Assembly (NCBI GenBank): GCA_963724765.1
Contig: CAVRVY010000001.1
Coordinates: forward strand, 96,001-160,000
Length of the DNA: 64,000 nucleotides
Direction: 5' to 3'
Source: an uncultured delta proteobacterium
GTDB lineage: Bacteria > Desulfobacterota > Binatia > Binatales > Binataceae
This document shows positions 1 through 64,000 of the stretch, piece by piece. The notes beneath the pieces are model-generated. The model worked only from the letters and a program-made list of their open reading frames with translations, did not search any database and had not been told where the DNA came from. Each line of letters opens with the position of its first letter. Within the stretch, counting starts at the first letter, position 1. The position numbers and the translations under genes were made by a program.

Positions 1-13
1 AGGAGGCAGTGAT

Positions 14-1321
14 ATGGACAGCGACGAGTTGGACATCGCGCAAGTTCGTGAGCTGCTCGACGCGCTCGGCGACAGCGGCCCGAGTGATCCGCGCTATCGC
101 CTCATTCGCGCGTGGGTGCTCGCGCACCGTCGCAAGGCGCGCGCACTCTGGCAGCGAGGCGATATCTGGTGGACGCGAATCTGGGTGCCGCGCGAGCACC
201 GCGAATGGCGCGAAAGCACCGGCATCAGAGTGTCGGATGATCCCAACGGGCGCAAAGCGATGATCGTGGCGCGGCAGCGCATGGTCGATGTCGATAAGGG
301 GAAACCCACGCCCGACGCTCAAACGACATACGCAGATTTGCGCGAACTGATCCTTCGCGACTATGAACTCAACGGCAAGAAGCGTAAAGCACTCCTCACC
401 CGCCTGCTTCACCTCGATCCCTACTTCCGCGATTACAAGGCCGCGCGCATCACTTCGGCCGTCTTTGATCGCTATGCTACTGAACGCCACAACGCGGGCG
501 CCGCCAACGGCAGCATCAACCGCGAGCGCGACGTACTCAATCGCATGTTCGTCCTGGGCGTGCGCGCGGGATTGAGTATCGTCGCGCCCTACTTTACGCG
601 ATTGAAGGAAGCGCCGCCTCATGCTGGGTTCTTTGAGGCTAAGGAATTCGCCGCCGTACTCGCGCACCTTCCCAATTATCTACAACCGCCGATGCAGACT
701 GCCTACCTGACCGGCTGGCGCCTAAATGAAGTGCTGACCCGCAAACCCGAGCACGTCGATCTCAACGCTGGCCCTGGTTGGCTACGACTCGATCCCGGTG
801 AAAGCAAGACCGGTAAGGCGCGTATGTTTCCTCTCGCCGGCGGTTTGCGCGATCTCGTCGTCGAGCAACTCCGCGTCAGCGCCGAGCGCGGATCACCGTG
901 GCTATTCCCATCGCGGTTGGCGCTGCTGGGCTACGATGACGGGCGTGCGCTCACGGCGAATGTGCGCTTTTATCGCGCCTGGCATGATGCGTGTGAAAAG
1001 GCCGGAGTGAAAGGACGTATTCCGCACGACTTTCGCCGCACCGCCTACCGGAACCTCTTACGCGCCGGAATCCCCAAGCCTATAGCGATGGCCTGGATCG
1101 GGCACGAGACGGATGCGATGGCGAAGCGCTACGCGATCATGGATGAGGGATTATTTGGCGAGTTTTCGACGCGCCTGACGAACGCCTATGGCGCGCTACC
1201 CATCACAGAGAACGCGATGGAGATTGCGCCGGAGGGTGTCGCGCTAGAGGGCGTCGCGAAGCTGCCCGAACTTGTCTGCCATGACGATGGGTTCCCATCC
1301 ACGTCCCTGATAGGGCGGTAG
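14..1321 (+). CDS. Tyrosine recombinase/integrase (paralog 1)
   Basis: AGGAGG RBS at 1-6; catalytic motifs TGWR, PHDFRR, GHET, KRY; shares WLRLDPGESK..RMFPL with 13194..14411. Confidence 0.93.
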   Translation: MDSDELDIAQVRELLDALGDSGPSDPRYRLIRAWVLAHRRKARALWQRGDIWWTRIWVPREHREWRESTGIRVSDDPNGRKAMIVARQRMVDVDKGKPTPDAQTTYADLRELILRDYELNGKKRKALLTRLLHLDPYFRDYKAARITSAVFDRYATERHNAGAANGSINRERDVLNRMFVLGVRAGLSIVAPYFTRLKEAPPHAGFFEAKEFAAVLAHLPNYLQPPMQTAYLTGWRLNEVLTRKPEHVDLNAGPGWLRLDPGESKTGKARMFPLAGGLRDLVVEQLRVSAERGSPWLFPSRLALLGYDDGRALTANVRFYRAWHDACEKAGVKGRIPHDFRRTAYRNLLRAGIPKPIAMAWIGHETDAMAKRYAIMDEGLFGEFSTRLTNAYGALPITENAMEIAPEGVALEGVAKLPELVCHDDGFPSTSLIGR

Positions 1322-1420
1322 GTTGTCGCAAAGGAAACGACCGCAACGGACACGATAACGCCCTGGGGTCATCAGTCGAAGCGCGCGGGAAAGTGGTCGC
1401 CGTTGGGGCCTCGCTAGCCA

Positions 1421-1450
1421 TTTGTCGCGATTTACTATGATCGCGTCACA
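1421..1450. promoter_or_regulatory. Imperfect inverted repeat TTTGTCGCGAT-N8-ATCGCGTCACA; candidate protein-binding or recombination site
   Basis: Read directly; further TGTCGC copies at ~1324, 1452, 1475; related site at 12411-12434. Confidence 0.4.
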
Positions 1451-1543
1451 GTGTCGCAATCTACGGAAAATCTTTGTCGCGAGACGAATATAGTATTGGT
1501 CTGCTTTTTGTGCGTGGTAATTTAACCATGAGGTGATCGAGAA

Positions 1544-2017
1544 ATGGATAATCAAACAGAGTCCGGGAAAAGCCCGGCAGACTTGGCGATTGCGGAAGTG
1601 GCAGGGATAGTCCGGGCGTTGCCGGACGACCTGACGCTGGAACAGCTTCAGGGCATCGTAGCCACGGTGGCGGACGCATTCAGCGTTGACCTGGAAGAGA
1701 TTGACGGGTCAGTGCGCGAGGGCGCGGACGAAGCCGCGAAAGAAGCGGCAGCGGAATCCCTCACAGAAGCGGCTCGCGAAGAAACCGACAACGCATATCT
1801 CGCCTACATGCATGAGCACTCAGAAGCGGCCATCGAGGCCGCGCTTGAGCCCGTGCGCGAGAAAGCCCGCGCGGCGGCGGACGCTGCCTTCGAGGAAGAG
1901 CAGGAAGCGGATCAAAAGCGCTACGACGCGGCTTACGCGGAAGCATATCGCGACGCCTACCGCGCCGGGTTGCTTGAGGACGACAAGCTCAAGCTCAATC
2001 GCCTTCTACACCAATAG
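1544..2017 (+). CDS. Hypothetical acidic Ala/Glu-rich helical protein
   Basis: 157-aa ORF with GAGG RBS; about a quarter D/E; YDAAYAEAYRDAYRAG repeat near C-terminus. Confidence 0.7.
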   Translation: MDNQTESGKSPADLAIAEVAGIVRALPDDLTLEQLQGIVATVADAFSVDLEEIDGSVREGADEAAKEAAAESLTEAAREETDNAYLAYMHEHSEAAIEAALEPVREKARAAADAAFEEEQEADQKRYDAAYAEAYRDAYRAGLLEDDKLKLNRLLHQ

Positions 2018-2284
2018 GACTTTGGTTAGGAGACGATCCTGCGCGTGTCGATCGGCTTAAGGTTGTCAGATAACCTTTTTGCCCGCGTCCTGATGATCGA
2101 TGCTGGTTAGCCTTGGCCTTCGTCGCAAGCACTGTAGAGGCGAGGCGCTGTGTGCTCGCTCGTGCTCCCCTCCGGTCCGCACGGCTCGCCATAAGCGATG
2201 TGGCGACACGAAGCGTGCGGAGCGTCGCGCGGGCGCTGAAGCACGGGGACTACCAACAGACTTGCGGAGCCACGGGGCGCCCCC

Positions 2285-3541
2285 TTAATTCGCGGACTTT
2301 TCCATTTGCTCGCAAGCGTCGCGCTCTTTGTCGCGTAGTCTGCGTAAATTCTCGATCCTCTCGGTCTTTTGCTCCGTGTCATACACGGCGTGAGTAGGAC
2401 GGCTTTCGGTCTCCGCTATTTCCGATGTCCATTTGCCCACGCCCGCCCAGCATTCCTTTAGCCGTTTGGCCCACAGCCCCTCTGCATGCTCGCGCTCTTC
2501 GTGCAAGTCGAGCTGCTGTGCTCTCCGTTGAGTGTCCTGTTGAATCTGCCAGGCTTCAGCCGAGCCGGGTTTTTCGACTTCCGTAACTGCGAAGTGACGT
2601 TCAGCCAATTTCTGTCCGTCCAAATAGAACCTGATTGTGTAGGTGCCGGGTTGAAAGGCGCCGCCTGAGTTGCTGCCGACCTTGCCGCTAAAGGTCACGG
2701 TGTCCTGGTCAGCGTTCACCGTCTCGAAGTCATCGACACTCCCAAGTATCTGTCCTTGAGGTCCGTAAAAAGTGGCGTGGAGGCGGTAGCGTTTGATGTT
2801 GGAATCCGGAGGCGAGGTGTTCCTAAAAAAAGTCTGCCAGTTCACAAAGAGGAGCTTAAATACATCAAACGTGCTGGCTGGGGCCGAGAGTGGAAGCCCG
2901 TATCTCGTGGTGTTTTGAAGGACGATGTTCGATAGCGTCAACGATGCATGAGTATTTGGTATGGCTCTGGCTATTGTCGCAGGGAGGGCGCTCTTCTTAT
3001 GGGCAGCTAAAGACGCAGAAGCGGCGGGTGCAACGCACGCAATCTTCGAATCGCCGATAATCTTAGCCGGATGGTCGCGATCCAGCGCTACGGAGGCCAT
3101 ACCGGCGCCCTTGACCACGATCCACGGCAGTATGTTCACTTGGATATATGCTGGGGGACTGCCACTTGAACCGCTCAGTATTTCTAGCGGCCACTGAAAA
3201 GAAAACTCCTCCCCCGGCCACAGCACTGGCGCGGTCGGCGCAACCGGTATGCCCCGATGTGCCACAGCACTGTCTCTCTCCATAATGAAGGCATCGTTCT
3301 TTGTGTATCCCTTGACTGTAAGCTGGAACTTCTCGGGCAGCGGTTTTGACGTTGCGTTTGCGACCCCGATTTTTATGCCGTGAGCGCTGTCGCACTCTGC
3401 CTCGATAACGCGGAATGCCGGCGTTTCTGGATCACTCGGCCGTTTTTCGGGTTTCGCGACTAACGCGCGGCCGAAGAGCACGAGCGCAATGCCCGCTAAC
3501 AGTGCGCACGCGACAACAGCGCTCAGGGTTCTAGGGTTCAC
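2285..3541 (-). CDS. Hypothetical membrane-anchored/exported protein with Ig-like beta-rich domains
   Basis: N-terminal hydrophobic helix; PGTYTIRFYLDGQKL strand typical of Ig-like folds; charged helical C-terminus. Confidence 0.65.
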   Translation of the reverse strand: MNPRTLSAVVACALLAGIALVLFGRALVAKPEKRPSDPETPAFRVIEAECDSAHGIKIGVANATSKPLPEKFQLTVKGYTKNDAFIMERDSAVAHRGIPVAPTAPVLWPGEEFSFQWPLEILSGSSGSPPAYIQVNILPWIVVKGAGMASVALDRDHPAKIIGDSKIACVAPAASASLAAHKKSALPATIARAIPNTHASLTLSNIVLQNTTRYGLPLSAPASTFDVFKLLFVNWQTFFRNTSPPDSNIKRYRLHATFYGPQGQILGSVDDFETVNADQDTVTFSGKVGSNSGGAFQPGTYTIRFYLDGQKLAERHFAVTEVEKPGSAEAWQIQQDTQRRAQQLDLHEEREHAEGLWAKRLKECWAGVGKWTSEIAETESRPTHAVYDTEQKTERIENLRRLRDKERDACEQMEKSAN

Positions 3542-3558
3542 GCATGCTCCAACTCTCG

Positions 3559-4539
3559 CTAAGACGATGCGGTCTTCCTGCGCCGCCCACTTAGTATCTG
3601 CTGCTTACGGCGATTCGTGCACCTGTCCGAGCACGACCGTTGACTTGAATGGCGGGCATAAAAGTAACGTCCGCAGCGCGGGTTTCGGCACACCCGTATG
3701 CGCTGCAAACCCGCGTCGCCCAAGTCCTCGAAGATCATTTGCAGTGCCGCGTAAGCGTGATCGATCCAGCTTTCTCCCGGCCAGTCGGGCGCTTCGTCGT
3801 CTTCATCTTGTGTGACGCGATGCTCGTGGGCGGCTATGTGGATAGTCAGACCAATCCTGCGCAAGAAGCCATAGAGCTGCCAGGCGTCGGGTCTGTCGCT
3901 TGCGATGAACCATGCCAAGACCGGATGTTGGGGTCCGGCGTTGGGTTTTTCCGCCCGCGCTTTGAAAACTCTGAGCATGTCCGCGAATCCGACGCTTCGT
4001 GCGAAGTCCTCGTAAAACTGCGTGCGTTCGACGGCGCGCTCGGCGGTCTCGCAATCGGTCGGGCGATTATTCGCAACGTCGGAAGCAGACCAGCGGATTC
4101 CACGCTCACTCAATTCGGTTTTGACTCTAAGATAATTGCCCTCAAACGACGATAACCCATCGCGCCCGATCCAGTTTGCGGCTTCGATGAAAGCCTTGAG
4201 CGCCGCCAGCCGGTTGCGGCGCTGCGCTCCCGTAAGCGTAGTAAGCGCGTCGCCAGTTAGGCGTTCGTTTCTCTCGCGGGCGAGCTTGCGGATAAGCGAC
4301 TGGCTAAAGGGGCCACCAAACGCGTCGGGCCAGTGCAGGGCGATATAGGCCAGTCGGGTGATTGGTAATGGGATCGTGTCTTTTGCGGCGGCGCTCGCAA
4401 CCAGTCTCTCAAAGGCGTCGGGATCGTAGCTCGCCAATACCGCATCGCAGAAGTCCGTGGCGGCTTGGCTACCGGGTTCGAGGCTTTGTTGTTCGCTGAA
4501 GCTGGTAGTTGGGGTTGATTCGTGACGATTAGTCATCAT
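3559..4539 (-). CDS. CGNR zinc-finger domain protein
   Basis: C-terminal RIRVCRNPRCGRYF...RSCSDRCTNRRKQ motif. Confidence 0.8.
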   Translation of the reverse strand: MMTNRHESTPTTSFSEQQSLEPGSQAATDFCDAVLASYDPDAFERLVASAAAKDTIPLPITRLAYIALHWPDAFGGPFSQSLIRKLARERNERLTGDALTTLTGAQRRNRLAALKAFIEAANWIGRDGLSSFEGNYLRVKTELSERGIRWSASDVANNRPTDCETAERAVERTQFYEDFARSVGFADMLRVFKARAEKPNAGPQHPVLAWFIASDRPDAWQLYGFLRRIGLTIHIAAHEHRVTQDEDDEAPDWPGESWIDHAYAALQMIFEDLGDAGLQRIRVCRNPRCGRYFYARHSSQRSCSDRCTNRRKQQILSGRRRKTASS

Positions 4540-4621
4540 TGTCTACCAACTACAATATAGCATGAGAGGCAGTGAAATGCGCAGTACACGCGAGGTCGGC
4601 AACATCGATAAGGAGCATCAG

Positions 4622-4822
4622 ATGGGAGAGATTCTAGATACGAAACAAGCTGCGGTTTTCCTGGGTCTCCGCCCCGGCACGTTGGCGGTTTGGCGGATGG
4701 AAGGCCGTGGTCCGGGTTACGTGAAGCTCGGGAAGCGAGTTGTCTACCGGCGCGATGCGCTGGAGCGGTTCCAGGCGGCACACACGATCGACCCCGAACG
4801 CGACCCGCAGCATGCCGCCTAA
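4622..4822 (+). CDS. AlpA/excisionase-like HTH_17 protein
   Basis: AAGGAG RBS before ATG 4622; LDTKQAAVFLGLRPGTLAVWRMEGRGPGYVKLGKRVVYRR. Confidence 0.88.
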   Translation: MGEILDTKQAAVFLGLRPGTLAVWRMEGRGPGYVKLGKRVVYRRDALERFQAAHTIDPERDPQHAA

Positions 4823-4849
4823 CATGAATGAATTTTCGGTAGAGGTGCG

Positions 4850-5206
4850 ATGCCACGGCTGTGGCGGCCGTGGCGATCGCCGACAACATGGAGAACCAGC
4901 TACGTGGAGACCCCCACAATATCATCTTCATTTGACAGACCAATACCCGAAGCTGACGCCTCCACATCGCGTCGCTGGCAGATCGAGACACCCACTGGCC
5001 GCCTAGAAGTCCTCGCGGACGACTGCAACGTCGGTGAGGCCGGTGTTCTTCACTTCAGCGACTATGGGCCGCTCGGCGAAATGGACGGGCGGCGCATCGT
5101 CATATGCGTCATCGGCCCGGCGGGATGGACGCGCTTAATCCCACCACCATCCGCTTTCGACGATGACGATGACGACGCAGCGGCTTCAGCGAGCGCACGA
5201 TCATGA
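4850..5206 (+). CDS. Hypothetical protein (start uncertain)
   Basis: Lies in the rightward operon; stop overlaps next ATG (ATGA). Confidence 0.5.
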   Translation: MPRLWRPWRSPTTWRTSYVETPTISSSFDRPIPEADASTSRRWQIETPTGRLEVLADDCNVGEAGVLHFSDYGPLGEMDGRRIVICVIGPAGWTRLIPPPSAFDDDDDDAAASASARS

Positions 5207-5703
5207 GCACGACGAGCACGCCGACTATCGCGCGGCCATCCACATCGATCGCGATCGATGCTGAGTGGTTCGAGCGTCTCGGCCGCCGCTATTTCTACGC
5301 GCACCGCGCATTCCCGCAGACCATCGCGCGCAGCAACCGCCAAGTGTCACTCAAAGTAGCCGCGATTAACTTCGCGCACTTCCGCGACCAGGGCGGACCC
5401 AATCAAACCCCGTGTGACCGCTACGGCGTCGATGCTGAAGTGCCGGCGCTCTTTGAACGTGAATTCCTGCGCCGGGCGACGCCCTCATTGATTCTCGACA
5501 TGCTCGGTGAGATCGAAGCGCTGCACAATGTCGTTTTGGATTTGGACCCGGCTTTTTGCTGGGAACCCAATGTTCGCCGATTCATGAACAAGTTGCGGCG
5601 TCATCCAGATTGGACCGCCAGCCCGCGCGACGAAGAATGTGCACGAGACGAGAGCGCCGAGCGCGACGATAGGTTAACCGTGGGCGGCGACGCGCATGCT
5701 TAA
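5203..5703 (+). CDS. Phage-type protein with Ead/Ea22-like motif
   Basis: FLRRATPSLILDMLGEIEAL resembles the Ea22 motif FIAAANPxxVLALLDELE; overlaps both neighbours. Confidence 0.55.
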   Translation: MSTTSTPTIARPSTSIAIDAEWFERLGRRYFYAHRAFPQTIARSNRQVSLKVAAINFAHFRDQGGPNQTPCDRYGVDAEVPALFEREFLRRATPSLILDMLGEIEALHNVVLDLDPAFCWEPNVRRFMNKLRRHPDWTASPRDEECARDESAERDDRLTVGGDAHA

Positions 5704-6955
5704 CATCGACGCCGACTCGACCCCCGCGAAAATTGGTGCGCGTGATCGTAGGCTGCCATTGAGCGTATCGAGCGCCTACACCAAAGCCACACTGCGCGAC
5801 CTCGCCAAGTTCGAAGGCCGCACACTCGATCCCTCGATCGTCCGCCGCGCCGAATTGGCGCACGATCCCGCAGTGCGTGATGGCGGCGATCCTGCCGTGA
5901 AAGCCGATTTAACCGCGCCACCACGCGCGCAACTCGAATCAGCCTCACCGCCGCCAGCACCATCCGCCTTCTCATTTACGCCGCTGCGCGATCTTCTCGC
6001 CGAACAACCGCAACCAGAAAAATGGCTATGGGACGGGATACTGAGCGAAGGCGGCCTCTCGCTTTTGGCCGGTAAACCGAAAGCGGGCAAGTCAGTATTG
6101 GTTCGCAACTTGGCCATGTGCATCGCGCGCGGTATTCCATTCTGCAACCGCCCGACGCGCAAAGGCCGTGTTGTCTACTTAGCCTTCGAGGAGAGCCGCA
6201 ACGCCATCCGCCGCCACTTCGAGCTTATGAATGCGGACGGCAGCGAGGAGATCGTGATCCACGTCGGCCCGAAGTTCGGCAGCGACGCCGATGATCCCGG
6301 TCGCCTACTGCTCAACATCGTAAGTACCTATCGCCCGGCGCTTATAGCCATCGACACATTCGCCAAGTTGTTTCGCATCCGAGACATCAACAAAGATTAC
6401 ACCGCAGTCTCAAAAGCACTCGAAATCCCGATGCATATCGGACGCGAGGGCAAGACGCACATCCTACTCACGCATCACGCGGGTAAAGGTGAAAACACCG
6501 AGCCCATCGATCAGATCATCGGTACGACCGCACTCGCGGGCGCCGTCGATACGATCCTCATCCTCGATCGCAGCCGCAACCTTGGCGGCGACGCTTCCGT
6601 TCTTACGTCCATTCAGCGCTACGGCGATGAACCCGATCCGCTATCTCTGATCCTCGATGAACGGACGGAAATTTTCGCTCCCAACGCCACCGACGCCGCC
6701 CAGACGCGAACACGCGAGGACGCGAAGATCGCCGAGATCGCCGCCTTCATTCGCGGCCACGCCAACCGCGCCACCGAGACGGAAATCCGCCAGTCTATTT
6801 CGGGCCGCGTCGAAACAATCCGCCGCCTCCTACGCCAAGCGGTAGCAACCGGGCGCATTCTCACGTCGGGCGGTGCCAAGAAGGGCGATCCCACGCTCTA
6901 TCGCCTCCCTGACACCTCACAACCCGAAACGCGGGAACAGAATAGAGAAAAGTAA
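5696..6955 (+). CDS. AAA_25/RepA-type replicative helicase with probable C-terminal winged helix
   Basis: Walker A GKPKAGKS, YLAFEE, Walker B IAIDT, LTHHAGK, GTTALAGAVD. Confidence 0.88.
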   Translation: MLNIDADSTPAKIGARDRRLPLSVSSAYTKATLRDLAKFEGRTLDPSIVRRAELAHDPAVRDGGDPAVKADLTAPPRAQLESASPPPAPSAFSFTPLRDLLAEQPQPEKWLWDGILSEGGLSLLAGKPKAGKSVLVRNLAMCIARGIPFCNRPTRKGRVVYLAFEESRNAIRRHFELMNADGSEEIVIHVGPKFGSDADDPGRLLLNIVSTYRPALIAIDTFAKLFRIRDINKDYTAVSKALEIPMHIGREGKTHILLTHHAGKGENTEPIDQIIGTTALAGAVDTILILDRSRNLGGDASVLTSIQRYGDEPDPLSLILDERTEIFAPNATDAAQTRTREDAKIAEIAAFIRGHANRATETEIRQSISGRVETIRRLLRQAVATGRILTSGGAKKGDPTLYRLPDTSQPETREQNREK

Positions 6956-7143
6956 TAATAATGCTTATATTTACTACTCTTTATTCTGTTCCCATCACTC
7001 GGGAACAACATGGGAACAGCATGGAACAGGGAACAGCATCCGCTTTCTGTTCCCTCGTGTTCCCGTTCTGTTCCCACCTCGACGGGAACAGAATTAAGCC
7101 AATGAACATAAAGGATATTCGGCGTTTTTCGGATTCTGTTCCC
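6933..7143. repeat. Iteron array, putative replication origin (GGGAACA[G], about 11 copies in both orientations, AT-rich cores)
   Basis: Forward copies at 6933, 7001, 7012, 7023 (GGAACAG), 7029, 7084; reverse copies at 6986, 7047, 7058, 7068, 7136; begins at the helicase 3' end. Confidence 0.85.
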
Positions 7144-7203
7144 GATTTTTGGGTATGAGGTAGGGTTTCGCCGCTCCGACCCTCCAAAAAACGGTATAAG
7201 CGC

Positions 7204-7536
7204 TTGAAGACACAAGGAAAGTTTCTCGTTCCCCAAGAAAGCGATGTCTCTCCAGTATTCGTGATCGACGCCGGTAGCGATCCCGAAAGCCGTGCCGTCG
7301 CGTTCCAACTGCTCGCCGACCAGGCGAAAGGCGACATCCGACGCCTCGCCAACGGTAGGTGGGAGGCATCGATCCCCGTTCCGTCGCCCGACGGCAACGG
7401 CAACGAAATTCGTTGCTTCGCCCGCACGCGGCGCGATGTCGAATCGACCATCGATGACATCATCGCCATGCTCGTCGATTTCGGCGAGGACGGTACGATC
7501 CGCAACGCCGATGCGAAGAGCGAGGAGATCCAGTAA
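7204..7536 (+). CDS. Hypothetical protein (start uncertain)
   Basis: 110-aa ORF, in operon orientation, 2 bp before next gene. Confidence 0.55.
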   Translation: MKTQGKFLVPQESDVSPVFVIDAGSDPESRAVAFQLLADQAKGDIRRLANGRWEASIPVPSPDGNGNEIRCFARTRRDVESTIDDIIAMLVDFGEDGTIRNADAKSEEIQ

Positions 7537-7538
7537 CG

Positions 7539-7961
7539 ATGCCCACATTTGAATTCAGCGACGATCACTATCGCGCGCTCAGCGACTTGCTGCTCGGCAT
7601 CCGCGACGCCCGCCTCGCGTGGCAAGCCGCCAAAGGCAAGGTAGAGGAATGGGACAGCTTCGCTAGTGAAATTCGGCGCGGCGAGCGCGCCGGTGCTCCG
7701 TTGCACACGCTGATCGACGAGGCCGCGTCCTGGGCGTCGGGCTGGTGGCGCAGGGCAAACGCGCGTCTCTCAGCGCGCCCTTCTTTACGAAGTAATACGT
7801 TAGTTAGTAGTGATAGACTATATAAGCATCGAGGTGGTAATCCCAACTTGTCGTCGGACACGACAGGTTCGCCAGCCACATTGCCCGATCTTGGCATAAC
7901 CCGCGACCAATGCGCCTCCGTGCGAGCAACCATGAGCCACGCGATAGTGAGCGATAGCTAA
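7539..7961 (+). CDS. Hypothetical phage-type protein
   Basis: GAGGAG RBS; contains RGG...TLPDLGITRDQ segment seen in phage proteins. Confidence 0.55.
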   Translation: MPTFEFSDDHYRALSDLLLGIRDARLAWQAAKGKVEEWDSFASEIRRGERAGAPLHTLIDEAASWASGWWRRANARLSARPSLRSNTLVSSDRLYKHRGGNPNLSSDTTGSPATLPDLGITRDQCASVRATMSHAIVSDS

Positions 7962-8314
7962 TGAGAATGCGTAAAGCTGGATCATCATCGCCTCGCCCAT
8001 CGCGCGCTCCGGGCATCAGTCGATTCGGACGCTCCGGGCTCGACTCGCCGTCGTTTCACACCGGGAAAGTTACGGTATTGAAAGCCGACGCCGACAAGCC
8101 TCATCGCTGCAAGCGCTGCAATCGCTCGCCGCTCATCGGATCGCGCTGCGCAAGCTGCGGTTACGATAATCGCGCGTGTCAACTCGCGCGCAATCATCGC
8201 CGTCATCACCCGCGCCAGCTCGACAATATCCTGGGCGATGACCTCGACAACGCCGATGCGGGTTTGTTGGGCGATCTTGAAGATGACGACGCTACCGACG
8301 AGGGCGAACAATAG
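7961..8314 (+). CDS. Small zinc-ribbon protein with acidic tail
   Basis: CKRC...CASC; C-terminus DLEDDDATDEGEQ. Confidence 0.55.
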   Translation: MRMRKAGSSSPRPSRAPGISRFGRSGLDSPSFHTGKVTVLKADADKPHRCKRCNRSPLIGSRCASCGYDNRACQLARNHRRHHPRQLDNILGDDLDNADAGLLGDLEDDDATDEGEQ

Positions 8315-8348
8315 CCCGCATCGCGAATTGAAGGTGAGGTAATCAACA

Positions 8349-10523
8349 ATGAGTGAAGGAATCGAAGTACGCATCAGCCCAAGTGCTGGCGCTGGCGGCA
8401 AGCGCCTTGCCGAGTCGCCGAGTTTTGCGTCCGACAAGCTCACCGGCACGCAGCAGCGATTCGCCGCGCCCGGCGCCGACGCACGCTCGCAGATCGCCGT
8501 CGAGCAGAAGCTCGTCGCCACGCAAACCGCGCTGGTCGCCGAGATCAAGTCGCTGCGCAAGGCCATGCAGGGCACCGCCGCCGGGTCGGCCGAGCGCACG
8601 GCGCTGAAGGCGCAGATCGACGAGCGCCTCGCGCAGCAAAAGAGCAACTTAAGCGGAGCCTACAACACAGGCGCGGTGGCGCGAGATGCAAAAGCGCTCA
8701 CCGCCGGCAAGGGCGTGGCGATGATGCCCTCCGCGCGCGTACTTGCTCAATCACTCGTCAGTGCCAGCCGCGAGACGCTCCAGGGCAATCCGCTCGGAGC
8801 GCTTAGGCATGCCGTCAGCGGTTTCAACGCCGGACGCTCTCTCGTTGGTGCCGGTGGAGGTGCCGCCGTAGCCGAGGGCGCCGAAGGTGCCGCCGAAGCA
8901 GCTGGAGGTGCCGGTATCGGCACGATGCTCGCCGCCGTCGGCGTCGCTGGCGCCGGCGCCCTGGCCTACAAGGCGTGGGAGGACCCGAACGCCGCCAAGG
9001 CCGTCCTCGGCGCGCCGCTCGCGATCATGGAGGCGAAAAAATATGGCCCGCTGGAGGAGTCGCGCCAGGGCGCCGGCTATCGTGCCGCGCGTGAATTCGG
9101 CGAGAGCGGGCAGTCGATGATCGGATCAACCACTGGCGGCCGTTGGAGTGCACTCGGCATATCGCCTAGCGACGCGACGCAAACGGTTTCGGCGATGCGC
9201 GAGTTGGGCGGCTCGAAGTACGTATCGAATCAAGAAGCATACGCGGGTGCAAAATTGGGTACGTATTTGGGATTTTCGCCCGAGCAAACCGCGCAAGTCG
9301 GCGGCGCGGCCGGGCGCCTCGGTGTCAGTCCCGAAACTGCGATCCGCACCATCGCCGCCGGTGTTGAGCGCGGCAACCAGCAAGGCCGCCAATTCGAGGT
9401 CGCATCGGCCAGTCTCGACTACCTCAAGCAGATCGCCACGTCGGCGGCCGTCAGCGGCACGACCGGTTTAACGGCGATCACGAACCTCACCTCGATATTG
9501 GCCAAAACGGGCATCGCGGCGTTCCAGGGCGCGGGCGGCGTCAGCGCCATCGGCGGCATCGAAGCCGCGCACTCAGCCGACGATATTTTCGGCGTCAAAG
9601 CCATGGGCGCCGCCTTTGCGCAATACGGCGAAGCTTCGATGCTCCGCGGCGCGCACGGCAACATTGCCAAAGCCGAGGAAATCCGCCAGGGCGGTTTCGG
9701 CGGACGCTTTTCGTCGATCTATGCGTCGTCGATCCATGGCGAGATCGCGATGGCGCGCAAGTTCGGCCCTCTCGGGTACGAAGCACTCGAAGAGCAGTGG
9801 GGCATGCCGATCGGTTCCTACATCGATCCGCGCACCGGCAAGCCCGTTAGCGTCAACAGCGCCCTCGACGATCTCGACCAGGCGATCCAAAGCGGCGACT
9901 ATCTGAAGGCCGCGAAGATCCAAAATAGTTTATTAGACAGCGGCTCGAAGAACATTTCACCGATGGCCGCCGCGAGTGCCGGCCTCGCTACGGGAGGCGC
10001 GCTCACCGGCGAAGCGACCCAGCGGACCTATGCCGCTGGTGCACGCCTCGAAACTGCCGGCTTGTCCCTGTTGCGCCGCCACCTCGACGACAAAGCGGGC
10101 GCCTCCGCGCTCGACTACTTATCGAGCACATTGGGTCCGTCGAAGCCGACGCCGGCGCCGGGTCTAGCCTACGTGCCCGAACCGCCGCTGCCGCCTGGCG
10201 GCCTTCCGACACCCCTGGCGACGCCTTTCGCGACCCCCGATGCGCTCCCGACGCCCGGCGCGCCCGCCTATGCCGCCCCAGCCGCAGGTGCCCCGATCGC
10301 GGGCGCGGGCGCGCTCAGCGGGTTAGGCGATAGGTTAGGCGATAGCGTCTCGGGCGGCGTGCTGCTGATCGCCGGATTGCTCGAACGCTTAATCGCCGCC
10401 GTGCAGGGCGGTAGTGCGCTCGGGGCACCATCGCCTGCGCCGACGCCCGCCGCGCCCGCGCCCACGCCCGCGCACGGCCCAATCGCGCCGACCGCCTCAA
10501 CCCCGAAATCGTCGCGCCACTAG
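8349..10523 (+). CDS. Tail tape-measure-like protein with Pro-rich C-terminal region
   Basis: 724 aa, Ala/Gly-rich helical; N-terminal coiled coil; hydrophobic segment near aa 190-225; LGISP/LGFSP/LGVSP helical repeats; GAGG RBS. Confidence 0.65.
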   Translation: MSEGIEVRISPSAGAGGKRLAESPSFASDKLTGTQQRFAAPGADARSQIAVEQKLVATQTALVAEIKSLRKAMQGTAAGSAERTALKAQIDERLAQQKSNLSGAYNTGAVARDAKALTAGKGVAMMPSARVLAQSLVSASRETLQGNPLGALRHAVSGFNAGRSLVGAGGGAAVAEGAEGAAEAAGGAGIGTMLAAVGVAGAGALAYKAWEDPNAAKAVLGAPLAIMEAKKYGPLEESRQGAGYRAAREFGESGQSMIGSTTGGRWSALGISPSDATQTVSAMRELGGSKYVSNQEAYAGAKLGTYLGFSPEQTAQVGGAAGRLGVSPETAIRTIAAGVERGNQQGRQFEVASASLDYLKQIATSAAVSGTTGLTAITNLTSILAKTGIAAFQGAGGVSAIGGIEAAHSADDIFGVKAMGAAFAQYGEASMLRGAHGNIAKAEEIRQGGFGGRFSSIYASSIHGEIAMARKFGPLGYEALEEQWGMPIGSYIDPRTGKPVSVNSALDDLDQAIQSGDYLKAAKIQNSLLDSGSKNISPMAAASAGLATGGALTGEATQRTYAAGARLETAGLSLLRRHLDDKAGASALDYLSSTLGPSKPTPAPGLAYVPEPPLPPGGLPTPLATPFATPDALPTPGAPAYAAPAAGAPIAGAGALSGLGDRLGDSVSGGVLLIAGLLERLIAAVQGGSALGAPSPAPTPAAPAPTPAHGPIAPTASTPKSSRH

Positions 10524-10595
10524 ATCGACGTGATTTCGTTGACGGCTTTTTTCCTAACGTAGCAGTCCCAAATTATAAGTCTGGATGAGGTTCAC

Positions 10596-10808
10596 ATGAG
10601 CGACAACTCACCCAAAGCTACGCCCTGGGCCAAGTACCGCGACGCGCGCATCGCCCATGCCCGCGAGCTGCAACAACTCGCCGCCGCCTATCGCGATGCG
10701 CCGCGCTGCGCGAAGTGTCAGATTGTGATTTCCTTGCGCCCCGACGAGGCGTGCTGCATCGCCGACTGCCCGCTGGCGCCATCCACGATGGACCGCAGCG
10801 CCCGATGA
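10596..10808 (+). CDS. Small Cys-rich hypothetical protein
   Basis: GAGG RBS; CAKC...CCIADC. Confidence 0.6.
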   Translation: MSDNSPKATPWAKYRDARIAHARELQQLAAAYRDAPRCAKCQIVISLRPDEACCIADCPLAPSTMDRSAR

Positions 10809-10967
10809 CTACTTGACTCGACTCGACTAGCTACTTACTCGGCGGGCTATTAGCGCATTAAAAAAAGGCCGAAGCTCAAACGGTAGAAATCGCTAAAAAT
10901 CTCCGTCTGGCTCCGGCCGGAGCAGCGACGATCTGACGCAAAAGATCGCGCTACCTATGACCGATAT

Positions 10968-11819
10968 TTATAAGGCGCGCCAAATCCTTCCCTGCTCCTC
11001 CCACTGGTTATAGGCGATCGTCGGAATGCCATAGCGCGCGCGCACGCTGGGTGCCACCTGCGCCAACGCGCGCATCGCAGCATCGAGGTTTACGCCGCCC
11101 AACCGCGTTTCCGTACCCGCCGCGTCGTAATTGAGCAGAATATTCGGATCGATCTGCTCGTCCATCATCGCGGCGTGCAAGCGGCTCTTGACGCTGTTAA
11201 AGCTTTTGAGCAACGCGAGCGGACTGAGACTACGGCCGCCGAAAGACTTCGACTGTGTATAGGCATCGCTGTCCATGCCCGGCCTCACCGTGCGCCGCGC
11301 AACTCGGTCGCCGCCGATCCGGCTTCGGCCCTCGCCTTGGCCCTCGCCGAGCTCCACTTCATCTTCATCAGTGGGCTCGACATATTTTTGGCGGTTGAAC
11401 GGCGTGATCTCGCTATCGGCGTGCGCACCAGGGAAGCGAATCTTCGAGGGACGGCCGCTAACCAACATTTCGTGAATCATGTCGGCGTCGGCCTCCAAGT
11501 AGTCGAAATCATCGTCGAGCGCCTGGATGCCCGCCCACTCGCGGTTGGACTCGCGAATATCCTTGCGTCGTGCTCCCTCTGCGCGTCGATCAAAGGCGTC
11601 GGCGTTCGCTTCCATGTAGTCTTTACTGTCGCTCATCTCGCGCACGCTTTGGCTACGGGCGCGCTTCGATTTCACGAGCGCATTGAGATCGTCAACAGCT
11701 TCGGCGAATGTCATTTGAACCTCATTGTGGGGAGTGGGAGTGACGCGGTAGAACCGGCCGTTGAGGAAGTCTCGTACGATGCCCGCGATCCTCATATTGG
11801 AAGTATAACGCTGTTCCAC
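10968..11819 (-). CDS. Hypothetical protein, divergent from the TerS-like gene
   Basis: 283-aa ORF with charged, protein-like composition; several KS/KSF motifs. Confidence 0.7.
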   Translation of the reverse strand: MEQRYTSNMRIAGIVRDFLNGRFYRVTPTPHNEVQMTFAEAVDDLNALVKSKRARSQSVREMSDSKDYMEANADAFDRRAEGARRKDIRESNREWAGIQALDDDFDYLEADADMIHEMLVSGRPSKIRFPGAHADSEITPFNRQKYVEPTDEDEVELGEGQGEGRSRIGGDRVARRTVRPGMDSDAYTQSKSFGGRSLSPLALLKSFNSVKSRLHAAMMDEQIDPNILLNYDAAGTETRLGGVNLDAAMRALAQVAPSVRARYGIPTIAYNQWEEQGRIWRAL

Positions 11820-11861
11820 AGTTAAATGCTATGCTCACGGCAGCGAGGCGAGCAGCGAAAA

Positions 11862-12305
11862 ATGGCCAACCCCAGCAATTTGATCCCGTTCCAGTTCAAA
11901 AAGGGCCAATCGGGCAATCCCAACGGCCGCCCCTCCGACCGCGACGCCGTCGCCCTCGCCATCAAATCGACCCGCGACGGCCTCGAACTGGTCGAGACGC
12001 TTGTCGATCTGATGCGTCACGCGAAGGCGGAAAAGACGCGGTTGGCCGCGACCTGCGAGTTGTGGGATCGCATCTATGGCCGCGTCCCGGCCGGCGAGCG
12101 CCCGTCGCTATTCGGCGCGCTCCAGGGCGTAACCGGGGTAACCTTCGCCGCCAGCTTCGGCCCGCGCCGGGGCGAAGTCGAAGCCAAGGACGCCGCTGTC
12201 GTAGAAGTTGCGGCCATCGTCGAAGCCGACTCCCATCGCGTCGATATGGACGCGCCTGACGACGCCGCAGACGACGCTGAGACACCCGAGACGCCCGTCG
12301 AATAG
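11862..12305 (+). CDS. DUF5681 / terminase small subunit-like protein
   Basis: NLIPFQFKKGQSGNPNGRP N-terminal motif; RLAATCELWDRIYGR helix. Confidence 0.72.
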   Translation: MANPSNLIPFQFKKGQSGNPNGRPSDRDAVALAIKSTRDGLELVETLVDLMRHAKAEKTRLAATCELWDRIYGRVPAGERPSLFGALQGVTGVTFAASFGPRRGEVEAKDAAVVEVAAIVEADSHRVDMDAPDDAADDAETPETPVE

Positions 12306-12410
12306 CTGAAACTACCGAATAAAACCAGCTTTGCTCGCCGACGCATGAAAAATTCGGCGCCCTGATCCCGCTAAAATTTCACCGGCGCTAAAGCGACTTG
12401 CGCTGGATGC

Positions 12411-12434
12411 TGTCGTGATTCCCGGATCGCGACA
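12411..12434. promoter_or_regulatory. Inverted repeat TGTCGTGAT-N6-ATCGCGACA
   Basis: Arm matches that of 1421-1450; a further GTCGCGAT at 12465 next to a TATAGT -10-like box. Confidence 0.4.
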
Positions 12435-12485
12435 CGTTTTTGCACCCCGTTTGTCAGCCAAAAAGTCGCGATATAGTTCTTCTAG

Positions 12486-12887
12486 GTGCAAGTCTCGCCA
12501 CATCACAACGGCGCTCCGCTCGACGCGCCGCTCACCCGCGACTCGCCGACGCTATCGCTCGACGCGATCGCATCCGCGCCGTCGCCGACCGAGGCGTTGT
12601 CGCGGTTGTCGCCCGATGCGCTCGCGGTGCTGTCGGGCCGGTGCGCGACCATCCAGGCAGCGATCCAGCTCGCGATCATCACGCGCGCGGCCGCGCTAAC
12701 CGACCACGCCAACGCCAACGGTTCCGCGCGCATGCTTAGCGCCGATGAAGCCTGCGCCATCCTGAAACGCCCGAGGCGCTGGCTCTATGACCACGCGAAG
12801 CGCATGCCCTGGATCAAGCGCCTCAGCCGCAAGTCGCTTCTCGTCGATGAGTCGATGATGATGCGCTGGATCGCTTCCCGCCACTAG
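12486..12887 (+). CDS. Excisionase-like HTH protein
   Basis: C-terminal MLSADEACAILKRPRRWLY..RMPWIKRLSRKSLLV; upstream of xre-int. Confidence 0.72.
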   Translation: MQVSPHHNGAPLDAPLTRDSPTLSLDAIASAPSPTEALSRLSPDALAVLSGRCATIQAAIQLAIITRAAALTDHANANGSARMLSADEACAILKRPRRWLYDHAKRMPWIKRLSRKSLLVDESMMMRWIASRH

Positions 12888-12924
12888 CGCGCGAGAAATT
12901 TTCACCGTTTCGACACTTTCGAGC

Positions 12925-12953
12925 TTGACAGTTACGTAACTATCAGCTACATT
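12925..12953 (+). promoter_or_regulatory. Sigma70 promoter (TTGACA-17-TACATT) with overlapping palindromic operator; probably leaderless
   Basis: TGACAGTTACGTAACTATCA (12926-12945) is a near-perfect palindrome; ATG begins 7 nt after the -10 box. Confidence 0.75.
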
Positions 12954-12959
12954 ACCATC

Positions 12960-13181
12960 ATGTCCGTTACCCATGATCGTGCGTCGGCCAAGCGTCCGCT
13001 GAAGACGCTCAACCAGCTACGCGAGCGCAAGGGGCTTACCCAAGACCAGCTCGCAGCCAAGGTCGGCGTGACGCGGGTATATATCACCCAGCTCGAAACG
13101 GGCGCTCGGGCGAACCCGTCAATCCCGGTGCTCAAGCGCTTGGCGCAGGCCCTCGGGGTCGCGCTCGACGATCTCGTTTAG
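12960..13181 (+). CDS. XRE-family HTH repressor
   Basis: LRERKGLTQDQLAAKVGVTRVYITQLETGARANPS. Confidence 0.93.
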   Translation: MSVTHDRASAKRPLKTLNQLRERKGLTQDQLAAKVGVTRVYITQLETGARANPSIPVLKRLAQALGVALDDLV

Positions 13182-13193
13182 GGGTAGAAAGCG

Positions 13194-14411
13194 ATGGAGA
13201 CGAAAGCGACTGACAGCAACGTGATCGACAGCAAGGCGACAGCGCAGGGGCAGGCGAAGGAGCGGCAGGCGAAGGGCAGGGCGCGCGGTCTAGGCGCCGT
13301 CTACCTGCGCGGCGGCACCTACTGGATCGCCTACCACCACAACGGCCGGCGCATCCGCGAATCCGCGCACTCGATCAAAGAATCCGACGCCGTGCGCCTC
13401 CTGAAGCGCCGCTACGCCGAAGCCCAGAGCGGCCGTCCGATCGGCCCGCAAATCGAGCGCACCGCGCTCAAATCTCTCACCGGGATGCTGCTCGACGACT
13501 ACCGCGCCAACTCGCGCCGCTCTCTGGATCGCGCCGAAGACGCGGTTACCCATCTCCACGGCTTCTTTGGCGAGGACCGGCGCGCAATCGGCATCACGGC
13601 CGATGCGATTGTCGCCTATCAGGCTCAGCGCCAGCGCGAATCGTGGAACAACCGGCCGGTCGCCGCCGCCACGATCAACTATGAGGTCGCGATGCTCCGG
13701 CGCGCCTTCCGTCTCGGCGCGCGCGCCGGCAAGGTCAGCGTGCGGCCGGAGTTTCCGATGCTCAACGTCGATAACGCCCGCAAAGGTTTCTTCGAGCCGG
13801 ACCAGCACCGTGCGGTGCTCGCGTACCTCCCGCATTACCTGCGCCCGGTTGTTCAAGCCGCTTACATCACGGGATGGAGAACGCAGAGCGAGCTATTGAC
13901 CCGGCAGTGGCGTCACGTCGATCTCGACGCCGGCTGGTTGCGCCTCGATCCCGGTGAGTCCAAGAACGGCGAGGGTCGGATGTTCCCGCTCACGCCCGAG
14001 TTGCGCGCGATCCTCCAGGCGCAGCGCGATCACGTCCGCACGATCGAGCGCGCAACCGAGAAGATCGTTCCCTGGGTGTTCCCGCACGACGACGGCTCGC
14101 CCATCCTCGATTTCCGCTATTCGTGGGCCAAGGCGTGCCGACTCGCGGGCGTGCCCGGACGACTCGTTCATGATTTCAGAAGGACCGCGGTGCGAAACTT
14201 GGAGAGGGCGGGCGTTCCTCGCTCAGCGGCGATGGCGATCACCGGCCACCGCACCGCGACCGTCTACCAACGCTATGCGATCGTCGATGAGGGGATGATG
14301 CGCGAGGCTGCCGACAAGCTGGCCATCCTCCACCGCGCCGGTGCCGAAGCGAGCGCTCCGAGCGCCACACCCAGCAACGGCCGCGTCCTACCGCTCACGA
14401 TCACGCGCTGA
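13194..14411 (+). CDS. Tyrosine integrase (paralog 2), tRNA-adjacent
   Basis: TGWR, HDFRR, GHRT, QRY motifs; N-terminal arm-binding-type region. Confidence 0.95.
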   Translation: METKATDSNVIDSKATAQGQAKERQAKGRARGLGAVYLRGGTYWIAYHHNGRRIRESAHSIKESDAVRLLKRRYAEAQSGRPIGPQIERTALKSLTGMLLDDYRANSRRSLDRAEDAVTHLHGFFGEDRRAIGITADAIVAYQAQRQRESWNNRPVAAATINYEVAMLRRAFRLGARAGKVSVRPEFPMLNVDNARKGFFEPDQHRAVLAYLPHYLRPVVQAAYITGWRTQSELLTRQWRHVDLDAGWLRLDPGESKNGEGRMFPLTPELRAILQAQRDHVRTIERATEKIVPWVFPHDDGSPILDFRYSWAKACRLAGVPGRLVHDFRRTAVRNLERAGVPRSAAMAITGHRTATVYQRYAIVDEGMMREAADKLAILHRAGAEASAPSATPSNGRVLPLTITR

Positions 14412-14437
14412 GCGTATCGATGCCTTCCATGATCGAA

Positions 14438-14458
14438 ACGCCACAATTACGCCACAAT
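14438..14458. repeat. Tandem ACGCCACAAT x2, probable integrase arm-type sites of the att junction
   Basis: Copies at 14438-14447 and 14449-14458, between integrase stop and tRNA 3' end. Confidence 0.6.
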
Positions 14459-14522
14459 AGATCACTCGCGCGCTCACCTATCGTGCCCCAGCCACCTAAA
14501 AACCCCCTTGATTTACTTGGAT

Positions 14523-14603
14523 TGCGAGAGGGGGGACTTGAACCCCCACGCCTTGCGGCACCGGATCCTAAGTCCGGCGCGTCTGCCATTCCGCCACTCT
14601 CGC
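14523..14603 (-). tRNA. tRNA-Leu (anticodon TAG), CCA not encoded
   Basis: Cloverleaf: GCGAGAG/CTCTCGC acceptor, CCGGA-CTTAGGA-TCCGG anticodon arm, long variable arm, GGGGG-TTCAAGT-CCCCC T arm. Confidence 0.97.
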
Positions 14604-14790
14604 GTGAAGCAAAAACGTATTGTAAATCGCGGCCTTTTTGAAGGATAGGGCTAGACTTTCCGGCCGCCAGAGCGCTGACTGTTGCGTCAAGCTGCGGACG
14701 AAGGGAGGGGGCTGGTTAGCATCGTTCTTAATCGACCAGTCCGCCGCTGCGCGTCACTTAACTGCAGATCGAGGTCCGCGCAAGTCGCCA

Positions 14791-15660
14791 TCACCAGGGT
14801 TTCGTTGCCAGGTATCCTTTGACCTCGGTGATGTACCCTAATGATTGCGCGGTGTACCATCCGCCGGAATAGTGCATACCGATGCATCCCCATAGAACGC
14901 GGTCGATGTTGCCGCTGGCAATGTCGGCGGAATACGTATTCGGCTGTTGCGCGGTGCTGGCGAAGTATCCCGCGTAGTCTCCATTCATGCAGCCGCGCTG
15001 GTCGGCGTCGCGATAGTCGGCATTAAAGGCGGTGGAATCCTTGATCATCGGCCAAGTGCCCCACTCGTAGTAGACTTTGGTCTGGAGAATCCCCCATGAC
15101 TGGTAACAACAGTCCTGGCAGCCAAAATTCCATAGAGCCGTAAAGTTGCCCTGGACGCACTGACTCTGTAGAACGCGTTTGTCGCCGCCTCCATCGCCCG
15201 GATGAGGCCCGCCCTGCCTCCATTTGCTTTCGGTCCACGCCTGTGCGCGGGTTACATCTTCGTCGATACCCCATTTGCATGCGGCCCAACGCAAAATCAT
15301 GTCAGTCGAGCCGGCATAGTGGCCATCGACGCGGAAGAAATCCGAAGCCGGGGGATTCGCCCCGAACACCGGGTGTTGGTAGAATTCGGCAAGCTGCGTC
15401 GCCGTGGGCATCGTGTGATTGAAGGGGATATTGGCCGGTATTGTTTCCGGGGTCGCGGGTATCGCCGCCGCGCATTCCTGCCCCGACGGTAGCGGCGCGT
15501 GCGGCGGCAACGTACCGAAGTGCGACTGCCCGCCCGCTGCGCTCACAGCGTCGGCGAAGAGCATGGAGGCAGCGCAAGCCGTCGCCACGAGAATTATCAG
15601 CGCGCGCACAGATGGCGTTCGGCCACGCAGCCTTGTTCGTCGACGACCTGAATGCTTCAT
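14791..15660 (-). CDS. Secreted lysozyme/lytic-transglycosylase-like protein
   Basis: Signal peptide; WAACKWGIDEDVTRAQAWTES, WGILQ and HYSG resemble SLT motifs; paralog of 19473..20651. Confidence 0.6.
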   Translation of the reverse strand: MKHSGRRRTRLRGRTPSVRALIILVATACAASMLFADAVSAAGGQSHFGTLPPHAPLPSGQECAAAIPATPETIPANIPFNHTMPTATQLAEFYQHPVFGANPPASDFFRVDGHYAGSTDMILRWAACKWGIDEDVTRAQAWTESKWRQGGPHPGDGGGDKRVLQSQCVQGNFTALWNFGCQDCCYQSWGILQTKVYYEWGTWPMIKDSTAFNADYRDADQRGCMNGDYAGYFASTAQQPNTYSADIASGNIDRVLWGCIGMHYSGGWYTAQSLGYITEVKGYLATKPW

Positions 15661-15701
15661 ATCAACTGGCTATGGCCTCGTCCTTTCCACGACAAGTGCG
15701 A

Positions 15702-16619
15702 TCAGTGCGCCGCGGAGTCTAAGCTTCGCCTCTCGCAATCCGGTATCGGTAAGGCAGCCTTCCTGGTGGAGTAATATATCCACGGCGATTCATCGTCGCG
15801 CTCGACGCATCGACCCTCCATGTCGTAGGCGTCGACAGGATCGAAGCCGGCGAGGCGTAGCTGCTCAATCTGAGCGCGTATACTGATGAAGTAGATAAGA
15901 CAGCGGTACCTCATTCCAATATCATTCAGGATCGCATAGTCGGTCTTCTTCACTTCGAAGCGGCGCATTCGCCGATGACGCAGATGTAATGCGCAAGCCC
16001 ACAAGAACGCCTTGAGGGAGCTCCACCGCCATCGCTCTGCACTCGTCACCCTCCAGGGCGGCTTGCCAACGTGCTTCCAATCCCGATTATGGGAGGAAAA
16101 CACGAATAGTCCATCTGTTCTGAGAACTCTGCGGATTTCGCGCAGCGCTCCGAGACGTCCCTCGTGAGAAAGGCAGTCCAGGCCATTGAAGGAGAACAGG
16201 GAAAAGTCAACGGAATCGTCCGCGAGGAATTGCATATTACGCGCATCGCACTGATACAGGGTGTCTATGCCGAACTTCGCCCGCGCGCATTCGATGAGCC
16301 TGGGTGAATAATCGATCCCGATATATGCGCGGCTCATCTCCAGCAGAAACGATGTGGTCCGACCGGCGCCAATCCCGATGTCGAGCAGTCTTTTTCCGGC
16401 GATCTGCGGGCGCAATTTCTCAAGGATGACGCGCTCAGTAGGAAACAGTTCCGCTTGATGCCCGAAGAACTTCAGCGCCGTTCTGCTGGAGTAAGCCCGG
16501 TGATTGTTCCTGTCGATGGCGGTTTCAGTCATCGCTGAAAATCGATCTCTTACTCGGGGTTGAAGCGGCGCACTCCAAATCGAGTTCTTTTGATGATCAG
16601 ACTGGACGCTTTCTGACAA
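15702..16619 (-). CDS. Class I SAM-dependent methyltransferase
   Basis: LLDIGIGAG, GIDYS, EIRRVLRTDG. Confidence 0.88.
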   Translation of the reverse strand: MSESVQSDHQKNSIWSAPLQPRVRDRFSAMTETAIDRNNHRAYSSRTALKFFGHQAELFPTERVILEKLRPQIAGKRLLDIGIGAGRTTSFLLEMSRAYIGIDYSPRLIECARAKFGIDTLYQCDARNMQFLADDSVDFSLFSFNGLDCLSHEGRLGALREIRRVLRTDGLFVFSSHNRDWKHVGKPPWRVTSAERWRWSSLKAFLWACALHLRHRRMRRFEVKKTDYAILNDIGMRYRCLIYFISIRAQIEQLRLAGFDPVDAYDMEGRCVERDDESPWIYYSTRKAALPIPDCERRSLDSAAH

Positions 16620-17435
16620 TCAATCGGTCGAAGACTTCAGCGAGCGCCCAAGACGGCGACGCGCGGAAGTCAGCTCAAACAGGCGCTGCACCATGAGTCC
16701 CAGTTGCGGCCAACCAGCGCAGAGGTAGGTATATTCCTCCACGACAGCTCCACCAAAAGACATCTTGAAGTTGGCCCTCCCATCGCTTCTGTCTTCACTG
16801 ATCCCGCCCCAGTCGTAGGTGGTGAAACCCTCCTCTTTATAGAGGCGCATGTTACTCCAATGCAGCAGACGGTTTAGGTTGCTCACGAGCCGAGCGTTCT
16901 TTGGCTCGTCCGAGTCTAAACGTCGACTGGCATTGTATAGGCCCCTGACGCGACCGTTCTCGGGATCGCGCAACACAAGATTCACCACCAAGGGCCGGTC
17001 GTCCAGGTACAGGATAACCCGGTCGGCAAACCCTTCGTAGCGTTGAAGAAGCCGGTCGGAGATTGGCCGCACGCCGTCCTTCAGCCGTGCGAACTCGTTG
17101 AATACGGTCAAAAAGTCCCCGCGTCCCGCCTCTTCATTGCGTGTAATCCGGACGCGCTCGCCTAATCTCTCGGCTCTTCGGATTTCGGTGCGATTGTGGG
17201 GCCCGAAGCCTTTCCACAGCCCCTCGAGAGGCAGGCGCAAATCGTTATATACGGTGAAGCCTCGTTCACCTCTGATCACCATCCGCGCGTCGTCAAGCTT
17301 GTCTGTGGTATAAAAGAAGCGCGCTAATCCGGTTGGCCCCAGATTCGCGGCGAATCGATGCACAGAGGTCTCGTTAGCAAAGAAGACCATCTTGTAGGAA
17401 AGAAGCCCGGCCAACTTTCGTTCGATAACTACCAC
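16620..17435 (-). CDS. FemAB-like GNAT-fold acyl/aminoacyl transferase
   Basis: NRTEIRRA, YDWGG, NFKMSFGG. Confidence 0.72.
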   Translation of the reverse strand: MVVIERKLAGLLSYKMVFFANETSVHRFAANLGPTGLARFFYTTDKLDDARMVIRGERGFTVYNDLRLPLEGLWKGFGPHNRTEIRRAERLGERVRITRNEEAGRGDFLTVFNEFARLKDGVRPISDRLLQRYEGFADRVILYLDDRPLVVNLVLRDPENGRVRGLYNASRRLDSDEPKNARLVSNLNRLLHWSNMRLYKEEGFTTYDWGGISEDRSDGRANFKMSFGGAVVEEYTYLCAGWPQLGLMVQRLFELTSARRRLGRSLKSSTD

Positions 17436-17528
17436 TTAAGACCCCCGCGCAGAACTCGCTGGGCGAGCCGCTTATTCGTCTAACTGATGTCTAAATCGGA
17501 ACGCGCGAAAATGGCTATCGTCGCCGGG

Positions 17529-19064
17529 TCAATGGACCTCGCCGACTCCCGCCAATGCGACTAATGCCCCCGGCAGCCTCGCCAATGCTTTCGCGCTTTC
17601 GGTCGCGGCGCGTTGCAAAGCCAGCAGGCGGTAGCGTTCACCAAGCGCCCATGCCAGGCCGAACAGCACGCCCACGCTATCGGTGAAGTCGCCCAGCAAT
17701 TCTTCGGTCATGTTGTTGATCAGGATCGGAATCACTATCAGAAAAAAAATCGCTTTAAGGTTCCATGTATTGCCCTGCTGGCGGAACACGAACACCCACG
17801 GCCGCAGAATGATGAATAGCCACAGTACAGTGGCCGGGATGCCAACTCCAACGGCATGGTCGAGGTATCCGTTGTGCAGTGAGCTATGCGGCCCGAGATC
17901 CCAGGGGCCCCACCAGATAGGGAAGTATGAGCTTTGGAAGATGGCCCCCGACACCGCGTATCCGTAACCCAGGATGGGCCGGTCTTTTATTTGCTGCACT
18001 ACGAAGTCCCAGATGTCGGTGCGGCCGGTCAAGGTACCCACATCGCCACGTCCGGTGTACGCGGCCAGGTTGCCGTGAGAATAGATGACTAACGCTACGC
18101 CAAGCGCCGCGGTGCCAGCCGCCAACAGCAGCACGCCGCGCGCACGCCATCTCCACACCGAGTACAGCGTGATACCCACTGCCAGAGCAAGAAACGGGGA
18201 CCGCGAATCGGCCAACCCCGCCAGCACCACCGAAGCGGCAATCAGGGCCGCCAAGACTACACGCACGCGACCGCTCGCCTTCGGCCAACACACCAGCGCC
18301 GGCCCAACGAGGATGAGCATCAGCCCGCCCATATCGTTCGGCCCGCCGAGCAGCCCTTTGAAGCGGTCAACGCCATCCACCGTGATTCCCAGTTTCAGCA
18401 TTCCGTGCAGTTCTTCGGGGGTGAAACTTTCCAGTGGGCTTATCCACGTCTGGCTATGCGGCAATACCAGACCGCTGGCCGCGTTCAGGGCCAGAATTAT
18501 TCCGGCGCCCACGAGAAAGTGAGCCAACAGGCGCGTGGCGTTGTTGGCCTCGCGCACATCGAGCACGATTGCTGCAAGCACCGCCAGCATCAGGAATGCC
18601 TCGCCCAGGCGGGCCAGCGAATATTCGGGAGCCAGGGAGTAGGTGATCGTTACAGCCGCCCAGATAAAATAGATCGTGTACAGTTTGAACCCGCCACTGC
18701 GGAACATGTCGGAGCGTAGTGCCGTGGCGACAACCGGAAAACAGAGCAGCGCGAGCGCACCATAGTGGAAGGCGGCACGCTCGGACGGGTCGAGAAACGA
18801 TAATCCGTTAATCAGGAAGACCAGAACGAGGGCGCAAATCAGCCAATCACGATGACGCATGACGTAAGGCAGGCCAAATAGCACGACCAGCAACGCGGCA
18901 ACGCCGCCCACCGCCAGCAACAGCTTGCTGCTGTCGATCTGCATGCTGTACAGGAGGACGAACGCCGCAGCCGCAGCAATCATGAGCCGCGCGGCATGCA
19001 ACGCCCCACCCTCGCGCGGTGACGGGGAAAACAAGGTTGCGTCGAGTCCCGCCATTTTCATCAC
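17529..19064 (-). CDS. O-antigen ligase/Wzy-family membrane protein
   Basis: Many TM helices; SRS, TLTGRTDIW, RPILGYGY, HNGYL. Confidence 0.88.
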   Translation of the reverse strand: MMKMAGLDATLFSPSPREGGALHAARLMIAAAAAFVLLYSMQIDSSKLLLAVGGVAALLVVLFGLPYVMRHRDWLICALVLVFLINGLSFLDPSERAAFHYGALALLCFPVVATALRSDMFRSGGFKLYTIYFIWAAVTITYSLAPEYSLARLGEAFLMLAVLAAIVLDVREANNATRLLAHFLVGAGIILALNAASGLVLPHSQTWISPLESFTPEELHGMLKLGITVDGVDRFKGLLGGPNDMGGLMLILVGPALVCWPKASGRVRVVLAALIAASVVLAGLADSRSPFLALAVGITLYSVWRWRARGVLLLAAGTAALGVALVIYSHGNLAAYTGRGDVGTLTGRTDIWDFVVQQIKDRPILGYGYAVSGAIFQSSYFPIWWGPWDLGPHSSLHNGYLDHAVGVGIPATVLWLFIILRPWVFVFRQQGNTWNLKAIFFLIVIPILINNMTEELLGDFTDSVGVLFGLAWALGERYRLLALQRAATESAKALARLPGALVALAGVGEVH

Positions 19065-19146
19065 TGCTGTGTCTGGACCATAAAAATGGGCGGCGGCGGT
19101 GTTGGATTTCCATCACCACCCCCGCGCGCGAAGGTTCTGCGGATTC

Positions 19147-19162
19147 AGCAACCGTTGTGCCA
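19147..19162 (-). promoter_or_regulatory. Sigma54 -24/-12 promoter
   Basis: Minus strand TGGCACAACGGTTGCT matches TGGCAC-N5-TTGC, ~80 bp upstream of the Wzy-like gene. Confidence 0.75.
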
Positions 19163-19472
19163 TCGCGGATGCACAGCAATTTCAGGGAGGATGCCTCTAT
19201 TAGCGTCATATTTGGCGAGTCAAGCAGGGGGCCGTATGTAAATCGTACCGAATCCTACGGTAATTCTTTCTTTCTCGCTGCCATCGGCCGCGCAGCGCGA
19301 AAGCAGCGCTTATTGCGCCTAGTCGCAGGGGATCGGGTGAGAGATGCAAGGGAGAGCCAGTCGCCAGACAGGCCGGCTTGGGTAGGGCTCTCGCACTGCT
19401 GCCGAGCGCGCATCGCGCACGCCGGCCTGCGGCCGGCGTGCGGATGCGGCTCTGCGGATGCGGCTCTATGGT

Positions 19473-20651
19473 TCAATCGGGCCAATTGACCGACGGCCAG
19501 CGGCTCTTCCATGGCTTGGTCGAGTAATAATTCTGTATGATGCTGATGTACCATTCCGCGCCGCTGGTGGAATTTCCGTCATACCAATCTCCTGAATAAT
19601 GGTATCCGATACATCCCCACAGGATGGTATTTAGGTTGCCGCTGGCGATGTCACTCGCATAACTGTGGCCGTTGTTTGCTGCACGTCCGGCGAAGTAACC
19701 GGCGAGATCGCCGTCCATACAGGCCCGTTGGTCCGCAAAGCGGTAATCCGCCGCGAACGCAGTCGAATCATGTATCATCGGCCAAGTCTGCCAGTTGTTA
19801 TATACCTTGGTCTGCCAATTGCTCCAACTCTGGTAGCAGCAGTCCGTGCACATGTAATTCCACAGGCTGGTGAAGTCGCCGTTGACGCATTGTGAATAGG
19901 AAGTCCGCTCGTCTCCTCCGCTGTCAACCTGGTTCCAACTCCAATTTTCCCCCGTAGCCTGCGCGCGTACCACATCCTCGTCGATGCCCCATTTGCACGC
20001 GGCCCATCGATAGATCATGTCGGTGGTGCCGGTATACTGCCCGTCGACCCTGGCGTACGCCCATTCGCCGCCATAGAGATTGGCGGAATAGCCTTCGGCG
20101 GCATATTCTGCCAGTTGTGCCGAGGTAGGTTCCGTATTGTTGGGGCCATCGTTGGCCGGGACCATTTCGCTTTCCGATCCGATCTGCGAGGCACAGGAGG
20201 AATCGCTCGGCAGTGTTGCGCTACTGGACAGGGTGCTAAAATGGCTAGTGCTGGTGGTGCTACTGCTGCCGCCGCTGCTGCTGCCACCGCCACCGCCAGA
20301 AGAACCGTTCTCGACCGTAACCGTAATGGACTCGGAGGCGTTGGCCGGTTCTCCAGACGGATATGCGTTGACGGTTATAACATGGCTGCCATTGGCAACT
20401 CCGGCGCTGTTCCATGTGAAGCTGACATTGCCGGTCGCCGCGGTCGAAAGGCCGTTGCCGTCGACGAAGAGTTTCGACCACCAGGCATTGTTGACGTATG
20501 TCTTGACCGTGACGGTTCCGCTCACCGTCGCACCGTTGGACGGTGAGTCGATGATGACCTCACCGTATGCCGGCCCTACGCCTTGTGCCAACAGAGAGAA
20601 GAGCAACAAAAACAAAAAACCTCGATAGCTCATAGCGTTTTCCCCATTCAC
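19473..20651 (-). CDS. Secreted protein: Ig-like (Big) domain, Gly/Ser linker, lysozyme/SLT-like domain
   Basis: Signal peptide; IDSPSNGATVSGTV...WNS...NGSHVITV; WAACKWGIDEDVVRAQA. Confidence 0.7.
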   Translation of the reverse strand: MNGENAMSYRGFLFLLLFSLLAQGVGPAYGEVIIDSPSNGATVSGTVTVKTYVNNAWWSKLFVDGNGLSTAATGNVSFTWNSAGVANGSHVITVNAYPSGEPANASESITVTVENGSSGGGGGSSSGGSSSTTSTSHFSTLSSSATLPSDSSCASQIGSESEMVPANDGPNNTEPTSAQLAEYAAEGYSANLYGGEWAYARVDGQYTGTTDMIYRWAACKWGIDEDVVRAQATGENWSWNQVDSGGDERTSYSQCVNGDFTSLWNYMCTDCCYQSWSNWQTKVYNNWQTWPMIHDSTAFAADYRFADQRACMDGDLAGYFAGRAANNGHSYASDIASGNLNTILWGCIGYHYSGDWYDGNSTSGAEWYISIIQNYYSTKPWKSRWPSVNWPD

Positions 20652-21386
20652 TTCTTAAAGCAACACGAAGGACCTTCGTCACGAGGCCCTGCCTCGATTG
20701 AAGACGCACCGGTTGCCAGGCGTCGCTTGCGGGCGCAAGTCTGCGCCACCGGACGCGCCGGTATTGTCCGTAACGCCAGCCGGGACAGCCGGACGCGATC
20801 AAAGAACGCTGTCTTATGACCGCGAACCAGACTCAGCTGGTGTGGCCGACCGTTCTTCGGTCTGACGTAACTCGGTGAACTCTACGAAAGGGTCAGGAGA
20901 TGTGAGGAGAGGGAGAGCCGCGGCCGCCAAAGGTATGAACGATATGCACGGTCTTCATGGAGTGACTGCAACGCTGGGCCGACGGCTCGTCACCGCGGCA
21001 ACACTGACCTCGAACGAAACACCCCAACATCGTTCGCTCCCCCTAAGTCGAAATCAAACCATCCGAAAAAAAATGGATGCAATCCTAGTACGCCTGTCGA
21101 ATTTCGCTGTCAAGGTTTCTGCAAATATATTTATCAACAACCTGCCCCGCCACTCTTTTTGCACAGTCCAGGCACTTACAGAGCCCAGTCTGGCTATGTG
21201 CGGCTCTGACGGATCGGCTCCGAATGGATCGTTGGAAGTGCCCCTTGATCGCCGCAACATCGGCAGAATCAGAAACATCTCCGGCCGATCGGCAAGAATT
21301 TCAGAGCGCATTCTCGATTTTGCGGGCATATCTCCAAAAATGCTTAGGCTTAGTCGCGTTTGAATGGGCATAAAGCTCGCGATTTA

Positions 21387-21402
21387 AGGCATAAAAGTTG
21401 CT
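21387..21402 (+). promoter_or_regulatory. Probable sigma54 promoter
   Basis: AGGCATAAAAGTTGCT (GG-N10-GC) upstream of the deacetylase operon. Confidence 0.55.
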
Positions 21403-21443
21403 CCATCCGTCGGCAGACGGAACCACCGCGGTGACAAATTAGA

Positions 21444-22388
21444 GTGTCCAGTTTCAACGAACAGACTCCTGTCATGCCACCATTTGCGCAGAACCGGCTC
21501 ACCCGGCTGACCAAATTCCTCATCTCCGCGGGTTTTTACGTCGTGCGTGAGACACTGCGCGCCGTCTCGCGACTGCTCGGAGCACGTCAGCCCGGGCGGG
21601 CTGTCGCAATTTACTACCATCAGGTGTTTGCGGCGGAACGCGCGCGTTTCTCTCGCCAGATGGATCACCTTCTGCGATGGACGGCGCCGATTCCCGCGGA
21701 TCATGGCGAGCCTCTACCCGCGGGAGTGCGCTGCGCGATGGTGACGATGGACGACGGATGGATTAGTTTCGTCGAGAACGCACTCCCTGAGCTGCGCAGC
21801 CGGAACATCCCGGTAACAATTTTCGTCGTCGCCGATTGTATGGGCGAGAGCCTCGGCGAGGCTGCGGATCATATAATGTCCGAGAAGGAACTGCACGGAC
21901 TGGCGCCTGACCTTGCACGTGGTTTGGTCACAATCGGATCGCATACCAGCACCCACGCACGCGTCACTGCACTGGATGAGCGCGAGGCCTGGCGCGAACT
22001 GTCCGAGTCGCGCGCCCATCTGGAGCGAATTCTCGGCCGGGAAGTGAAGCTCTTCTGTTTTCCATTCGGTGTCTATAGTGCGGAGGCGGTGGAGCTGTGT
22101 CGCGCCGCCGGTTACGAACGGGTGTTCAGTGGGATGCCGTCGCCGGCGTTGCGCGATCCGCACGAGTTCCTGATTGGAAGAATGCGCGTCGATCCCGGCG
22201 ACTGGCTGCTCGAGTTTCATTTGAAGCTGATGGGTGCCTATGACTGGGTGCCGTTGGCGGCGTCTCTTAAGCGTCGAGTTCTTGGCCTCGCGCGTATCGG
22301 CCGCCGCAGGCGTGCGGATTCGCTGCCGAAGCCCCGCCAGCCGGACTCGATCGCGTCGCAGGAGATTGCCGCGACCTCTTCCAAGTAA
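21444..22388 (+). CDS. Polysaccharide deacetylase (NodB/CE4)
   Basis: YYH, TMDDG, GSHTSTH, FCFPFG. Confidence 0.9.
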   Translation: MSSFNEQTPVMPPFAQNRLTRLTKFLISAGFYVVRETLRAVSRLLGARQPGRAVAIYYHQVFAAERARFSRQMDHLLRWTAPIPADHGEPLPAGVRCAMVTMDDGWISFVENALPELRSRNIPVTIFVVADCMGESLGEAADHIMSEKELHGLAPDLARGLVTIGSHTSTHARVTALDEREAWRELSESRAHLERILGREVKLFCFPFGVYSAEAVELCRAAGYERVFSGMPSPALRDPHEFLIGRMRVDPGDWLLEFHLKLMGAYDWVPLAASLKRRVLGLARIGRRRRADSLPKPRQPDSIASQEIAATSSK

Positions 22389-22424
22389 ATATCGATTTTC
22401 TTTCGGCCAGTGCGGGCGATCTAG

Positions 22425-24194
22425 ATGGTTAAAGCTCAACAGGATGCGGCGAATATCCTTGTCGTCTCGGATTTCAACGCCCGCAACCTGGCATCCTTGA
22501 TCTCCAACTGCCGCACCGATGGAATGCGGTTGCGAGCTACAGCCGCTCCGTTCGGACAAGTGATGCAGTTGCTGCTCTCGCCGCGCGCGGAAGTTTGGGA
22601 GCCGGATCTTGACGCGGCTGTGGTGTGGACTTCGCCCCAGTCCGTGTCCAAGGCTTATGCAAACCTGCTGGCGTACGAATCGTTATCGGTCGAAGTGATG
22701 GTCAGCGAGGTAAAAGCGTATGCCCTCGCGCTCAGCACGATCCCCGTTCATCTGAAATCCATCTTCGTTCCCACCTGGACCCCGCTCCATCCCTTCGAGG
22801 GCCGCCGCGGACTGCTCGACATGAGCCCGGCCATGGGTCCGGCGGCCGCATTGATGCGGATGAACCTGGCTCTTGCCGAGGAGGTCCAGAAGGATAAACG
22901 GATACATCTATTCGATTCGGCGCGATGGATCGCTTCAGCGGGAGAACGTTCGTACGATGCACGAATGTGGTATTTGTCCAAGACGCCCTTCGCAGTCGAT
23001 GTTTTCAAAGAAGCAGCGCGCGATATCGTCGCGGCGCTGAGAGGAATAAAAGGCGGCGCGCGCAAGCTCGTCATCCTCGATCTTGACGATACTCTGTGGG
23101 GCGGCGTCGTCGGCGACCTCGGCTGGAGAAATCTTCGTCTTGGCGGACACGACCCGGTGGGCGAAGCCTACCAGGATTTTCAGCTTGCGCTCAAAGCCCT
23201 GACCCGGCGCGGGATCCTGCTCGCCATCGCCAGTAAGAACGAAGAACACACGGCGCTCGAAGCGATAGCCTCTCATCCGGAGATGGTATTGAAACTCGCC
23301 GATTTCGCTGGCTGGCGCATCAACTGGAACGACAAGGTCCAAAACATTATCCAGCTGACCGCGGATCTCAATCTGGGCCTCGCCGCAGCCGTATTTATCG
23401 ACGACAATCCGGTTGAGCGTGCACGCGTGCGCGAAGCGCTGCCCACCCTGCTGGTACCAGAGTGGCCGCAGAACCCGCTCCACTATGTAACGACGCTCGG
23501 GGCTCTCGATTGCTTCGACGCTCCGTTTGTGAGCGCCGAAGACCGTGAGCGCACCGCGATGTACGTCTCCGAGCGCAGGCGCCAGCAGTTGCAGGACGAG
23601 GCGCCGTCGCTCGAGACCTGGCTCAGTACCCTCGAGTTGAAAGTCCGCGTCGAAGAATTGAGCGCCGGCAATCTCGAGCGCACGACGCAACTTCTCAACA
23701 AGACCAACCAGATGAATATGCGCACGCGCCGAATGTCGAGTCGCGAATTGGCCGCCTGGGCCATCGAACCTGGTCGTCAGCTTCTCGTATTCCGGGTCGC
23801 CGACAGGTTTGGCGACTATGGCCTGGTGGGGATTGCGGGCCTGAGTTTCGATCAGGTGGCCAGGACGGCCGAGATCGAAGATTTCGTGTTGAGCTGCCGC
23901 GTCATGGGCAGAAAGATTGAGGAAACGATGCTTCGCGTGCTGGCCGTGCATGCCAAGTCCGCGGGGGCGGTCTCAATGTCGGGCCAATATCTCGCGACGC
24001 CGAAGAATCAGCCATGTCTGCGTTTTTTCAAGACCAGCGGTATGACGCAGAATACGGACGGGCAGCCTGGACACGCCGCTTTTCATTGGAACCTGGATAA
24101 TGAATATCCGCTTCCCGGATTCGTAACTCTGTCCTGGGCGGATGGCGCGGAGCCGGGCCGCCCGGGTTTGTCTCCGGAGCTAGCAGCGACCTGA
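22425..24194 (+). CDS. FkbH-like HAD-IIIC glyceryl transferase/phosphatase
   Basis: DLDDTLWGG, SKN, FIDDNPVER, KTNQ, DRFGDYG, LSCRVMGR. Confidence 0.93.
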   Translation: MVKAQQDAANILVVSDFNARNLASLISNCRTDGMRLRATAAPFGQVMQLLLSPRAEVWEPDLDAAVVWTSPQSVSKAYANLLAYESLSVEVMVSEVKAYALALSTIPVHLKSIFVPTWTPLHPFEGRRGLLDMSPAMGPAAALMRMNLALAEEVQKDKRIHLFDSARWIASAGERSYDARMWYLSKTPFAVDVFKEAARDIVAALRGIKGGARKLVILDLDDTLWGGVVGDLGWRNLRLGGHDPVGEAYQDFQLALKALTRRGILLAIASKNEEHTALEAIASHPEMVLKLADFAGWRINWNDKVQNIIQLTADLNLGLAAAVFIDDNPVERARVREALPTLLVPEWPQNPLHYVTTLGALDCFDAPFVSAEDRERTAMYVSERRRQQLQDEAPSLETWLSTLELKVRVEELSAGNLERTTQLLNKTNQMNMRTRRMSSRELAAWAIEPGRQLLVFRVADRFGDYGLVGIAGLSFDQVARTAEIEDFVLSCRVMGRKIEETMLRVLAVHAKSAGAVSMSGQYLATPKNQPCLRFFKTSGMTQNTDGQPGHAAFHWNLDNEYPLPGFVTLSWADGAEPGRPGLSPELAAT

Positions 24195-24225
24195 AATCGA
24201 GCTTTGCCGCCTGGAGGCGGCAATC

Positions 24226-24792
24226 ATGATGGACAGCGGAGCGATCAATGGCGCGAAGGACGACCGTAGATCCTTGCTGGGGAGGGTGTTCAATCGCGCG
24301 TTGCACCTGATGGCGCGCGTGCTGCCCGGCAGCAGGAGCCTGCGGCCCTTCCTGCATCGTTTACGCGGAGTGAGTATAGGCAACAACGTATTCATTGGTG
24401 ACGATGTTTACCTGGAGAACGAGTATCCAGCGTGCATCGAGATAGAGGACGATGTTGAAATCGGCCTGCGTTCGGTGATTATTGCACATCTGCGCGGTCC
24501 GGGGAGAGTGGTGATCAAGAAGACCGCCTGGATCGGGGCTTGTTGCCTGATCAGCAGTGCGAAGGGGCGGGTTCTGACTATTGGCGAAGGCGCCGTGGTA
24601 GGAGCTGGCTCGGTAATTACAAGCGACATACCAGCCTTCGCGTTTGTCAAACCGGCAGCACCGCAACAGGTGGCGACCGTATCGGTCCCGTTGGCCACCG
24701 CTCCGTCGTACATGGCCTTCCTCCGGGGACTCAGACCGACGCGCCCGGCAGCCAGCGTTCGCGACGGAACTTCCGCCAAGACCGTTACATAG
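24226..24792 (+). CDS. Hexapeptide-repeat acyltransferase
   Basis: GVSIGNNVFIG, WIGA, TIGEGAVVGAGSVITSDIP. Confidence 0.88.
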   Translation: MMDSGAINGAKDDRRSLLGRVFNRALHLMARVLPGSRSLRPFLHRLRGVSIGNNVFIGDDVYLENEYPACIEIEDDVEIGLRSVIIAHLRGPGRVVIKKTAWIGACCLISSAKGRVLTIGEGAVVGAGSVITSDIPAFAFVKPAAPQQVATVSVPLATAPSYMAFLRGLRPTRPAASVRDGTSAKTVT

Positions 24793-24817
24793 AGCGGGCC
24801 GCGAGGAAGAGAATCAG

Positions 24818-25141
24818 ATGTCAGATTCGAATGGCAGCAGCGTTTCGGCCACGGAAGCAGTCGTATTTCGTGCCGTAGATCGCGTTAACGAACTACTGGC
24901 TGAAACTCAACAGCTCAAAAGAAGCCGCACGATTCCGCTCATGGAAGATGGCACCGCTCTCGACTCCCTTGCACTCATAAATCTTCTGGTGTTCATCGAG
25001 GACGAGATTCGCGACACCTTTGGGCAGGAAATCATACTGGCAGGAGAAGACCCAACGGGTCCGCTCAAAGATAGTGACCTGAAGACACTGGGTAGCCTGA
25101 TTGACGCGCTACAGAATCTGCTTGCGGCCCGGCCGCGGTGA
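24818..25141 (+). CDS. Acyl carrier protein
   Basis: LDSLALINL phosphopantetheine site; TLGSL C-terminal helix. Confidence 0.8.
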   Translation: MSDSNGSSVSATEAVVFRAVDRVNELLAETQQLKRSRTIPLMEDGTALDSLALINLLVFIEDEIRDTFGQEIILAGEDPTGPLKDSDLKTLGSLIDALQNLLAARPR

Positions 25142-25147
25142 AGTATC

Positions 25148-26935
25148 TTGTCTCCGAGTCTCGCCCTGCTATCGTGCCCCGAGTCCCGCAACTCGGACCT
25201 GAACCTGGCAAAGCTCGCCGAGATGATGGGCGTGGCAGTGGTGACGTTTGAAGCGGGTGAGGTTGAGGCGACAGAGGATCTGTTGGCCGTGGTGCGCGGC
25301 CACGGGCATCGGACTCTCGCGGCGAGCAGCGCTACGCTGGCGCGGCTCACGCATAAAGCGCGACAAGACGGATGTTCCGCCAGTGCGCTGCTTGACGGGT
25401 TTGACCATGCATTAATTTATGGCTTTGAAAGGACCGGGCAGGGTGATCTGGCCGCCTGGATGACTGATCGTGCGCTGTGCAGGCCGACCCAACTTGATGG
25501 TAGCGCCCGCGAATACTCAATTTCAGAGTCCATGAGAGAGATATGCGGCCAGCTTTCCGGGCTGGCTTTTCCAGTGGACCGGCGGGCCAGCGCCTTTGTA
25601 CCCAGTCAACCCGATGTTCTCGAAAGCACCGTTACCGGAATCATCGTCGCGCAGGAACGCCCATATTTTGCGGTTACGCGCCAGGGCGGCTGCGAAATCT
25701 TCCTGCTGGCATGTACCGGCATGCTGGACATCGATGCTGACGCGGCGGCAGGGGACTTTCAAACGCCCCATTACGCGGACCTGCTGCCGCCGTTGATGTT
25801 TCTGCGCTACGCTTTCGGAGAGGCCTGTTGGAGAAATCCCGCACCGCGCGCCACCCTGACGATAGACGACCCGCTCCTGAGACCCCGTTATGGATTCCTG
25901 GCCTTTGACGAGTTGATAGCTGAGATGGAGGCTCATCGATTCGCGGCCACCGTGGCATTCATTCCGTGGAACTATCGCAGAAGCTCGCGTTACGTGACGG
26001 ACCTGCTCTGCAAGCATCGCGACCGCATCTCGATTTGCATCCACGGCTGCGATCACACGGGAGGTGAGTTTGTAAGCAGCGACGAGGCGCTGCTCAGGAA
26101 CAAGGCCCGGACCGCGTTGCGCAGAAGCCGCTGGCATGAGGATATCACCGGTCTCGCGTGCGACCCGATCATGATTTTTCCGCAGGGCGGTTTCACCAGT
26201 GCCGCGCTAAGCGCGCTCAAAGCCGAGGGCTATCTTGGAGCAGTCAATACCTCGGTCTTGCCTGCTGATTGGCGTCCCGGCGATCTGGCTATCAGGGATC
26301 TGCTTGACGTCGCGGTCACCCGCTATGACGGCTTTCCAGTTTTCGGCAGAAGATACCCAAGGTCAGCGCTTCCCTTCGCGCTGGACCTGTTCATGGGCAA
26401 GCCGGCACTAATAGTCGAGCATCACGATTATTTCAAAAGCGGATACACCGCGGTACGTGAATTCGTCGATCGTATAAACGCGCTCGACCCGCTGCTCTCC
26501 TGGCAGCCGCTCAAGCAAACTCTGGTCGGCAGCGCACTGTACAAAAGAACGGGGCAAAGAACGGCCAAAGTCAAGGTCTATACCGAGCAGTGTGTGCTTA
26601 CTAATCCGTTTGGCGACTCGATGACGTTCAGGATTTCGAAAAGAGGTGGCTTCGGTGATTCGCTCAAATGCGTACTGCGCGACGGACTTCCGCTTGAGCA
26701 TAGTGTGACTGGAGACTACATCGAGGCGGAGCTTGAACTGGAACCGGGCGGCCACGCCTTGATCGACGTGTCCCGATTCGACGGCAGTACACAGGCCGAG
26801 GTCAGTAACCGAATCACTTACGAAGCCAAAGTGGCGCTCCGGCGTTACCTTTCGGAGTTTCGCGATAACCATCTTGCGGGGAGCGACCGCCTGACCGCGC
26901 TCTCGAAAAAGTTCGCGCGCCGAATTCCGGTGTGA
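25148..26935 (+). CDS. Hypothetical protein with deacetylase-like central domain
   Basis: LTIDD, IHGCDH, FPQG metal-binding-like motifs. Confidence 0.65.
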   Translation: MSPSLALLSCPESRNSDLNLAKLAEMMGVAVVTFEAGEVEATEDLLAVVRGHGHRTLAASSATLARLTHKARQDGCSASALLDGFDHALIYGFERTGQGDLAAWMTDRALCRPTQLDGSAREYSISESMREICGQLSGLAFPVDRRASAFVPSQPDVLESTVTGIIVAQERPYFAVTRQGGCEIFLLACTGMLDIDADAAAGDFQTPHYADLLPPLMFLRYAFGEACWRNPAPRATLTIDDPLLRPRYGFLAFDELIAEMEAHRFAATVAFIPWNYRRSSRYVTDLLCKHRDRISICIHGCDHTGGEFVSSDEALLRNKARTALRRSRWHEDITGLACDPIMIFPQGGFTSAALSALKAEGYLGAVNTSVLPADWRPGDLAIRDLLDVAVTRYDGFPVFGRRYPRSALPFALDLFMGKPALIVEHHDYFKSGYTAVREFVDRINALDPLLSWQPLKQTLVGSALYKRTGQRTAKVKVYTEQCVLTNPFGDSMTFRISKRGGFGDSLKCVLRDGLPLEHSVTGDYIEAELELEPGGHALIDVSRFDGSTQAEVSNRITYEAKVALRRYLSEFRDNHLAGSDRLTALSKKFARRIPV

Positions 26936-26953
26936 AGCAGAGAGGGCAGAATC

Positions 26954-27814
26954 ATGTTGCTGCGCAAGCTTCGCGAACAGCGTAGCGCTCGCTACCGCAT
27001 CCTGAGGGAGCGCCTCACTGAACCGCTTCATCTAAACCTGGCATCCGTGCTAGTTGCGCTGGTGGGCTCGTTTCGCGCCAAAGTCGCGTGCGACCTGGTA
27101 AGCCGGCCGCATTACGCTTACGGAATACTCGCCGCGGCGGACCAGGCGCTCGAAGCAGGACAAAAGGCGATCACCGCGGTGGAATTCGGTGTTGCCGCGG
27201 GCGAGGGCTTGCTTAACATGTGCGTCATCGCGGAACAGGTTAAACGTGCCACTGGCGTGCAGGTCAACATCGCTGGCTTCGATAGCGGGAAAGGCATGCC
27301 CCCGCCGGCCGACTATCGAGACCATCCCGAAGAGTTCCAGGCCGGTGATTTTCCGATGTCCCACGATCAATTGAGGCCGAGACTTCCGGCGAATTGCCAA
27401 CTGGTGCTGGGGCCGGTTCAGGAAACCGTCCCCGCATTTCTGAAGAATTCGCTCAGCTCGGCATCTCCGCTGGGGTTTGCCGCATTCGATTTGGATTATT
27501 ATTCATCGACCAGACAGGCATTGACGCTGCTGGCGGACAATGACGCTTCAAAATACCTGTTCCTGCCCTTCTTGTATTTCGACGATATTGTCCTGCCAAC
27601 GTACAACGAATGGGCCGGTGAGCTTTTGGCGATGAAGGAGTTCAACGCCGAACACGAGATGAGAAAGATCGAGCAGTACCGCTTCTTGCGTTCGCGGCGG
27701 ATCTTCAAGGCCGCGCGCTGGATCGACCAGATGTTTCTGCTGCACCTGTTCGATCATCCGCGAATTAGCCAGACACGTGAGACTAAGAGAGCGATGCCGA
27801 ACGTCTACTTCTAG
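26954..27814 (+). CDS. TylF-like methyltransferase-fold protein
   Basis: VEFGVAAG, GFDSGKGMP, DLDYYSST, YFDD. Confidence 0.62.
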   Translation: MLLRKLREQRSARYRILRERLTEPLHLNLASVLVALVGSFRAKVACDLVSRPHYAYGILAAADQALEAGQKAITAVEFGVAAGEGLLNMCVIAEQVKRATGVQVNIAGFDSGKGMPPPADYRDHPEEFQAGDFPMSHDQLRPRLPANCQLVLGPVQETVPAFLKNSLSSASPLGFAAFDLDYYSSTRQALTLLADNDASKYLFLPFLYFDDIVLPTYNEWAGELLAMKEFNAEHEMRKIEQYRFLRSRRIFKAARWIDQMFLLHLFDHPRISQTRETKRAMPNVYF

Positions 27815-28963
27815 TATTGTGTCCCACAAATAACTTTACAGGAGTGAGGCCCATCTGCTATGGTCCGGTGGAGGTTGAATGGGATGGGCAGGCCGAATGC
27901 AGCCTTGATGATTACTCAGTCGGAGCGGTCGCAACTGCGCTCGATCGTGCGTTCGCGCAGCCTGCCGCATTCGTTGGTGCGGCGCGCACAGATCGTGCTG
28001 CTGTCGGCCGCTGGCGCCGCCAACAGAGAGGTCGCCAGGCGCTGCGGGGTTAGTGCTCCGGTGGTCAGTCTGTGGCGCCAGCGTTATCAGCAACGCGGCA
28101 TCGCCGGGCTGCACGCGGAACTTCGTCCGGGCCGACCGCGCAGCCATAGCGACGAACAGGTAGCGGGCTTGCTGCGCAAGGTACTGCACAGCAAGCCCGC
28201 CGTCGCCACCCACTGGAGCGTGCGCAGCGTGGCGGCGCATACTGGCATCTCCAAGAGCACGGTCGCGCGCTACTTCGCGCTGTTCGGCCTGCAACCACAT
28301 CGGAGCAAGAGCTTTAAGCTGTCCACCGACCCGTTCTTCGTCGAAAAGGTCCGCGACATCGTTGGGCTTTATCTTAATCCGCCGGACAACGCGCTGGTAT
28401 TGTGCGTGGATGAGAAGAGCCAGGTGCAGGCCTTGGAGCGCACCCAACCAGTGCTGCCAATGGGGCTCGGTTATGTCGAGGGAGTGACTCACGATTACTA
28501 TCGTCACGGCACTACCACGCTCTTCGCGGCACTGGACATCGTCGACGGCGGGGTCATCTCCCAGTGCAAGCCGCGCCATCGCCACCAGGAATTCCTGAGC
28601 TTTTTGAAACATCTCGATGCTAATATGCCGGCCGATCTTGAACTGCACCTGATCGCCGACAACTACGCGACTCACAAGCATCCCAAAGTCAGAGCGTGGC
28701 TCGCCAGCCATCCGCGCTTTCACCTTCACTTCACGCCCACCTACTCAAGCTGGCTCAACCAGATCGAGCGCTGGTTCGCGCTTATCACCCAGCAAGCGAT
28801 TCGCCGCGGCTCGTTCCGCAACGTCCGGGAACTGGTGGGGAAGATCGACGCCTACGTGGCTCATTACAATGCCCACAAGCGGCCCTTCGTCTGGACTGCC
28901 ACCGCCGACTCGATATTCAACAAACTCCAGCGCATCTGTAAACTTATTAATGGGACACAACAC
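27814..28963 (+). mobile_element. IS630-family insertion sequence
   Basis: 27-bp terminal IRs, 23/27 match (GTATTGTGTCCCACAAATAACTTTACA); TA duplication at 27812-13 and 28964-65 in CTAG context. Confidence 0.95.
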
Positions 28964-28966
28964 TAG
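27884..28966 (+). CDS. IS630 transposase
   Basis: VDEKSQ, RHGT, DNYATHK, PTYSSWLNQIE. Confidence 0.96.
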   Translation: MGRPNAALMITQSERSQLRSIVRSRSLPHSLVRRAQIVLLSAAGAANREVARRCGVSAPVVSLWRQRYQQRGIAGLHAELRPGRPRSHSDEQVAGLLRKVLHSKPAVATHWSVRSVAAHTGISKSTVARYFALFGLQPHRSKSFKLSTDPFFVEKVRDIVGLYLNPPDNALVLCVDEKSQVQALERTQPVLPMGLGYVEGVTHDYYRHGTTTLFAALDIVDGGVISQCKPRHRHQEFLSFLKHLDANMPADLELHLIADNYATHKHPKVRAWLASHPRFHLHFTPTYSSWLNQIERWFALITQQAIRRGSFRNVRELVGKIDAYVAHYNAHKRPFVWTATADSIFNKLQRICKLINGTQH

Positions 28967-28977
28967 AAGGTTGACGA

Positions 28978-28997
28978 AAAAAAAGTGAGTACTCACG
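28978..28997 (-). terminator. Possible short intrinsic terminator
   Basis: GTGAGTACTCAC palindrome followed by T8 on the minus strand. Confidence 0.35.
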
Positions 28998-29031
28998 TTC
29001 TCGGGCGGATAGTGATCTAATGATAGTGAAT

Positions 29032-31842
29032 TCAGGCGCTCATTGGCAGATCGCCGTTCTTTGGTGACGGGCGCCCGCTGGCGGTGCCGAGCGAGTTCGC
29101 GTCAGGGTACTCCTGCGCCGTGCGCAGACGGTCGCGGAGCTTTTCGGCAAGCCCGCGCACGTAGGGCTCGCGAAACATCGGCTGACCGTGAAATCCTTCG
29201 ACATCGACGACTTCGAGACCCCCGGCAGCAACACCTCCCCATCCGAGCAACGGATCGGTCGCGTAGATCTCGTTCGACGGCTGCGCGGGCACCCGGAATA
29301 GCGTGATCGGGCGCGAATAGGCGAGCGGGCGATAGCGGCGGCTGGCTGCGAAGGCCACGTTGAGAAAGTAGAAGTACAGGGTTTCCTGCGAGAGCGCGCG
29401 GCCGGCGAGCCGGCGCCAGCGGATACTCAGACGCCGCGCCCAGAGACTGAACATCTCGCGGCGCATCTCCGACCATCGGCGCTCCGGCGGCTGCGGAAAA
29501 GGGTTGCCGAGCCGGCGAAACAGATGGAATCGAGCCGGTGCGTTGCGGCGTAGCCTCGGATATCCGGGTGCGCGCGTGTCGAACAGCGCCAGCAGACCGA
29601 CCTCCTCGCCGGCGTGTGCGAGCTGTTGCGCCATCTCGAATGCCACCACACCCCCGAACGACGAGCCGCCCAGGAAATACGGTCCGCGCGGCTGCACCGC
29701 GCGCATCTCACGCACGAAGTAGGCGGCGAGTGAATCCACCGTGCTGAATGGTGCTCGCTGGCCGTCCTGCCCCGGCGGTTGCAAGCCGTAAAATGGTTGA
29801 TTGGGTCCGAGATGGCGCGGCAGTTCGGCCAGCGAGAGCACGTCGGTGCCGGCGCCCGCCGCGCAGAAAAACCCGGGCCGATCGCCGTGCGGCTGCAGTG
29901 CCACGATCGCCGGCCACGCAGGCGACCAGCTCGTGTCGCGCAGGATCTCAGCCTGCCGCGCCACGGTCGGGGCCTCGAGCAATGCCGAAATCGGCAATCG
30001 CCGCCCGCATACGCCTTCGACCTGGCTGACCAGCTCCAGCGCGAGAATCGAATCTCCGCCGAGCTCGAAGAAGTCATCGTGAATGCCGACCGGGCGAAGC
30101 TTGAGCACCATCTCCCAGATCGCCACGAGGCAGACCTCCAGACGGTCGCGCGGCGGATGCGCGCCCGAACGCGTAGGCTCGGGATCGGGCAGCGCGCGCC
30201 GATCGACTTTTCCGTTATGGATTAGCGGCAACGAGTCCATACGTACGAATGCCGACGGGACCATCGACGCCGGGAGTGTGCGCCCAAGCTGGTCGCGCAA
30301 CGCCGCGGGCGAGGCTTCGCTCACCACGTAGGCGACCAAGCGAGTTTCGCCGAAGCGGTCGGGCCGGCCGACCACGGCGGCCTCGCGGATCGCCGGGTTC
30401 GCCAGGAGCGCGGCCTCGACCTCGGCCGTCTCCACGTACTGACCGCGGACCTTCACCACCGATTCGCGCCGGCCCAGATGGACGAGGCATCCATCGGACA
30501 GGATCATTCCGCGGTCGCTGGCGCGGAACATCCGCCTGCCGTCCGGGCAGGTCGAGAGTACCGCCGCCGTCAGTTCGGGATTGCGCCAGTAGCCACAAAA
30601 GAGGTATTCGCTCCGAATCGCGATCTGACCCACGTGGCCAGCGCTCAGCTCGCGGCCCTCCTCGTCGAGCACGACGACTTCCGTCTCAGCTAATTCGTAG
30701 CCCACCGGAATTACCGATCCTTCAAACGTGCTGGCCTCATCGATGAAGAACATCCGGATGACGTTCATTTCGGTGGCGCCCAGGCTGACGCATAGGAGGC
30801 TCGTCTTGGGAAAGTGCTTGCGGAACAGCTCGACGTCCCTGAGTGTGGTCGCTTCGCCAGCCAGCTTGACCAGGCGAAGCGAAGGCAGCGAGGCCCTCTC
30901 CGGCAGCAAGCGGGCGAGTCGCCGGAATACCGTCGGCACCGAATGGTAGATCGTGATCCGCTCGCTCGCGATCCAGCCTGCCAGGCTGGCGAATCCCTGT
31001 TTACGCAGATCAAAGGGATGCAGCGAGGCGCCGTTCAACAATGCGCCGAAGATGTCCGATACCGAAGCGGCGACGTCGTAGAGGGGGAGCACGGCATGAC
31101 GGTCGGCGGCGTCGAGATGGACCGTGTTAGCGTACCTCATGATATGGTGCAGGACGTTGCGATGGCTCTGGACGACGCCCTTGGGGCTCCCGGTGGATCC
31201 CGAGGTGTAGAAAATGTACGCGACGGCGCCGGGCGGAATCGCCAGGCCGAGATTTTCCGCGGAGGACCGGTCGCCGAGCCGGTCAATTGAGATGATCGTT
31301 GGTGAGATGATCGTTGATGAGATGCCTTTCACCGATTCGCGCGCAAGCTCGCGGGCGAGCGCGGCGTGGTGATCGCTGGTAACGATCACGCCGGCGCCGC
31401 AATCATCGAGGATCGCGGCGAGCCGGGCGGCCGGATGGGTCGGGTTCAGTACCACATAGCATCGTGCGGCCTTGAGCACGCCGAGCATCGCCGCCACCGC
31501 CGGCGCGCCGTGCTCGAACAAGAGCGCAACGGGGCTCTCGCTCGCTGTCGGCGCGTCGAGGAGCAGCGCCCTGCCGATACGGTTTGCCCGGGCGTTGAGT
31601 TCGCCGTAATTCCATTCGTGCACGCCGTCGCGAATCGCGAGCGCCGCCGGCCGCTGCGCCACCTGGGCCTCGAAACGGGCGGCGATCGACTGCTCGACTT
31701 CGCCGCGCTCGAAGGGAATGAAGGCGTTGGCCGGCCCGGGGCCATCTGCGGCCAGGCGCGCGCGGAGAGCGGGCGGTGGATTTGGATGAATCGGGCATGC
31801 TTGGCGCGGCAATTGGGTATCGGCGCTCGCCGTGGCGTTCAA
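29032..31842 (-). CDS. Stand-alone NRPS-like A-T-TE enzyme
   Basis: YTSGSTGSPKG, NGKVDR, DDFFELGGDS, GSSFGG. Confidence 0.92.
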   Translation of the reverse strand: MNATASADTQLPRQACPIHPNPPPALRARLAADGPGPANAFIPFERGEVEQSIAARFEAQVAQRPAALAIRDGVHEWNYGELNARANRIGRALLLDAPTASESPVALLFEHGAPAVAAMLGVLKAARCYVVLNPTHPAARLAAILDDCGAGVIVTSDHHAALARELARESVKGISSTIISPTIISIDRLGDRSSAENLGLAIPPGAVAYIFYTSGSTGSPKGVVQSHRNVLHHIMRYANTVHLDAADRHAVLPLYDVAASVSDIFGALLNGASLHPFDLRKQGFASLAGWIASERITIYHSVPTVFRRLARLLPERASLPSLRLVKLAGEATTLRDVELFRKHFPKTSLLCVSLGATEMNVIRMFFIDEASTFEGSVIPVGYELAETEVVVLDEEGRELSAGHVGQIAIRSEYLFCGYWRNPELTAAVLSTCPDGRRMFRASDRGMILSDGCLVHLGRRESVVKVRGQYVETAEVEAALLANPAIREAAVVGRPDRFGETRLVAYVVSEASPAALRDQLGRTLPASMVPSAFVRMDSLPLIHNGKVDRRALPDPEPTRSGAHPPRDRLEVCLVAIWEMVLKLRPVGIHDDFFELGGDSILALELVSQVEGVCGRRLPISALLEAPTVARQAEILRDTSWSPAWPAIVALQPHGDRPGFFCAAGAGTDVLSLAELPRHLGPNQPFYGLQPPGQDGQRAPFSTVDSLAAYFVREMRAVQPRGPYFLGGSSFGGVVAFEMAQQLAHAGEEVGLLALFDTRAPGYPRLRRNAPARFHLFRRLGNPFPQPPERRWSEMRREMFSLWARRLSIRWRRLAGRALSQETLYFYFLNVAFAASRRYRPLAYSRPITLFRVPAQPSNEIYATDPLLGWGGVAAGGLEVVDVEGFHGQPMFREPYVRGLAEKLRDRLRTAQEYPDANSLGTASGRPSPKNGDLPMSA

Positions 31843-31975
31843 AATAGCGGATTTTTTTGACCGCGCAACCGAAAATCCGCCGCCGCCACCCCCGTCGCGG
31901 ATAACGGGGAGGAATGGTAACCTCTAACGGATCAAGCTTAAGCCAACAGCTTGGTGAAAAGGACGAACAGATTAA

Positions 31976-33088
31976 GTGCGTAAACAGATCATATATACTG
32001 CGACGCCCGCAACGGCAGAACGGCCCGGCGGCTGTATCTTTTTGGCGGCTGCGCTCGTCGCCTCCACCACGGCGCTGATCGCTTTCGCGCTCACGCTCGC
32101 AATTCCTGCGCGTGCGGCGGCGGACTCCGGCCCGGTACTCGCGGAGGTCGGCAGCCACAAGATCACCCAACAGGAAGTCGACTCCAAGATAAAGATCCAG
32201 CTCTACGATGCCCGCAAAGAGGCCCTCGATCAGATGGTGGACGACTATCTGATTCAGCAGGCAGCCAAGAAGGAGAAGCTCAGCATCGCCGACTACGTCA
32301 AGCGTGAAGTCGACGACAAGGCGGTGGCCGACGTCAACAACGCGACGGCCAAGAAGTTTTATGACGAGAACAAGGACAAGATTCCAGCGCTGAAGAACGC
32401 CGGCTCATACGATAAGATCAAGGATCGATTGATCGCGGCGCTGCGCCAGCGCGACGCCCAGCAGCAGCACGAGCAGCTCCTGGCCCGGCTGCGCAAGGAG
32501 GGCGGTGCCAAGATCCTGCTCGAGGCGCCGCGCATCAATGTCAACCTGGGCGCTGCCGGCCATCCCACGCTGGGCCCCAAAAATGCGCCTGTCACGGTGA
32601 TCGAGTTCGCCGACTTCCAGTGCCCGTTCTGCAAGCGCTCCGAAGACGCCGTGATGGCTATCCATCAGAAGTACGGCGACCGGATTCAGCTGGTGTTCAT
32701 GGATTTTCCGTTGAGCTTCCACCCGCATGCGATGCCAGCCGCCAACGCCGCGCGCTGCGCCGAGGCACAGGGCAAGTTCTGGCAATATCATGACGCGCTG
32801 TTTGGCGATCAATCCAAGCTCGAACCCGGCGACCTTAAGGCGACCGCCAAGAAGCTCGGGCTCGACATGACCAAGTTCAACGCCTGCTTCGACAAGAGCC
32901 AGTACGACCAGGCGATCCAAAAGGATCTGGAGGAGGGCCACAGGCTCAACGTGAACGGCACGCCGACCTTTTTTATCGACGGGCGCGAAATCGTTGGGGC
33001 GCAGCCGACGGAGAATTTCGTAAGTATAATTGACCAGGAACTTGCCAAGAACGGCGACCACAACAAGAAGACTGCTGCCGCCAAGTAG
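31976..33088 (+). CDS. DsbA-family thioredoxin-fold protein with N-terminal helical (SurA-like) domain
   Basis: EFADFQCPFC, GTPTFFIDG; signal peptide. Confidence 0.9.
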   Translation: MRKQIIYTATPATAERPGGCIFLAAALVASTTALIAFALTLAIPARAAADSGPVLAEVGSHKITQQEVDSKIKIQLYDARKEALDQMVDDYLIQQAAKKEKLSIADYVKREVDDKAVADVNNATAKKFYDENKDKIPALKNAGSYDKIKDRLIAALRQRDAQQQHEQLLARLRKEGGAKILLEAPRINVNLGAAGHPTLGPKNAPVTVIEFADFQCPFCKRSEDAVMAIHQKYGDRIQLVFMDFPLSFHPHAMPAANAARCAEAQGKFWQYHDALFGDQSKLEPGDLKATAKKLGLDMTKFNACFDKSQYDQAIQKDLEEGHRLNVNGTPTFFIDGREIVGAQPTENFVSIIDQELAKNGDHNKKTAAAK

Positions 33089-33114
33089 CGGAAATTGTCT
33101 GAGCGTAGGGCCTG

Positions 33115-33151
33115 AAACCGCCGGCTGCGTCGCGGCCGGCGGTTTTCCTTT
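33115..33151 (+). terminator. Intrinsic terminator
   Basis: AAACCGCCGGC...GCCGGCGGTTTT hairpin after the DsbA-like gene. Confidence 0.6.
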
Positions 33152-33351
33152 GTTCCGGACGACCTTACCCGCGGCCTGTTCCGCTGCGCGAAGGGGAGTA
33201 ATTCTTTCGGGTCTTTCTCTTTTGAGAGGGGGCTGAGCTTCGGCCGATGAGCGCCGCAGCTTCTTCACCTTTCGTCCCCCTACGCACCGGTTTTCATCAA
33301 CGCTGGCAGCGCGACGCGGATGGTGCGAGAATCGCGCCGGAGAAATTCCCA

Positions 33352-34185
33352 ATGGAGAATCCGAAGCCAGCATCCGGGCCCCCGCGCCCCGTCCGCCGCT
33401 CAGAGAAAAAAGCGCCGCGCACGCTCTGCGTCGATATCGGCGGCACCGGCATCAAGGCCGAGTTACTCGACGAGCGCGGTCGCCCGCTGACCGATCGCGC
33501 TCGCATCCCGACACCGAAGAAAGCGACACCGCATCAGGTGATCGCCATCATCCGTAAGCTGGCCAAAACCGAGGGTGAGTTCGATCGCGTCTCGGTGGGT
33601 TTTCCGGGGGTGACCAAGAACGGCGTCATCTATACCGCGCCCAACCTGGGCAAGGGATGGAACAATTTCGCGCTCGAGCAGAAGCTGCGCCGCGCGCTGG
33701 GACGCCCGGTGCGCCTCGCCAACGACGCTGATGTGCAGGGCCTCGGCAGCGTCACCGGTCACGGGGTCGAACTGATCATCACGCTCGGCACCGGTGTGGG
33801 CTCGGCGATTTTTGCCAACGGCAATCGCATCCACCTCGAGCTTGGGCATCATCCGTTCCACAAGGGCAGGACTTACGAGGACGAGCTGGGCCATCGGATG
33901 CTGCTCAAGAAGGGCAGTAAGTGGTGGAACAAGCGATTGCGGGAAGCAATCGAGGATCTCAAGAATGCGTTCAACTATGACCGGCTTTATATCGGCGGCG
34001 GCGACACCAAGTTCATCCGCTTCGAGCCGCCCGAGGGAGTGAAGATCGTCAGCAACGTGGAAGGGCTGCTCGGCGGAATCAAGCTATGGCAGGAGGTCGA
34101 CGCGAAGCCGGCCTCGGGGGCGGGCGCCAAAACGCCGCGCCCCGTCAAACGCCGGCGGAAGAGGGGCGTCCCGGCGCAAGCGTAG
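33352..34185 (+). CDS. ROK-family kinase (polyphosphate glucokinase-like)
   Basis: DIGGTGIK, GFPG, NDAD, TLGTGVG, ELGH. Confidence 0.88.
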   Translation: MENPKPASGPPRPVRRSEKKAPRTLCVDIGGTGIKAELLDERGRPLTDRARIPTPKKATPHQVIAIIRKLAKTEGEFDRVSVGFPGVTKNGVIYTAPNLGKGWNNFALEQKLRRALGRPVRLANDADVQGLGSVTGHGVELIITLGTGVGSAIFANGNRIHLELGHHPFHKGRTYEDELGHRMLLKKGSKWWNKRLREAIEDLKNAFNYDRLYIGGGDTKFIRFEPPEGVKIVSNVEGLLGGIKLWQEVDAKPASGAGAKTPRPVKRRRKRGVPAQA

Positions 34186-34328
34186 CACTGGACGAAGCTT
34201 TCGAGGGCCAACGCCGGGCGGCGGCCCGCGGCTTCCAATCGGCGACGTATCGGCGATAGACTCCCGTACGCTCAGCTGACCCGATGCCGGGCCGCCTCAG
34301 ATTCCGTTTAGTCCAGGGAGAGACACCG

Positions 34329-36002
34329 ATGGCCGAAAATCTGCGCAGCAAACTGGTGACCGAAGGCGTCCAGCGCGCGCCCAACCGCTCGATGCTTCGC
34401 GCGGTGGGGTTCCGCGACAGCGACTTCAACAAGCCGATCATCGGCGTCGCCAACGGTTACAGCACGATCACGCCCTGCAACATGGGCCTCGACACGCTGG
34501 CGAAGCGCGCCGAGACCGCAGTGCGCGGCGCGGGCGCAATGCCGCAGATGTTCGGCACGATCACGGTCAGCGACGGGATCGCGATGGGCACCGAGGGAAT
34601 GAAATACTCGCTGGTCTCGCGCGAGGTCATCGCGGACTCGATCGAAACCGCCTGCGGTGCGCAGTCGATGGACGGCGTGATCGCGATCGGCGGCTGCGAC
34701 AAGAACATGCCGGGCGCGATGATCGCGATCGCGCGGATGAACATCCCGGCGATCTTCGTCTATGGCGGCACCATCAAGCCCGGCAATCTCAACGGCCGCG
34801 ACCTCACTATCGTCAGCGCCTTCGAGGCGGTCGGTGAGTACAGCGCGCACAAGATCAGCGAAGCCGAGTTGCTCGAGGTCGAACGCCACGCCTGCCCCGG
34901 CGCCGGCTCGTGCGGCGGAATGTACACGGCGAACACGATGTCGTCGGCGATCGAGGCGATGGGGATGAGCCTGCCGTATTCCTCGACGATGGCGGCCGAG
35001 GACGCCGAAAAGGCCGAGAGCGCCGCGCGTTCGGGCGAGGTGCTGGTCGAGGCGGTGCATCGCGGGCTGTTGCCGCGCCAGATCATGACGCGCAAGGCTT
35101 TCGAGAACGCGATCGCGGTGGTGATGGCGGTCGGCGGATCGACCAACGCCGTGCTGCACCTGCTCGCGATCGCGCACGCCGCCAACGTCCCGCTGAATAT
35201 CGACGACTTCGAGACTATCCGCCAGCGCACCCGCGTGCTGTGCGATCTCAAGCCCTCGGGACGCTACGTGACCACCGAGTTCCATCGCGCGGGCGGCGTC
35301 CCGCAGGTGATGAAGATGCTGCTCGCGCACGGAATCCTCCATGGCGGCGAAAAGACCATCACGGGCCGCACCGTCGCCGAGAATCTGGCCGAGGTTCCCG
35401 AAGCGCCGCGCAAGGACCAGAACGTCATCCGTCAGTGGGACAATCCGATGTACGCCGAGGGCCATCTGGCGATCCTGCGCGGCAACCTTGCGACCGAGGG
35501 CGCGGTGGCGAAGGTCACCGGGATCAAGCATCACGAGATCACCGGACCGGCGCGGGTATTCGATCGTGAAGAGGACACGCTCGATGCGATCCTCGCGGGC
35601 AAGATCAAAAAAGGCGACGTCCTCGTGATCCGTTACGAAGGGCCCAAGGGCGGACCCGGGATGCGTGAGATGCTGTCGCCGACCTCGGCGATCATCGGTG
35701 CCGGACTGGGCGACTCGGTCGGACTGATCACTGATGGACGCTTCTCGGGCGGAACCTATGGGCTGGTGGTGGGCCACGTCGCACCCGAGGCCGCGGTGGG
35801 CGGGTTGATCGCGCTTATAAAGGAAGGGGACTCGATAACGATTGACGGGAACAAGCGCCTGTTGCAACTCAACCTGCCCGAGGACGAGATCGCGCGCCGG
35901 CGCGCGGCCTGGAAGCCGCCCGCGCCACGCTACACCCGCGGCGTGCTGGCCAAGTACGCGGCGCAGGTGTCGTCGGCCTCCCTTGGCGCGGTGACCGACT
36001 GA
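34329..36002 (+). CDS. ilvD: Dihydroxy-acid dehydratase
   Basis: [38 protein letters not shown]. Confidence 0.97.
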
Positions 36003-36207
36003 ACTGCTGAACCGCGCAACCGCGCGACGGCGGGCTGTCGCCGGTGGCGTGCCGCCCACGGCTCCGCACTGCGACGGTGCGTGAGCGCCAGCCGCAAGCG
36101 CCGTCAAGCCGCGTAACTTGACTTGCTCGAAGCGCGGTCAGTATAACTCGGAGGCCCGAATCAATTCGGCCGAATCGGCACAGAGAAACCTTCTGGGGGA
36201 GGACCGG

Positions 36208-37416
36208 ATGGTGACTGGCTTACAGTGGCGACTACTTCGACTGGCCCCATTGTTTGTGTTGCTCGCCGGGCCGGCCTTCGCCCAGGTTCCCAGCAGCCCC
36301 ACGCTTCAGTTTCCATACACTCAGCCGCCCGCCGAGGGCGTCGGAGTGCTCAAGATGCCGCCGCCCAGTCCGCACTGGGTGCTGATCAATGCCCCACTCT
36401 ACGGTAACTTTATCGTGTCTCAGGTTTACGTGGTCGACGGCGATTCGAGAAAAATTATCGGCATGCTGACGGGCGGCATGATCTCGACGGCGGCGATATC
36501 GCCCGACCATAAACGCATCTTTCTCGGCGATACGTTTTTCTCGCGCGGCACGCGCGGCAGCCGTACCGACGTGATCACCTTTTACGACACGAGCAGCCTC
36601 GAACCGGTGAGCGAGGTCGTAATACCGCCGAAGCGCCAGCTTGCCGGCCCTGATAACCTGCAGCTCGGGGCGACCTCCGACGGGCATCTGCTGCTGGTGG
36701 CCAACATGACCCCGGCGACTTCGATAACGGTGATTGATATCGCGGCGTCGAAGGTGCTCGGCGAGATTCCGATAACCGGATGCGCCGAATTCCAACTCAC
36801 CGGCAACCGGCAATTCGCCTCGCTGTGCGGCGACGGCTCGCTCCTGATGGTGAGTTTCGACGACAGCGGCAAGTCGGTCAGCGAAAAGCGCAGCTCGAGT
36901 TTCTTCGAGCCCGAGAAGGATCCGGTCTACGCAGTGCCGGCGATTATCAAGAGCGAAAACTACTACGTCACTTATCATGGAGTAGTGCATCCGGTTGATA
37001 TGTCGACCGATCCGCCGACCCCCGGTCCGACGTGGTCGCTAACCTCTGATCAGGAGCGGGCGGCGGGATGGAGGCCCGGCGGCAGCCAGCCAATCTGGGG
37101 ACATTCGTCGGACGGTCTCTTGTACGCCCTGATGCATCAGGGCGGCGAGTGGACGCATAAGCAGCCCGGTTCCGAGATCTGGGTATTCAGTGCGAAGGAC
37201 GGCAAGCGCATCGAACGCCTGTCGCTGCCCGAGCCGGCGACCGCGATCTTCGTATCCCCGGACGACAAGCCGCTGATCTTTGCCGCGACCGCCACTGATA
37301 TTTTACAAATTGGCGCGCCGCCATGGTCGCTCCAGATACTATCGGCGGAAAACGGCAGATACCTGGGAAAAATCGACCAGATGGGCGGCTTTCCGTCCAA
37401 CATGTTTGGCCTGTAA
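36208..37416 (+). CDS. mauB: TTQ amine dehydrogenase heavy chain
   Basis: Signal peptide; VVDGD, SRGTRGSRTD, NMTPATS, WRPGG, LMHQGGEWTHK. Confidence 0.9.
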   Translation: MVTGLQWRLLRLAPLFVLLAGPAFAQVPSSPTLQFPYTQPPAEGVGVLKMPPPSPHWVLINAPLYGNFIVSQVYVVDGDSRKIIGMLTGGMISTAAISPDHKRIFLGDTFFSRGTRGSRTDVITFYDTSSLEPVSEVVIPPKRQLAGPDNLQLGATSDGHLLLVANMTPATSITVIDIAASKVLGEIPITGCAEFQLTGNRQFASLCGDGSLLMVSFDDSGKSVSEKRSSSFFEPEKDPVYAVPAIIKSENYYVTYHGVVHPVDMSTDPPTPGPTWSLTSDQERAAGWRPGGSQPIWGHSSDGLLYALMHQGGEWTHKQPGSEIWVFSAKDGKRIERLSLPEPATAIFVSPDDKPLIFAATATDILQIGAPPWSLQILSAENGRYLGKIDQMGGFPSNMFGL

Positions 37417-37449
37417 CTGGACCGCGCGCAACCGCAGGAGGAATGGATA

Positions 37450-37959
37450 ATGGACGACCTGGTCGAAAGGCTGGCGCGTAAGCTTGCGGCGCAAACCTCC
37501 CGCCGGCGGTTGCTGGGGATGCTCGGAACGGCGCTGCTCGGCGGTGTGGCGTTGCCCCTCCTGCCGGTGCAACGCGTCGCGCGTGCGGCCGAGACTGCGG
37601 ATTCAGCCAACGAACCGGGAGACCAGATGAGCTGCGACTACTGGCGGTATTGCGGCTTTGACGGAAATCTTTGCGGCTGCTGCGGCGGAACGCTCACCGA
37701 GTGCCCGCCGGGATCGATCATGTCACCCACCGGATGGGTCGGCACTTGCAGGCATCCGGTTGACGGCAAGGACTATATAATCGCCTATCGCGACTGCTGC
37801 GGAAAAGAATATTGCGGCCGCTGCGCCTGCCACGGCGACAAGGGCGACCTACCGATCTATCGGACTCAACTCGACAACGAAGTGCTATGGTGCTTCGGAG
37901 TAAAGAGCGGATGGGCGGTGAATTGCACTACCGCGGTCAATCTCGGTGTCAAGTCGTGA
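37450..37959 (+). CDS. mauA: TTQ amine dehydrogenase light chain
   Basis: Tat SRRRLL; CDYWRYC..DG, CPPG, W, YRDCC, WC; 14 Cys. Confidence 0.93.
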   Translation: MDDLVERLARKLAAQTSRRRLLGMLGTALLGGVALPLLPVQRVARAAETADSANEPGDQMSCDYWRYCGFDGNLCGCCGGTLTECPPGSIMSPTGWVGTCRHPVDGKDYIIAYRDCCGKEYCGRCACHGDKGDLPIYRTQLDNEVLWCFGVKSGWAVNCTTAVNLGVKS

Positions 37960-38014
37960 AGAGAGGCCCTGTGCAACACCATAGGTGGAGCGCTGCCGGC
38001 TAGAAACATCGGAC

Positions 38015-38050
38015 ACGGCCCGCGACAATACGCGGGCCGCTTTCGTTTTT
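38015..38050 (+). terminator. Intrinsic terminator
   Basis: GGCCCGCG-loop-CGCGGGCC followed by T-rich tract. Confidence 0.65.
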
Positions 38051-38225
38051 GGATACACCTTGTGCTCGGCGGGGTTGGGACGTTTGATTGCCGCGGCGGC
38101 CGCTCAAAATGACAGGTCGAAGTAGCCTGCCGCAAGCGCGCTCCCGTTGGGGGGCCGGGATACTCGCGCGGCTGGGATGGAATCAGCCGACACCGACTCC
38201 CGCGGACCGACGCGCAATCGGTGCG

Positions 38226-39023
38226 ATGAACCACGAGGCGATTTTATACTACTCGCACTTTTGCTCGCCGGCCGTGCGGCGCGAGATCGCGCGACTGCGC
38301 AGCGAACTGGACAGCCAATACGATATATTCGCGGTGGGCTATTGCCGATCCGCCGGCGCCCTCAACGGCATAGACGGCGTTCCTGCGCTGGAATATTCTG
38401 CGGACGATTTGATAGCGCTGCCCTATCCAGGTAAAACTCGACATTTCGATCCGCACAATTTCATCGGGAACGCGGACCTGGTGCCGATGAAGTTTTTCCT
38501 CGATCGGCCAGGCTACGATCACTACTGGATTATCGAATACGACGTGCGCTTCAGCGGCGCATGGCCCGGGTTATTTGCCGGCCTGTCGTCCTCAGCCGCG
38601 GACCTGCTGTGCACGACCATACAAACGTGGACGGAGAATCCGAACTGGGCGCACTGGGGTACCCTGACGACTGGCGGCGAAGACGTGCCGATGGAGCGCC
38701 GGGTAAAGGGATTCATGCCGTTCTGCCGCCTCTCCCATGCACTGCTGGCGGGCTGCGACGCGCGCTATCGCAGGGGATGGGGCGGACACTGCGAAGTCCT
38801 GTGGCCGACCATCGCCAGCCTCGCGGGCCTACACCTGGAGGATATCGGCGGTAACGGCAGTTTCACACCTGCCGAGCGTCGTGGCCGCTATTACCAAAAC
38901 ACTCCCTCTGAATGGTCGCAGTTTCCGGGTACGTTCGTCTATCGGCCCTGCTTCGCCGATCGCAATCTCTTCGGGCCGCAGTGTCATTTCGGCGGCACAC
39001 TCTGGCACCCAGTGAAGGAGTAG
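38226..39023 (+). CDS. DUF3405-like / glycosyltransferase-related protein
   Basis: YDHYWIIEYDVRFSG motif; C-terminal HPVK. Confidence 0.6.
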   Translation: MNHEAILYYSHFCSPAVRREIARLRSELDSQYDIFAVGYCRSAGALNGIDGVPALEYSADDLIALPYPGKTRHFDPHNFIGNADLVPMKFFLDRPGYDHYWIIEYDVRFSGAWPGLFAGLSSSAADLLCTTIQTWTENPNWAHWGTLTTGGEDVPMERRVKGFMPFCRLSHALLAGCDARYRRGWGGHCEVLWPTIASLAGLHLEDIGGNGSFTPAERRGRYYQNTPSEWSQFPGTFVYRPCFADRNLFGPQCHFGGTLWHPVKE

Positions 39024-39108
39024 GACCTTGCCCGATCGTGTAGGCGAGAGCGAGCCTGGGCCTGGCGCTTCGCGGCCCACGGTCCATCGTCGCGCGGCTA
39101 TGACAGGA

Positions 39109-39306
39109 TCATCTCAGGGCGGGAATGTGCACTCCAGGTATATTGCCAACGAGGCCGAACCCTTGGAGGAGCCATACTACCACTACGAGAAAGACGACGA
39201 TGTTAAGCACGCTCTTGATGCCGGCGGCCATGGGAATGTAGGTGTTTATCAGCCACATCAACAGCCCGACTACAACCAAAACGAGCACGATACTCACTAA
39301 AGTCAT
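39109..39306 (-). CDS. Thivi_2564-family small membrane protein
   Basis: LVVVGLLMWLINTYIPMAAGIKSVLNIVV. Confidence 0.85.
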   Translation of the reverse strand: MTLVSIVLVLVVVGLLMWLINTYIPMAAGIKSVLNIVVFLVVVVWLLQGFGLVGNIPGVHIPALR

Positions 39307-39382
39307 GTGCGTACCCTCTAATCCTGCGTCCAGTCTGAATTATGGTTTTTGAAAGTCAAATCGTTTGACTGCAAGAGCCGGG

Positions 39383-39784
39383 TTATTCAAGCGGAGGATC
39401 GGGTGACGTTGCCTGGTAATCGTGTTCCTGGTAGATGGCCGTGACGGGAGGAGGCGAAGGCGCCGGGACTGATTTGACGATGCTCGACTCGCTGTGCTGC
39501 TGGTAAGACGTTGTTGTATCCCCGCTGCCGGATTCCGCGACGGTGTCCGCGCGTGTGGATTTGTACATGCTGGTGGTTCGGGTGGTGGAATTGAAGTCAG
39601 CAGGTTCGGCGCTCGAGGTGGAGGCGGGCGGCATTGTCACCGATGGCGGCGGCGCAACCACCACCGCGGGTTCTTCGGGTACGTAGGTTGTAGTCTTGGC
39701 CTCATGGCTGACGCATCCTGCCGCCAGGAGGGCGTTCAGGAGGACGGTCGCCGACAAGGCCTTGAGAATTGCCGATTTCATCAT
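39383..39784 (-). CDS. Ser/Thr/Pro-rich lipoprotein
   Basis: Lipobox LAAGC; low complexity. Confidence 0.65.
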   Translation of the reverse strand: MMKSAILKALSATVLLNALLAAGCVSHEAKTTTYVPEEPAVVVAPPPSVTMPPASTSSAEPADFNSTTRTTSMYKSTRADTVAESGSGDTTTSYQQHSESSIVKSVPAPSPPPVTAIYQEHDYQATSPDPPLE

Positions 39785-40188
39785 GGCTTCTGCCAGGTCA
39801 GCCGATTGTTGACGCCTTTGACACCGTCGATTCCGGCCACCAAAGTGGCCGCGCGATGCACGTCCTCTGGCGAAGCGAGCACGCCGGTGAGCGTAACCCG
39901 CCCGTGGTCGGCGTCGACAGTGAGCGGATAATCGTCGGCCAACCCCTTATTGGCTATTGCGGCCTTGACCTCCACGATAAGGAGCGCGTCCTGGGCGCGC
40001 TCGGCGGGAGAAGAATAATGGTGTGTTGAGGAACTCTGCGCCGACATATTCTCCTGGCGCACGTTCTCGCTAACAGAACTCTGGGCTCTCGCCGTCGCCG
40101 GATGCGCCACGATCGCGACGCTCAGCGCGGCAACGGCGAGCCCGGCCAACAGTGAACGTTGGCTCATGTATCGATTTTTGCTTTGCAT
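39781..40188 (-). CDS. BON-domain protein
   Basis: DALLIVEVKAAI...GRVTLTG...GVKGVNNRL. Confidence 0.9.
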   Translation of the reverse strand: MQSKNRYMSQRSLLAGLAVAALSVAIVAHPATARAQSSVSENVRQENMSAQSSSTHHYSSPAERAQDALLIVEVKAAIANKGLADDYPLTVDADHGRVTLTGVLASPEDVHRAATLVAGIDGVKGVNNRLTWQKP

Positions 40189-40243
40189 CTAACCCCACTC
40201 CGGAGACAGGATTGTGCGCGTCCTGAAACAGGGGATGACCGAT

Positions 40244-40690
40244 CTATCTACCACTCGTAGGCCAGGTCAGGTTGTTCTTGACCATCTCCACGCCACTTAC
40301 GTTCGCGACCACTTTTCGGGCATGCGCGGCCGTCGCCTGCGAATCCACGTTGCCGACGAGCGTGACCGTGCCCTGGTCGGAATCAACATGAATAGTGTAG
40401 TGCTTGGTCACCTGATCAGTCAGCATCGCGGCCTTGACCTTGGTGGTCAGGGTCGCATCGCCAACCTGATCCTTGGTAGCGCGATACGCATGTTTTGCCG
40501 AATCGGCGGCATCGCCAGCGCCGGCCTTCACCGAGGGAGCGCTCGCGACGGCTTGCGCCGAAGCGCCGCTTTCATGTATTTCCTGACCCGCGGCGCTTTC
40601 CTGCGCATGCAAAGGTGGTGAAATACTCAATCCGCCGCCGAGGAGGCCGGCGAGCGCCAGCGTGGTCACTGCTTTTACTCTGATCTTCAT
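40244..40690 (-). CDS. BON-domain (OsmY-like) protein
   Basis: DATLTTKVKAAM...GTVTLVG...GVEMVKNNL. Confidence 0.9.
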   Translation of the reverse strand: MKIRVKAVTTLALAGLLGGGLSISPPLHAQESAAGQEIHESGASAQAVASAPSVKAGAGDAADSAKHAYRATKDQVGDATLTTKVKAAMLTDQVTKHYTIHVDSDQGTVTLVGNVDSQATAAHARKVVANVSGVEMVKNNLTWPTSGR

Positions 40691-40703
40691 TGTTTTCTCC
40701 TCA

Positions 40704-40979
40704 TTACGGACTGCTATTGGTATATGTCGTGGTGTGCTGTCTCTCTACCGTCGCGCTGGTATCGGGAGCGCTGCTGGTGATCGTGGTCGAAGAGGTCGTC
40801 GCCGGCGTATCAACGGCCGGAACCACCGTCCGATGTTCTTCGCTGGAGAAGGAAAAACAGCCGCCCAATACGAAACAGACACTCGCGCTAAAAAGAATCC
40901 GGCCGAACCGGCCTGGATATTTCATTAATGTCATCTCCTTTCCATGGAAAATTATGCGCTCGGCGCGAATGTACACCAA
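40704..40979 (-). CDS. Small Thr-rich lipoprotein (true start probably ~40928)
   Basis: VLGGC lipobox; TTSSTTITSS. Confidence 0.6.
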   Translation of the reverse strand: MVYIRAERIIFHGKEMTLMKYPGRFGRILFSASVCFVLGGCFSFSSEEHRTVVPAVDTPATTSSTTITSSAPDTSATVERQHTTTYTNSSP

Positions 40980-41006
40980 CGTCGCGTATTATGCGCCGAG
41001 CGTGAA

Positions 41007-41387
41007 TTACTCAGACGTTGTTTTGTCACTACTTTCGGAGTGCGTCTCTCCGAACGGTCCATAGGTCGTGTTGCTCTTCGAATGTTTCTGCACTGACGGA
41101 GCCGAATCATCCGGCATGTTTGACTCGGTCGTAGTGGTTTCGCTCGAGTTCGAAGACGGAGGACTGACCTCCACGGGCGGGTTGACCGTCGTATTCCTGG
41201 TCACCGTTCTGCTGGTCACGCTCGGCGCGGCTGGAACGTTGGTGACCGTGCTGTCTGATTCCGTCGTGGTCTGGGACCACGCATTACCCGCAACGCCGAG
41301 GGCCACACTAATTGCGGCCGCGGAGATCCATAAGCTTAGAGATTTCATTCCATTATTCTCCTTTCTATTGAATACGGCTAAATACAA
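41007..41387 (-). CDS. Secreted Ser/Thr-rich low-complexity protein (start probably ~41348)
   Basis: Signal peptide ending AWS; S/T/E-rich mature region. Confidence 0.65.
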   Translation of the reverse strand: MYLAVFNRKENNGMKSLSLWISAAAISVALGVAGNAWSQTTTESDSTVTNVPAAPSVTSRTVTRNTTVNPPVEVSPPSSNSSETTTTESNMPDDSAPSVQKHSKSNTTYGPFGETHSESSDKTTSE

Positions 41388-41679
41388 TTCATGGATGGTC
41401 GACAGTCATTCGTCCCAGCGGTACTAAACTCACTCCCATCAATCGAGTGTCCTGAGTCTTAAGGTACTCTGCCGCCGTGGTTGTTATCGATCCTGCAACC
41501 TCAGTGTCCATCGGTATACTATCCAAGGTCAATGCTATAAAGGGCACAGTTGGAACATTATGTGCTCCGCAGCACCTTTAGACTGAACATCGCGAAAGTG
41601 CGAGTTGTCGCTCCTTACAAAGCAGGTGACCGACTATAGTACATAGAAGTATTGACTAGGTATGTCCTGGTATTGTGGA

Positions 41680-41722
41680 TAAAAGAAAATCTCCTTCGCG
41701 TTACGGGAACGCGAAGGAGATT
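41680..41722 (-). terminator. Intrinsic terminator
   Basis: AATCTCCTTCGCGTT/AACGCGAAGGAGATT 15-bp stem with adjacent A-tract on plus strand. Confidence 0.75.
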
Positions 41723-41769
41723 CCGCACAACGCCTGGCAGAGGCGCGTGCCTTTGTTGCGGCCTGCTGG

Positions 41770-42723
41770 CTAGCTGCCGGTCCTGAGCAGCACCTCGACT
41801 TGCCGGTCGCGCCTGAGCTGCGGATCGGAGAGCGCGCCAATCTGGATTCTCTGAGCTGGCACGCCAGCCTGAATCAGCGCGTCACGAACCGCTCCGGCAC
41901 GGCGCTGGTCGAGCTCCTGCTGCGCGGCGTTGCCACCGTTCGGCTGATTAGTTGAGCCGTCTATTCCGAGTTGGAGAGACGGGTTATTCGCCATGTATGC
42001 GGCGATCTCTGTGACAGTTGCCATTTCCCAGGACTGAACATTTGCCTGATCGTTGGCGAACGTGAAATCCCTGTAGGGGGTCCAGGTACCCACAATACCA
42101 ACCGCGCCCTGGACGCCGGTCGGTCCGACGGGACCTTGAGCGCCCCTGTCGCCAGCGGGGCCTGATTCACCAGCCCGGCCCGCCATTACGGAGCCCTCGG
42201 CGCCAGATTGCCCGGTGGCTCCTTGCGCGCCTGCGTAGCCAGAATCGCCAGCTGCGCCGGCAGGACCGACCAGAGTCGAGCCCTGCGATCCCTGTGCTCC
42301 TGTCATACCCTGCGCGCCGACGGAGCCGGCAGGACCAGTTGGCCCTGAAGGACCTACCGCGCTAGCGCCTTGAGCGCCCATCTCTCCGACCGCACCCTGC
42401 TCGCCGGCAGGACCGGCAGCGCCAGTCATTCCGCGAGCACCGGCCATAACCGCACCTGCGGGTCCTGGGGCGCCAATCGCGCCTTGCGGGCCCATCGGAC
42501 CGGTTGGGCCCTCATTGCCGGCAGGGCCTGCCATGACGTAGCCCGGAGCTCCGGTCGGTCCAACGGGACCTTGTGGACCGGCGGGACCGGCGGGGCCCTG
42601 ATAGCCTTGCGGCCCGACCAGGGTATTAGTCGCGACTACTGGCTCAGGCGGCGGTGGCGGTGCGGTGCTGCAACCCACGACGAACAGCATCGCGACAACG
42701 ACACAGCACATTGAACGTATCAT
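41770..42723 (-). CDS. Collagen-like lipoprotein with C-terminal OmpA-like domain
   Basis: VVGC lipobox; six Gly-X-Y blocks; QRRAGAVRDAL..AGV..RI, RQVEV. Confidence 0.88.
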   Translation of the reverse strand: MIRSMCCVVVAMLFVVGCSTAPPPPPEPVVATNTLVGPQGYQGPAGPAGPQGPVGPTGAPGYVMAGPAGNEGPTGPMGPQGAIGAPGPAGAVMAGARGMTGAAGPAGEQGAVGEMGAQGASAVGPSGPTGPAGSVGAQGMTGAQGSQGSTLVGPAGAAGDSGYAGAQGATGQSGAEGSVMAGRAGESGPAGDRGAQGPVGPTGVQGAVGIVGTWTPYRDFTFANDQANVQSWEMATVTEIAAYMANNPSLQLGIDGSTNQPNGGNAAQQELDQRRAGAVRDALIQAGVPAQRIQIGALSDPQLRRDRQVEVLLRTGS

Positions 42724-42847
42724 CTCGTTACCTCCATCTTGCGTCTCATCGAATTACTTAACCTCCCTCCTAACGCAGAAATGCAGGCACCTTACTTGCC
42801 TGCGAACCAAAGAATTCGCAGCGTCCCCGCCCGTCGAACGATTGGAC

Positions 42848-43222
42848 TCATTCTTGTCGTAGCGCTCCGGGCCCACTCGAAGGCTTTATAATGGCATTAC
42901 TGACTATTCCGCCAGCCAGAATACTCAGACCGGCGATCCCAAACGACTGCCACCATGGGAGCCATTGATGCAGCAGCAGAATCCAGGCGCACAGAATGCA
43001 GATCGCGCCGAAGACCATCGCGGTGATGATCGCCAGGCGCACCACGGCACGGTCTATTCGCGCTTCAATAGCCGTTTCCACGCTGGTTTGAAACATATGT
43101 ATCTCAGACCGAAGAATGCGCGATACATCGTCCAGTACCCTGTCCGTCAGAGTTGCCCAGTCCGTGTTGGCCGCCGACGCCGGATCAATCGTCAGAGGAT
43201 TTTTTTCCGCCATTGCGCCCAC
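42848..43222 (-). CDS. YqjE/holin-III-like membrane protein
   Basis: LTDRVLDDVSRILRSEI plus two TM helices. Confidence 0.7.
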   Translation of the reverse strand: MGAMAEKNPLTIDPASAANTDWATLTDRVLDDVSRILRSEIHMFQTSVETAIEARIDRAVVRLAIITAMVFGAICILCAWILLLHQWLPWWQSFGIAGLSILAGGIVSNAIIKPSSGPGALRQE

Positions 43223-43511
43223 CCCATTCGCCTGAAGCGCGTCGCGAGAGCGCGAAGCCCAGCAGGGCGGCGATCATGACTGGGCCGGTTGCCCGATTGT
43301 TGATGCTTGAGCCGAGGAGAAAGCCCAAGGCGCCCGCCATCAGGGAAACCCCAACAGGGTGGCTTTCGATAAGATGATCGGGACGCAAGTCACTTTCGGC
43401 GCGTTCGAGCTTCGCGTTGACCTCGGTCAAAGTGTCGCGAAGGTTCTGACGCGCCTCGTTTCGTTCAACGTCATTCTTGGAAATCTCTTCTTGGCTTGTC
43501 ATATTCTTCAC
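43185..43511 (-). CDS. DUF3618/YqjD-like tail-anchored protein
   Basis: EARQNLRDTLTEV; IESHPVGVSLMAGALGFLLG. Confidence 0.6.
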   Translation of the reverse strand: MKNMTSQEEISKNDVERNEARQNLRDTLTEVNAKLERAESDLRPDHLIESHPVGVSLMAGALGFLLGSSINNRATGPVMIAALLGFALSRRASGEWGGRNGGKKSSDD

Positions 43512-43779
43512 TGTGAGGGCTTGCGCCGTTCGAACTTCCGTTGTTGAGATGACTTCCGGTCGCCATTGCGGCTATAAAGCCGCTCGCAGCGCTCTGGATG
43601 GCAAGGCGGCCAAGGATTGCGAGTATTGCCAGACCAACACGGTTCTTGAAGCCTCCGCCAACGAGAAAACCTGCCGCAGCGGCAATTCCCAGTGACGTAA
43701 AGGGCGCGTCCCTGACGTACTCGTCCAGAGACTCGCGCCGGCCGTGAGGCGACTGTGCGCTATCGGCTGAAGTATCCAC
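43471..43779 (-). CDS. DUF883-like membrane protein
   Basis: EYVRDAPFTSLGIAAAAGFLVG; start uncertain. Confidence 0.6.
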   Translation of the reverse strand: MDTSADSAQSPHGRRESLDEYVRDAPFTSLGIAAAAGFLVGGGFKNRVGLAILAILGRLAIQSAASGFIAAMATGSHLNNGSSNGASPHSEEYDKPRRDFQE

Positions 43780-43793
43780 GAAACGGCATCCGC

Positions 43794-44033
43794 TCAGGAA
43801 ACACGTCTGACGAGACGCGCGGCGAAATAGCCGATCGCGAACGCGGCTGCGATGGCCAGCCATGGTTCGCGGCGAGCGAATTCACGAACATCGAAGTCGA
43901 GTCCCTTTTCCTCGACATATTGTCGTGCTGCCCCATAGCCGTCCTTGATTGCCTGGCTGGCCTTCTCGGCTGCCTGACGACCCTGATCCATCGTCTGGCG
44001 CATCGTGGAATTTGCGGCATCTTCAAATGTCAT
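43794..44033 (-). CDS. ElaB/YqjD (DUF883)-like protein
   Basis: FARREPWLAIAAAFAIGYFAARL; GAGG RBS. Confidence 0.75.
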   Translation of the reverse strand: MTFEDAANSTMRQTMDQGRQAAEKASQAIKDGYGAARQYVEEKGLDFDVREFARREPWLAIAAAFAIGYFAARLVRRVS

Positions 44034-44466
44034 CGTTGCTACCTCATAATGCGAAAGTTGGTACTAACTAAAAATGGCCCTTGTGCCATAGCGTGTCTTC
44101 GAGAGTGCATCTAAATACAATGGTTGAATAGTCTAGTGCTTGTTCTCAATATATTTCGTTGGACAGATATCAACAGGGTGTCGCGAGCGAATCGGCGGAC
44201 ATCCAGGGAGGGGGCTCCCGGATGCCCGCCTGCTCACCGTTTGCCTTGCGGCGAACGTCGCTCGGCAAGCGGAAGAATTGTCACAATCAGCTTGAATTCC
44301 GTCACGGGTGAGCGGACTCCTCTTGGTCACTCCGATGCGCGCTCTCGAATACCTACTGTATTTCGATACGCGCGCCAGAGCCATCGGGCCACGATGTGAG
44401 TTGGTTACATGGAGCACCAAGCCCGTCGAACCGCAGGGTTGGGGCCGGCGGCGGTCTGTTACAGTA

Positions 44467-45219
44467 ATGCTTATGCGCGCCGTGCGAGTGTCAGGGAGCC
44501 GAAGATTACGGGGACTCAGGAACATCTCCTGGCTCACCGCGCGCCAGCTGAACCGGCTGGCGGCGGCGCTGGCCATGAGCCGGGTGGCCAAGCGCGGGAT
44601 CATCTTCGACGAACAGCATGCGCCCGAATCGGCGTACGTCCTGCTCTCGGGGGTGGCGCGGATCACCTGCTGCAACCGCAAGGGCGATCGCACGCTGGTG
44701 ATAATGGTCGCGCCGGGGATGATCCCTGGTTTCCCGCCGCCGGTGTCCGGGATCAGCTATAGCTTCCGCTGCGAGGCGGTCACCGACTGCCAGATCGGAA
44801 CCGTGGCGCTGGGGACCTTCATTGAAATCGCGCTGGGGATCGCCTCGGCCGACTTCAAGCGCATGGCCGCCAGCTATTCGGGACGCTGGGACCTGGTGCA
44901 ATTGCGCTGCGCGAATTTCATGAGTTGCACGCTGGAGGAACGCGTGGCGCTGATTCTGCTGGAGCTGAGCGAGAACTTCGGCGTTCCCGATCGGCAGGGC
45001 GTGCGGCTGACCGTGCCGGCGCGGCACAAGGACCTGGCCGAACTGGTGGGCGCCTCCCGGCCGCGGGTGACCGAATATCTCGCGCTGCTCGAACGCGAGC
45101 ATCTGATTGTACGCGAGGGCCGTCAATTGATCGTCAAACGCGAGCGGCTGGAAAACTTTCTCGCCCACCGGCATTCGTCCGCCAGCCGCCGCCAGTTCGA
45201 AAACACCCTCGCGTCATAA
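44467..45219 (+). CDS. Crp/Fnr-family regulator
   Basis: cNMP-like barrel; LEERVA; HKDLAELVGASRPRVTE. Confidence 0.9.
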   Translation: MLMRAVRVSGSRRLRGLRNISWLTARQLNRLAAALAMSRVAKRGIIFDEQHAPESAYVLLSGVARITCCNRKGDRTLVIMVAPGMIPGFPPPVSGISYSFRCEAVTDCQIGTVALGTFIEIALGIASADFKRMAASYSGRWDLVQLRCANFMSCTLEERVALILLELSENFGVPDRQGVRLTVPARHKDLAELVGASRPRVTEYLALLEREHLIVREGRQLIVKRERLENFLAHRHSSASRRQFENTLAS

Positions 45220-45361
45220 CTTGTTCCGTGGCGGTTTGGCCTTTTGCAGGCCGCCGAGATAGTCCTTTATAAGACACGGCTTATGTTCCATAGATAACAT
45301 TCCGTTTGCTTGATCACCGCGCAGGGGCATAGGGTCGTGACATGCTCTTTAAGGTGCAAAG

Positions 45362-46105
45362 TTGAATGGAACCCGAAATCCCCCAGACAGTGACCTCGAC
45401 AAACTGACCCGGCTCAAGGCTCTTTCATGGCTCTCGGTCGCGGAGCTGGGGGTGCTGGCGGGAGCGCTGGCGCTGACCAACTTCAAACGGCCGCAAATAA
45501 TTTTCCGTGAGGCCGCGCTTACCTCCGACGCGCATATCCTGTTGCAAGGCATCGCGCGCGTCACTTGTCAGAATGCCCGCGGCGAGCGGGTGACCATCGC
45601 CCTGCTGCCGCCGGGTCCGATCCCGGAGTTTCCGTCGTTGCAACTCAGGCGCTTCGATTTTCGCTGCGAAGCTTACAATGATTGCCGCATCGGCAGTCTG
45701 AGCTGGAGCAACTTCGAAGGTATCGCCGCGCATCGCTCGCAGTCGATGTTCAAGACCTTTCATCAGAACGATTTGCAGCAGTGCTACCGGCTGCTGCTGC
45801 GCAGTTCGAGCTTTCTCAACCTCGGGCTCCACGAACGCATCGGGATTACCCTGCTCGAACTGGCTTCCGACTTCGGAATCAGCGAGTCGCGCGGCGCCCT
45901 TTTGCGGGTCTCGTTCAGCCACCAGGACATTGCCGACCTGGTCGGCGCCTCGCGGCCCAGGGTCACCGAGCACCTGGCTCAAATGGAGCGCGAGCAGCTG
46001 GTCATTCGTCAAGGCCGCCAATTGATCGTCCGCGTGGATATGCTTGGAAACGCGATGAACGTTTCGCTACCGAGCGGGCCTAGCTCAATCAGCGCATCCA
46101 TCTAG
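45362..46105 (+). CDS. Crp/Fnr-family regulator (tandem paralog)
   Basis: LHERIG; HQDIADLVGASRPRVTE. Confidence 0.9.
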   Translation: MNGTRNPPDSDLDKLTRLKALSWLSVAELGVLAGALALTNFKRPQIIFREAALTSDAHILLQGIARVTCQNARGERVTIALLPPGPIPEFPSLQLRRFDFRCEAYNDCRIGSLSWSNFEGIAAHRSQSMFKTFHQNDLQQCYRLLLRSSSFLNLGLHERIGITLLELASDFGISESRGALLRVSFSHQDIADLVGASRPRVTEHLAQMEREQLVIRQGRQLIVRVDMLGNAMNVSLPSGPSSISASI

Positions 46106-46358
46106 AAAGCAAGCGGCGCCCGTTCGGCGTCTGATTTCTCAGTGCGCCGGAGGCAAGGCCGCCCGCTCAGCGCCGAACGCATAGAGCGCCAGCCGGCCGA
46201 CACAATCGCATCGCTTTTCCGCCCGCTGCCAAAGATAATTGTCCGCAAACGCCGTTAAGGCTTTTGTGTTTCCGCACCCCCAGAGCCGTTCCGAGACTTT
46301 CCTGCTGATGCTCTCTCTCGCGCACATCCGGCGAAGGCTTTCGACTGCGCTCGGTGAA

Positions 46359-46400
46359 ATAAAAAAGCGGAGCGGAGCCGCGATGGCCCCGCTCCGCGTT
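46359..46400 (-). terminator. Intrinsic terminator (possibly bidirectional)
   Basis: A6-GCGGAGCGG...CCGCTCCGC. Confidence 0.6.
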
Positions 46401-46418
46401 CGCGCCGTTTTCCCGCCT

Positions 46419-48164
46419 CTACGGAGCGGGTCTCACGACGGTATTGTCGTCCATCGTAACCGCGCCTGTACCGGAGACGGCTCCTGCCAGCGCTCTGCCG
46501 TCCAGCACCGCGCCGCTCACCAGAGTGATTGACGTGTTCGACAGTATGTTTCCCGCAAAGTGACTACCCGTGCCAATGGTCGCTGAACTGCCAACCTGCC
46601 AGAATATCTGGGAAGGTTTGGCGCCGCCTGCGAGTGTAATCCCATAGCCGGATGACGTGGTCAGGGTGGAAGCGATCTGAAAGATAAAGACCGCATTCGG
46701 ATCGCCCTGGGCGTCGAGCGTGAGATTCCCGCCTCCCGATATCGCCGTCGACGTTCCGGACCGATAGAGGCCGGGGGTGAAGGTCAGCCCGCCAATATTT
46801 CCAACGGCCGGAGTAAAAGCCCCCGTTCGTCCCGCGGCGTCGTTATATGCGATGGCCAAGGCCGCCTCGCCGGCCTGAGCGGTGGTATTGTTCACGTCTA
46901 TTGTGCCGTCTACCATTCCTGGCGGGAAATTGGTCATTGAAGTGCCCGGCCACAAGCCGACATCTCCGGTAATCATGGTTGGCGTCGACGTGTTGCTGAT
47001 CCCGGCGGCGGCAAGAACCGCAAAATTGGCCGCGGCGCCAAGAGCTACCGTGCTCTGGCTCGCGCTCGTCCCTGTTGTAAACTGCCATTCATAGCTACCC
47101 GACGGTTGATTCCCCGCCAGTGCATTGTCATACAGATCACGGGCCTCGTTCGTAATCGAAGCGGTGTACAATGTATCGATCAGCAGATTGGCCCTGGGCA
47201 CGAAGGTCGCGATCGTCACGTTGTTTGTCGAGTCATAGAAATAGGTGACGGTTCCGGCCACGCTGGCGCCGCCTGGTCCAGTCAGAAAGAAATCCCCGGT
47301 AGTGATAGTCGCGTAGTTCATCGCTTCGCTGAAGGTCGCATTGACCTTCTGATTGATCGGCACAAGCGACGCATTATTGGCCGGGTTTGTGGAGGTCACG
47401 GTAGGTCGCACAATCGCCGCATCCGTTCCGGTGTCGAAACTCCATACATAGTTGCTAGCCAATGGGATGCTCGCGAGACTTTTAACTCCAGTGGTAATCG
47501 TGGCTATATAGTGAGTGCTCGGTTTGAGACCGTATGCGGGTCTGAAAGTCACAGAGCCGGAGGCGTAAGAGACCGTTCCAATTATCGCGGCACCGCCCGG
47601 TTTTGTCACCGTAAACCTTGTTGTGTCGAACGAACCGGGAGACATTTCCTCGCTAAACATCGCGATGATCAGCTGGTTGGTGGGAACATCTGTAGCGGCG
47701 TCGGCGGGATTTGTGAAAGTCACCGTAGGATGGCTCGTATCGCTGCTAACGCCGGTGGTAAAACTCCATACATACGGATGTCCCATCGCGACGCCTGCCA
47801 GGTCCGAGGCCTCCGGTTTGACTTCGGCAGTATACGTGGTATTAGGCAGCAAGCTCAAAGACGGCCTGAAAATTGCGGTTCTGCCATAGTAACTGACTTC
47901 TCCGCTAACCAGGGCGCCCCCGGGTTTTTGTAGAATCAAACATGCGCTCATCGACGGGATGGACATTTGCTGGCTGAAGGTCACTGTAACTGGCTGATTC
48001 AGGGTTACGCCCACGGCTCCATCAGCCGGGCTCGTCGCGGTCACCGTTGGCGTGACGGAAACCGGGCCTTCGATTTGCGAGTTACTAACTGCGGTCCATA
48101 CGCCTGAAAACGCGATCAGGATTATCGCGATGAACCACAGTTTAAGCGGTTCCTGTGTCTTCAT
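46419..48164 (-). CDS. Ice-binding protein (DUF3494) with three Big_5 Ig-like domains
   Basis: PTVT.T.PA repeats x3; FAVLA, TPGLY, LDAQGDPNAVFIFQI, IFWQVGSSAT, GRALA. Confidence 0.93.
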   Translation of the reverse strand: MKTQEPLKLWFIAIILIAFSGVWTAVSNSQIEGPVSVTPTVTATSPADGAVGVTLNQPVTVTFSQQMSIPSMSACLILQKPGGALVSGEVSYYGRTAIFRPSLSLLPNTTYTAEVKPEASDLAGVAMGHPYVWSFTTGVSSDTSHPTVTFTNPADAATDVPTNQLIIAMFSEEMSPGSFDTTRFTVTKPGGAAIIGTVSYASGSVTFRPAYGLKPSTHYIATITTGVKSLASIPLASNYVWSFDTGTDAAIVRPTVTSTNPANNASLVPINQKVNATFSEAMNYATITTGDFFLTGPGGASVAGTVTYFYDSTNNVTIATFVPRANLLIDTLYTASITNEARDLYDNALAGNQPSGSYEWQFTTGTSASQSTVALGAAANFAVLAAAGISNTSTPTMITGDVGLWPGTSMTNFPPGMVDGTIDVNNTTAQAGEAALAIAYNDAAGRTGAFTPAVGNIGGLTFTPGLYRSGTSTAISGGGNLTLDAQGDPNAVFIFQIASTLTTSSGYGITLAGGAKPSQIFWQVGSSATIGTGSHFAGNILSNTSITLVSGAVLDGRALAGAVSGTGAVTMDDNTVVRPAP

Positions 48165-49238
48165 GTGAATCTCTCTCCTCGTTAGTTGGTGCGACGCGTC
48201 GCCGCATAAATTGAAAAGGATAGCAAGTGGGATATCTACTCTATTCTGATGCGATCTTAGGGACTAGTCTGTCAGGAGGCGGAGTTGTCACAGGGAGAAC
48301 AAAAGGCGTCGAACCGGAGCGCTGCTTGTCCTGATGAGACTATTGACTATTGCTATGCGCGTTGTGCGAGCGTGGGGAATGCAAAGAGTACGGTCACTGA
48401 CTAATGGGAACGATAGAACACGGAGATATGGGGATAGTGACGCGAGCAGTGGAGGCTCGTTCGTTCAAGCGGCAATATATGGTCACTTTCCAGGTGTATG
48501 GCTGCTCGATGGGTCCGGGGCGGCGGCGATTTACAAGAGCCTGTGGGCAGCCGGCGTGTTAATCGAAGGCGGCGGGTGCGGGGTTTCTCGACTCGAGAAG
48601 GAAACTCGGCTGACATCGAGAAGATGCGCCCATGCGCTTTGCGGTCGGATCCAGTCGGGGTCGGTGACGCGGGTGCATTTTGACTTCAACAGAGCGAGCG
48701 ACCGTGAAGTTTGAGCAGTGGGCGCTCGATGAATCGGCCGGTACGCGCGAAGCGACTGAGCGCCACGATTTGGGTTAAGAGCTGCTGCGAGGCGAGGGGG
48801 GAGGGCAAGCCTATTGTGGGTTTAGGAGGTCGGGAATTCGTAAGAATTTGCTTATTATGAGGAGATCCGCGAGCCCGCTTCGCCGCTTCGATTGTTCTTT
48901 GGGGAACAAATTTCGGGCCTACGCGTGACATTTCGTTCTGATCTTGCCATTACGAGTGTAAAATTGTCCTACCACGCAGGGCGCTGGCCGCTCCGGCCGT
49001 TTCCAAGGGCCGGCTGCAATCGAAGTTCTTACCCTCGCCTTAAGTGCGAACTCGCAAACGCGTGCAGCCCGGATGGCGTCGATGCCAGCGGCAGTTCGTA
49101 AAGGTACCAGTCGCTAATGTGTGTTACTTGAGTAACAATGGTAGTGTCTCGAGTCAGGGGCCGGCGCGAAGATTCGGCTTTTGAAAAAGGGACTTCCCAA
49201 CGAAAGCGGCACAGATAAATAGGAGTCCTGCTGATCGG

Positions 49239-51014
49239 GTGGTCGAGTTTTCCACCCTCGTCGAAGCCCTGAGCTGGCGCGCGCTGTGGCAGCCGGAGCA
49301 GCGGATTTACAATTATCTGCTCGATGGAGAAACAGAAGGCGAACACCTGACCTTTGCGGCTCTGGACCGGCAAGCGCGGGCGATTGGTGCGCTGCTGCAA
49401 AGCCATGTGGCAACTGGTGAGCGCGCCCTGTTGCTCTATCCAACGGGTCTCGAATTCATCGCCGGTTTTTTTGGTTGCCTATATGCCGGGGTGATTGCGG
49501 TCCCTGTGCCCCCACCCAATCCAGCCCAGCCGCAGCGAACGCTCCCCAGGCTTCTCGCCATCACTAACGACGCTCGACCGACGGCGGCGCTGACCACGTC
49601 ATCGATTCTGTCCAAGGTGGAGGGCTTGTTCACTCAAGCGCCAGAGCTGCAGACGATGCGCTGGTTGGCCACCGACAACGTTGCCGGTGATCCGGCTGAG
49701 GAATGGCAGGACCCTGCCGCGACCGGCAACAGCCTGGCTTTGCTCCAATACACCTCGGGTTCGACCACGACACCTCGAGGTGTGATGGTCAGCCACGCGA
49801 ACCTCATCCGGAACTCGGCGCATATCAGCCGAGTCTTCGAAGTCGCGGCGGATACCGTATCCGTGACCTGGCTGCCGGCCTTCCATGATATGGGCCTTGC
49901 CAACGGAATCATCCAACCACTGCTCCGGGGACGTCACTGTTACCTGATGCCGCCGCAGTCCTTTCTTCAGCGGCCGGTGCGATGGCTCCAGGCTATTTCG
50001 CGTTACAAGGCCGCCGTCAGTGGAGGCCCCAATTTCGCCTATGAACTATGCTCTCGCAGGGTCACTCCGGAACAACGCGAAACTCTGGACCTCGGCAGTT
50101 GGTATGCGGCTTACAACGGTGCTGAGCCGATCCGGGCGGACACTCTTAGCCGGTTTGTCGCGACCTTTGCACGATGTGGCTTCCGTCCGCGCTTCTTCTA
50201 TCCGTGTTATGGGCTCGCCGAAGCGACCCTGATTGTCTCGGGCGGACTTCTCCACGATGAGCCCATACTCTGCACGACCGAGGTGACGGCGCTCGAACAC
50301 AACCGCGTCGTGGAAGGCTGCGACCCGCTGCGCAATGTGCGGACCCTGGTAGGGTCTGGCGGCGCCATGTTCGGTACACGAATTGTCATCGTCGATCCGG
50401 AATCGTTGACCGCCTGTGCGCCGGATTCAGTGGGCGAAATCTGGGTTTCAGGCCCCACCGTCGCGCACGGCTATTGGAACCGGCCGCAAGAGACCGAGCG
50501 TACTTTCCAGGCCTGTCTGGCGGACACCGGCGAAGGGCCGTTCCTGCGCACCGGCGATTTAGGATTCTTAAAAGACGGCGAGTTGTTCGTCACCGGCCGC
50601 TTGAAGGACCTGATCATCATCGACGGCCGCAACTTCTACCCCCAGGATATTGAATTGACCGTGGAACAGAGCCATCCGGCGATGCGGCCGGGTTGTTGCG
50701 CGGCATTTTCGGTTGATTTCAACGAAGAACGGCTGATCGTCGCCGCGGAGGTTGAGCGTCGCTACCAGGCGGGCTTCCAGGAGAGCCAGGTCGGCCACAA
50801 CGGGACAGCGCGCGCCCATCCAAACGGACGTCCGCCGCTGGATGTCGAGGCGGTAGTGCGGGCCATCCGCCGGACAGTGGCGGAGGAGCACGACGTACGC
50901 GCGCACGCGGTGGTGCTGCTTCGGGCTGGAAGCATCCCGAGGACGCCCAGCGGCAAGGTCCAGCGCCGTGTCTGCAAGGCCAGTTTTCTGGACGGCACGC
51001 TGGACAAACTGTGA
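49239..51014 (+). CDS. Fatty acyl-AMP ligase (FAAL)
   Basis: LQYTSGST, WLPAFHDMGL, CYGLAEATL, RTGDLG, GRNFYPQDIE. Confidence 0.93.
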   Translation: MVEFSTLVEALSWRALWQPEQRIYNYLLDGETEGEHLTFAALDRQARAIGALLQSHVATGERALLLYPTGLEFIAGFFGCLYAGVIAVPVPPPNPAQPQRTLPRLLAITNDARPTAALTTSSILSKVEGLFTQAPELQTMRWLATDNVAGDPAEEWQDPAATGNSLALLQYTSGSTTTPRGVMVSHANLIRNSAHISRVFEVAADTVSVTWLPAFHDMGLANGIIQPLLRGRHCYLMPPQSFLQRPVRWLQAISRYKAAVSGGPNFAYELCSRRVTPEQRETLDLGSWYAAYNGAEPIRADTLSRFVATFARCGFRPRFFYPCYGLAEATLIVSGGLLHDEPILCTTEVTALEHNRVVEGCDPLRNVRTLVGSGGAMFGTRIVIVDPESLTACAPDSVGEIWVSGPTVAHGYWNRPQETERTFQACLADTGEGPFLRTGDLGFLKDGELFVTGRLKDLIIIDGRNFYPQDIELTVEQSHPAMRPGCCAAFSVDFNEERLIVAAEVERRYQAGFQESQVGHNGTARAHPNGRPPLDVEAVVRAIRRTVAEEHDVRAHAVVLLRAGSIPRTPSGKVQRRVCKASFLDGTLDKL

Positions 51015-51024
51015 GGGCTGATCG

Positions 51025-54000
51025 ATGGCCGGGAATTCCACCAATGGCGACTTTCGGAGCTTTGCCGATCGGAACGAGCGTGTCGAACAGCGCCATTCAG
51101 ATTCGCCCCCGGCTGAAGTCATCGCGGCCTGGATGGTCTCGCGGCTTTCAGTTCTGCTCGGCATCGAGTCTCACGAGATAGACGTTCGGGAGCCCTTCGC
51201 CAGCTATGGCCTGGGATCAACGGAGTTGGTGAGCCTCTCTGGTGAGCTCGCAGAGTGGCTCGGACGGCAACTTTCTCCTGAACTGGCATATGAGTATTCC
51301 ACCATCGACACTCTCGCGCGGCACCTGGCGCAGCCGCCGGAACTGTCGCGGTCAGCGATGCGGTCGGCCGCGCACTCGGCCGCGAAGACTGGCCAGGATC
51401 CTTTAGCGCAACCCGAACCGATCGCAATCATCGGCATCGGCTGCCGATTTCCCGGCGCCAAGGACCCGTTGGCTTTCTGGCAATTGCTGCACGATGGGGT
51501 CGATGCCATCACGGAAGTTCCCGCCGAGCGCTTCAACCTCCGCGCCTTTTACGATCCAGATCCGGCGGCCCCGGGCAAGATGAGCACCCGCTGGGGCGGC
51601 TTCCTTGAGCAGGTGGACCAATTCGATCCGCATTTCTTCGGCATCTCGCCGCGGGAAGCTTCGCGCATGGATCCCCAGCAACGCCTGTTGCTCGAGGTGG
51701 CTTGGGAAGCGCTGGAAGATGCTGGACAGGTGCGGGAGCGTCTGGCCGGCACTCAGACCGGCGTGTTCATCGGCATATCGAACAACGATTACGGCCGGAT
51801 TCAGTTCAGCGATCCTTATAGCATCGATGCCTACGCGGGCACCGGCAATGCCCTGAGCATCGCGGCCAACCGGCTCTCCTACCTGTTCGATTTCCGCGGG
51901 CCGAGCATCGCGGTTGATACCGCCTGTTCCTCGTCGCTCGTGGCGGTGCACCTGGCCTGCCGCAGCCTCTGGAGCGGAGAGTCCACTGTGGCACTGGCCG
52001 GAGGCGTGAACCTGATCCTGTCGCCGGCGATTAGCATCAATTTTACCAAAGCCGGCGTGATGGCTCCGGACGGGCGCTGCAAGGCTTTCGATGCGCGAGC
52101 CAACGGCTACGTTCGCAGTGAGGGCGCCGGTCTTGTCGTTCTGAAACCCCTGTCGAGGGCCTTGGCCGAAGCTGATCCGATTTACGCGCTGATTCGCGGC
52201 AGCGCGGTGAATCAGGACGGACGGAGCAACGGGCTGATGGCGCCCAATCCGCTGGCTCAGGAGGCCGTCCTGCGCGAAGCCTACCGGCGAGCCGGGGTTT
52301 CGCCCGGCCGCGTGCAATACGTCGAGGCGCACGGCACCGGCACATTTTTGGGCGACCCGATCGAGGCGAAAGCGCTGGGCACGGTGCTCGCCGTCGGCCG
52401 TCCGCGCGCACGCCCATGCGCCTTGGGCTCGGTCAAAACCAATATCGGCCATCTCGAGGCCGCGGCTGGTATTGCCGGCTTGATCAAGGTGGCCCTGACG
52501 CTTAAGCATCGGGAGATCCTGCCGAGCCTGCACTTTCAGGAGCCCAACCCCCATATTCCTTTTGAGACGCTCCCGCTGCGGGTGCAGACGAAACCGGGTC
52601 CGTGGCCCGCGGAGCCGGGTCCGGCGCTGGCCGGGGTGACCTCGTTGGGGTTTGGCGGAACCAATGCTCACGTGGTTCTGCAAGAGGCGCCGCCGTCCAA
52701 CCTCGGAATGCGTAATGGGGACCGCACGGCGGAAAATCCGCGAGGGGAAATCCGCAATAGCAAGTCCGCACACTTACTACCGCTTTCGGCCCGAAGTCCG
52801 GAAGCCCTTCAATCTCTGGCGCGCGCATATCAGGAGTTTCTGGCTGGCGCGGAGTCCAACGCGTCGCTGCGCGACATCTGTTACACGGCCAGCGTGCGCC
52901 GCAGTCATCACGACTATCGCCTCGCGGTGAGGGGCAACTCGCCGGAGCAACTCACCGCGGGCCTGGAGGCCTTCTTGCGCGGCGAGGCTCATTCCGGCCT
53001 GTCCTCCGGTCGCAGCGTTTCAAGTCGCCAGCGAAAACTGGTCTTCGTGTTTCCCGGCCAAGGGTCCCAATGGTGGGGTATGGGACGAGCGCTGCTCACG
53101 CAGGAGGCAGTCTTCCGTGAAGTCGTGAAACGCTGCGACCGGGCGATGCGACGGTACTGCGATTGGTCTTTGCTCGCCGAACTCAGCGCCATCGACGCGT
53201 CGCGGTCGCGGTTGAACGAAATCGACATCGTCCAGCCGGCTCTTTTCGCGATTCAGGTGGCGCTGGCAGCCTTGTGGCGCTCCTGGGGTATCGAGCCACA
53301 GGCCGTCGTGGGCCACAGCATGGGAGAGGTCGCGGCGGCCTGCGTCGCCGGTGCGTTGACTCTGGAAGATGCAACCCGGGTCATTTGCCGGCGCAGCCGT
53401 TTGATTAAGCCCACCATCGGGCGGGGCGCGATGGCCGCGGTGGAGCTTTCGATCGAGGAAGCCCGGCGCGCGCTGGCCGGCTACGAAGATCGCGTATCCA
53501 TCGCTGCCAGCAACAGTCCGACCTCCACGGTGCTGTCAGGAGATCCGGCGGCGCTCAAAGCGATCCTTGATCAATTGCAACGCCAGGACATCTTCTGCGG
53601 CCTGGTCAAGGTCGATTTCGCCTCTCACAGCCACCAGATGGATCCCTTGCGCGCCGATTTGTTGCGGGCCCTGGAAGGGCTGAAGCCTCGGGCCGGATCG
53701 CTGCCCATCTATTCGACCGTGACAGGCATGGTCAGCAATGGAAGCGAGTTCGAGGCGCTCCATTGGGTCAGGAACCTGCGCGAGCCCGTGCTCTTTTCAA
53801 CCGCAGTGCAGCAACTACTGGAAAACGGACATGACACTTTCCTGGAGGTCAGTCCGCATCCCATTTTGCTTAGCGCCATCCAGCAAGGGATTCATCATTT
53901 CGGCCAGGAGGGCGCCGCCGTGCTCCCTTCCCTGCGGCGCGGGGAACAGGAACACGCGGTGATGATGGGATCGCTGGGCGCGTTATATGCGCTCGGTTCT

Positions 54001-57000
54001 CCGATCGACTGGGGCCGGATTTATCCGCCCGGGAGCCAGTGCGTTCGCCTCCCGTTTTATCCGTGGCAACGGGAGCGTTGCTGGCTCGAGACTCCGGCAG
54101 AAGGCCTCGACTCTCTATTGGAGCAAATCCCTCGGGCCGAGAGCGGCAAGCATCCTCTTCTGGGCCGGCATTTAAAATCGGCGCAGCCTGCGGAAACCCA
54201 CTTCTGGGAAGTCATCCTGGACAAGCGAACGCTGCCTTATCTGGACGAGCATCGCATCGAGGGGGTCGCACTGCTGCCCGCCTCGCTCTACCTGGAGATG
54301 GCTCTGTCCGCCGCGCATGAAGCCTTCGCGAAACAGCCATTTGTCTTGGAGAATATTGAATTTCGCAAGGCACTTTTCCTGCCTGAGGCTGGAACCCGCA
54401 CGATTCAGGTGATCCTTTCTCCCGATGCGGATGCGGCCGCATCAGTTCATATCTACAGCCGTCCGACAGACGCGGAGCGGTCCAGTAACTCATGGATACT
54501 GCATGCGAGTGCGAAGGTCTGTCCGCAGCACGATGGTGGCGTCTCGCCAGTTCTCGGGCGGGATGTGCTTGCGGAGATCCAGGCTCGATGCTCCGAGAGG
54601 GTCTCCGGCCAGGACTACTACTCGCGGCTGGGCGAAAGCGGTATCCAATATGGCCCTTTTTTCCAGAGCATCTCACAGTTGTGGCGATACAACGGGGATA
54701 TGCTGGGTGAAGTGCGGGTTCCCGACGGCTCCGATACGCAGTTCGACGCCTATCAATTCCATCCGGCGATACTGGACGCCTGCTTGCAGACTGTCGGCGC
54801 TGGAGTAGCTACTCAAGCGCTAGCAACCGGCAAACAGAGTATCTACATACCTACCCATATCGACCAGGTCCGGATCTACGACCGCCCGGGCCCGCATCTG
54901 TGGAGTCACGCCCAGCTGCAAGAGCACGAGGCTGATACAATCATGGGAGGCGTGCGGCTGCTGGACGAAGCGGGGCAGGTGGCGGTCGAGATTGTGGGAC
55001 TACGCTTCGATCAGCTCGGGCACGACGCACGGCCTGCGCTCGAGCAGAATCCGGACGATTGGCTTTACGAGTTCCAGTGGCAGTCCCACGATCGTCTGGC
55101 GAAGGATCGTCCGGACAACGAGCATCTGGCCAATGAGCGTTCAGAGGGACAAAGAGTCTCGCAGCCGTCCGCGCCAGCGAGCCCGGGGCGCTGGCTGATC
55201 TTTGCCGACAATAGTGGCGTGGGAGAAGCGTTGGCGGCACGGTTAAAAGGCGAGGGCGCACAGAGCGTCCTGGTTTCGCGCGGAGAATCCTACGAGCGCA
55301 CGGACCCTGAGCATTTTCGCATCCGCCCCGAACAGCCGGAGGACTTCCGAAGGCTTTTCGCCGCGGCGCTGTCATCCAATCAGTCCGCCTGCCGCGGGAT
55401 GATCCATCTCTGGAGTCTTGACGCTCCTCTGCCAGAGAAGACCGACGTCGCCTCGCTGAAGACGGCACAGACTTTTGGCTGCGGCAGTGCCCTGCCGTTG
55501 GTCCAGGAACTGGTCGAAGTCCAATCGCGCGAACTACCTCGTTTGTGGCTGGTCACGCGGGGCGCTCAGGCGGCAGGGGAAGAGTCCTCACCCTTGGGCG
55601 TAGCTCAGGCGCCGCTTTGGGGATTGGGCCGCGTCATCGCCCAGGAGCATCCGACGCTCTGGGGAGGACTCATAGATCTGGAAAGACCGGTGGATCCGGA
55701 ATTCGAGGTCTCGCAGGGCGATGCCGCCGCTAATCAATTGTGCGAGGAAATCACCACTCCAGATGGAGAGGATCAGGTTGCGTTCCGTCATGGCCGGCGA
55801 TACGTGGCCCGTTTAGTGCCCCGGCCCCGATCTGCGACACAGGGGCCTCCCCTTAGATGGCAGCCTGATGGCACTTACCTGATCACCGGAGGACTGGGGG
55901 ACCTGGGCCTCGTGGTCGCCCGTTGGATGGTAGAGCAGGGCGCTCGGCGGTTGATTCTTTTGGGACGCACGAGGCTCCCTCCCCGCGCCAGTTGGGGTTC
56001 GGTGCAGGCGGGAACCCGCCTGGCTCATCAAATCGCCGTCATCCGTGAGCTGGAAGCGCTGGGAGCGAGCGTGCATCCGGGCTCGGTGGATGTGGCGGAT
56101 GAAGGAGAGTTGCGCGCTTTTCTGGACGAGTTTCGCTCCGAGGGTTGGCCGCCGATCCGGGGCGTAGTGCATGCCGCGGGTGTGCTGCACGACGGACTGC
56201 TGTCGCAGCTTGATGCCGCCGCGCTGGACTCGGTTTTGCGGCCCAAGGTGATGGGTGGCTGGTTGCTGCATCGGTTACTCGAAGATGCTCCCTTGGACTT
56301 CTTCGTACTTTTTTCTTCCGCGGGCTCTCTCCTGGGCCAGCCTGGTCAGGGGAACTATGCTGCGGCCAACGCCTTTCTCGATGCTCTGGCGCATCATCGA
56401 AGGGCCCAGGGCCAGCCGGCACTGACTATCAACTGGGGAGCCTGGGCCGATTTGGGCTTCGCGGATACGGCTGGGGGCAAGCGCCTGGCGGCGCGTCTTG
56501 CGCTGCTGGGAATCAGCAGCATCGCGCCCCAACAAGCGCTGAAAGTGATGGAACGGATGCTCCGGCAAGGCTCGACCCAGGTTGTCGCGGTACCAGTCGA
56601 TTGGCGCCAGTATCGCCACTTTTTTCCAGCGGGCACTGAATCACCGCTACTCTCTCAACTTGCATGCGGGGAACCTGGCATTGCGCTACAAGCGGAGCAT
56701 CAGGGAGAAAAGAAATTCCTGACCCGCGACCTTCTCCTCGCCGCGCAACCAGCGGAGCGTCACCGGCTATTGCGGTCCTACCTGAGTCAGCAAGTGGTTC
56801 GTGTGCTCGGGCTCTCCGCATCCAGGCTGGACGTACATCAACCGCTCAGCAATCTGGGGCTGGACTCCTTGATGGCGGTCGAGCTGAAGAACCGGATTGC
56901 GCTTGACCTGGGCGTGAATGTGCCGATGGTGAAATTTCTGCAGGGACCTAGCGTCGAGCAGGCCGCGGCGCTGCTATCCGAACAACTGACAGCGGTGGTC

Positions 57001-57165
57001 TCCGAGGCGTCCGCGGGGTTTTCTCCGGCAGTTGCGCTACCCCAGGAGGCGCGGCAAAACGGCCACGCCAATGAACATCTGCTGGCAAACCTCGATCAGC
57101 TTTCGGATGAGGAAGTGAATTCATTACTCGCCGACACTCTGGCTGAAGAGGAACGCAGTGAATGA
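51025..57165 (+). CDS. Type I PKS: ACP-KS-AT-DH-KR-ACP
   Basis: GLGS; DTACSSS, HGTGT, NIGH; GHSMG, FASH; HRIEGVALLP; TGGLGDLG, LHD, YAAAN; GLDS. Confidence 0.96.
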   Translation: MAGNSTNGDFRSFADRNERVEQRHSDSPPAEVIAAWMVSRLSVLLGIESHEIDVREPFASYGLGSTELVSLSGELAEWLGRQLSPELAYEYSTIDTLARHLAQPPELSRSAMRSAAHSAAKTGQDPLAQPEPIAIIGIGCRFPGAKDPLAFWQLLHDGVDAITEVPAERFNLRAFYDPDPAAPGKMSTRWGGFLEQVDQFDPHFFGISPREASRMDPQQRLLLEVAWEALEDAGQVRERLAGTQTGVFIGISNNDYGRIQFSDPYSIDAYAGTGNALSIAANRLSYLFDFRGPSIAVDTACSSSLVAVHLACRSLWSGESTVALAGGVNLILSPAISINFTKAGVMAPDGRCKAFDARANGYVRSEGAGLVVLKPLSRALAEADPIYALIRGSAVNQDGRSNGLMAPNPLAQEAVLREAYRRAGVSPGRVQYVEAHGTGTFLGDPIEAKALGTVLAVGRPRARPCALGSVKTNIGHLEAAAGIAGLIKVALTLKHREILPSLHFQEPNPHIPFETLPLRVQTKPGPWPAEPGPALAGVTSLGFGGTNAHVVLQEAPPSNLGMRNGDRTAENPRGEIRNSKSAHLLPLSARSPEALQSLARAYQEFLAGAESNASLRDICYTASVRRSHHDYRLAVRGNSPEQLTAGLEAFLRGEAHSGLSSGRSVSSRQRKLVFVFPGQGSQWWGMGRALLTQEAVFREVVKRCDRAMRRYCDWSLLAELSAIDASRSRLNEIDIVQPALFAIQVALAALWRSWGIEPQAVVGHSMGEVAAACVAGALTLEDATRVICRRSRLIKPTIGRGAMAAVELSIEEARRALAGYEDRVSIAASNSPTSTVLSGDPAALKAILDQLQRQDIFCGLVKVDFASHSHQMDPLRADLLRALEGLKPRAGSLPIYSTVTGMVSNGSEFEALHWVRNLREPVLFSTAVQQLLENGHDTFLEVSPHPILLSAIQQGIHHFGQEGAAVLPSLRRGEQEHAVMMGSLGALYALGSPIDWGRIYPPGSQCVRLPFYPWQRERCWLETPAEGLDSLLEQIPRAESGKHPLLGRHLKSAQPAETHFWEVILDKRTLPYLDEHRIEGVALLPASLYLEMALSAAHEAFAKQPFVLENIEFRKALFLPEAGTRTIQVILSPDADAAASVHIYSRPTDAERSSNSWILHASAKVCPQHDGGVSPVLGRDVLAEIQARCSERVSGQDYYSRLGESGIQYGPFFQSISQLWRYNGDMLGEVRVPDGSDTQFDAYQFHPAILDACLQTVGAGVATQALATGKQSIYIPTHIDQVRIYDRPGPHLWSHAQLQEHEADTIMGGVRLLDEAGQVAVEIVGLRFDQLGHDARPALEQNPDDWLYEFQWQSHDRLAKDRPDNEHLANERSEGQRVSQPSAPASPGRWLIFADNSGVGEALAARLKGEGAQSVLVSRGESYERTDPEHFRIRPEQPEDFRRLFAAALSSNQSACRGMIHLWSLDAPLPEKTDVASLKTAQTFGCGSALPLVQELVEVQSRELPRLWLVTRGAQAAGEESSPLGVAQAPLWGLGRVIAQEHPTLWGGLIDLERPVDPEFEVSQGDAAANQLCEEITTPDGEDQVAFRHGRRYVARLVPRPRSATQGPPLRWQPDGTYLITGGLGDLGLVVARWMVEQGARRLILLGRTRLPPRASWGSVQAGTRLAHQIAVIRELEALGASVHPGSVDVADEGELRAFLDEFRSEGWPPIRGVVHAAGVLHDGLLSQLDAAALDSVLRPKVMGGWLLHRLLEDAPLDFFVLFSSAGSLLGQPGQGNYAAANAFLDALAHHRRAQGQPALTINWGAWADLGFADTAGGKRLAARLALLGISSIAPQQALKVMERMLRQGSTQVVAVPVDWRQYRHFFPAGTESPLLSQLACGEPGIALQAEHQGEKKFLTRDLLLAAQPAERHRLLRSYLSQQVVRVLGLSASRLDVHQPLSNLGLDSLMAVELKNRIALDLGVNVPMVKFLQGPSVEQAAALLSEQLTAVVSEASAGFSPAVALPQEARQNGHANEHLLANLDQLSDEEVNSLLADTLAEEERSE

Positions 57166-58736
57166 GCAGTACTTCCCAGCGAACCGCCGGCCTTTCATCC
57201 GCAGAAAAGCGTGCCCTGCTTGCCCAACTTCTTCGAAAAAAGGCGGGACGTTCAAAATCAGTATATCCATTATCCTATAATCAACAGGGTATATGGTTCC
57301 TCTACCAACTTGCGCCGGAAAGTACGATTTACAATGTCACTTTCGCCGCGCGCGTCTCCTCCGAGCTGGATATCGGCGCCTTGCGCGGCGCGTTTCAGGC
57401 GCTGGTTGATCGCCATCCCTCGCTCCGGACCACCTTTTCGGTTGACGCCGGTAACCCCGTTCAACAAGTCCACGAACATCAAAAGGTCCACTTCGAGGAG
57501 ACAGATGCGGCAGCCTGGAGCGGCGATGAGCTGAAGTCACGCCTGGCCGAGGACGCCTATCGACCTTTCGACCTGGAACGAGGCCCCGTTCTGCGGGTGA
57601 GCCTGTTCACGCGTTCGGCGCTGGAACACGTCCTGTTGCTGGCGGTGCATCACATCGTCATCGATTTCTGGTCGCTGGCGGTGATCCTGAACGAGCTCAG
57701 CGTATTGTATTCCGCGCAAAAGGCTGGCTCGCCGGCGGTTCTGCCTTCGCTCGATTTGCAATACACGGATTACCTTCGTTGGCAAACCGAAATGCTGGGG
57801 GGCCCGCAAGGCGAAAGGCTGTGGAGCTATTGGCGCAAGCAATTGGCTGCACCACTGCCCGTGCTGAACCTCCCTGTCGATCGGCCGCGGCCGCCAATTC
57901 AGACGTATCGCGGCGCCTCTCACGACTTCACCTTGAACGATGAACTAAGCGGACTCCTCAAGACTCTCGCCAGGGCCAACGGCGTGACCTTGTATATGGT
58001 CCTTCTGGCGGCGTTCCAGGTGACGCTTTTCCACCTGACTGGTCAGGAAGACCTTCTGGTGGCTTCTCCCGTGGTCGGCCGCAATCGGGCCGAATTCGAG
58101 GGGATCGTGGGACTGTTCACCAATCCCGTCATGCTGCGGGCGAATCTTTCCGGAAATCCAACTTTCCAGGCGTTTCTTGCCCAGGTGCGCCAAACCGTTC
58201 TGGCCGCGCTCGAGCATCAGGATTATCCGACTCTGCTCCTGGTCCAGCGGCTCCGGCCGCCGAGGGATCTCAGCCGTCCGCCGTTGTCTCAAGTGATGTT
58301 CGTGCTGGATAAATCGCACCGGCTGACGGAGCAGGGGACGCCCGCATTCGTGCTGGGCGAAACCGGGTTGCGGATGAATCCTGGCGGGTTGATGCTGGAA
58401 TCCTTCCCTCTGGAACGCCGGTCGGCCACACTCGACCTCGCAATATTGATAATCGAGACGCCAGGCGCTCTCTCTCTTTCCGTACGCTACAACAGAGATC
58501 TGTTTGAGCCTGCCACCATCTCTCGAATCGCGGGAAATTTTGAAACCCTTCTGCGCCGTGTCGTCATAGAGCCCGAGGCCAGGTTGAGCGCATTAAGCGA
58601 GGCGCTCGCGCGGGCGGACAGACAACAACAGGAAGCGACCCGAAAACAGTGCCGGCAAATTAATTCGCAGAAATTAAAAACCGTCAAGCGCAAAACGCTT
58701 GCTCTGCCGCAACTCCATCGTAATGGCGCCCTATGA
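57162..58736 (+). CDS. Stand-alone NRPS condensation domain protein
   Basis: PLSYNQ, RHPSLRT, HHIVIDFWS; basic C-terminal tail KLKTVKRK. Confidence 0.92.
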   Translation: MSSTSQRTAGLSSAEKRALLAQLLRKKAGRSKSVYPLSYNQQGIWFLYQLAPESTIYNVTFAARVSSELDIGALRGAFQALVDRHPSLRTTFSVDAGNPVQQVHEHQKVHFEETDAAAWSGDELKSRLAEDAYRPFDLERGPVLRVSLFTRSALEHVLLLAVHHIVIDFWSLAVILNELSVLYSAQKAGSPAVLPSLDLQYTDYLRWQTEMLGGPQGERLWSYWRKQLAAPLPVLNLPVDRPRPPIQTYRGASHDFTLNDELSGLLKTLARANGVTLYMVLLAAFQVTLFHLTGQEDLLVASPVVGRNRAEFEGIVGLFTNPVMLRANLSGNPTFQAFLAQVRQTVLAALEHQDYPTLLLVQRLRPPRDLSRPPLSQVMFVLDKSHRLTEQGTPAFVLGETGLRMNPGGLMLESFPLERRSATLDLAILIIETPGALSLSVRYNRDLFEPATISRIAGNFETLLRRVVIEPEARLSALSEALARADRQQQEATRKQCRQINSQKLKTVKRKTLALPQLHRNGAL

Positions 58737-61700
58737 GAAGCTCGGAACCCGCGCAACAGAGTGCAGGCGTGTCCGGGAGATTTATCGAAGGGTTTCGACT
58801 TTCGCCTCAGCAGAAGCATCTGTGGTCGTTGCAGCAGGTTGACCAAAGTCCGTCTTATCGTGCTCAATGCGCCATTCTGATTGAAGGAAATGTTGATACC
58901 GGCATTTTGAAAGCAGCCTTGCGCAATGTCTGGGATCGACATGAGATACTCCGCACTGCTTTTCAATGCCTGCCTGGAATAGACGGTCCATTTCAGGTTA
59001 TGACCGACGGCGGCGTACTATCTGTCGATAGCTACAACCTCACCGGTTGGGATTCTCCTCGGCAGGAGGCTCGAATCGCAGCGCTGTGCCAAAAAGCGAA
59101 CGAGACACCTCTTGACTTCGAGCAGGGGCGAATCTCTCAGGTATCCCTGATTACTCTGTCGCCGACCCGGCATACGTTACTTGTCAGTCTGTCGTCACTT
59201 TGCGCGGACAGTATATCGCTCAACAATTTGATGCGGGAAATCTGTGATGCGTATTCGGCCTATCTGCGGCATGAAGAACTTGCCGACCAACCGGCGCAAT
59301 ACGCTGATCTCGCAGAATGGCAAAACGAGCTACTTGAATCGGAAGATACGAAAACAGGGAGAGACTACTGGCGCAGACAGGATTTCGCGGACCTCCCTGC
59401 TTTTAAGCTTCCGTATGAAGGTCAATCTCCGATAAAGCCGGGATTTAGGCCGCTCTTTGTGGCCTCGACGATTGATTCTGGCAGCCTGGCGAAGGTAAGG
59501 ACGCTCACGCGGAAGTACGACGCTTCGGCTTGCGCATTTCTGTTGGCATGCTGGCAGATCCTGCTCTGGCGTCTTGTCGGAGAATCGGACTTTGTCGTGG
59601 GGATGGCCTGCGATGGCCGTGCATATGAGGAGCTCCAGAAGACCCTGGGGCTGTTTTCAAAACACCTGCCGCTTCGTTGTCATCTGGAGGGGAAGCTCCA
59701 GTTCTGTGAAATCCTGCGGCGAGTCGATGAATCGGCCTGCGAAGCGCTGCAATGGCAGGAGTATTTCAGTTGGGAACACGTTGCCGGATCGAATGGAAAT
59801 CTACCAGCGACGCCATTTTGCGCCGCCGGTTTCGAGTTTCGGGAACAAACCGTCAAGTATTCCGCCGCCGACCTGACATTTTCCATTCGCAAGCAACTTG
59901 TCTACGCCGATCGTTTCAAAGTGAAACTGTCCTGTTTTCAGAAGGAAGACCTGGTAGTCGCCCAATTTCACTATGACTCGAGCTTGTTCCGCGCCGAGGA
60001 TATCAAACGTCTGAACGAGCAGTTTCACAAGTTGCTGGAAAGTGCTGTGAGGAACCCGGAAGCCGCCATCAACGAGTTGGAAATTCTAAGCACCGCTCAA
60101 CGACAACAACTGTTGGCAGAGTTCAACGCTACCGAAACCGATTTTCCAGAAGACAAGCTCATCCACCAACTGTTCGAAGAACAAGTCGAGCGCACGCCCG
60201 ACAGCGTCGCCGTGGCCTTTGAGCAGCAGCAGTTGAGCTATGCTCAACTCAATGCTCGCGCCAATCAATTGGCCCATCACCTGCAGGCTCTGGGCGTCAG
60301 CTCGGATGTGCCGGTGGCGATTTGTATGACGCGCTGCCCAGAGATGGTAGTAGGACTTCTTGGAATTCTTAAAGCCGGAGGCGCGTACCTGCCGTTGGAT
60401 CCGGCCTATCCGAAAGAGCGACTGGCCTTCATGCTGGAGGATGCCCGGGCGCCAGTGCTGCTGACGCAATCGCGTGTCGCGGCAAGTATGCCCGTTCATC
60501 GAGCGCACCTCCTATGCCTGGACTCAGGATGGGAGGCCATCGGACGAGAGAGTAAAGAGAATCCGGTCAGCAGGTCCACGGTCAGGAACCTTGCGTATGT
60601 GATTTACACATCGGGCTCAACTGGAGAGCCCAAGGGAGTGATGGTCGAGCACAGGAGTCTGGTCAACTACCTGTGCTGGCTCGGTGAGGGGCTGCTGGGC
60701 GACGCGCTAAAGCACCTGCCTTTGACTACCAGACTGACTTTCGACATGTGTCTGAAACAATTGTTTCCGCCGCTCCTGCGCGGAGGTGAGGTCTGGATAC
60801 TTTCGGAAGAGATCGCGGTCGAGCCCACAAAGCTGCTTTCGGCCCTTGGTGCGCGGACAGGGGTGGGGCTCAACTGCGTACCTTCCTTATGGAAGGCCAT
60901 GCTACAGGCAATCGACTCCGGGCACGCCATAAATCCGGCTGGAAGCCTCGCGTATCTATTGTTCGGCGGCGAACAACTAAGTCAAGATCTATCCGACAGT
61001 TCCTTGTCCGCGCTGCCCAAGCTCCAGATCTGGAACATATACGGGCCGACCGAGGCCACTGCCAATGCGTGCGCTGCTAAAATAGGTGCCGGAGAGGAGA
61101 TAACCATTGGTCGTCCCATTGCTAATACTCAGATCTATATTTTGGATTCCTTTTTGCGTCCTGTCCCTATCGGCATTCCGGGCGAGTTATATATTGGCGG
61201 AACAGGCGTGGCCCGAGGCTATCTCAACCGGCCGGAGTTGACTGCCGAGAAATTCATTCCACACCCCTTCAGCGCCCGAGCGGGAGCCCGAATGTACAAA
61301 ACCGGGGATCTGGCTCGCTACTTGCCCGACGGGAGGATCGAGTTCCTCGGCCGTACTGACTACCAGGTTAAAATTCGAGGATTCCGGATCGAATTGGGCG
61401 AGCTCGAGGCGGTGCTTGGCGAACACCCGGCCGTGCGCGAGGCTGTCGTCGCGGCTCAGGACGACGCGTCCGGAGAAAAGCGGCTGGTGGCCTATATCGT
61501 CGCTGAGCGAGAGTTCCGCCTTACGGCTAATGACCTGCGCGGCTTTTTGCGCCAGAGGCTGCCCGAGTACATGGTCCCCGCGACCTTTGTGCTGCTGGAT
61601 GCTCTGCCGCTGATGCTCAACGGTAAAGTAGACCGCCGTGCGCTGCCGGCGCTCGACCGAACCAGACCCGAACGGGAGAGCGCTTTCGTTATACCGCGCA

Positions 61701-64000
61701 GCCCTACAGAGGAGATCCTGACCGAGATTTGGGTCCAGCTACTAGGCATTGAACGGATAGGCATTCACGACAATTTCTTCGATCTCGGCGGTCATTCTCT
61801 TCTGGCGACCCAGGCCGTTTCCCGAATACGCGACGCCTTCGGAGTGGAAATACCACTGCGCCGGCTGTTCGAAGTGCCCACGGTGGCCGGCTTGGCCGAA
61901 AACATCGAGGTGGCGCGCCGGGCGGGACATGAGCTGCAGGCACCGCCAATAGTGCCTATCGCGCGCGACGGAGATCTGCCGCTCTCTTTTGCCCAGCAGC
62001 GGCTGTGGTTCATCGATCAGTTGGCGCCGGGTGACTCCGCCTACAATATTTCGGCCGCCATCCGCCTCAAAGGACCACTCAACGTGGTCGCATTGGAGCG
62101 TAGTCTCAGCGAGATCGTGAAGCGTCATGAAGCCTTGCGGACGACCTTTACGATAATGGATGGATCTCCGGCCCAGGTCATTGCCCCGACCCTGACGATG
62201 GCGCTGCCGGCAATCGACCTGCGGAATCTGCCCGAGCACGAGCGAGAGATAGAGGTTCAGCGGCTGGGTGCCGAAGAGGCCCGGCGGCCGTTTGATTTAG
62301 CCCAGGGCCCGCTGTTGCGAATCGCTCTGCTACGACTGGGCGAAGAGGAGCATGTGGGGCTCCTCACGATGCATCATATTGTCTCTGACGGTTGGTCAAC
62401 CGGAATACTGATCCGGGAGATGGCTGTGCTCTACGAAGCTTTCTCTTCGGGAAAAGCCTCACCACTGCCCGAACTGCCGATCCAATATGCGGACTTCGCC
62501 AACTGGCAGCGCCATTGGTTGCAGGGAGAAGTCCTGGAGACCCAGCTTGCCTATTGGAAGCAGCAATTGCTCGGCAGCCCGCCTCTGCTGGAGCTGCCTT
62601 TGGAACGCTCCAGGCCGGTGGTCCAGAGTTTCCGCGGTGCCCATAGATCGTTGCTGTTGCCCAGGACCGTAGGCGACGCATTAAAGACGCTGAGCCGCGA
62701 CGAAGGGGTTACCCTGTTCATGACGTTGCTCGCGGTGTTCAAGATTTTGTTGCATCGCTACACGAGTCAAGACGACTTGATCGTGGGCACGCCGATCGCC
62801 AACCGCAACCATACGGAGATCGAGGGACTGATTGGATTCTTCGTCAATACTCTGGTCTTACGCACTGACCTCTCAGGTAATCCCGGTTTTCGGGAGCTTG
62901 TGCGCCGGGTGCGGGAAGTGTGTTTGGCAGCATATAGCCACCAGGACCTGCCCTTTGAAAAGTTGGTTGAAGAATTACACCTGGAGCGGGACTTAAGCCG
63001 CAACCCGCTCTTTCAGGTGATGTTCGTGCTGAACAGCGCGGTAGCGGAAACGGTAGAGCTGAGAGGCCTGATCGTAAGCCCTGTGAAGGGTGACGGCGAG
63101 ACAGCTCACGTCGACTTGACCATGCAGATAAGTGAGACCCAGCAAGGGTTGATGGAAGTGGCATTGGTATACAACACCGATCTGTTTGAGGCCGCTACAA
63201 TCACTCGTATGCTGGCGCATTTTCAGACCCTCCTGGAGGGCGTAGTCGCAGCGCCCGATCGGCGCCTCTCGGAGTTGCCACTATTGAGCGACGCAGAGCG
63301 GCATCAGCTGATGGTTGAGTGGAACGGCAGCAAGATCGACGATCCGAGAAATCTGTGTATCCATCAGCTTTTTGAAACGCAGGTAGAACGAGCCCCGAAC
63401 GCGATCGCGGTAGAGTTTGAAGGTGCGCAACTGACATATGGTGAGCTGAACGGCCGGGCTAATCAACTGGCTCATCACTTGCGGACTCTGGGAGTGGGAC
63501 CGGACGTGCCCGTCGGGATCTGCCTGGAGTCCTCGTTGGAGATGGTCGTCGGCTTAATAGGCATTCTCAAGGCGGGTGGAGTATACGTACCGCTGGACCC
63601 GGTCTGTCCGAGCGAGCGCCTGGCCTTCATGCTCGAAGATACCGGGACGCCAGTGCTGTTGACTCAGGAGCGATTGGTGCCGGGGCTGCCTGGACATCGG
63701 GCCAAAGTAGTCTGTCTGGATTCTGGCTGGGAGACCATTGCCCGACAAAACCGTAAGAACCCCATCAACGTAGCCGTGTTGGACAATCTGGCTTATGTTA
63801 TTTACACCTCCGGCTCCACGGGTCAACCGAAGGGAGTTCTCGTCCCACACAGTTCGATAGTGAATCACTGCTGCGATATTCAAAAATACTATGAGCTTGA
63901 CTCAAGCGATCGGATACTTCAGTTCTCTTCACTGAGTTTTGATTTATCATTGGAGCAAATGTTGCCGACACTTATCGTCGGGGCCACGCTCGTGTTGGAA
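58733..64000 (+). CDS. NRPS, 3'-truncated: C*(degenerate)-A-T-C-A...
   Basis: Absent from the ORF track, consistent with running off the window. ATG overlaps upstream TGA. Motifs: IEGFRLSPQQKHLW, YTSGSTGEPKG (~60605), DNFFDLGGHS (~61770), MHHIVSDGW (62369), YTSGSTGQPKG (~63803). Frame spot-checked at several motifs. Confidence 0.93.
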   Translation, partial: MRSSEPAQQSAGVSGRFIEGFRLSPQQKHLWSLQQVDQSPSYRAQCAILIEGNVDTGILKAALRNVWDRHEILRTAFQCLPGIDGPFQVMTDGGVLSVDSYNLTGWDSPRQEARIAALCQKANETPLDFEQGRISQVSLITLSPTRHTLLVSLSSLCADSISLNNLMREICDAYSAYLRHEELADQPAQYADLAEWQNELLESEDTKTGRDYWRRQDFADLPAFKLPYEGQSPIKPGFRPLFVASTIDSGSLAKVRTLTRKYDASACAFLLACWQILLWRLVGESDFVVGMACDGRAYEELQKTLGLFSKHLPLRCHLEGKLQFCEILRRVDESACEALQWQEYFSWEHVAGSNGNLPATPFCAAGFEFREQTVKYSAADLTFSIRKQLVYADRFKVKLSCFQKEDLVVAQFHYDSSLFRAEDIKRLNEQFHKLLESAVRNPEAAINELEILSTAQRQQLLAEFNATETDFPEDKLIHQLFEEQVERTPDSVAVAFEQQQLSYAQLNARANQLAHHLQALGVSSDVPVAICMTRCPEMVVGLLGILKAGGAYLPLDPAYPKERLAFMLEDARAPVLLTQSRVAASMPVHRAHLLCLDSGWEAIGRESKENPVSRSTVRNLAYVIYTSGSTGEPKGVMVEHRSLVNYLCWLGEGLLGDALKHLPLTTRLTFDMCLKQLFPPLLRGGEVWILSEEIAVEPTKLLSALGARTGVGLNCVPSLWKAMLQAIDSGHAINPAGSLAYLLFGGEQLSQDLSDSSLSALPKLQIWNIYGPTEATANACAAKIGAGEEITIGRPIANTQIYILDSFLRPVPIGIPGELYIGGTGVARGYLNRPELTAEKFIPHPFSARAGARMYKTGDLARYLPDGRIEFLGRTDYQVKIRGFRIELGELEAVLGEHPAVREAVVAAQDDASGEKRLVAYIVAEREFRLTANDLRGFLRQRLPEYMVPATFVLLDALPLMLNGKVDRRALPALDRTRPERESAFVIPRSPTEEILTEIWVQLLGIERIGIHDNFFDLGGHSLLATQAVSRIRDAFGVEIPLRRLFEVPTVAGLAENIEVARRAGHELQAPPIVPIARDGDLPLSFAQQRLWFIDQLAPGDSAYNISAAIRLKGPLNVVALERSLSEIVKRHEALRTTFTIMDGSPAQVIAPTLTMALPAIDLRNLPEHEREIEVQRLGAEEARRPFDLAQGPLLRIALLRLGEEEHVGLLTMHHIVSDGWSTGILIREMAVLYEAFSSGKASPLPELPIQYADFANWQRHWLQGEVLETQLAYWKQQLLGSPPLLELPLERSRPVVQSFRGAHRSLLLPRTVGDALKTLSRDEGVTLFMTLLAVFKILLHRYTSQDDLIVGTPIANRNHTEIEGLIGFFVNTLVLRTDLSGNPGFRELVRRVREVCLAAYSHQDLPFEKLVEELHLERDLSRNPLFQVMFVLNSAVAETVELRGLIVSPVKGDGETAHVDLTMQISETQQGLMEVALVYNTDLFEAATITRMLAHFQTLLEGVVAAPDRRLSELPLLSDAERHQLMVEWNGSKIDDPRNLCIHQLFETQVERAPNAIAVEFEGAQLTYGELNGRANQLAHHLRTLGVGPDVPVGICLESSLEMVVGLIGILKAGGVYVPLDPVCPSERLAFMLEDTGTPVLLTQERLVPGLPGHRAKVVCLDSGWETIARQNRKNPINVAVLDNLAYVIYTSGSTGQPKGVLVPHSSIVNHCCDIQKYYELDSSDRILQFSSLSFDLSLEQMLPTLIVGATLVLE

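Follow-up and report, generated by a model that had tools for sequence, protein, structure and literature searches.

A putative, divergent tape-measure protein on a satellite-like tRNA-Leu island of an uncultured Binataceae bacterium

To our knowledge, phage satellites were thought until 2025-26 to take over the tails of their helper phages unchanged, the use of a satellite's own tape-measure protein (TMP) in helper-built tails has so far been proven only for satellites of cholera phages, and PICIs are not known for TMPs, the putative tmp genes of cf-PICIs excepted. The PLE satellites of Vibrio cholerae, which parasitize the myophage ICP1, are described as encoding their own TMP, a chaperone, and the hub protein BhuB, resulting in chimeric tails (PMC12987554, Nature 2026). 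The same article, in the legend to its Extended Data Fig. 10, mentions putative tmp genes in some cf-PICIs. For the EPIP satellites of Mycolicibacterium, too, a TMP gene and tails of altered length have been reported (PMC12822802, bioRxiv, December 2025). Here, we analyzed a 64,000-nucleotide stretch of DNA (the window) from an uncultured delta proteobacterium (Binataceae; GCA_963724765.1, contig CAVRVY010000001.1, positions 96,001 to 160,000). We consider it probable, with modest confidence, that one protein encoded in this window, P0001, is a divergent TMP of a phage satellite that is put into tails otherwise made of helper parts.

The P0001 gene lies within a 16.4-kb island that carries 51-bp exact direct repeats of tRNA-Leu sequence at both ends (Table 1) and no third copy of the repeat inside. 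The island has the build of an integrated element, with integrase genes and att repeats 16.4 kb apart, and it combines AAA_25, HTH_3, and AlpA-like genes with an absence of capsid, portal, TerL, tube, and sheath families, as in a satellite. When the island ORFs were compared to the family libraries, which divergent genes could escape, no capsid, portal, large terminase, tube, sheath, or other tail gene was recovered. The first-pass annotation had called the TMP-like gene an orphan, and this description holds for the island, where tail, head, and packaging-motor genes were otherwise not found. Two sister islands (B and C) are present in the same genome, giving three syntenic copies at two different tRNA-Leu genes; both sister islands also encode AAA_25 proteins, and the HTH_17 ORF is conserved in both as well as in G152. 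The small ORF 3' of the TMP-like gene matched no Pfam or PHROG family, and for the conserved 283-aa ORF, searches of Pfam, PHROGs, phage records, and the ESM Atlas gave no usable match. Cargo-like genes are also carried on the island. Near-identical island DNA was found in 4 soil sequencing runs from 3 studies; no trustworthy excision joint was recovered from the contigs of these runs, the short sides of the joints being 21 to 22 nt.

The island also encodes a candidate small terminase with a DUF5681 match (PF18932) that spans the N-terminal motif only. This protein shares 40% identity over 70 aa with the product of phiAX1 gene 370, whose immediate 3' neighbors are a Terminase_6N gene and the portal gene. 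The two other DUF5681 genes of the genome are each located directly before a Terminase_6N ORF, and these positions support DUF5681 as a small-terminase-type domain.

Table 1. Features of the island and of the TMP-like gene (window coordinates unless otherwise given)
Feature	Position	Strand	Basis or remark
attL copy	G000:C1:94190-94240		1.8 kb left of window; 51-bp exact repeat
Second tyrosine integrase, between attL and attR	14..1321	+	PF00589, E 4.2e-18
AlpA/excisionase-type regulator	4562..4822	+	phrog_66, E 1.1e-7; 87% identical copy in island C
AAA_25 (RepA/helicase-like) replication protein	5696..6955	+	PF13481, E 3.3e-29; phrog_906, E 1.9e-24
Conserved 140-aa ORF	7539..7961	+	Present in each of the three islands
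Conserved zinc-ribbon ORF (CxxC...CxxC), directly 5' of P0001 gene	7961..8314	+	Invariant Cys pairs in three copies
TMP-like gene P0001	8349..10523	+	ATG start, 724 aa; Shine-Dalgarno-like AGGTGAGG ~9 nt 5' of ATG
N-terminal long helices, coiled-coil-like	8481..8696	+	Residues 45-116; AF2 H45-74 and H81-116
Gly/Ala-rich hydrophobic segment	8889..8975	+	Residues ~181-209; Kyte-Doolittle windows >1.2
TMP-type core, helical hairpin repeats	9135..9593	+	Residues ~263-415; GRQFE and QGAGGVSAIGGIE motifs
Pro/Ala-rich C-terminal tail	10134..10523	+	Residues 596-724; composition and hydropathy
Hydrophobic helix in tail	10338-10421	+	Residues ~664-691
Small conserved ORF 3' of TMP-like gene	10596..10808	+	Homologues in both sister islands
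Conserved 283-aa ORF	10968..11819	-	Opposite strand; homologues in islands B and C at 45-53% identity
DUF5681 protein, candidate small terminase	11826..12305	+	PF18932, 29.8 bits vs cut-off 27.5
Excisionase-like HTH_17 protein	12486..12887	+	PF12728, E 2.7e-4, below cut-off
Cro/CI-type HTH regulator	12960..13181	+	PF01381, E 8.7e-19
Tyrosine integrase beside attR	13194..14411	+	PF00589, E 6.1e-13
tRNA-Leu(tag)	14523..14603	-	ARAGORN; 3' 51 nt (14523-14573) = attR

The TMP-like ORF has the position, strand, and general character that the first-pass annotation gave it, being Ala/Gly-rich (Ala 19.5%, Gly 14.0%) and helical, with a Pro-rich tail. The last 129 residues contain 22% Pro, 21% Ala, and 14% Gly, so the composition given for the tail stands; its placement directly after the segment running from IAAGVERGNQQGRQFE (residues 335 to 350) to ILAKTGIAAFQGAGGVSAIGGIE (residues 383 to 405) does not, since about 190 residues separate the two, and the tail is itself broken up by a hydrophobic helix. 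The N terminus aligns with full-length homologues from residue 1 to 4, and a conserved C-terminal end (...TASTPKxxRH) is common to P0001, P0004, and P0007. An AF2 model of the whole protein contained 28 helices and was too poor for a fold search (pLDDT 43.8), residues 45 to 116 being the only N-terminal part to reach pLDDT 59 to 80; the model of the core reached pLDDT 76. P0001 is thus long and mostly helical with two hydrophobic segments, as proteins of the TMP class are long and helical with hydrophobic or Gly-rich segments. The first of these segments recurs at a matching position in P0004 and P0008, the TMP of an Exiguobacterium phage has one at residues 195 to 215, and most invariant columns of the family fall in the core that follows. 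The Pfam search of P0001 returned no domain at E ≤ 0.01, muralytic or otherwise, in agreement with the earlier remark that no C-terminal muralytic domain was evident.

The family to which P0001 belongs is very rare, with 25 matches (E ≤ 0.001) among 1.84 billion representatives, 11 of them at E ≤ 1e-30. Intact, full-length homologues are present in metagenomes, and full-length members span a narrow range of 724 to 770 aa. Given these 25 relatives and two further copies in the genome, the P0001 frame is more than a chance ORF; beyond the three islands, no additional copy of the family was found in the genome. P0001 had no direct match in Pfam, PHROG, NCBIfam, or PDB sequences, including none to PF10145 PhageMin_Tail or TIGR01760 (Pfam, E ≤ 0.01; NCBIfam, E ≤ 0.1), and none of 12 family members matched PHROGs, the phrog_13572 and phrog_1047 HMMs among them. 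The family profile matched designed repeat proteins only in the PDB, the family had no match in phage records, and relatives were absent from the viral, genome, and metagenome contigs searched.

Judged by sequence comparison, the P0001 core nevertheless shares remote homology with the core of Herelleviridae TMPs, through a two-step bridge. The bridge family consists of SLT-bearing, TMP-like metagenome proteins (P0024, P0027, and P0029 to P0032), which are the closest relatives of P0001 outside its own family and which, unlike P0001, have a lytic transglycosylase domain (PF01464) at the C terminus. On one side of the bridge, P0001 matched P0024 (E 1e-6) and P0027 (1.3e-5) among 1.84 billion sequences, BLASTP of P0001 against P0027 gave 4e-13 with 29% identity over the core, and hhalign of the two families scored 97.8% (E 1e-12) over P0001 residues 182 to 451. 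On the other side, hhalign of the bridge family with five Herelleviridae TMPs scored 97.5%, phrog_13572 was matched by four of the five bridge members tested (6.3e-11 to 7.8e-4), and tblastn with P0027 picked out, in Exiguobacterium phage vB_EalM-132, a protein of 883 aa (E 3e-5). The gene for this phage protein lies 3' of sheath, tube, and two chaperone genes, its record lists similarity to SPO1 gp11.2 and the CampHawk TMP, and it matches phrog_13572 at 1e-163. A search of the genomic context of the bridge family returned SLT-domain matches only. In direct comparisons, hhalign of the P0001 family with Herelleviridae TMPs gave E 0.0015 at a probability of only 16.9%, BLASTP gave E 0.18, and HMMER profiles and phmmer did not reach these TMPs. 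A Yersinia phage TMP scored E 0.025 (probability 1.9%) with the bridge family and nothing with the P0001 family.

Structure-based searches were carried out with the core model. In BFVD, the top Foldseek row was the TMP of a Staphylococcus myophage (E 4.8e-4; the only row below E 0.001), and 24 of the 27 named proteins among the best 50 rows were tape-measure, minor-tail, or tail-lysin proteins. Helical repeat models are prone to matching other helical proteins, and against the PDB, the fold searches recovered nothing beyond designed helical repeats and helical domains of a generic type. The ESM Atlas clusters nearest to P0001 were viral or PF10145 TMP clusters, the PF10145 clusters being neighbors in ESM features only (0.91 to 0.92). 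The likeness to phage K/SPO1-type TMP cores that the first-pass annotation had pointed out is therefore upheld, the bridge family and the fold search agreeing with it.

P0001 and the Herelleviridae TMPs (phrog_13572, SPO1/CampHawk type; phrog_1047, phage K/Twort type) have in common a core of ~150 residues, the G-R-x-x-E and Q-G-x-x-G motifs, and a helical build throughout. In the direct hhalign register, P0001 residues 263 to 411 fall on phage TMP residues 259 to 409, placing the core at an equal distance from the N terminus, and a hydrophobic segment directly precedes the core in both. In contrast, P0001 is shorter (724 aa versus 883 to 1,270 aa), carries neither a glucosaminidase nor any other lytic domain, has a Pro/Ala-rich tail at its C-terminal end, and is encoded without sheath, tube, or chaperone genes 5' of it.

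Because a remote TMP relative is found here on an island resembling a phage parasite, P0001 probably enters helper-built tails. In the proposed cycle, the island would integrate at tRNA-Leu, excise, regulate itself, and replicate; during growth of a helper myophage, it would be packaged into helper capsids, and its own TMP would be built into tails otherwise of helper parts. P0001 would set the inner core and length of the tail and would supply channel-forming and ejection functions, roles reported for the TMPs of the V. cholerae PLE satellites. From the homology and the gene content of the island, we infer the satellite life style, the incorporation into virions, and any effect that P0001 may have on the helper or on the length of tails. 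By analogy, the best reading of the tail role takes the TMPs of PLE satellites, as reported, for its published precedent (PMC12987554).

The genes adjacent to the TMP-like gene bear on whether it serves to build tails. In the window, no chaperone pair (G/GT frameshift) is located 5' of the gene and no tail gene 3' of it. The two ORFs upstream had been put forward as possible tail assembly chaperones, and neither matches one in Pfam, PHROG, or NCBIfam. The 140-aa product is a helical protein without a match in Pfam, PHROG, NCBIfam, or the PDB, and its neighbor has no family match in Pfam or PHROG. A chaperone role thus found no support for either. The neighbor is a zinc-ribbon protein, and a 272-aa ORF lies between the zinc-ribbon and TMP-like genes in a sister island. 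In island B, a gene for a 562-aa protein is located directly 3' of the TMP-like gene. The N terminus of this protein matches phrog_1015 (1.6e-14). The protein also matches a virion protein of Yersinia myophage fHe-Yen8-01 whose gene comes immediately 3' of the TMP gene (3e-14) and, weakly, the product of the post-TMP gene of the Exiguobacterium phage (E 0.001). Such a post-TMP gene is present in island B only; the window island has none.

It is unlikely, though more credible than the other alternatives, that P0001 is an interference protein, acting as a decoy in or against helper tail assembly or as a membrane block to phage genome entry and thereby protecting the host population. This explanation draws on the same TMP homology and island context as the satellite TMP, and neither a chaperone nor a hub partner was found in the window island, as if productive assembly were not needed. 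Interference by satellites with the tail assembly of their helpers is known: PLE11 encodes Rta, which is reported to act on the ICP1 TMP (PMC12987554). However, Rta, as described there, is an 80-aa protein and no TMP, whereas P0001 and its full-length homologues keep full TMP-like length (724 to 770 aa) with conserved N and C termini. Moreover, a post-TMP tail gene adjoining the TMP-like gene in island B argues for building rather than blocking.

Comparison of the islands also addresses the somewhat less likely case that a decayed prophage left the gene behind as a remnant of its tail module, with no present role. The TMP-like copy of island C is broken into three frames and that of G152 into two. 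Frame changes thus split two of the four genomic copies, showing that the gene can decay. A relic would also fit the two integrases and the cargo-like genes of the island, as well as the fact that no helper was found: searches recovered neither a related phage nor a related viral contig, and a scan of the genome gave no PF10145, HK97 capsid, or PF04860 portal match. Nevertheless, the three islands share a compact gene order despite DNA identities of 67 to 88% in patches (blastn) and identities of only 32 to 33% between the TMP-like proteins (tblastn). Two frames are intact (724 and 770 aa), with invariant residues concentrated in the core, and the att repeats are intact as well, at 51 bp here and ~58 bp in island B, which occupies another tRNA-Leu. 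The intact metagenome homologues and the recurrence of near-identical island DNA in the 4 soil runs likewise speak against decay.

Least probable is that P0001 is a membrane or envelope protein of an integrative mobilizable element, for example in DNA transfer or surface exclusion, with only a helical-repeat domain in common with TMPs: the two hydrophobic segments, the Pro-rich tail, the remoteness of the TMP similarity, and the generic helical-repeat fold would suit such a protein, but outside its family the core is related to phage TMPs only, a myophage tail gene is paired with the TMP-like gene in island B, the family scans of the island revealed neither a relaxase nor a coupling protein nor a T4SS gene, and P0001 had no match in 72,556 plasmid records, where the bridge protein matched through its SLT domain only and its core not at all.

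We therefore retain the reading of P0001 as a satellite's own TMP, which gives a rare and previously unassigned protein family an annotation. If it is true, a soil bacterium would harbor a satellite lineage, unrelated to PLE, that also uses the own-ruler strategy, and its TMP would have diverged too far for standard models to recognize it. The islands would then form a compact natural series (TMP only, TMP plus hub, and broken TMP) in which to ask which tail parts satellites must own. More tentatively, the islands may represent an undescribed lineage of soil-bacterial satellites with a variable "tail-core kit" (a TMP alone or a TMP with a post-TMP, hub-like protein), whose TMP core is of a type not known elsewhere except in Herelleviridae, the large myophages that infect Firmicutes. 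Should this hold, helper myophages of a still undiscovered clade, with tail cores of the SPO1/K type, would be expected in this host group, and satellites would appear to shed tail genes stepwise while keeping the ruler.

How the island compares with described satellites differs among the groups. Like PICIs and SaPIs, it combines an integrase, an AlpA-type regulator, a replication protein, and a small-terminase-like gene with the absence of a large terminase; unlike in PICIs and SaPIs, no capsid-size redirection genes were recognized. EPIPs carry a TMP, as the P0001 island probably does, whereas EPIPs are described with a serine integrase and with head-tail connector, scaffold, and capsid genes (PMC12822802), none of which were found in the P0001 island, whose integrases are of the tyrosine type. 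Relative to PLE as published, the DUF5681 small-terminase-like gene is a distinguishing feature of the P0001 island, and PLE has a chaperone and a hub gene beside its TMP, whereas in the P0001 island the TMP-like gene stands by itself and no chaperone was found. Likened by description, PLE and, as a putative satellite, the P0001 island are both integrated elements with a TMP or TMP-like gene of their own and without tube, sheath, and capsid genes. Island B, like the reported PLE tail cluster, has more than a TMP-like gene, namely the post-TMP gene of myophages. The helper of PLE is the myophage ICP1, and the likely helper of the P0001 island is a contractile-tailed phage. Chimeric tails have been reported for PLE, and the same outcome would be expected for the P0001 island.

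The product of the tape-measure-like gene (P0001; TMP, tape-measure protein) begins at an ATG ~9 nt 3' of AGGTGAGG, and this start is supported because full-length homologues align with P0001 from its first residues, bearing out the reading frame of the first-pass annotation, 724 residues on the plus strand. Both peptides quoted there are present (residues 335-350 and 383-405), and the protein is indeed Ala/Gly rich and helical (19.5% Ala, 14% Gly; a poor whole-protein model, pLDDT 43.8, that is helical throughout). The Pro/Ala-rich tail was also recovered as the final 129 residues (22% Pro, 21% Ala); however, ~190 residues separate it from the quoted segment that it was said to follow. A Pfam scan of P0001 found no lytic domain, in agreement with the described absence of a C-terminal muralytic domain. 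At 0.15 nm per helical residue, 724 fully helical residues would extend ~109 nm, a loose upper guide to tail length given the folded core and Pro-rich tail of P0001.

The P0001 family is very rare. P0001 had no match in Pfam, PHROGs, NCBIfam, or PDB sequences. Seven proteins were related at E <= 0.001 in a collection of 5.8 billion clusters (one being a shortened call of the same gene), and HMMER searching of 1.84 billion representatives returned 25 relatives (11 at E <= 1e-30). The family occurred in 2 of 165 genomes of the host order, its own genome counted, and in 1 of 401 sampled from the host class, again its own. No relatives were found in 50,697 phage records, IMG/VR, genome contigs, or metagenome contigs, nor among 72,556 plasmids.

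The connection to phage TMPs ran through a bridge family of SLT-bearing metagenome proteins. Two of these, P0024 (855 aa) and P0027 (670 aa), both with a C-terminal SLT domain, were the weakest significant HMMER matches and covered P0001 residues 269-422. The bridge-protein core matched phrog_13572 and phrog_1047 (6.3e-11 and 6.1e-7 for P0027), and 4/5 bridge-family members tested matched phrog_13572. With P0027 as the tblastn query, a match lying beyond the SLT domain came from one large phage, Exiguobacterium phage vB_EalM-132 (Herelleviridae; E 3e-5). It fell in an 883-aa protein whose gene comes after sheath, tube, and two chaperones, whose record notes similarity to SPO1 gp11.2 and the CampHawk TMP, and which corresponds to phrog_13572 at 1e-163. 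The core of this TMP (~305-458) recurs in 567 phage records, most of which are myophages of Staphylococcus and Bacillus, often annotated as tape measure. Four further core-bearing phage genes all lay at the expected TMP position: those of JL and Nigalana directly 3' of annotated tail assembly chaperones, that of KSAP11 annotated as a tape-measure protein, and that of Goe24 without annotation and a TMP by position only.

Profile-profile comparison joined the P0001 family to the bridge family (97.8%; E 1e-12) and the bridge family to Herelleviridae TMPs (97.5%; E 5e-12), whereas direct comparison of the outer two gave only 16.9% (E 0.0015). The direct alignment placed P0001 263-411 on phage TMP residues 259-409 with GRQxE motifs in register, the same register as in direct BLASTP of P0001 against the phage TMP (E 0.18). 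HMMER-level searches between the P0001 family and Herelleviridae TMPs did not bridge the gap. Because the direct matches were weak and 0/12 P0001-family members matched TMP PHROGs, we take P0001 to share one remotely homologous domain with Herelleviridae TMPs without being a member of phrog_13572 or phrog_1047. P0001 has hydrophobic segments at 181-209 and 664-691 (the latter a helix inside the Pro/Ala-rich tail), both kept in homologues, and the herelleviral Exiguobacterium phage TMP has one at 195-215, immediately ahead of its core. A model of residues 251-536 (18 sequences; pLDDT 76) showed helical hairpin repeats. When this core was searched against viral models with Foldseek, the sole row below E 0.001 was the TMP of Staphylococcus phage phiSA_BS1 (4.8e-4), and 24 of the 27 named rows among the top 50 were tape-measure, minor-tail, or tail-lysin proteins (23 rows were unnamed). 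PDB searches with the core or family yielded designed helical repeats only, so the fold alone is generic. ESM Atlas neighbours were viral clusters and PF10145 TMP clusters, a lead only. Via the bridge family and Foldseek, the likeness to the Herelleviridae-type core that had first been noted proved real though remote.

The gene lies in an island of 16.4 kb, delimited by the 3' 51 nt of tRNA-Leu(tag) and an exact second copy 1.8 kb left of the window. Besides two tyrosine integrases, it encodes an AlpA/excisionase-type regulator, a Cro/CI HTH protein, an HTH_17 Xis-like protein, an AAA_25 replication protein, several conserved small ORFs, and a DUF5681 protein. No island ORF scanned matched capsid, portal, large terminase, tube, sheath, or baseplate families, and the P0001 gene is therefore an orphan, as first described. 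The two ORFs upstream had been put forward as possible tail-assembly chaperones; neither matched one in Pfam, PHROGs, NCBIfam, or PDB, the nearer is a conserved zinc ribbon, and in sister island B a 272-aa ORF separates their counterparts; the proposal is not supported. The island also has a conserved 283-aa ORF on the opposite strand; Pfam, PHROGs, phage records, and the ESM Atlas yielded no relatives for it.

Both integrases sit within a single pair of the 51-bp repeats, with no third att copy inside; the left one is preceded by an Xis-like ORF, which island B keeps without an integrase there. This layout could reflect a composite or fused element. Just inside both island ends is a direct repeat of 18 nt, CGCCACAATTACGCCACA, possibly an arm-type site for an integrase. 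The 326-aa protein, encoded divergently from the AlpA-like gene and 64% identical to its island C copy, has a weak C-terminal CGNR zinc-finger match (E 1.1e-4, below the cut-off) and is likely an island regulator.

Features of the island and related loci (unprefixed coordinates, window; G000, host genome; G152, another genome)
Feature	Coordinates	Strand	Remark
Tyrosine integrase, left	14-1321		40% identical to right integrase
326-aa protein	3559-4539	-	
Upstream ORF	7539-7961		
Zinc-ribbon ORF	7961-8314		
TMP-like gene (P0001)	8349-10523	+	
283-aa ORF	10968-11819	-	45-53% identity, all three islands
Tyrosine integrase, right	13194-14411		40% identical to left integrase
18-nt repeat	G000:C1:94359 and 110439		second copy, window 14439-14456
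tRNA-Leu(tag)	14523-14603	-	
Second copy of 51-nt repeat (attL)	G000:C1:94190-94240		
Island B locus (L015)	G000:C1:975000-994999		left-arm cargo at locus 6087-7009, 2941-5199
Island C locus (L016)	G000:C3:682000-701999		TMP-like gene at locus 9855-11921
G152 locus (L017)			TMP-like gene at locus 9469-11662
Sheath-containing ORF run	G000:C2:232467-249050		
DUF5681 + Terminase_6N pairs	G000:C3:122544-124639 and 142722-144741		

The host genome carries two further syntenic islands, B and C. Island B (19.0 kb, at tRNA-Leu(caa), repeat ~58 bp) has an intact TMP-like gene of 770 aa with a gene for a 562-aa protein, P0033, directly 3'. The N terminus of P0033 matched phrog_1015, "tail protein with lysin activity" (1.6e-14), and the protein matched a virion-associated protein of Yersinia myophage fHe-Yen8-01 (BLASTP 3e-14), encoded directly 3' of a 929-aa protein in TMP position, with a weak further match (E 0.001) to the gene that follows the Exiguobacterium TMP. 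Since these are post-TMP phage genes, island B retains an adjacent gene pair arranged as in phage tails, of which the window island has only the first member. In island C the TMP-like gene is broken into three frames, and into two on a related contig of G152, which also has an integrase and an Xis-like gene; these splits could be decay or assembly error. The left arm of island B holds cargo without counterpart in the window island: a HigB toxin gene (PF09907, 1.7e-28) with an adjoining gene that on visual inspection resembles HigA, along with three zinc-ribbon membrane ORFs and a weak match to metallopeptidases of the SprT/ImmA type.

The island DUF5681 protein shared 40% identity across a stretch of 70 residues with the product of phiAX1 gene 370 (an Acetobacter phage), a gene itself DUF5681 and directly 5' of a Terminase_6N gene and then a portal; both other DUF5681 genes of the host genome also lie directly 5' of a Terminase_6N ORF. 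Because only an N-terminal motif is common to the island protein and these two, it is a reasonable small-terminase candidate, not a proven one. The two host pairs point away from each other across ~18 kb; they may represent resident prophages, or what is left of them, and are possible helpers. No helper phage was identified for the island. The host genome had no match to PF10145 or the HK97 capsid and PF04860 portal families, one sheath match, four Terminase_6N matches, and no TMP-like or post-TMP copies beyond the islands. The sheath gene (PF04984 2.3e-16) lies in a same-strand run with an adjoining 190-aa ORF and a 900-aa ORF, a locus that could be a prophage tail, tailocin, or contractile injection system. 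Four soil metagenome runs, belonging to three studies, contained near-identical pieces of the window island at low depth and gave no trustworthy excision joints.

We lean towards P0001 being a satellite-encoded substitute TMP. That it acts instead as a decoy or interference protein, the other role first envisaged, is unlikely. Somewhat more doubtful still is that the gene is a relic of a decayed prophage: frames are broken in island C and G152, but gene content, intact att sites, and three diverged yet syntenic copies fit a phage satellite better. A non-virion membrane protein is improbable.

Among known systems, the PLE tail cluster comes closest to a satellite with its own TMP-like gene. PLEs carry their own TMP, chaperone, and hub, exclude the helper TMP, and make tails 10 nm shorter, and tmp deletion lowers transduction by 96-99.9% (PMC12987554). 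Putative tmp genes are indicated in PLE-like elements and some cf-PICIs in the Extended Data Fig. 10 legend of that paper (PMC12987554), and a preprint describes TMPs in Mycolicibacterium EPIP satellites (PMC12822802). A satellite with its own TMP is a kind of system already known; what is new here is the satellite lineage and its unusually divergent TMP.
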